DNA of 32,000 bases. It comes from Scytonema sp. NUACC26. Lineage in GTDB: Bacteria; Cyanobacteriota; Cyanobacteriia; Cyanobacteriales; Nostocaceae. The notes beneath the pieces are model-generated. The model was not told the DNA's origin and searched no databases. It saw only the letters and a program-made list of their open reading frames with translations. Location: NCBI RefSeq assembly GCF_045865695.1, contig NZ_BAACAP010000184.1, forward strand, positions 10,563 through 42,562, given 5' to 3'. The translations under genes were made by a program, and so were the position numbers. Within the stretch, counting starts at the first letter, position 1. Each line of letters opens with the position of its first letter. Below, piece after piece: positions 1 to 32,000 of the stretch.

Positions 1-792
1 AAGCAAAAATCAGAAGTTACCGATGAGCTTAATATAAATAGCCCCAATCAACCTTTGTTTGATAATAGCGATACAAAGAAAAATGTTTGGTCAGATGAAC
101 GCATTGAGATACTCCAGAAAGCGCTTCGTTTGTTTACTGACATGGGACAACTGCAAGAAGCTCTGAGCATTGCCAATTTACTTCTTGAGCGTCGTGAGTT
201 AAGCATTCCGTTGAGAACAGAAATAGAAGATTTCCTTAGAACCCATCAAGAGCCGTGGCGGCGGGACATAGATGACTACATTCATCGCCAGCAACCATTT
301 CAGTTATCTTATCAAGAGCCAACAGGTAACTTGTGTAAATTTACTGTACATCATGCCAAAGTAGTTCTTCATGAAGAACAACAGTATCTTGATTGTTGGT
401 GTGAAGAAACAGAAGGAAATCAGGATGTAGAGCAGTTGCGTCACAACTGGATCTTTCGCTTAGATCGCATTTTAGAAGCCAAAGTTAGCCCTATAGATGG
501 AAAATGGCTACCTGATTTAAATTCAATAACGGTTGAAATGCATCTCTTCGGACGTTTGGTGCATGGTTACAAATCAAAGAAAAATAACGATATCAGTAAT
601 CAATTGTTGAACGTTAATGGACAACAAGTAAGAAAAGTGCTGCGAGAAGTTTCTAGTACCTTCTGGTTCTTCCGAGAAGTAATACGCTATGCACCAGATT
701 GTGTAATTGTGGCACCAGATAGCGTGCGCGAGCGCTTTAAACAAAAACTTATAGCCCTTTGTCACTCATATAATTTGACGAGATCTGATTAA
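1..792 (+). CDS. WYL domain-containing putative regulator, 5' end outside the window
   Basis: Frame 1 is open from base 1, so the TTG at 55 is probably not the true start. A WYL-type core is present (PFQLSYQEP...QQYLDCWCEE...NWIFRLDRI), followed by a C-terminal extension. Confidence 0.6.
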   Translation, partial: KQKSEVTDELNINSPNQPLFDNSDTKKNVWSDERIEILQKALRLFTDMGQLQEALSIANLLLERRELSIPLRTEIEDFLRTHQEPWRRDIDDYIHRQQPFQLSYQEPTGNLCKFTVHHAKVVLHEEQQYLDCWCEETEGNQDVEQLRHNWIFRLDRILEAKVSPIDGKWLPDLNSITVEMHLFGRLVHGYKSKKNNDISNQLLNVNGQQVRKVLREVSSTFWFFREVIRYAPDCVIVAPDSVRERFKQKLIALCHSYNLTRSD

Positions 793-1074
793 TAATTTAC
801 TGAATTCTAGGTCAATCAAAGCTCTTATCAAAAACTCTGATTATCTCTACAGCAAGAAATTATTTTGCAGATCGAAACAAAATGGTATAAATTTATGGTT
901 TGGTTTTTGCGCTACAACAGACCACCCATTTCCTCCGGTTTTTTTTTCTTACTCCACCATTAGTTCAAAATTCGGCTTATAGCTTGTCGAAAACCCCTTG
1001 ACAACTGCCATACAAGCTTGACTTGTTACCAATGACACGACATCAGGATGTTCCTTCCCCATTACCTTTAATTT

Positions 1075-2472
1075 TTAAAATCTATCTTTTGTGAACCGTT
1101 GATAAAACTGAACACTAATAGCATAGCCTACCATAATACTTAAAATAACAGTTAGTAATGCACCCAACCATAAGCTAGTGACTGAGGGTTGATTTTTTCC
1201 TTTATCAAAATATAAAGATAATGTACTTGTCATTGGTTGGGAAATGATTTGACCAATAGCAATGGCTGCACCTAAACCTGTAAAAAGTTGTCCGAGTTTA
1301 GCTTGTCTATCTCGAATAGCATCTTCACTTATACTGACTTGGGTTTGAACGCTCAGCATTAGCTTCTCGTAGAGTTGGACTCCAGGACTGAGAAAACCAA
1401 TGTTGGCTTTCATCTGCTCTAGATAAAAAGCAATATCTTTCTCGAAGTCAGTAAAAAATACAGCAGCTTTGTGTCCGGTTTTTTGCTCGAGTTGTTCGAG
1501 ACATTCTCTATAGTTACTTTGATGAACTTCAACTAATCTGGCTTGGTCTTCAAGAAAGGAAAGGCGTTTGAAGTAATCAAGGGATTCTTGTGGAAGTTTG
1601 AGGAGAGAGAGTCTATCCCATTTTCGTTGAGCGTAATCGCTTGTGAGGTGTTCGATCGCTTCATATTGCTTGGCAAGTATCTTTTTTAAAATCTGGCTTT
1701 GGGAGTAGAAATAATGAATTTTATGATAGCTCAGCAGTAAGTTTTGTAATATGTTATAAACTGTATTGGCTTGATTCTCTACTTGCTCGTCTTTATAAAG
1801 AAAAACACAGGCTAGTTTTTTTGATTCGATGAAATCTTCACCTACCTGGTTGAGTGTGACTGTTTGGGGATAAATATAAAATGGACAATCTAAAAATTCA
1901 TTAACGATGAGTTCCTTGGTTGAAATAGTTTTGCTGTAGTAATGACTTAAACATTCTGCGGCTATTGCATCTGTTGATTGAGATTGAGATGTCAGAATCC
2001 CTGCTAAAATGACTGTTTGTCCGAGTTCAACATCAAGGTGGTTCAGGTGTTCGCCCAGATTGGCAAATAATTCAAGGGGTTGCTCTCCTTGTACTGAAGG
2101 AACATATCTGGTGAGACGGAGGAAGTAGGTATCATTGAACCGACGAGCAGCAAGACGACTGTGAATAATACCGCTTTCAAAGTACAGTCGGTCATTGTTA
2201 AGCTGGCGACATTCTGGTGGAACGTTGTCAAAGTCCAGAACAGTTCCATAATATTCTTTTTCAAGAGGAATTAATCGCACAATATCTTCGCCATTTCTTC
2301 CCGTACTGGTTATTAAGTGAGAAGCGATTTTCTTTAAATTCTCATTGAAGAATTTTCGCCGTTTTTGTACAACATCTGGGGACTCATTAATGCCATTCCG
2401 CAGCATATAATGATAGAGATGCAGCGTGGGAGATACAACTTTGACAGTGAGGCTATTTTGAGTTAGAGGCAT
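1075..2472 (-). CDS. Uncharacterised protein with a globular N-terminal half, a long coiled-coil and two C-terminal TM helices
   Basis: Long 465-aa ORF. It has heptad-like helical stretches (QSQILKKILAKQYEAIEHL..., LEQLEQKTG...). Two hydrophobic helices sit at the end (LFTGLGAAIAIGQII and LWLGALLTVILSIMVGYAI). It overlaps the upstream ORF by 20 nt, which suggests an operon. Confidence 0.7.
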   Translation of the reverse strand: MPLTQNSLTVKVVSPTLHLYHYMLRNGINESPDVVQKRRKFFNENLKKIASHLITSTGRNGEDIVRLIPLEKEYYGTVLDFDNVPPECRQLNNDRLYFESGIIHSRLAARRFNDTYFLRLTRYVPSVQGEQPLELFANLGEHLNHLDVELGQTVILAGILTSQSQSTDAIAAECLSHYYSKTISTKELIVNEFLDCPFYIYPQTVTLNQVGEDFIESKKLACVFLYKDEQVENQANTVYNILQNLLLSYHKIHYFYSQSQILKKILAKQYEAIEHLTSDYAQRKWDRLSLLKLPQESLDYFKRLSFLEDQARLVEVHQSNYRECLEQLEQKTGHKAAVFFTDFEKDIAFYLEQMKANIGFLSPGVQLYEKLMLSVQTQVSISEDAIRDRQAKLGQLFTGLGAAIAIGQIISQPMTSTLSLYFDKGKNQPSVTSLWLGALLTVILSIMVGYAISVQFYQRFTKDRF

Positions 2473-2728
2473 TTTTATTCCCTTGATGATTTTGACTTAG
2501 AACTTCCTTCGCCCAAAGTTCCAAATATTTCCCAATATCCCGTCCTTCATTTGTAAGAATTCTTTTTGTTTCAGCTTCATCATCTGCTTCCTCACCGGGA
2601 TCGCGGGATTTTTTGACAAATATATCAATGCCATCTTCATCAAGTCTGTCGTATATGTCACCCCACCATTCTTGTAAATTTTCATTTTCTGGTTGTTGAC
2701 AGAATGCGGCAATGTGATTTGCCATCAC
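2453..2728 (-). CDS. Small acidic protein, possibly the 3' part of a longer ORF interrupted by a 43-nt repeat
   Basis: 91-aa ORF with an acidic patch (DPGEEADDEAE). It overlaps the start of 1075..2472. The frame stays open 17 codons upstream of the ATG, up to the hairpin repeat at 2782..2824. Confidence 0.55.
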   Translation of the reverse strand: MMANHIAAFCQQPENENLQEWWGDIYDRLDEDGIDIFVKKSRDPGEEADDEAETKRILTNEGRDIGKYLELWAKEVLSQNHQGNKNASNSK

Positions 2729-2781
2729 AGCCGGATTTTGGAAATCTTCTTTTGGGAGTGTGGTTAAATAGTTAGCGATAA

Positions 2782-2824
2782 GCGAAGCTTAACGGCTGAA
2801 GCCGTATCGCAAACCGTGCTTCGC
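2782..2824. repeat. 43-nt palindromic dispersed-repeat unit (GCGAAGC...ACGGCTGAAGCCGT...GCTTCGC)
   Basis: Outer inverted repeat GCGAAGC/GCTTCGC and inner perfect hairpin ACGGCT-GA-AGCCGT. It is preceded by GCGATAAG. A related unit lies at 31221..31264. Confidence 0.55.
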
Positions 2825-2938
2825 TACCTAATTTCTTCTCGATTTCGGCGTCGGGTGAAGCGAGGATTTGCTTAAAAGCTTCACACATGAAAAAATCTGT
2901 GTCAAGGCGATCGCTGTAATTCATGTTTTAACAACCAG

Positions 2939-3277
2939 TTAATATAAATGCTGCCCAATAATAAGGATTGTCGAATGTTTATCGTGCAAACGTTTGAGCG
3001 CCCTCTGCAAACGAAACTGTTCTTTTGGTTCTAGTATACTCTCCCAGGTCTTTGCTCGTTCTCTAGGTTCAACAGCTGTGGAGCGTCGCAGCCAGTTTTG
3101 GACATTTTGCAAAGCAACGGCTTTATGAGCGATCGTTTCTAATTGCCTGTAGAACTCATCAAAGAGGAAGGCGGTGGCAATAGAATTGACTTTCCATTGA
3201 CTCCCAATGACTGCTTTTGCTCTAGCAAGCAGACTTTTATTAGTACATAAATACCAATTAAGACCGTTAGAACTCAA
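2939..3277 (-). pseudogene. C-terminal fragment of a CHAT-domain protein
   Basis: Contains the conserved CHAT C-terminal signature (SQWKVNSIATAFLFDEFYRQL ... ALQNVQNWLR). The His/Cys catalytic region is absent and the only start is a TTG. Confidence 0.55.
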
Positions 3278-3370
3278 ATACCAACAATGTCAGCAAATAT
3301 CCGTGAATTATTGGCGGGCAAAGTTCTAGAGGAAAGCAAACATCATTCTCTAGAAAAAAACTACCAGTAC

Positions 3371-4858
3371 TTAACGCTGTAACGATCTAATGATAATGTC
3401 AGTTCCCTTATCAGCAATCATCATGGTTGCTGCTGCCGTATTTGCGGTAATTGACAGCGGAAACACGGAAGAGTCAATGACACGCAGTCCAGATGTACCG
3501 CGCACCCTGAGTTCTGTGTCTACTACGGAATCCTCATCAGTCCCCATAGAGCAAGTCCCGCAATAGTGCTGTGTTGTACCGGCTGTTTCTCTGATGTAAC
3601 TCTCTAAATCTGCGCCCGTTTCAGGAGCAATTTGCTTTGACCGCCATTGGCTCAAACCGAGTTGATTGCCAATGTCGATGCCTAACTGAAGTGCCGTTTT
3701 ACACATCTGGAGATCTCCTGCTGCCGTCAGGTAGCCAGGATCGATCGCAGGAGCGTCATCAGGAGTGCTTGAGCGCAGGGTAACAGTTCCCCTACTCTTC
3801 AGGTGCATGATGTTTGGCCACAACCAAAAAGAACGTTCTGGACCAGGGAAACCTTTCAGTGTTCCAACGCCTACTGAGGATTCTATATCAATAACTGAAC
3901 TACTATTTTCTGTAGAACCGAAGATGACTGCTGGGGCTAGACCGTAGGAATAGAATGGCACATCTTTGTTTTGGGGAATAAAAAACCCGGCACTGACAAA
4001 AAGATCGTCGTATAAATTACGACCTACTTCTGGAACGTTTGCAACTACAGAAATATCAAATTTTGCTAATTCGTTTTCGTCACCGATACCTGAGAGCATC
4101 AAGATTTTTGGACTGGCGATCGCACCTGCACTTAGAATAATTTCATTTTGTATATAAGCAAGCTGTTGTTGACCATCTTTAACATATTCAACACCAATCG
4201 CTTTGGTACCCTTGAATAAGATTCTCTTTACAAAAGCGCGATCGTGGACGGTTACATTCTGATATCGTTCTGGCTGGAAAGTGCTGTATGTGGTTTCTCG
4301 AATCAGATTGGATGCTTTCGTTACATTAAATTGAAATAGAGCGTATCCATATTGACTTTCGCTGGTATTGTAGTTGGGATTATGAGGCAAGCCGTATTGT
4401 GCGGCGGCAGTAAACAAATCGTTGATGAACTCATCCGCTTCCCCTATCAACACTTTCATAATCTGCTCTACGTTCTCAAAGTGTGGCAAAACATCATTCC
4501 ATGACCAACCAGGTGCTACCTTGCCCCACGCATCAAAGTCAGAACGGCTACCCCGCACGTAGACCATAGCATTATGCAGCGCACACCCACCTAAAACTTT
4601 TGCTTGCGCTAGCTGAATGACGCGATTGTTTAAATTTGGTTGGGGTACCGATTGATAACCCCACTCAATTTCTGGACATTTCTGCAAAACTTCAAACCAG
4701 TCGCTTGGTGTCCACATCTTTTCGTTGTCTGGAGTTCCTCCAGCTTCGAGAAGGAGAATACTTACACCCTCATCAGAAGCAGCGAGTTTTGAGGTTACTA
4801 TGCTCCCAGCAGAACCCGCACCAATAACAATGTAGTCATAATGAGTGATTTTTGTCAT
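3371..4858 (-). CDS. GMC-family FAD-dependent oxidoreductase (choline dehydrogenase-like)
   Basis: N-terminal FAD fold motif YDYIVIGAGSAGSIV. The length (495 aa) fits the family. GMC signature regions are present (GGCALHNAMVYVRG, ILSAGAIASPKILMLSGIG) and the C-terminal end reads HYCGTCSMG. Confidence 0.9.
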   Translation of the reverse strand: MTKITHYDYIVIGAGSAGSIVTSKLAASDEGVSILLLEAGGTPDNEKMWTPSDWFEVLQKCPEIEWGYQSVPQPNLNNRVIQLAQAKVLGGCALHNAMVYVRGSRSDFDAWGKVAPGWSWNDVLPHFENVEQIMKVLIGEADEFINDLFTAAAQYGLPHNPNYNTSESQYGYALFQFNVTKASNLIRETTYSTFQPERYQNVTVHDRAFVKRILFKGTKAIGVEYVKDGQQQLAYIQNEIILSAGAIASPKILMLSGIGDENELAKFDISVVANVPEVGRNLYDDLFVSAGFFIPQNKDVPFYSYGLAPAVIFGSTENSSSVIDIESSVGVGTLKGFPGPERSFWLWPNIMHLKSRGTVTLRSSTPDDAPAIDPGYLTAAGDLQMCKTALQLGIDIGNQLGLSQWRSKQIAPETGADLESYIRETAGTTQHYCGTCSMGTDEDSVVDTELRVRGTSGLRVIDSSVFPLSITANTAAATMMIADKGTDIIIRSLQR

Positions 4859-5247
4859 TTTGCTCCCACTCTTGACTTAAAGTTTCAAGCAATGCTACCC
4901 CACTTATGGGAGATAGCCTAGTAGACTTAGGCACAAATTATCCTACCATTGACCCATTGTTGGGAAAACACCCAAGGTTGATGACGCCGGGAGCATCCAC
5001 GAGAAATTGATACTTTTGGCTGAACATTACAATTAATGGCTCTTTTGTAGAATTGCTGCATGAATCACGAGCCAGAACCATAAGCCAACTAGAAAATTTA
5101 CGGACTTTAAAAGTATTTTATTTGCACTGATATTCAAAAGAGTCGCAAAGATAGTCTGTATTCGCTGAACACGACCGTTGGGCTGCTTGAGTGCAACACT
5201 GCACTTTTCCTATACTTCTTTCGTACCTATCGTTCTTGATTTTCCCC

Positions 5248-6111
5248 ATGCACATTATTCTTGGTGGCAATGGTCATGTTGGTTCTGCTGTAGCACAGAC
5301 GCTGTTATCGCAAGGTGAGCCAGTAACCATTGTCTCGCGCAGTTCTGCGTCTATTCCTGAATGGCAGAAGCGCGGCGCTCAAGTTGAGGTTGTAGACGTG
5401 CATAATACCGTAGAACTACGCCGCGTGTTTGCTTTGGGTAAACGTCTTTTCCTGCTTAATCCACCTGCCGATCCGGCGACAGACACAGATATCGAAGAAA
5501 GAAAAAGCTTGGCATCCATTCTGGAAGCGATAAGAGACTCTGGCTTAGAGAAAATCGTTGCCGAATCGACTTATGGAGCGCAGCCCGGTTCTCAAATTGG
5601 CGATTTGGGAGTGCTTTACGAAATGGAGCAGCAACTCGCCGCCCAGTCCATACCTTTTAGTATCATCCGCGCTGCCTACTATATGAGCAATTGGGACTTC
5701 TCTCTACAATCCGCTAAACAGGATGGCGTAATCCATACCTTCTTTCCAACCGATTTTGCATTGCCGATGGTAGCCCCACGCGATATTGGTCAGTTGGCAG
5801 CGCGTTTGATGACAGAGCCAATAGAGAATACAGGGCTACACAACATCGAAGGCCCAGAAAGATATTCTTCGCTCAACGTTGCAGAAGCATTTGCCAAAGT
5901 TTTACTTAAACCAGTCAAGGTAGTGGAAACTCCGCGTGACCAGTGGATCGAGACAATGCGGAATATGGGATTTTCAAACTCGGCAGCAGCATCCTTCTCC
6001 AACATGACAACCCTTGCGATCGAAGGAGAGATGCCACCCCGTGATATTGTTACACGAGGAGTAGTTTCATTAGAGAGTTACATCGCAGAACTAGCGCATT
6101 CTGTTGTTTAA
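5248..6111 (+). CDS. NmrA-like / NAD(P)-binding Rossmann-fold oxidoreductase
   Basis: Rossmann motif directly after the ATG at 5248 (MHIILGGNGHVGSAV). The upstream 19 codons of the track ORF look like a spurious extension. Confidence 0.8.
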   Translation: MHIILGGNGHVGSAVAQTLLSQGEPVTIVSRSSASIPEWQKRGAQVEVVDVHNTVELRRVFALGKRLFLLNPPADPATDTDIEERKSLASILEAIRDSGLEKIVAESTYGAQPGSQIGDLGVLYEMEQQLAAQSIPFSIIRAAYYMSNWDFSLQSAKQDGVIHTFFPTDFALPMVAPRDIGQLAARLMTEPIENTGLHNIEGPERYSSLNVAEAFAKVLLKPVKVVETPRDQWIETMRNMGFSNSAAASFSNMTTLAIEGEMPPRDIVTRGVVSLESYIAELAHSVV

Positions 6112-6163
6112 CTCATCGCTCAAACTCAAGTGTTCAAGAGGAAATTGCAATGTATTGTGTGGA

Positions 6164-6210
6164 CGGTTTATTTTCGTCAGTTCGCTGCGCGAACTGACGA
6201 AAATAAACCG
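6164..6210. terminator. Perfect 22-bp-stem hairpin between convergent genes (possible bidirectional terminator)
   Basis: cggtttattttcgtcagttcgc - tgc - gcgaactgacgaaaataaaccg. It lies between the stop of 5248..6111 (+) and the stop of 6280..6657 (-). There is no clear U-tract. Confidence 0.4.
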
Positions 6211-6279
6211 CCATCATAGATTAATGGGGTAAGGGGCAGGTCTAGACGCTGCATTTGATCTGCGGCAGCCATGCGTGCG

Positions 6280-6657
6280 TCATGCACTTGGCACCACTTC
6301 GCGTGGCGCTAGGAAACCAAGGACAATTGCCACCAATATCAATGCTGGAACGTCGCCGAGGAGGTGTCCACGTTCCTCCGTGTCAATCAATGCGTGTACC
6401 GCCATGATTAGCCCGTGGACAGCACTCGACCAGACGGTGAACCAGATTAAACTCAGATGCGCTTCTGGTTTTCGAGAAGCCCATAGCAAAAAGACACCGA
6501 GCGTTGCATAAATACCAATCATCATCTGTTCGTATTCGTATTGACCTGGTTGCCATAACCAGCCCGATGACCAGATCTTCATCAACGGATAGATAAGGAG
6601 AAAAGCAATCCCAACAACAATAAGGGCAATTCGCAAGTACCTATGACGCTCATCCAT
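6280..6657 (-). CDS. Small integral membrane protein (about 4 TM helices)
   Basis: 125-aa ORF with four hydrophobic segments (IALIVVGIAFLLIY, MMIGIYATLGVFLLWA, LIWFTVWSSAVHGLIMAV, VPALILVAIVLGFL). Confidence 0.7.
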   Translation of the reverse strand: MDERHRYLRIALIVVGIAFLLIYPLMKIWSSGWLWQPGQYEYEQMMIGIYATLGVFLLWASRKPEAHLSLIWFTVWSSAVHGLIMAVHALIDTEERGHLLGDVPALILVAIVLGFLAPREVVPSA

Positions 6658-7050
6658 TGCTCTAACCTCCTACTATTTTTCCGAGTAGTATCTCTCAATA
6701 GAATGCATATTAAGAATGTTATTCCTCAGAGCGATACTTCAACTTTAGAGTGTTATAAATTTTCATGCTTCTCATGATTGAAAGCTGATTTAACACTTCT
6801 CTAAGTTCTACCAAAAACCTCAAAGCCCCGTTTTACTGATGGATAAGGCTTTTTTCAAGCAAGTAAATAATCAAGAGAACTGCTCAAGAGAAGTTCACCG
6901 CGCTCTTTAACAAATTTTCTTGGTACTTTAGAATTGTTAAAGTTGGTAAAACGGAAAAAAGTGAAAGAGCTATCTCCAGGCGCATGCTCCGGTAATCAAA
7001 TAATTGGACTTCTGCCGACTATGACCAAAGCGATAAGCGATCGATTACGG

Positions 7051-7165
7051 CTATACTGCTACGGAAATCTGCCACGCTTGAAGCTGCTGTTCTGGTTCTA
7101 ACTTCGTCAGGGGTCGAATTTGGTACTCACTGCTGGGTAGGATTTGTAAATCATCCTCCGTCGAT
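7051..7165 (-). pseudogene. 3' portion of a plasmid-type gene split by the recombinase element
   Basis: The minus-strand reading ...ILPSSEYQIRPLTKLEPEQQLQAWQISVAV* is the expected continuation of the 10938..11294 fragment. The N-terminal part of track ORF 7051..7335 is element-derived sequence. Confidence 0.5.
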
Positions 7166-7329
7166 GAATTTTGACAACGAATCGTTATATACACATTCAT
7201 AAAGAAGTAAAACAACAACAACAACGTTTTTGTAACAAAGCTTTTCAGTACGTTATGTAAATAGTTTGCATAGGTATCCCACAACGTATATAATGTAACT
7301 TCCATTTCAGTGTCAGAATTAACTAACCT

Positions 7330-8409
7330 ATGCAAGTAAAGAAGGGAATAACTCCAGAAGGAAAAGAAGTCTGGATAGTTCTAAACTCTGATTACTCTGT
7401 AATAATTCCAATCCATGATTATTTACGATACTTGGAGAATAAAAATTACTCGCCGAATACCATAAAAGCCTATGCAAGAAACCTTAAGCTTTACTGGGAA
7501 TTTTTACAAGAAATAGGAATTGATTGGACTAAGATAACAATTCTGAATTTATCGGAATTTATACATTGGTTAAAAACCACAAATTCCAAAGTTGTTAATT
7601 TGCCAAAACAAACGGCTTGCAGAACGGAGAGAACGATTAATCATATTCTGAAGACTGTGAGATTATTCTATGAGTTTCAAAGTCGATTGGGAGCAGTTGA
7701 TGAGCTGAATATTTACCAAACAAAAAGAATAGATAAATCTAAGCTGAAGTACAAATCGCTCTTACATCATACTCAATCTGGGATGATGAGGACAAATATT
7801 CTTAAATTAAAAGAGCCGAAAACTTTTCCAGGATGTTTGACGAAAGACCAAGTCTTTAAGCTGATTGATAGCTGTAGTAATCTCAGGGATAAGTTTTTAA
7901 TCTGCCTACTTTATGAAACTGGCATGAGAATAGGAGAGGCATTAGGGTTAAGACATGAAGATATTCGTTCCAAAGGAGTTAATGAGATTCATGTGGTTGA
8001 CAGAGATGATAATATTAATTGTGCTAGGGCGAAGACAGGAGACAGAGTGATTCACGTCTCTAAAGAGTTAATGCGGATGTATTCAACATATTTAGTAAAT
8101 GAGTATCCTGAAGTAGACAGCGACTACGTATTTGTTAATTGCTGGAAAAAACCATTGGGCGAGCCAATGTCAAAGTCTAATGTGGATAATTTATTCACAC
8201 GTTTAGCTTTGAAAACAGGAGTGAAAGCCCATCCCCATCTTTTGAGGCATACACATGCTACAGAACTAATTAGAGCGAATTGGGATATGGCTCACGTTCA
8301 GAAACGGTTAGGGCATTCTGATATTCAAACAACAGTTAATACTTATGTCCATCTCAATAATGAAGATTTAGCTCAGAAATATCAAGAATACTTGGAAAAT
8401 CAAAAATAA
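7330..8409 (+). CDS. Tyrosine recombinase (TnpA-like, 359 aa)
   Basis: Catalytic-domain motifs are present: TGMRIGEALGLRHEDI (Arg I) and HLLRHTHATELIRANWDMAHVQKRLGHSDIQTTVNTYVHL (H-R-H-Y region). Its size is close to Tn554 TnpA (361 aa). Confidence 0.85.
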   Translation: MQVKKGITPEGKEVWIVLNSDYSVIIPIHDYLRYLENKNYSPNTIKAYARNLKLYWEFLQEIGIDWTKITILNLSEFIHWLKTTNSKVVNLPKQTACRTERTINHILKTVRLFYEFQSRLGAVDELNIYQTKRIDKSKLKYKSLLHHTQSGMMRTNILKLKEPKTFPGCLTKDQVFKLIDSCSNLRDKFLICLLYETGMRIGEALGLRHEDIRSKGVNEIHVVDRDDNINCARAKTGDRVIHVSKELMRMYSTYLVNEYPEVDSDYVFVNCWKKPLGEPMSKSNVDNLFTRLALKTGVKAHPHLLRHTHATELIRANWDMAHVQKRLGHSDIQTTVNTYVHLNNEDLAQKYQEYLENQK

Positions 8410-17072: not shown

Positions 17073-17597
17073 ATGTTGAATAGTTCCGCCACGCTCACAA
17101 ACTCAGAATTAATTGACCTCTGGCTGCACGGTAAAAGCAAAAACACCGTTGACGGCTACCGTCGCTATGCTTCTAGGTTTTTTCTTCATGTGAACAATAA
17201 GCCCCTAGCAGATTGCACTTTGATGGACATCCATTTGTGGGCGATGACACTCAGTAAGAGCGACAATTCCAAGCGGGTGGCGGTGGGAGCGATTAAAAGC
17301 TTATTTTCTTTTGCTAAAGAGCTAGGAGTTATACCGTCTAATTTGGGAATACTAGTTAAGTCCCCTAAAGGAAAAAATCGGTTGGCTGAGCGAATTCTTA
17401 CTGAGGAACAGGTACAATTACTGATAAATGTAACAACCAACAAGCGCGATCGCACCATTATCCGCTTGCTCTACTTTGCTGGGTTGCGGGTGAGCGAACT
17501 GTGCGAGCTAAAATGGCGCGACCTCAAGCCCCGTGGTGATACCGGACAAATCACTGTATTCGGTAAAGGTTACCGAAAAAGCTATGTTGCATTATAG
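17073..17597 (+). pseudogene. Truncated tyrosine recombinase (N-terminal SAM-like domain plus the first catalytic Arg only)
   Basis: The sequence reaches ...RLLYFAGLRVSELCELKWRDL...VFGKG and then stops. The H-R-H-Y part of the catalytic domain is missing. Confidence 0.65.
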
Positions 17598-17885
17598 TAA
17601 TTGAGTCTGACATGGTTAAACACAGATTGGCTCAAGCAGCCCCATGATTCAAATTTCAGACTTTATACCGACAATAACTATATTAAGCAGACCGCCTTGG
17701 CTTAATGTCAAAGCGGTTTATTGTTTTAATGTCGCGCATCTGTATTAGCTCGATTACGAGAAAAGGTTACTGGGGGTTTTGGAGCAAGAATATGGGTTAT
17801 TCCCTTGTCAAGATTTGGGAAAATAGTATGGTTAAGCTGTATTAAAGTTTAGGCGTTGTTGTATTGCCCACAAGCGATAACAATC

Positions 17886-18752
17886 GTGAAAAAAATCTTG
17901 ATATTATCAGCAAATCCTTTGGACACAAACAAGTTACGCTTGGATGAAGAGGTAAGGGAAATCCAAGCAGCGCTGCGACAAGCTAGAAATCGGGAGCAGT
18001 TTGAAATTGTGACCGAGTGGGCGGTACGAACTGATGACTTGCGTCGTGCTTTATTATACCACGAACCGACTCTTGTTCACTTTTGCGGGCATGGTTTGGG
18101 AAGCACTGGTTTAGCTTTGGAGAATAACTTTGGGCAAGTGCAACTGGTGCGTGGTGAATCTCTGGCAAGGTTATTTAAGTTATTTAGGAGCAAGGTAGAG
18201 TGTGTTTTGCTCAACGCCTGTTATAGTCAAGAACAAGCCGATGCAATTTACCAGTATATTGACTGTGTCATAGGTATGAACCGGGCGATTGGGGATGTGG
18301 CTGCCATCAAGTTTGCTGTAGCATTCTATGACACGTTAGGTGCTGGTTATTCTTATGAAGATTGTTTTGAAGTTGGCTGTGCATCAATTGATTTAGAGGG
18401 GATTCCAGAATCAGAGACTCCCGTGCTAAAACTGAGGGAGCGATCGCCCGAAAGACGCCTCCCTTTGGAAGCATCGCCCAAAGGCGGGTTTATAGCGCTC
18501 GCGCTCAGAATAGAAGCCCCTCCTACCGCAGACTCAGGAGTTCCGCAAGCAGTGCAAGAACCAGAAAATGCTATCAAATCGCAACCGCAAGCGTTAGCCT
18601 CGCCAAACGTGACTCAAGGAGCGCAGGAGGGGGACAATTTACCGTCTCAACCCTCAAGTCACCAAAGTTTTACGAACAATATTGAAAAAGTAGTGAACTT
18701 AAATCAGGGAACAGGGGATATTAACATTCAAAGTCAAATTTTAAACTTTTGA
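17886..18752 (+). CDS. Caspase-like (CHAT-type) N-terminal module of a STAND protein, ending at an in-frame TGA
   Basis: KKILILSANP start with a GTG at 17886. His context is LVHFCGHGL and Cys context is VLLNACYSQ. A P/Q/S-rich linker follows. The stop at 18750..18752 is in the same frame as the next ORF. Confidence 0.7.
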   Translation: MKKILILSANPLDTNKLRLDEEVREIQAALRQARNREQFEIVTEWAVRTDDLRRALLYHEPTLVHFCGHGLGSTGLALENNFGQVQLVRGESLARLFKLFRSKVECVLLNACYSQEQADAIYQYIDCVIGMNRAIGDVAAIKFAVAFYDTLGAGYSYEDCFEVGCASIDLEGIPESETPVLKLRERSPERRLPLEASPKGGFIALALRIEAPPTADSGVPQAVQEPENAIKSQPQALASPNVTQGAQEGDNLPSQPSSHQSFTNNIEKVVNLNQGTGDINIQSQILNF

Positions 18753-18866
18753 CTGGAGTCGTCCGAACGGGAACGGACAAAGTTAAATCCCCCAAAATAT
18801 ATTCCTTATAAAGGCGCTGACAAATTTGTTGGACGAAAGCGGGAACTGAGTCAGCTGCATCGAGAA

Positions 18867-21572
18867 ATGCAGAAATCAAAGACTGTAGCGATCGCTGCTG
18901 TTGCAGGTATGGGAGGAGTTGGCAAAACCGAATTGGCGACGCAGTATGCACGAACACATGAAGCCGATTATTCTGGTGGTATTTGCTGGTTAAATGCGAG
19001 AGAATCTAATTTAGCAGCAAAAATCGTGCTATTTTACCAGCAATATATAGGTAAGGAAGTCCCAAAAGAGTTGGGTGGACAACTGCTGAATCCTCAAGAA
19101 CAAGCACAGTGGTGCTGGCAGCATTGGCAACCATCTGAGGGATTAGTCTTGGTAGTATTGGATGATGTCACCGATGTCAGCAGTTGCTTTCAGGTATTGC
19201 CCAAGGATAATCGTTTTCGGGTATTAATGACAACTCGCTTGCGAAATCTCAACCCCAATTTTGTTAAAGAAATCCCCTTGGATGTGCTGTCAAAAACAGA
19301 GGCTGTGGCATTACTCACAGCGAGTCTTGGTAAGAAGCGGTTACAAAAAGAACAGCAAACAGCTAAAGAGTTGTGTGCTTGGTTGGGATATCTGCCTTTG
19401 GGTTTGGAATTGGTGGGACAGTATTTGGCAGAAGATCCAGATTTGTCTTTGGCAGAGATGTTAGTTCGGCTAAAGACACAGCGATTGGAAGATGAAGCAC
19501 TGGAACGCCAACAGCCAACTTTGAGTGCAGCACAGCTAGGAGTTAAAGCTGCATTTGAATTAAGTTGGCGAGAACTCACGATGATGACACAGCGTGTCAG
19601 CCAATTATTGAGTTTGTTTGCGCCAGACGTGATTCCTTGGAAATTGGTAGAGTCTGCAAGTGAGTTACTGAATTGGGATTCGTCAAATGTGAACGAGGCG
19701 AAAAAGCAACTCTACAAGCGCTATCTCATTCAACAACTGGAAGGGAAAAACGGTTGCTATAAAATTCATCCTTTGATTCGGGAGTTCCTGCAAGGGAAAT
19801 TGACACAGAACTCTTGTTCACCGACTACATCGATTGCTGCTGATGGAGAAGAGTTGGAGGTAGAATTAAAACAAGCTTTTGCTACAGCGATGGGGGCTAT
19901 TGCGCGGGAAATCCCTGATTCTCCCACCCGTGAATTCATTGTATCGGTACAAGATGCGATTCCCCACCTTAAAGAAGTTGCCCAAAATTTTATTGATGCA
20001 GTCAGGGATGACGATTTACTTGGGGTTTTTACTGGGATAGGTTGGTTTTATTCTGGACAGGGTTTGTATGCGCTAGCAGAACCTTGGTTAAAGCAGTGTT
20101 TATCAGTAGTGCGAGACCGTTTGGGAAAAGAACATCCCCTTATCGCACTTAGCCTCAACAACTTGGCATTACTTTACTACTCTCAAGGAAGGTACGACCT
20201 AGCAGAACCCCTTTATCAGCAAGCATTGCAACTTACGCAACGCCTGTTGGGTCAGGAGCATCCTGATGTCGCCACTAGTCTCAACAACTTGGCATTACTG
20301 TACCATTCCCAAGGAAGGTACAACCTAGCTGAACCCCTTTATCAGCAAGCATTGGAACTGCGACAACACCTGTTAGGTCAGGAGCATCTTGATGTCGCCA
20401 CTAGCCTCAACAACTTGGCTGGGATCTACCATTCCCAAGGAAGGTACGACCTAGCTGAACCCCTTTACCAGCAAGCATTGGAACTGTGGCAACGCCTGTT
20501 GGGTCAGGAGCATCCTAATGTCGCCACTAGCCTCAACAACTTGGCAGAACTCTACTACTCTCAAGGAAAGTATGACCTAGCTGAACCCCTTTACCAGCAA
20601 GCATTGCAACTTACGCAACGCCTGTTAGGTCAGGAGCATCCTAATGTCGCCACTAGTCTCAACAACCTGGCAGTGCTATACAAATCCCTTGGAAGGTACG
20701 ACCAAGCTGAACAAATGTATCAGCAAGCATTGGAACTGAGACAACGCCTGTTAGGTCAGGAGCATCCTGATGTCGCTGCTAGTCTTAACAACTTGGCAGG
20801 ACTCTACCATTCCCAAGGAAGGTACGACCTAGCAGAACCTCTGTACCTAAAAGCTTTGCAACTGTGGCAACACCTGTTGGGACAGGAGCATCCTAATGTC
20901 GCCACTAGTCTCAACAACCTGGCAGCGCTATACATATCCCTTGGAAGGTACAACCAAGCTGAACAAATGTATCAGCAAGCTTTACAACTGTGGCAACACC
21001 TGTTGGGACAGGAGCATCCTGATATCGCACAAAGCCTCAATAACCTGGCAGGACTCTACTACTTCCAAGGAAAGTACGACCAAGCAGAATCTCTGTATCT
21101 AAAAGCTTTGCAACTGAGGCAGCGCCTGCTGGGACAGGAGCATCCTGATATCGCACAAAGCCTCAATAACCTGGCATTGCTCTACAAATCTCTTAGAAGC
21201 TACGACCTAGCAGAACCTCTGTATCAGCAAGCTTTGCGACTGAGGCAGCGCCTGCTGGGACAGGAGCATCCTGATATCGCACAAAGCCTCAATAACCTGG
21301 CATTACTCTACCACTCTCAAGGAAGGTACAGCGAAGCAGAACCTCTGTACCTAAAAGCTTTGCAACTGTGGCAACGCCTGTTGGGACAGGAGCATCCTGA
21401 TACCGCCACCAGTTTCAACAACCTGGCTGGACTCTATAAATCCCAAGGAAGGTACAGCGAAGCTGAACCTCTGTACCTAAAAGCTCTGGAAATTTTGGAA
21501 CAACAATTAGGTGTCCACCATCCTAACACAGTTACCTGCCGTGAAAATCTCGATCGCCTTCACTCCCTTTGA
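18867..21572 (+). CDS. NB-ARC (STAND) NTPase with a C-terminal TPR array
   Basis: Walker A GMGGVGKTELA, Walker B LVLVVLDDV, RVLMTTR, and GLPL-like GYLPLGLELV. Eleven 42-aa TPR units follow. The frame is open back to 18753, and the conserved pre-P-loop motif FVGRKRELSQLH lies upstream of the first ATG. Confidence 0.85.
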   Translation: MQKSKTVAIAAVAGMGGVGKTELATQYARTHEADYSGGICWLNARESNLAAKIVLFYQQYIGKEVPKELGGQLLNPQEQAQWCWQHWQPSEGLVLVVLDDVTDVSSCFQVLPKDNRFRVLMTTRLRNLNPNFVKEIPLDVLSKTEAVALLTASLGKKRLQKEQQTAKELCAWLGYLPLGLELVGQYLAEDPDLSLAEMLVRLKTQRLEDEALERQQPTLSAAQLGVKAAFELSWRELTMMTQRVSQLLSLFAPDVIPWKLVESASELLNWDSSNVNEAKKQLYKRYLIQQLEGKNGCYKIHPLIREFLQGKLTQNSCSPTTSIAADGEELEVELKQAFATAMGAIAREIPDSPTREFIVSVQDAIPHLKEVAQNFIDAVRDDDLLGVFTGIGWFYSGQGLYALAEPWLKQCLSVVRDRLGKEHPLIALSLNNLALLYYSQGRYDLAEPLYQQALQLTQRLLGQEHPDVATSLNNLALLYHSQGRYNLAEPLYQQALELRQHLLGQEHLDVATSLNNLAGIYHSQGRYDLAEPLYQQALELWQRLLGQEHPNVATSLNNLAELYYSQGKYDLAEPLYQQALQLTQRLLGQEHPNVATSLNNLAVLYKSLGRYDQAEQMYQQALELRQRLLGQEHPDVAASLNNLAGLYHSQGRYDLAEPLYLKALQLWQHLLGQEHPNVATSLNNLAALYISLGRYNQAEQMYQQALQLWQHLLGQEHPDIAQSLNNLAGLYYFQGKYDQAESLYLKALQLRQRLLGQEHPDIAQSLNNLALLYKSLRSYDLAEPLYQQALRLRQRLLGQEHPDIAQSLNNLALLYHSQGRYSEAEPLYLKALQLWQRLLGQEHPDTATSFNNLAGLYKSQGRYSEAEPLYLKALEILEQQLGVHHPNTVTCRENLDRLHSL
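20130..21569 (+). repeat. Tandem 126-bp coding repeats (11 full units plus a partial one) encoding TPR pairs
   Basis: The unit EHPxVATSLNNLAxLYxSQGRYxLAEPLYQQALxLxQRLLGQ repeats head to tail. High nucleotide identity is visible by eye. Confidence 0.9.
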
Positions 21573-21877
21573 GCAATGCCTTCCCTTAAGCCGCTCTTTT
21601 GGCAAAATTCCTGCTCGTCCTGGTATCTATGCCATCAGACACAAAACCGATGGGTTGCAATACAATCGGTAAAACTAAGAATCTGCGGAGTCGCTTCATT
21701 GGTGGGCACAAAGCTTTTTTGTGGGCGTGGCTCGACAAATATAGTGATGAAGAAGTTCGTATTGCTGTGCAACCAATTTCTTACTGGGAAAACCCTGCGC
21801 TATTATTGGAACTGGAAGCTATCATCCTGAGAAGCTCCGAACCTCCTTATAACGTTCAAATCCCAAGCGAACAGTAA
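21571..21877 (+). pseudogene. GIY-YIG nuclease-like small gene with a 1-nt frameshift
   Basis: One frame reads ...ARPGIYAIRHKTDGLQY and then stops. The next frame continues IGKTKNLRSRFIGGHKAF...LELEAIIL...PPYN. The GIY...YIG motif is split by an extra base at about 21663. Confidence 0.6.
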
Positions 21878-21881
21878 AGCT

Positions 21882-22113
21882 ATGCAAGCAAAACTTTTGG
21901 AACAACTTTCCTCTGCTGATGCCGAAGTTATCTTGGAACGCTTACCTGAACGAATTCGAGCTGCCCTAATTGCTCGTGCTACTGAAATTGAGTATCCAGT
22001 TGAAGCAGTTATTGAGATGGCGTTCACGTAGTGTCTCTGAAAGAGAATCGCTAGCTTCCTCGATACGGAGGCATGATAGTTTTGCAGATTGTAAACCAGG
22101 ACGCGGACAATAA
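21882..22113 (+). pseudogene. Decayed small ORF (MQAKLLEQLSSADAEVILERLPERIRAALIARATEIEYPVEAVIEMA...)
   Basis: The 49-codon ORF stops at 22031. Downstream, recognisable continuations IASFLDTEA and FADCKPGRGQ* appear after stop codons and in a shifted frame. Confidence 0.4.
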
Positions 22114-22156
22114 AACTGTAACGCATTGCCAGCGTTTGAACGAAGCGCGAAATTTC

Positions 22157-22486
22157 TCATCTTTTAGCTTGTCCAATCCTCTCAAGCCTGTCATTGGCGT
22201 CTTTGGCAAGCTGAACACAGCGAATGCTAGCAGCCATTCCTGCAGCAGCAGTAACCGCACCCTCATTTGCCTTTTCTGTCAGCAACAGTCCTGCACCTGT
22301 TAGACTGATGAAGCTAGACATAGCGGTGGCGACTAGGGCAAGATTGAAACTGAGGCGTGCTTGGCGCAGACGTTCTTGGGCGATATTCATTTCTACTGCT
22401 GAGTTGGTGTTAGGTTGTTTGGGATTTTTCTGTAAATCTACGGTATGCTGGGAGCGATCGGCAAAACGAGGTTCTTGATTGTTCAT
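22157..22486 (-). CDS. Small 2-TM protein, probably the cyanobacterial TRADD-N-associated 2-TM family (paralog 1)
   Basis: AQERLRQARLSFNLALVATAMSSFISLTGAGLLLT...GAVTAAAGMAASIRCVQLAKDANDRLERI shows two hydrophobic helices and a conserved C-terminal helix. A paralog lies at 24243..24527. Confidence 0.6.
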   Translation of the reverse strand: MNNQEPRFADRSQHTVDLQKNPKQPNTNSAVEMNIAQERLRQARLSFNLALVATAMSSFISLTGAGLLLTEKANEGAVTAAAGMAASIRCVQLAKDANDRLERIGQAKR

Positions 22487-22674
22487 TAAGTATCTCCTTG
22501 TTTATCAATTTTTTAGTAGAGCTTTGAGTTCTAGCTGTCCTCATCACCTCTACACTCAATATCTCAACTGCGTTTGAGAGATTTTGCTGAAACTTAGACT
22601 GACATAACCTAACATTGCCTTACATATCTTTTATCCTTAGCTAAACTAGCTTTTAGGACATTACAGTTAAGCAG

Positions 22675-23648
22675 ATGCAACCATTCCCGCAGGACTTTCT
22701 GACTCAGTTGGCTAGTGAGTATGAGCTTTCTCCAGAACAAAGGAATTAGAACTAGATAGCGAAGCCGTTTTGAAGTCGATTGAAGCCCAGCACGGGTTGC
22801 TAGTAGCACGGGCGACAGGTATTTATTCCTTTTCTCACCTAACATTTCATGAGTATTTCGCTGCTAGAGAAATCGTTGCCAATTCTGCTTGGGAAAGATT
22901 GGCAGAGCATATTACTGAGAAGCGGTGGCGAGAGGTCTTTCTGTTAACCACAGGGATGATGCGAAAGGCTGATGAATTGATGCAGTTGATGAAGCAGAAG
23001 GTTGATAGTCTGGTCCCTATAGATAATAAATTGCAACAGTTTTTAGAATGGGTAAATCAAAAAGCCAATTCTCTCAATACTCCCAACAAATTGGCAGCAG
23101 TGAGAGCTTCCTATTTTGAAATTTATGGGAAAGGTAGTTTTCTTGTATCTGTTAATAAAGATAAAGTTGTTGTTGTTTCTATTTTGTTTGCCTCGATAGA
23201 AAAAGTCAAAAATTATCAAGAACTTTTTTTACCAGTAGAAATGTTGATAGATAATTTAATATTTTACTTAATTGATAGTCCTCTTGATGTTGGGTCTAGC
23301 TACAAAGTTCTCTCTATTGTTTTGCAAAATATTAAGTCAAATAATAAGCTTCAACAACTAATTCAAGAATTTCAAAATAAATTACCTGGTTTAGATGAAA
23401 ACGATGAAGTACTTCAAGATTGGGTAATATATGACAAATGGGTTTGGACTGAACAACTCAGAGCCGTAATGATTGAGCATCGCAACATTGGTCACGATTG
23501 GCAATTTACTGACACTCAAAAAGAACTATTACAGCAGTACTACGATGCTAATAAACTACTAGTTGATTGCCTCAACAGCGATTGTTACGTCAGCCGCGAA
23601 GTAAGACAGGAAATTGAGGATACATTGTTATTGCCAGCACGAAGATGA
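22675..23648 (+). pseudogene. Remnant of an HTH-NACHT gene: about 22 N-terminal codons joined out of frame to the C-terminal ~300 codons
   Basis: MQPFPQDFLTQLASEYELSPEQ is followed by a stop. A different frame then reads LDSEAVLKSIEAQHGLLVARATGIYSFSHLTFHEYFAAREIV, a post-NACHT helical region. The P-loop region is absent. Confidence 0.6.
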
Positions 23649-23699
23649 ATTGAAAAGCAAGAGCTAAGAACGTTTTGACGCTTCTGCAGCCAACTTGCT

Positions 23700-23948
23700 T
23701 TACTGGGCTAGATGTACTTTAAAGGGTTTGCGCGGAACTCCTTTAAACTCGTCCTTACCTAAAGGATCTGTAGAAACTCGAATGCTATGCTCGTCTTCTT
23801 TCACAAAATTAACAGGTGCTGGACTATGTAATGCTCCAGACTCGAGTTCAGCCAATTCCTTTCGTAAAGCCTCTATCTTAGCAGGGGAAACGTGCGCTGC
23901 CTCCGCATCCTCAATCATTTTTTTTAGCTGTGCGATCGTAACACGCAT
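23700..23948 (-). CDS. Hypothetical small protein (82 aa)
   Basis: ATG at 23948, reading MRVTIAQLKKMIEDAEAAHVSPAKIEALRKELAELESG.... The helical N-terminus looks coding. No family could be assigned. Confidence 0.45.
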   Translation of the reverse strand: MRVTIAQLKKMIEDAEAAHVSPAKIEALRKELAELESGALHSPAPVNFVKEDEHSIRVSTDPLGKDEFKGVPRKPFKVHLAQ

Positions 23949-24242
23949 TTTTGCCCTCCATAAATTAAGTCGTAACGCACTCCAATTATCTATTTCACCA
24001 AATTTGGCGGCATTCCTCAGAGTCCATACTTTAAGCATGGGTGGGGTAGTGACCTTGCCTACAATTACAATCAAAGTGCTACAAGTGCGTTGTCCACTTA
24101 TACCATTTCACTTTAATCGCGATACATATAAACTCTGTAAAGACGCGATGTTTGAAGCGTCTCTACATTATCCATTTGTATCATCTTTTCGTAAAGGGTA
24201 TTCGGGTGCGGTAAAGTGCATTTTTGACCCAAAGAGCGCACC

Positions 24243-24527
24243 TTAAGTCGTCTCACTTTTACCTTGCCCAATCCTATCAAGTCTGTCATTAGCATCTTTG
24301 GCTAACTGTACGCAGCGCACGCAGGCAACCATTCCACTTGCCGCCGTCACCGCGCCTTCATTCGCTCTTAGAGTCAGTAACAGCGCAGCACCGACTAAGC
24401 TGATGAAAGTAGAGACAGCGGTGGCAACGAGTGCTAAGTTAAAACTAAGGCGTGCTTGGCGCAGACGTTCTTGGGCAACGCTTGCTTCTACTGAGTTGGA
24501 GCCAGGAAGTTGTGGTGAGTGTTGCAT
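24243..24527 (-). CDS. Small 2-TM protein, paralog 2 of 22157..22486
   Basis: AQERLRQARLSFNLALVATAVSTFISLVGAALLLT...GAVTAASGMVACVRCVQLAKDANDRLDRI. Its orientation relative to a NACHT gene is the same as for paralog 1. Confidence 0.6.
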   Translation of the reverse strand: MQHSPQLPGSNSVEASVAQERLRQARLSFNLALVATAVSTFISLVGAALLLTLRANEGAVTAASGMVACVRCVQLAKDANDRLDRIGQGKSETT

Positions 24528-24684
24528 GGTAGTTTTGGGACATGAAGTTTGTTACTACTAGCATCGCGCCCAATTCCTCAACTCCTGACTGCACAATGGT
24601 TTTCCTACAACCGTCTTTTGATTGCCCTATGCTTGACCTTTGATTGCGTAGATAATGTAATCTATAAACCGTTAGAAGCAAAGC

Positions 24685-25691
24685 ATGAGCAAGAAGAGAC
24701 AAACTGTCAAAGCAACTCCTACTGGATTAGAACGGGCTGAGAAAGCTTTGAAGAGATTGCATGGAACACAATTAAATCTTGCAGGTGCAATGACCGGTTT
24801 AGTCGGTCGCAGTACTGTCCAGAAATTCTTTAAAGGCGAGGAAATTCAAGTTGATAAGTTCCAAGAGATTTGCAAAGCACTGACACTAGAATCTCAATGG
24901 GAAGCGATCTCCGGGTTAGTGGATTTACCTGACTCAGTTGATTTACCAAACAAGCAGCCATCTGAGCCAGTTGAGGAGGTACGGGACAGCGGTGTTGACA
25001 TTAATGTCCTAGTACAGGAGGTGCGTGAAAAGATAAAACCTCATATTAAACAGCGTTGCGGTACAATGCGGGTGCTGGACATGACCCAACCAATTAAGCT
25101 GACTGGAAAACGCGGCATCTATACCAACGTCAACATTCTTGATAGAATTACCGGACGCACAAGGTTAGCGCTGGCGGAACTTTTGGAAAAATGTACTACA
25201 GCCGAAGAATTTGACCGTTTTGGACTCAACCGGATTGCAGAGAAGCGAGTACCGGGGCTACAAGCAGTAGAACAATATAGCAATCTTATGGTACTGGGTA
25301 AACCGGGAGCGGGAAAGACCACATTTATGAAATATCTGGCAATGCAATGGATTGAGGGTCAGTTTCAAACAGATCGAGTTCCTGGGTTTATCACCCTTAA
25401 GGATTTGGTTCTTTCGTACATATCGTGCTAAATTTTTAGGAAAATTTATAGTTCTGCTTTATTTGCAAGGCTTACAGACACTTCTAGTTTCAATTTTAGA
25501 AAAGAATACTGTTATGAAGGTAATAATAGCTGTAATACAATCCAGATAAGGCTTTTCAGCTAATTTCCCCATAAATATAGCACGTTAAGTACGCAAGAGC
25601 CCTAGTTGATTGCCTCAATAGCGATTGTTATGTCAGCCGCGAAGTGAGACAGGAGATTGAGGATACGTTACTATTACCAGTAAAAAGATGA
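24685..25691 (+). pseudogene. HTH-NACHT gene with a large internal deletion and a MITE at the junction
   Basis: N-terminal HTH-like region and Walker A (VLGKPGAGKTTFMKYLA) run up to FITLKD, where a stop follows inside the inserted element. After the element, 25602..25691 encodes LVDCLNSDCYVSREVRQEIEDTLLLPVKR*, matching the C-terminus of the 22675..23648 remnant. Confidence 0.65.
25409..25599. mobile_element. MITE-like 191-bp element with 22-bp imperfect terminal inverted repeats
   Basis: The left end ttctttcgtacatatcgtgcta matches the reverse complement of the right end, ctcttgcgtacttaacgtgcta, at 18 of 22 positions. The interior is AT-rich and non-coding. It sits exactly where NACHT homology breaks. 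Confidence 0.55.
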
Positions 25692-25919
25692 CCACTTACA
25701 TCAAATGCTGTTTTATGCTTTTTTGTGTCTATTTTTAAAAACGACACCTTTTTTCCCCTGTTATATTATGGTAAATTATAGATTACCAATTTGTGGATAA
25801 TACATACTTATAGTTAGCTCTTGCTGAGCAACTCATCAATCCTTATCTTGCTTTTTTCCGACTTTTTCAGCAAGCCCTACTTCTTTACGGTTCGTCTACG
25901 GAAGGTGCTGATACTGCAA

Positions 25920-26138
25920 TCATTCTTCAGTCATCTCCTCTTCATCTTCCTCCTTAATCTCTTCCCAGTCACCCCGTGCCAAGCCATGCTTGCGTTGCAC
26001 CAGAATAAATTCGGATTGGATGCGGTCGCGCTTCCTTCGGTTGTATTTTTGAGCAATGTCACTTGTGCCTTGCTCAATACGCTTTTTCGCCATTTCAAAC
26101 CATATTTGGGTGGTGCGCTTCCACTCCGAGCGTGCCAT
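25920..26138 (-). CDS. Hypothetical small protein with an acidic tail, possibly a gene fragment
   Basis: MARSEWKRTTQIWFEMAKKRIEQGTSDIAQKYNRRKRDRIQSEFILVQRKHGLARGDWEEIKEEDEEEMTEE. The frame is open upstream to a TAG at about 26232, so the true start is unclear. Confidence 0.3.
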   Translation of the reverse strand: MARSEWKRTTQIWFEMAKKRIEQGTSDIAQKYNRRKRDRIQSEFILVQRKHGLARGDWEEIKEEDEEEMTEE

Positions 26139-26564
26139 GGTATCCAGCTTCCTACAAGTGTCGAAGCTGATTCGGGTGTCAATGATGCCCAATTCTTTTA
26201 GGTGCAGCCAGTCTCGTCCTTTGTTGCACAGCTAGCAAATGGGTAAGCGATAAGCCTTTATGCTTAACGACTGCTAACACCCCCCTTCTGGTGGGTGGTA
26301 ATCTGAGTACCTAATACAGCAACATTGCAAGTTAATATTGCCGATCGCAACCAAATTTCGGGTTTCTTGAGAGCGATCGCCCTACCTATTCCTCAAATAT
26401 TCCCCCGTCCCCCTTCCCGCTTAAAAATCTAGGTTCAGACAAAGAATGTAACAATAAACACTTGTATATAAGTCTCTTTACAGTTGAGGCTTGGAACTGA
26501 TTATCCATTAAGAGGAAATTGGGACTTTTTTAGTTGAAATCTTTATTTGACAAACGGAGTTCTT

Positions 26565-26677
26565 ACTGTACCGTCCACTGTACAGTCCACTGGACAGTAT
26601 TGAAGACAACAGTAGACAGAGTGCGAGTTGTATGGTGGACAAGTTACAATACAAGGCCAAAAATTTGACTGGACAAC
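26565..26677. promoter_or_regulatory. Cluster of GTCCAC/GTGGAC-type motifs and overlapping palindromes (candidate operator or iterons)
   Basis: ctgtaccgtccactgtacagtccactggacagt contains the 10-bp palindrome ACTGTACAGT and GTCCA-C-TGGAC. Further TGGACA copies lie at about 26635 and 26669. The cluster is upstream of an HTH-like ORF. Confidence 0.3.
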
Positions 26678-26763
26678 CCGAAGAAAAAAATATTTTTTAA
26701 AAATTTTCTATAGAAGATTTTCAAAAAAAATATGGAATTAACAAGCGCTCGGTTTATTCTCGC

Positions 26764-27042
26764 ATGAGACACGACGCATTACAATTCGTGTATGAGTATA
26801 GTTTGGTGTATCTTGACGAAACACAAGTACAGTACATGGATGAACTGCACCAACACTCCGTGCATTCTGGAAGAGTGGATGGTTACCCCATGGACGAACC
26901 ATCCGAACCGAGTGAGAATGAGTCTGCTATTACAGTTGCAGAACCGCAAGGTGTCCAAAATAAAGTACTAAAAAATACATTAAAGTACGGAAATCAAGAA
27001 GTGCGATACGGCTTCAATATTTACATGGTGGTATGGCTATAA
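26764..27042 (+). CDS. Hypothetical protein, possibly a 5'-truncated HTH-like ORF
   Basis: The frame is open upstream of the ATG, reading ...IEDFQKKYGINKRSVYSRMRHDAL, which looks like an HTH. No canonical start covers that region. Confidence 0.3.
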   Translation: MRHDALQFVYEYSLVYLDETQVQYMDELHQHSVHSGRVDGYPMDEPSEPSENESAITVAEPQGVQNKVLKNTLKYGNQEVRYGFNIYMVVWL

Positions 27043-27465
27043 GGGGTAGTTTGAACGCTTGAAGCGCACCCGTGTTACTGGGTGTTAGCTCTAACTGTAT
27101 ACATTCATAAACAATGTATACAGAATGCATTCCACTTTAATAATATGTGACAAAAATCACTTACTTAATTAGTTAAAAGTGTATTACACATAGAGCCGAA
27201 AATTTTTAGCAGACAGATAATATAAAAAATAAGTATCAATTTACCCTAGCAAAATCAGCGAACGTACAGTTATTAGCTAACAGCTTCTCACCCTTTGAGC
27301 GATCGCCAAGTACTTTCATCTAAAAACTTCCTGGAGGAGCGGATTTGCTTAGTAAACTGCCTATTACAAAGAAGGATCAGCGCAAATCTTTAATACAAAA
27401 AGCTAGAATTGCAATAGAAGCAATTCCATTGAGGAGAGTCTATTGAAGCACCGAGCGATCGCAAT

Positions 27466-28008
27466 ATGGATGAAATGACTCAGAAAACTGAGGAATTGAA
27501 CTCTGATGGAACCTTCCGAAACTTAGAATTAGAACAAAGATACCAACAGTATGTTCAAAGGAAGCAAAGGAAAGGTCAGCAACCACGCGTGCGAGCTGAC
27601 TGGAACGCTGCTTCAGACTATTGGACACAAGACAGTCCTATAGCAAGAGGCAACAAATTCAATGAGACTGCAAACCAGAACTACGACTATTATGAAGTGC
27701 ATTTGGATAATGGAAAAAGGCTTGATGCTTATGAACCGGGAGAAGCTATTATATCTAGAAAAGCAACTGATTTTGATAAGATCCAGTCAGATACATTCCG
27801 GGAATATTTGAAAGAGATGAAAGATAAATATATGCCTGGTACTACTAAAATAAGGTCTAATAAATATCCAAGACTAGACGGTCAACCTTTGGATGGTAAG
27901 CTGGTTCTCGAAGTTCCCGATAGTAATCTAAACTCTGCTACTAAAGATGCTTTTGAACAGATTGCTAAGAGTGAAGGTATTGAAATTAGGTATACATCGG
28001 AGGAATAA
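27466..28008 (+). CDS. Orphan toxin domain of the restriction-endonuclease (PD-(D/E)xK) fold
   Basis: ARGNKFNETANQNYDYYEVHLDNGKRLDAYEPGEAIISRKATDF gives a D...E-x-K arrangement. It resembles C-terminal nuclease domains of polymorphic toxins. No N-terminal delivery region is present. Confidence 0.55.
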   Translation: MDEMTQKTEELNSDGTFRNLELEQRYQQYVQRKQRKGQQPRVRADWNAASDYWTQDSPIARGNKFNETANQNYDYYEVHLDNGKRLDAYEPGEAIISRKATDFDKIQSDTFREYLKEMKDKYMPGTTKIRSNKYPRLDGQPLDGKLVLEVPDSNLNSATKDAFEQIAKSEGIEIRYTSEE

Positions 28009-28066
28009 ATTTATAAGACCTGAAATTCTAGATGACAAGATTTATATAAATATATGTTCTAAAATT

Positions 28067-28582
28067 ATGCTTCAAGAAAAATTATCAAACCAGCTGATTC
28101 GTGTGTTAAATGCAATTAATTTTTCTCAGAGATACTATAATTTCTACGAGCAAAAGAAAGAGGCGATTTCTAGTCATAAGAAAAAATCGATGGCTAGCTA
28201 TGAAGATTTAGCAGCAGCATTATCATCTATTTCACAAGATTTTAAATACTATAAAAAGGAAAATTTGATAACATATAAAGAAACTTTTGACAAATGGGAA
28301 TTTGTTTTAAACATTGCGTTCACATTTTCCTATGTGGAACTGATTCTCTCAATAAAGAACGAGCATGAATATGCAGGTGGACCTTTTCCAAAGCTAGCAA
28401 GAGAAGCAGCACAATTATCAGATCCCGAATTTAAATACTCGCCAGCATCGCCAAAAATACCTTTTTCCAATCCAACAGAATTTTTGTCAGCTGTAAATTT
28501 TGGTATATCCGTTTTTCAAGAAGTCAAGCAGGCAATCTTACCAGATGAGATAAAGCAATCCTATTTAAGTTTTACAAAATAA
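28067..28582 (+). CDS. Candidate immunity protein (unassigned family)
   Basis: The ATG at 28067 lies 59 nt after the toxin stop, on the same strand. The protein is 171 aa and helical-looking. Assignment rests on position alone. Confidence 0.45.
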   Translation: MLQEKLSNQLIRVLNAINFSQRYYNFYEQKKEAISSHKKKSMASYEDLAAALSSISQDFKYYKKENLITYKETFDKWEFVLNIAFTFSYVELILSIKNEHEYAGGPFPKLAREAAQLSDPEFKYSPASPKIPFSNPTEFLSAVNFGISVFQEVKQAILPDEIKQSYLSFTK

Positions 28583-28616
28583 TGCTTCTAGTAATATTTG
28601 TGGGAGAATTTGAATT

Positions 28617-29132
28617 ATGAATGCATACTTGGTTAGATTTAAGACACAAAATTCGGAAAATAATCTTGAGTTCCCAGAGGCGATTCAGAGTGTAATCAAA
28701 AAAGCTCAACATCAAACTGACCATGTTCTAAATTTGGATGAGTCTTGGTGTGGAATTCATTTCGTTATGACGGATGAGTATCCAATTACAAAGACTGAAG
28801 CTCAGCAGCGTGGTATCTCATGGGATGATGACTCATTAGAAAACATCATTATGGGGGGAAGCCCAACACCATATAAAACCTCATTTGGTGCTGCTCGTTA
28901 TCTTAACCCTCAACAAGTAGAGCGAATGGCAGAAAAACTGGAACACTTAACCGTGGATAAATTCAAGGAATGGTACAATCCTGAAGTACTGATGTCAGAA
29001 AATATGCCTCCTCTTAATTGGGATAAAGGCAATACAATGCGTGACTGGCTAGTTGGTTACTTCAAAAAACTGGTGGAGTTCTATAAGGCGGCGGCATCTG
29101 CAGGAGAGAGTATCTTGATATATATTGCCTAG
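28617..29132 (+). CDS. DUF1877/YfbM-like protein (immunity-type family)
   Basis: LNLDESWCGIHFVMT ... GGSPTPYKTSFGAARYLNPQQVERMAEKL ... YFKKLVEFYKAAASAGESILIYI parallels the layout of E. coli YfbM (LDIDKRWDFLHFGLTG ... ) as I remember it. Confidence 0.55.
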   Translation: MNAYLVRFKTQNSENNLEFPEAIQSVIKKAQHQTDHVLNLDESWCGIHFVMTDEYPITKTEAQQRGISWDDDSLENIIMGGSPTPYKTSFGAARYLNPQQVERMAEKLEHLTVDKFKEWYNPEVLMSENMPPLNWDKGNTMRDWLVGYFKKLVEFYKAAASAGESILIYIA

Positions 29133-29210
29133 AACTAAACGTGCTCTTTTACGGTTCACCAGGTACAGAAAAAATAATTTGCGGTAAGTACTGGAGTTTC
29201 TGACCTCAGT

Positions 29211-29441
29211 TTGGCGGATGCTTCGGAACTTTTTACCCGTGGCCAGATAGGGATTCAGGTACTCCGTCTCCTGAAAGGGCGCAACTTGAAACAACGCGAA
29301 ATCAGCGATCTTCTCGGTATTCCACAGCCAGAGGTATCCCATTTGATGAAAGGAGAGTTTCAACGATTCAGTGAGGGTAAATGTCACTATACCCAAAAGA
29401 TTTTAGGGTCTGGAAACATAACCGAGTTTTTCAATGTCTGA
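29211..29441 (+). CDS. XRE-type HTH protein (antitoxin-like), possibly degraded at the C-terminus
   Basis: LLKGRNLKQREISDLLGIPQPEVSHLMKGEFQRFS is a typical XRE/HigA-like HTH. It has only a TTG start and an atypical tail. Confidence 0.45.
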   Translation: MADASELFTRGQIGIQVLRLLKGRNLKQREISDLLGIPQPEVSHLMKGEFQRFSEGKCHYTQKILGSGNITEFFNV

Positions 29442-29631
29442 AACCCTTATTATTGCGTTACTGCATTGTCAGTAAGTCCTAACATTGGAAGCATAATTTG
29501 TCCGCAGACGCAGAATGGAATCATAAAGCTTCCGCAAGTACTAATTTTTTCGGTTGTTCAGTGAAGCTAGTGTGTTTTTTAAAACTTGTAAAGACTTCCG
29601 CGCAAAGCAAGATATATCAAAGCTGACAGCA

Positions 29632-30000
29632 ACTACTCCCTTCCCGCTAGAAGATTACCAAAAATGTATTATGTAAATACAAACAAACTACAAAAGAAAC
29701 TCTTGTTTCTATAATTAATGAAAACGAGATGAATGTGTAGAAGTTGATAGATTTTTTTAGAAAAAACTACCATGATAGTCTGGAGTGACAGAATTCTATT
29801 TGACAAATGATTGTCAACTCGCACAATTAACCAACAATGAGCGCCAAAAATGTTTGTCTAAAAAGACAACGGCGCTCCGCGCCGTTCTGCGATCGTCAAC
29901 AACTTTATAGATGATTTCAATAATGGATGAGCGCAAATATGTCTTGAGTAGCAAAAAGAAAGAAAATCTCAACTAAGTGGGTTCAACTTTTGAGGAAATA
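29632..30000. repeat. Left long inverted-repeat arm
   Basis: Reverse complement of 31417..31785. Contains the GC-rich hairpin aacggcgc-tcc-gcgccgtt. Confidence 0.85.
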
Positions 30001-31097
30001 TGGTGAATGATATTTTGGATTTGTTGTGGTGTTTGAATCTGAAAATTCTGAAAGTATGTTTCTAATTTCTCTCGTACCTGTTGAATATTTACGCCTAGCG
30101 GCAGATGATGTAAAAGCTGTAGTCTCACTAGATGAATAATATATTCTGCTAAATTGAAATCTGGAGAATAGGCAGGAGTATGAATAAACTCTACAGTAAT
30201 CTTGTCCTGAATGTTTAAATTTACCAGATGCAACTGTAGTTGAGTTTTCATTTTTTGTTTATGGGTAGAATTATTATCCAAAATCACAGTGAGTTTTTGC
30301 ACACCCTGTTTAGCACAGTCACTAGCAAGTAAAGCAAAGTAATTAGATACATCTTCCGTTTTTGATTTTTCTGTTAATTTTAAATATTCTTCACCTGTTA
30401 CAGTATCTACTGAAATCATTCCATTTAATTTATTTCTACGTCCTTTTTCGTTACTTGGTACCTGAGGACGTGTATTTTTTTCCGCCCATCCATAAAACAT
30501 ACTTGGACGGTCGTAGACAGCGAATTCATCAAAACATACGATTTTTTCTTTTTCTTCCTTTAATTGCAGTTTTTTTTTAAAGGTTGATACAAAAGTCTTT
30601 TGTTGCTCTTGGTCAGCATTAGCATAATCTCGATGAGCTTTTTGATCCGATAACTTTAATTCTGATAAAATTTCATATATTCGAGTTGTTTTCAGTTTCA
30701 CCTCCCATCGTAATTCAATCACAGAGCTAATTATTTCGCCTGTCCAAATATTTCTATCAATCCCATAGTCTATTGGTCTTTCAGTCAGCAGCATTCTTTT
30801 AATTTCTTGTTTTTGTTCTGGGCTTAAACTCGAAGCCAGTTGATGCGTTATTGGTTTCACTAACTCAAGTAAACCGCCTTCAAGAAACTTATCAATCCAG
30901 ATTGACAAAGTTTTGTAACTACACTTTAATAATTCAGAGACTTCTGCTCTTGTTTTCCCTTCGCACAAGTATTTAATTGCTGTTAGCCTTTTTCGTAAAT
31001 ATTCTTGTTGATGTTTATAATACAATTTTTGCCATAAATCTAAATCTAATTCGTAAGTTTCCAATCGAAAAGTTCGATTTAACCTATATTTACTCAT
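29973..31097 (-). CDS. IS630/Tc1-mariner-family DDE transposase
   Basis: N-terminal HTH regions are followed by the DDE context IVCFDEFAV ... LTVILDNNSTHK ... HTPAYSPDFNLAEY. The protein is 374 aa. Confidence 0.85.
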   Translation of the reverse strand: MSKYRLNRTFRLETYELDLDLWQKLYYKHQQEYLRKRLTAIKYLCEGKTRAEVSELLKCSYKTLSIWIDKFLEGGLLELVKPITHQLASSLSPEQKQEIKRMLLTERPIDYGIDRNIWTGEIISSVIELRWEVKLKTTRIYEILSELKLSDQKAHRDYANADQEQQKTFVSTFKKKLQLKEEKEKIVCFDEFAVYDRPSMFYGWAEKNTRPQVPSNEKGRRNKLNGMISVDTVTGEEYLKLTEKSKTEDVSNYFALLASDCAKQGVQKLTVILDNNSTHKQKMKTQLQLHLVNLNIQDKITVEFIHTPAYSPDFNLAEYIIHLVRLQLLHHLPLGVNIQQVREKLETYFQNFQIQTPQQIQNIIHHISSKVEPT

Positions 31098-31416
31098 AAT
31101 GCCACAGAGTCGCTTCCGTGTATATGATATTATAATTTGGTGGGAATCATGTATAGTAGTTCGGAAACTACAGAAGTCCTAAACCTGAATTGATGGCGTC
31201 TTTTTTGCTCGGCTTGGGATGCGATAAGGACGGATGCCGTCAAGCGAAGCCGATCGCGCTTCGCGCTTTACAGTGTATTGAACAAAGATTCAACCAAATT
31301 TCTACATATTTGTTGTGAAGAAATTGAGTGAAAAAAGTCTCATCATCTACAAAGTTGTTAGCGCTCGCAGAGCGGCGCGGAGCGCCGTTGTCTTTTTCGA
31401 TAAACATTTTTTGAGC

Positions 31417-31785
31417 TATTTCCTCAAAAGTTGAACCCACTTAGTTGAGATTTTCTTTCTTTTTGCTACTCAAGACATATTTGCGCTCATCCATTATTGA
31501 AATCATCTATAAAGTTGTTGACGCTCGCAGAACGGCGCGGAGCGCCGTTATCTTTTTAGACAAACATTTTTGGCGCTCATTGTTGGTTAATTGTGCGAGT
31601 TAACAATCATTTGTCAAATAGAATTCTGTCACTCCAGACTATCATGGTGGTTTTTTCTAAAAAAATCTATCAACTCCTACACATTCATCTCGTTTTCATT
31701 AATTATAGAAACAAGAGTTTCTTTTGTAGTTTGTTTGTATTTATATAATACATTTTTGGTAATCTTCTAGCGGGAAGGGAGTAGT
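31417..31785. repeat. Right long inverted-repeat arm
   Basis: Reverse complement of 29632..30000. An extra copy of its hairpin-containing submodule (about 75 bp) lies at about 31344..31416. Confidence 0.85.
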
Positions 31786-32000
31786 ACCATTGTGATAATG
31801 TGCTTGCAACCATTCCTCCAAAATTGTGTTGATATACTTAACCACGTCTGAGGTTACGGAAATATGCATGGTTTCCTGACTCCAAGAGGTTAAGGTTAGT
31901 AATAACGATTCGCGTATTTTAGATAATTTACGGGAGACGGTGTATTGTTGGACTGCTAATTCTTGAGCAATCTGCTTTTGAGTTAAACTTTGTTGATAAT
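31741..32000 (-). CDS. Sigma-70-family sigma factor, C-terminal region 4 (5' end outside the window), with its last codons supplied by the IS arm
   Basis: The minus-strand reading is YQQSLTQKQIAQELAVQQYTVSRKLSKIRESLLLTLTSWSQETMHISVTSDVVKYINTILEEWLQAHYHNG. After it, 15 codons and the stop lie inside the inverted-repeat arm. Confidence 0.6.
   Translation of the reverse strand, partial: YQQSLTQKQIAQELAVQQYTVSRKLSKIRESLLLTLTSWSQETMHISVTSDVVKYINTILEEWLQAHYHNGTTPFPLEDYQKCII

What the first reader, a model, noticed from the sequence alone, without database searches (positions are those of the whole stretch)
22157..25691. Duplicated divergent modules (small 2-TM protein next to HTH-NACHT) where both NACHT genes are decayed but both membrane genes are intact
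Two paralogous ORFs encoding small proteins with two TM helices lie at 22157..22486 and 24243..24527. They share AQERLRQARLSFNLALVATA...CVQLAKDANDRL. Each sits head-to-head with a NACHT-type gene.
- **NACHT copy 1** keeps about 22 N-terminal codons joined out of frame to the C-terminal ~300 codons.
- **NACHT copy 2** keeps the HTH and Walker A regions, then jumps to the last 29 codons.
- **Shared tail:** the two NACHT C-termini (23559..23648 and 25602..25691) are clearly homologous.

From memory the small proteins resemble the cyanobacterial TRADD-N-associated 2-TM family, but they lack a TRADD-N domain. Survival of both membrane genes alongside independent loss of both NTPases is unexpected if the pair works only as a sensor-effector unit.
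Basis: partly seen in the sequence, partly recalled or inferred. Interest (0 to 1): 0.6.

Follow-up and report, generated by a model that had tools for sequence, protein, structure and literature searches.

The report
Two decayed membrane-effector/NACHT defence cassettes
Two neighbouring copies of a widespread but untested cyanobacterial two-gene defence cassette (a small membrane protein gene back-to-back with a DNA-binding NACHT sensor gene) have both recently lost most of the sensor gene, and the small genes being intact is what chance predicts, not a sign of a separate function.

Summary
Two paralogous small genes (22157..22486 and 24243..24527, minus strand, 75% aa identity) are full-length members of Pfam PF20712 (CyanoTRADDas_TM). 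Each lies head-to-head with an HTH-NACHT-NCH2 remnant.

- **Copy 2:** keeps codons 1 to about 241 and the last 30. A 195-bp MITE (25407..25601, 12 copies in this genome) replaces the roughly 1.6 kb between them.
- **Copy 1:** keeps codons about 471 to 803.
- **Pairing elsewhere:** 67 of 77 testable small genes face a gene with the same cI/Cro-like N-terminal HTH. Its body is exchangeable: TRADD-N plus pentapeptide in 39 of 54, NACHT in 13 of 54. Lacking TRADD-N is therefore normal.

The "unexpected survival" inference is not supported. The NACHT remnants have no nonsense codons in 540 codons and intact-gene-like dN/dS, so the deletions are recent. Under neutrality both small genes stay open with P of about 0.8. 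Broken partners beside open small genes recur in about 7 of 67 loci.

The likely mechanism is inferred: the sensor's HTH switches on the divergent 2-TM gene, whose product damages the membrane.

This is a new, decayed member of a known, uncharacterised kind.

The parts
22157..22486 (-). tm1: small 2-TM hairpin protein (109 aa), PF20712 CyanoTRADDas_TM. It has an AAGGAG Shine-Dalgarno 7 nt before the ATG.
   Evidence: One search lists the ORF. One search gives PF20712 E 7e-20 over positions 1-68 of 68. Searches show that all invariant family residues are kept. The Shine-Dalgarno is read from the sequence.
22487..22724 (.). Sequence between tm1 and the NACHT-1 remnant. It is unique in the genome and unlike the conserved divergent promoter of intact cassettes. 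It holds a 24-codon ORF (22676..22750) of unproven origin.
   Evidence: One search finds no second copy in the genome. In one search it does not align with other intergenic regions. Searches show the peptide is not significantly like anything.
22725..23648 (+). NACHT copy 1 remnant: residues about 471-803 of an ~800-aa HTH-NACHT-NCH2 protein. The HTH, P-loop NTPase and winged-helix parts are deleted. The open frame runs from the TTG at 22770 (292 codons).
   Evidence: One search gives the tblastn alignment to the 803-aa L049 protein. One search gives NCH2 E 6e-38. One search shows the 1-nt deletion at the junction and the TGA at 22722.
23700..23948 (-). orf82: an 82-aa soluble protein of unknown function between the two cassettes. 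It is probably not a cassette component.
   Evidence: Searches show 94-95% nucleotide identity in two congeners. Searches place it beside NACHT genes there. One search finds it in only 5 of 201 family genomes. Searches give no Pfam or PADLOC hit.
24243..24527 (-). tm2: small 2-TM hairpin protein (94 aa), PF20712.
   Evidence: One search gives E 1.9e-18. One search gives the AlphaFold hairpin. One search gives dN/dS 0.17 against tm1.
24528..24684 (.). Divergent promoter/operator region of cassette 2 (157 bp), conserved in blocks with intact cassettes of other genera. It includes two TTGATTG repeats about 22 bp apart.
   Evidence: One search gives the alignment with L049, L052, L047 and L045a. 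One search shows continuous 71-74% nucleotide identity across tm, intergenic region and HTH.
24685..25406 (+). NACHT copy 2, 5' part: a cI/Cro-like HTH (aa 1 to about 80), a linker and Walker A (GKPGAGKTT). Homology ends at ...FITLKD. The ORF runs on into the MITE and stops at 25431 (248 aa).
   Evidence: One search shows 67% identity to L049 residues 4-255. One search gives the NACHT P-loop hit. Searches give the HTH fold.
25407..25601 (.). 195-bp MITE with 24-bp terminal inverted repeats. It replaces about 1.6 kb (codons about 242-773) of NACHT copy 2.
   Evidence: One search aligns 8 copies with sharp ends. One search counts 12 copies of 150 bp or more in the genome. No target-site duplication is visible at this copy.
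25602..25691 (+). Last 29 codons plus stop of NACHT copy 2 (LVDCLNSDCYVSREVRQEIEDTLLLPVKR*).
   Evidence: One search shows 88% nucleotide identity to 23559..23648. One search counts 11 nucleotide but only 2 amino-acid differences. One search shows 94% identity to the tail of the intact G120:C95 gene.

Best explanation
**What it is.** The locus holds two tandem copies of a cyanobacterial conflict-system cassette. Each cassette is a small 2-TM hairpin gene (PF20712) transcribed divergently from a large gene. That large gene has a constant N-terminal cI/Cro-type HTH, followed by an exchangeable switch/sensor body. Here the body is NACHT-NCH2.

**What happened here.** Both large genes were recently destroyed by separate deletions.
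- Copy 2 lost codons about 242-773, and a 195-bp MITE sits exactly at the junction.
- Copy 1 lost its first ~470 codons, and probably its native promoter region too.
- The stretch around them is decaying generally.
- The small genes are intact mainly because they are short and little time has passed.

**How an intact cassette most likely works (inferred).**
1. The NACHT or TRADD-N body senses an invader-derived or stress signal and oligomerises.
2. The HTH then acts on the shared 110-250-bp divergent promoter and switches on the 2-TM gene.
3. The 2-TM product oligomerises in the membrane, like a holin or other small pore-former.
4. The infected cell is killed or arrested.

**Consequence here.** Without the sensor body the 2-TM genes are probably silent or merely repressed, so they are harmless and free to linger.
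For: **Shown**
- Both small proteins match PF20712 and model as a hairpin.
- The head-to-head HTH partner is present in 29 of 30 and 67 of 77 loci.
- The partner body varies while the HTH and tm stay constant: TRADD-N plus pentapeptide 39 of 54, NACHT 13 of 54, plus AAA_35 and NB-ARC/TPR examples.
- The HTH model's best PDB matches are all DNA-binding cI/Cro/XRE regulators: HipB, C.BclI, lambda cI, ImmR, SinR and CapH.
- The intergenic region has conserved blocks.
- The MITE lies exactly at the copy 2 junction, and the copy 1 breakpoint is mapped.

**Evidence that the deletions are recent**
- The remnants have no stops in 292 + 248 codons.
- Remnant dN/dS is 0.14-0.25, against 0.15-0.34 between intact genes.
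- The two tails differ at 11 nucleotides but only 2 amino acids.
- Neutral expectation gives P of about 0.8 that both tm genes stay open.
- tm1 and tm2 carry equal numbers of unique changes: 7 vs 8 amino-acid and 13 vs 13 synonymous.

**Context**
- Truncated or frameshifted partners beside open tm genes recur: L126, L133, L149, L166, L135, L174 and L100.
- The neighbouring GIY-YIG gene and its companion are broken here but intact in a congener.
- Kaur et al. 2021 (PMC8195603) remark that an N-terminal HTH on TRADD-N proteins points to a transcriptional response.
Against:
- No operator was identified. The conserved intergenic blocks may simply be promoters, and the promoter scan was uninformative.
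- Foldseek E-values for the HTH are weak (0.15-1), although the top matches are uniformly cI/Cro-type.
- The strongly conserved cytoplasmic motifs of the 2-TM protein (ERLRQAR.SFN and QLAKDANDRLD) would also fit a direct protein-protein contact with the partner.
- No close relative (95% identity or more) was available to date the deletions directly.
- The truncated copy 2 ORF keeps an intact HTH. Its being stop-free could therefore reflect selection rather than youth. Using fragment 1 alone still gives P of about 0.7.
Confidence: 0.6

Rival explanations
1. The small 2-TM genes keep a selected function without their NACHT partners. One option is a minimal HTH-plus-2-TM unit like a toxin-antitoxin pair, with the truncated copy 2 HTH protein still regulating tm2. 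Another is control in trans by the genome's three intact HTH-NACHT paralogues. On this view their survival is not an accident.
For: - HTH-only or HTH-plus-P-loop stumps beside open tm genes recur in several genera: L126, L133, L149 and L166, and L007 and L026.
- L149 has the same HTH-plus-extreme-C-terminus layout as window copy 2.
- The tm of L126 shows no rise in dN/dS against its nearest relative with an intact partner (0.017/0.119).
- tm1 and tm2 keep every invariant family residue, and tm1 has a strong Shine-Dalgarno.
- Congeners G020 and G080 carry tm genes with no HTH partner at all.
- Three intact HTH-NACHT-NCH2 paralogues exist in this genome.
Against: - The frequency of broken partners (about 10%) against broken tm genes (2 matches with an internal stop among the 150 listed) is about what the 4-8-fold difference in gene length predicts.
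- Copy 1 has lost its HTH and its conserved promoter region entirely.
- The stumps end in junk residues, not conserved termini.
- The close-pair dN/dS test has very little power (12 differences).
- The chance expectation of about 0.8 makes no extra explanation necessary.
Confidence: 0.2
2. Coupling within the cassette is post-translational, not transcriptional. The 2-TM protein is made constitutively and acts as a membrane anchor or latent pore. The activated sensor protein then docks on it or opens it through its conserved cytoplasmic motifs. The HTH only autoregulates the locus.
For: - The 2-TM proteins have near-invariant cytoplasmic juxtamembrane motifs, ERLRQAR.SFN before TM1 and QLAKDANDRLD after TM2. 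This suggests a specific binding partner.
- A 615-aa protein with a C-terminal PF20712 domain exists (L094), which suggests a physical link to a larger soluble part.
- TRADD-N is described as a protein-protein adaptor (PMC7159879).
Against: - The only part of the partner that stays constant across the different body types is the HTH. A docking surface would be expected in the body or in an adaptor domain.
- The strict divergent arrangement with a short shared promoter is typical of regulator-target pairs.
- Nothing was tested experimentally for either view.
Confidence: 0.15
3. The deletions are assembly artefacts of a draft genome (255 contigs, 6.6% contamination estimate), and the real genes are intact.
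For: - The genome is a fragmented draft.
- A repeat (the MITE) lies at one junction, which is the kind of place where assemblers can err.
Against: - Both junctions lie inside one contig with unique flanks.
- The missing NACHT parts are not found elsewhere in the assembly. The other NACHT matches are distinct paralogues at 41-48% identity.
- The MITE has clean ends like its other copies.
- Copy 1's junction involves no repeat.
- Similar deletions occur in independent assemblies of other species.
Confidence: 0.03

Closest known systems
Pfam PF20712 (CyanoTRADDas_TM) and the cyanobacterial TRADD-N conflict systems of Kaur, Iyer, Burroughs & Aravind (eLife 2020, PMC7159879; eLife 2021, PMC8195603)
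   Same: - Both small proteins are full-length members, above the gathering score.
- The genomic partner has the same N-terminal HTH as the HTH-TRADD-N-pentapeptide proteins that give the family its name.
- The setting is the same: filamentous cyanobacteria and variable conflict islands.
   Different: - Here the partner body is NACHT-NCH2, a minority type (13 of 54), not TRADD-N.
- Both partners are deleted remnants.
- The papers' main text does not describe the 2-TM gene or the divergent HTH/2-TM cassette. Only the Pfam name records the association.
Bacterial NACHT / Avs-type STAND antiphage proteins (bNACHT, Avs; own knowledge of Kibby et al. 2023 and Gao et al. 2022)
   Same: A NACHT P-loop module with C-terminal helical domains (NCH2), paralogue-rich and fast-evolving, and located in defence islands.
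   Different: - In those systems the effector is usually fused at the N-terminus (nuclease, SIR2, TIR, protease). Here the N-terminus is a DNA-binding HTH and the presumed effector is a separate, divergently transcribed gene.
- PADLOC finds only a weak candidate hit (PDC-S60) for the intact relative, and nothing for the 2-TM protein.
MalT-type STAND transcription activators (own knowledge)
   Same: The proposed logic is the same: a STAND NTPase whose signal-dependent oligomerisation drives an HTH to activate a target promoter.
   Different: - MalT has a C-terminal LuxR-type HTH and a metabolic target.
- Here the HTH is N-terminal and cI/Cro-type, and the target would be a membrane-damaging effector.
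- There is no sequence relationship beyond the P-loop fold, and nothing was tested functionally.
Class II holins / pinholins and SLATT 2-TM effectors (own knowledge; SLATT in PMC7159879)
   Same: Small proteins with two TM helices, both ends predicted cytoplasmic, a short connecting loop, a small-residue-rich second helix and a charged C-terminus. They are predicted to oligomerise and breach the membrane.
   Different: - No significant sequence match. tm2 hits the LydA holin model only at E 0.016, below its cut-off.
- There is no phage lysis context, and pore formation is untested.
XRE/cI-type controllers of defence or toxin operons: C proteins of restriction-modification systems, CapH of CBASS, and the HipB and HigA antitoxins
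   Same: These are the best structural matches of the partner's N-terminal domain. They are regulators that bind operators in the promoter of the toxic module they control.
   Different: Those are small stand-alone proteins. Here the HTH is fused to a large sensor/NTPase body.

Membership tests
PF20712 CyanoTRADDas_TM | Full-length match to the family HMM above the gathering score (24.3 bits) | tested here: met
   tm1 scores 71.3 bits and tm2 66.8 bits, both over profile positions 1-68 of 68.
PF20712 CyanoTRADDas_TM | Two transmembrane helices forming a hairpin | tested here: met
   AlphaFold gives helices 10-51 and 55-91 with a 3-residue turn, pLDDT 76. The hydrophobic cores LSFNLALVATA..LLL and GAVTAA.GM.A are read from the alignment. 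Membrane insertion itself was not tested.
PF20712 CyanoTRADDas_TM | Genomic association with a TRADD-N or other conflict-system protein in cyanobacteria | tested here: met
   67 of 77 loci have a head-to-head HTH partner. The body is TRADD-N in 39 of 54 and NACHT in 13 of 54. The window has the NACHT type.
HTH-NACHT-NCH2 STAND NTPase | Complete NACHT NTPase domain (Walker A, Walker B, sensor and winged-helix parts) | tested here: not met
   copy 2 keeps only Walker A (NACHT profile positions 3-37 of 167), and copy 1 has no NTPase residues. Both are remnants of such genes, not functional members.
HTH-NACHT-NCH2 STAND NTPase | C-terminal NCH2 helical domain | tested here: met
   copy 1 matches NCH2 over positions 1-96 of 96, E 6e-38. 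Copy 2 keeps only the last 29 residues.
cI/Cro (XRE) DNA-binding HTH | Five-helix cI/Cro fold, and DNA binding | tested here: inconclusive
   The Pfam HTH_3 match is below its cut-off (E 0.003-0.013). The AlphaFold model has five helices at pLDDT 75, and its top PDB matches are all cI/Cro-type regulators, but at E 0.15-1. DNA binding cannot be tested with these tools.
MITE (miniature inverted-repeat transposable element) | Short, non-coding, with terminal inverted repeats, in multiple dispersed copies with sharp common ends | tested here: met
   195 bp, 24-bp TIRs with 3 mismatches, 12 copies of 150 bp or more (9 at 85% identity or more) on different contigs with unrelated flanks.
MITE (miniature inverted-repeat transposable element) | Target-site duplication flanking the copy | tested here: not met
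   there is no duplication at the window copy, as expected if a flank was deleted. Short duplications are visible at only some other copies (L083, L084).
Holin | Significant match to a holin family, or a phage lysis-cassette context | tested here: not met
   tm2 hits Phage_holin_3_3 only at E 0.016 (15.8 bits against a 28.4-bit cut-off). No lysis genes are adjacent. The resemblance is in architecture only.
Catalogued anti-phage defence system (PADLOC-DB 2.0) | Match of a component to a PADLOC model | tested here: not met
   no hit for tm1, tm2 or the TRADD-N-type partner. The intact NACHT relative hits only the candidate model PDC-S60 over its NTPase.

The most novel reading that the evidence does not exclude
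The constant [2-TM gene, divergent promoter, cI/Cro HTH] cassette is an autonomous, transcription-wired abortive-infection unit. Its sensor bodies (TRADD-N, NACHT, AAA_35, NB-ARC) are plug-in modules. After the sensor is lost, the HTH stump plus the 2-TM gene persist as a working repressor-toxin pair, or fall under the control of paralogous regulators. On this reading the window's two orphan membrane genes are still functional rather than debris.
Probability: 0.15. Interest if true: 0.6.

Novelty: new member of a known kind. Interest (0 to 1): 0.3.

Why it matters
This particular locus is mostly wreckage, so it matters little in itself. Following it up did clarify the anatomy of a common but experimentally untouched cyanobacterial cassette.

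- **The anatomy.** A holin-sized 2-TM protein gene is almost always paired head-to-head with a gene that starts with the same cI/Cro-like HTH and continues into interchangeable STAND or TRADD-N sensor bodies.
- **Why that is interesting.** If the HTH really switches on the membrane effector, these would be NLR-like immune sensors whose output is transcription of a separate killer gene, not a fused enzymatic effector. That variant is not in current defence catalogues (no PADLOC hit).
- **How it could be tested.** Intact cassettes such as that of Nostocales HT-58-2 can be moved into laboratory Nostoc/Anabaena or E. coli.
- **A second small point.** The locus is a clean example of a MITE sitting exactly at a 1.6-kb gene deletion.

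Tried and rejected
1. **Copy 1's 24-codon ORF as an HTH N-terminus.** I tried pairwise alignment with shuffles, tblastn of the peptide against the whole genome and Pfam at E up to 10. None was significant. The pattern FL..LA....LS.E does resemble LuxR/ECF-like N-termini (L125), but HMMER also threads it into NACHT residues 448-470. This is left open.
2. **A second copy of 22487..22770 in the genome.** None exists.
3. **Faster evolution of tm2.** The tree gave it a 3.5-fold longer branch. Counting unique changes against five outgroups shows symmetry, 7 vs 8 amino-acid and 13 vs 13 synonymous, so this is rejected.
4. **Small TM genes next to the genome's three intact HTH-NACHT paralogues.** None was found.
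5. **orf82 as a third cassette component.** It is rejected because it occurs in only 5 of 201 genomes.
6. **TRADD-N fused to the 2-TM domain.** It was not found. The 270-312-aa PF20712 proteins sit in a different, conserved context after liv-type ABC transporter genes, and the 615-aa fusion has no other Pfam domain.
7. **Operator search.** The promoter/terminator scan was uninformative, and only conserved blocks were seen by alignment.
9. **Literature search.** PF20712 and CyanoTRADDas return no paper. 'TRADD-N associated' returns two versions of an Avs5 paper that do not concern this protein.
10. **Empty-site comparison.** Synteny with congener G020 ends exactly at the tm1 stop codon (22155), but the GIY-YIG cassette on the left is itself mobile. 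No clean empty site was obtained.

Full report
**1. What is in the sequence**

- The window holds two small minus-strand ORFs, tm1 (22157..22486, 109 aa) and tm2 (24243..24527, 94 aa).
- They are 75% identical over 91 residues, E 7e-49.
- Both match Pfam PF20712, the 'Cyanobacterial TRADD-N associated 2-Transmembrane domain', over the whole profile at E 7e-20 and 1.9e-18.
- These are the only two PF20712 matches in the 11.3-Mb assembly.
- AlphaFold, run on a 63-sequence alignment, models tm2 as a two-helix hairpin: helices 10-51 and 55-91, pLDDT 76.
- The family alignment shows near-invariant motifs on the cytoplasmic side of both helices, ERLRQAR.SFN and QLAKDANDRLD. tm1 and tm2 keep every invariant residue.

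**2. The NACHT remnants**

I compared both remnants with an intact 803-aa relative, L049/L096 from Nostocales cyanobacterium HT-58-2. Its domains are HTH, NACHT and NCH2.

*Copy 2*
- The ORF 24685..25431 aligns to residues 4-255, and 25596..25691 aligns to residues 773-803. Read at the DNA, homology stops at 25406, about residue 241.
- The stretch between them, 25407..25601, is a 195-bp element with 24-bp terminal inverted repeats.
- Eight other genomic copies align to it end to end with unrelated flanks. The assembly holds 12 copies of 150 bp or more.
- So a MITE sits exactly where about 1.6 kb of the gene is missing, and this copy has no target-site duplication.
- That fits a deletion next to the element, or recombination between two copies.
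I confirm it and add its copy number and exact ends.

*Copy 1*
- It keeps residues about 471-803 (22725..23648), with a full NCH2 domain at E 6e-38.
- At the left edge there is an in-frame TGA at 22722 and a 1-nt deletion relative to intact homologues.
- The 238 bp between that edge and tm1 is unique in the genome.
- It does not align with the conserved divergent promoter of intact cassettes.

*The shared tails*
- The two C-terminal tails are 88% identical in DNA and differ at only 2 of 29 residues.

**3. What the pair is**

I examined the surroundings of PF20712 genes in other genomes.

- Among 30 top-scoring loci of the same GTDB family, 29 have a gene with a recognisable HTH N-terminus head-to-head with the small gene.
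- In 80 named loci from the search for related loci there are 82 small genes. These loci are mostly Nostocales, with some Microcoleus, Leptolyngbya, Chamaesiphon and others.
- Of those 82, 77 have enough upstream DNA to judge, and 67 have the divergent HTH gene.

The first ~80 residues of the partner are the constant part. The rest is swapped:

| Partner body | Count among 54 full-length partners |
|---|---|
| TRADD-N (37 of these also have pentapeptide repeats) | 39 |
| NACHT (10 of these also have NCH2) | 13 |

- AAA_35 and NB-ARC/TPR bodies also occur.
- The small proteins are therefore 'TRADD-N associated' by neighbourhood, not by fusion. The NACHT-type partner seen here is a regular minority form.
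- The N-terminal domain folds as five helices (pLDDT 75).
- Its best PDB matches are uniformly cI/Cro/XRE DNA-binding domains: HipB, C.BclI, lambda cI, TP901-1 CI, ImmR, SinR and CapH. Foldseek probabilities reach 0.97, but E-values are only 0.15-1.
- Tandem arrays of the cassette recur: two in an uncultured cyanobacterium (L045) and three in Calothrix PCC 7103 (L167).
- tm1 and tm2 are weakly supported sisters (96/53). They sit inside a well-supported clade of five with HT-58-2, Desmonostoc vinosum and Scytonema sp. PMC 1070.18 (99/87). In the four members whose flanks were examined (window copy 2, HT-58-2, Desmonostoc, Scytonema PMC) the partner is NACHT-type.
- Their dS of about 1.1 shows the duplication is old.

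**4. Is the survival of the small genes surprising?**

Long-term purifying selection on the small genes is clear: dN/dS is 0.17 between the paralogues and 0.09-0.35 against orthologues. That signal comes from the time when the partners were intact. The question is how long ago the partners died. Three observations say recently.

- The remnants contain no nonsense codon in 292 + 248 codons.
- Their dN/dS against intact relatives (0.14-0.25) cannot be told apart from intact-vs-intact pairs (0.15-0.34).
- The two tails differ almost only at synonymous sites, dN 0.04 and dS 0.69.

I then counted the single-base changes that create stops.

- The two remnants offer 82 nonsense opportunities per substitution per site. 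The two small genes offer 19.
- Given that the remnants are still stop-free, and taking a flat prior on elapsed time, both small genes stay open with probability about 0.8. Using remnant 1 alone gives about 0.7.
- tm1 and tm2 also show symmetric, unremarkable numbers of lineage-specific changes.

The same state is seen elsewhere. Stumps or frameshifted partners lie beside open small genes in L126, L133, L149, L166, L135, L174 and L100. L149 keeps the HTH plus the last 26 residues, just like copy 2.

- That is about 7 of 67 loci.
- Against this, 2 of the 150 listed PF20712 matches carry an internal stop.
- The ratio is roughly the 4-8-fold length ratio of the two genes.

The surrounding DNA is decaying too. 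I therefore read the intact small genes as expected leftovers. A retained function is not excluded, and the recurrence of HTH stumps keeps that rival alive at about 0.2.

**5. Mechanism (inferred)**

Three facts point to the HTH acting on the shared promoter.

- The HTH and the 2-TM gene are the constant parts of the cassette.
- They are always divergent across 110-250 bp.
- The intergenic region is conserved in blocks among NACHT-type cassettes of different genera.

The sensor body would gate this action, and the 2-TM protein would be the output. It resembles class II holins only in architecture, since its holin HMM hit is below the cut-off. Kaur et al. 2021 noted that N-terminal HTH domains on TRADD-N proteins suggest a transcriptional response. 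I found no description of the 2-TM gene in their text, and no paper that mentions the family by name. PADLOC has no model for it. A post-translational docking model is the main mechanistic rival.

**6. Context among congeners**

- The genus is Scytonema, judging by locus G120:C312, which is Scytonema sp. PMC 1070.18.
- Congeners show a mosaic picture.
  - G120:C312 has a tm gene (82% nucleotide identity to tm1) facing an open NACHT gene that runs off the contig end.
  - G120:C95 has an intact 741-aa HTH-NACHT-NCH2 gene whose tail is 94% identical to copy 2's tail. It lies next to an orf82 homologue (95% identical) and has no tm gene.
  - G020 and G080 have tm genes without an HTH partner.
- This is the recombining, fast-turnover behaviour expected of conflict islands.

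**7. Limits**

- No very close relative was available to date the deletions.
- The operator, DNA binding and membrane activity are all untested.

**Verdict**

The central inference, that the survival is unexpected, is not supported. The locus is a decayed new member of a known, uncharacterised kind. Its main value is that it documents the constant HTH/2-TM cassette architecture and a MITE-marked gene deletion.

Noticed in passing
window 23700..23948 (-): An 82-aa soluble ORF (MRVTIAQLKKMIEDAEAAH...) is 94-95% identical in DNA to copies in two congeners, while its neighbours are only 70-87% identical. In all three genomes it lies next to a NACHT gene or fragment. It was found in only 5 of 201 family genomes and has no Pfam or PADLOC hit.
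   Followed up: partly
window 25707..25882: A second short repeat lies just downstream of the NACHT-2 tail. It has many copies at about 79% identity in congener G020, but only one other copy in this genome.
   Followed up: partly
L045 9267..12020 (= L100; uncultured cyanobacterium B12_bin-0982): The NACHT partner of one of two tandem cassettes is split into 531-aa and 365-aa ORFs in the same reading frame by an in-frame stop codon.
   Followed up: no
L092 2004..2819, L093 2092..3030, L095 2227..3126: PF20712 also occurs inside 270-312-aa proteins that have an N-terminal hydrophobic segment. They are always encoded just after liv-type ABC transporter genes in several genera. This is a conserved, apparently housekeeping context, unlike the conflict cassettes.
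   Followed up: partly
window 21511..22113, compared with L075 7817..8405 (G020): A GIY-YIG gene plus a small companion ORF form a ~600-bp unit. It is 87% identical to a copy at an unrelated place in congener G020, where both genes are intact. Here both are broken. Homology ends exactly at the tm1 stop codon, so the unit looks mobile.
   Followed up: partly
L033 7504..8445 (-) and L046 9711..10499 (-): A 262-313-aa protein starting MKYA..I..GG...AA.E..Y.DY, with CxxC pairs and no Pfam hit, lies next to PF20712 genes in two unrelated genomes. In G020 it takes the divergent position usually held by the HTH partner.
   Followed up: no
L173 (MAG labelled Actinomycetota, JBLNEP010000169.1): A complete 2-TM/HTH cassette turns up on a contig binned as Actinomycetota. 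Its tm groups with a Microcoleus sequence in the tree, with modest support. This is probably a binning error, or possibly a transfer.
   Followed up: no
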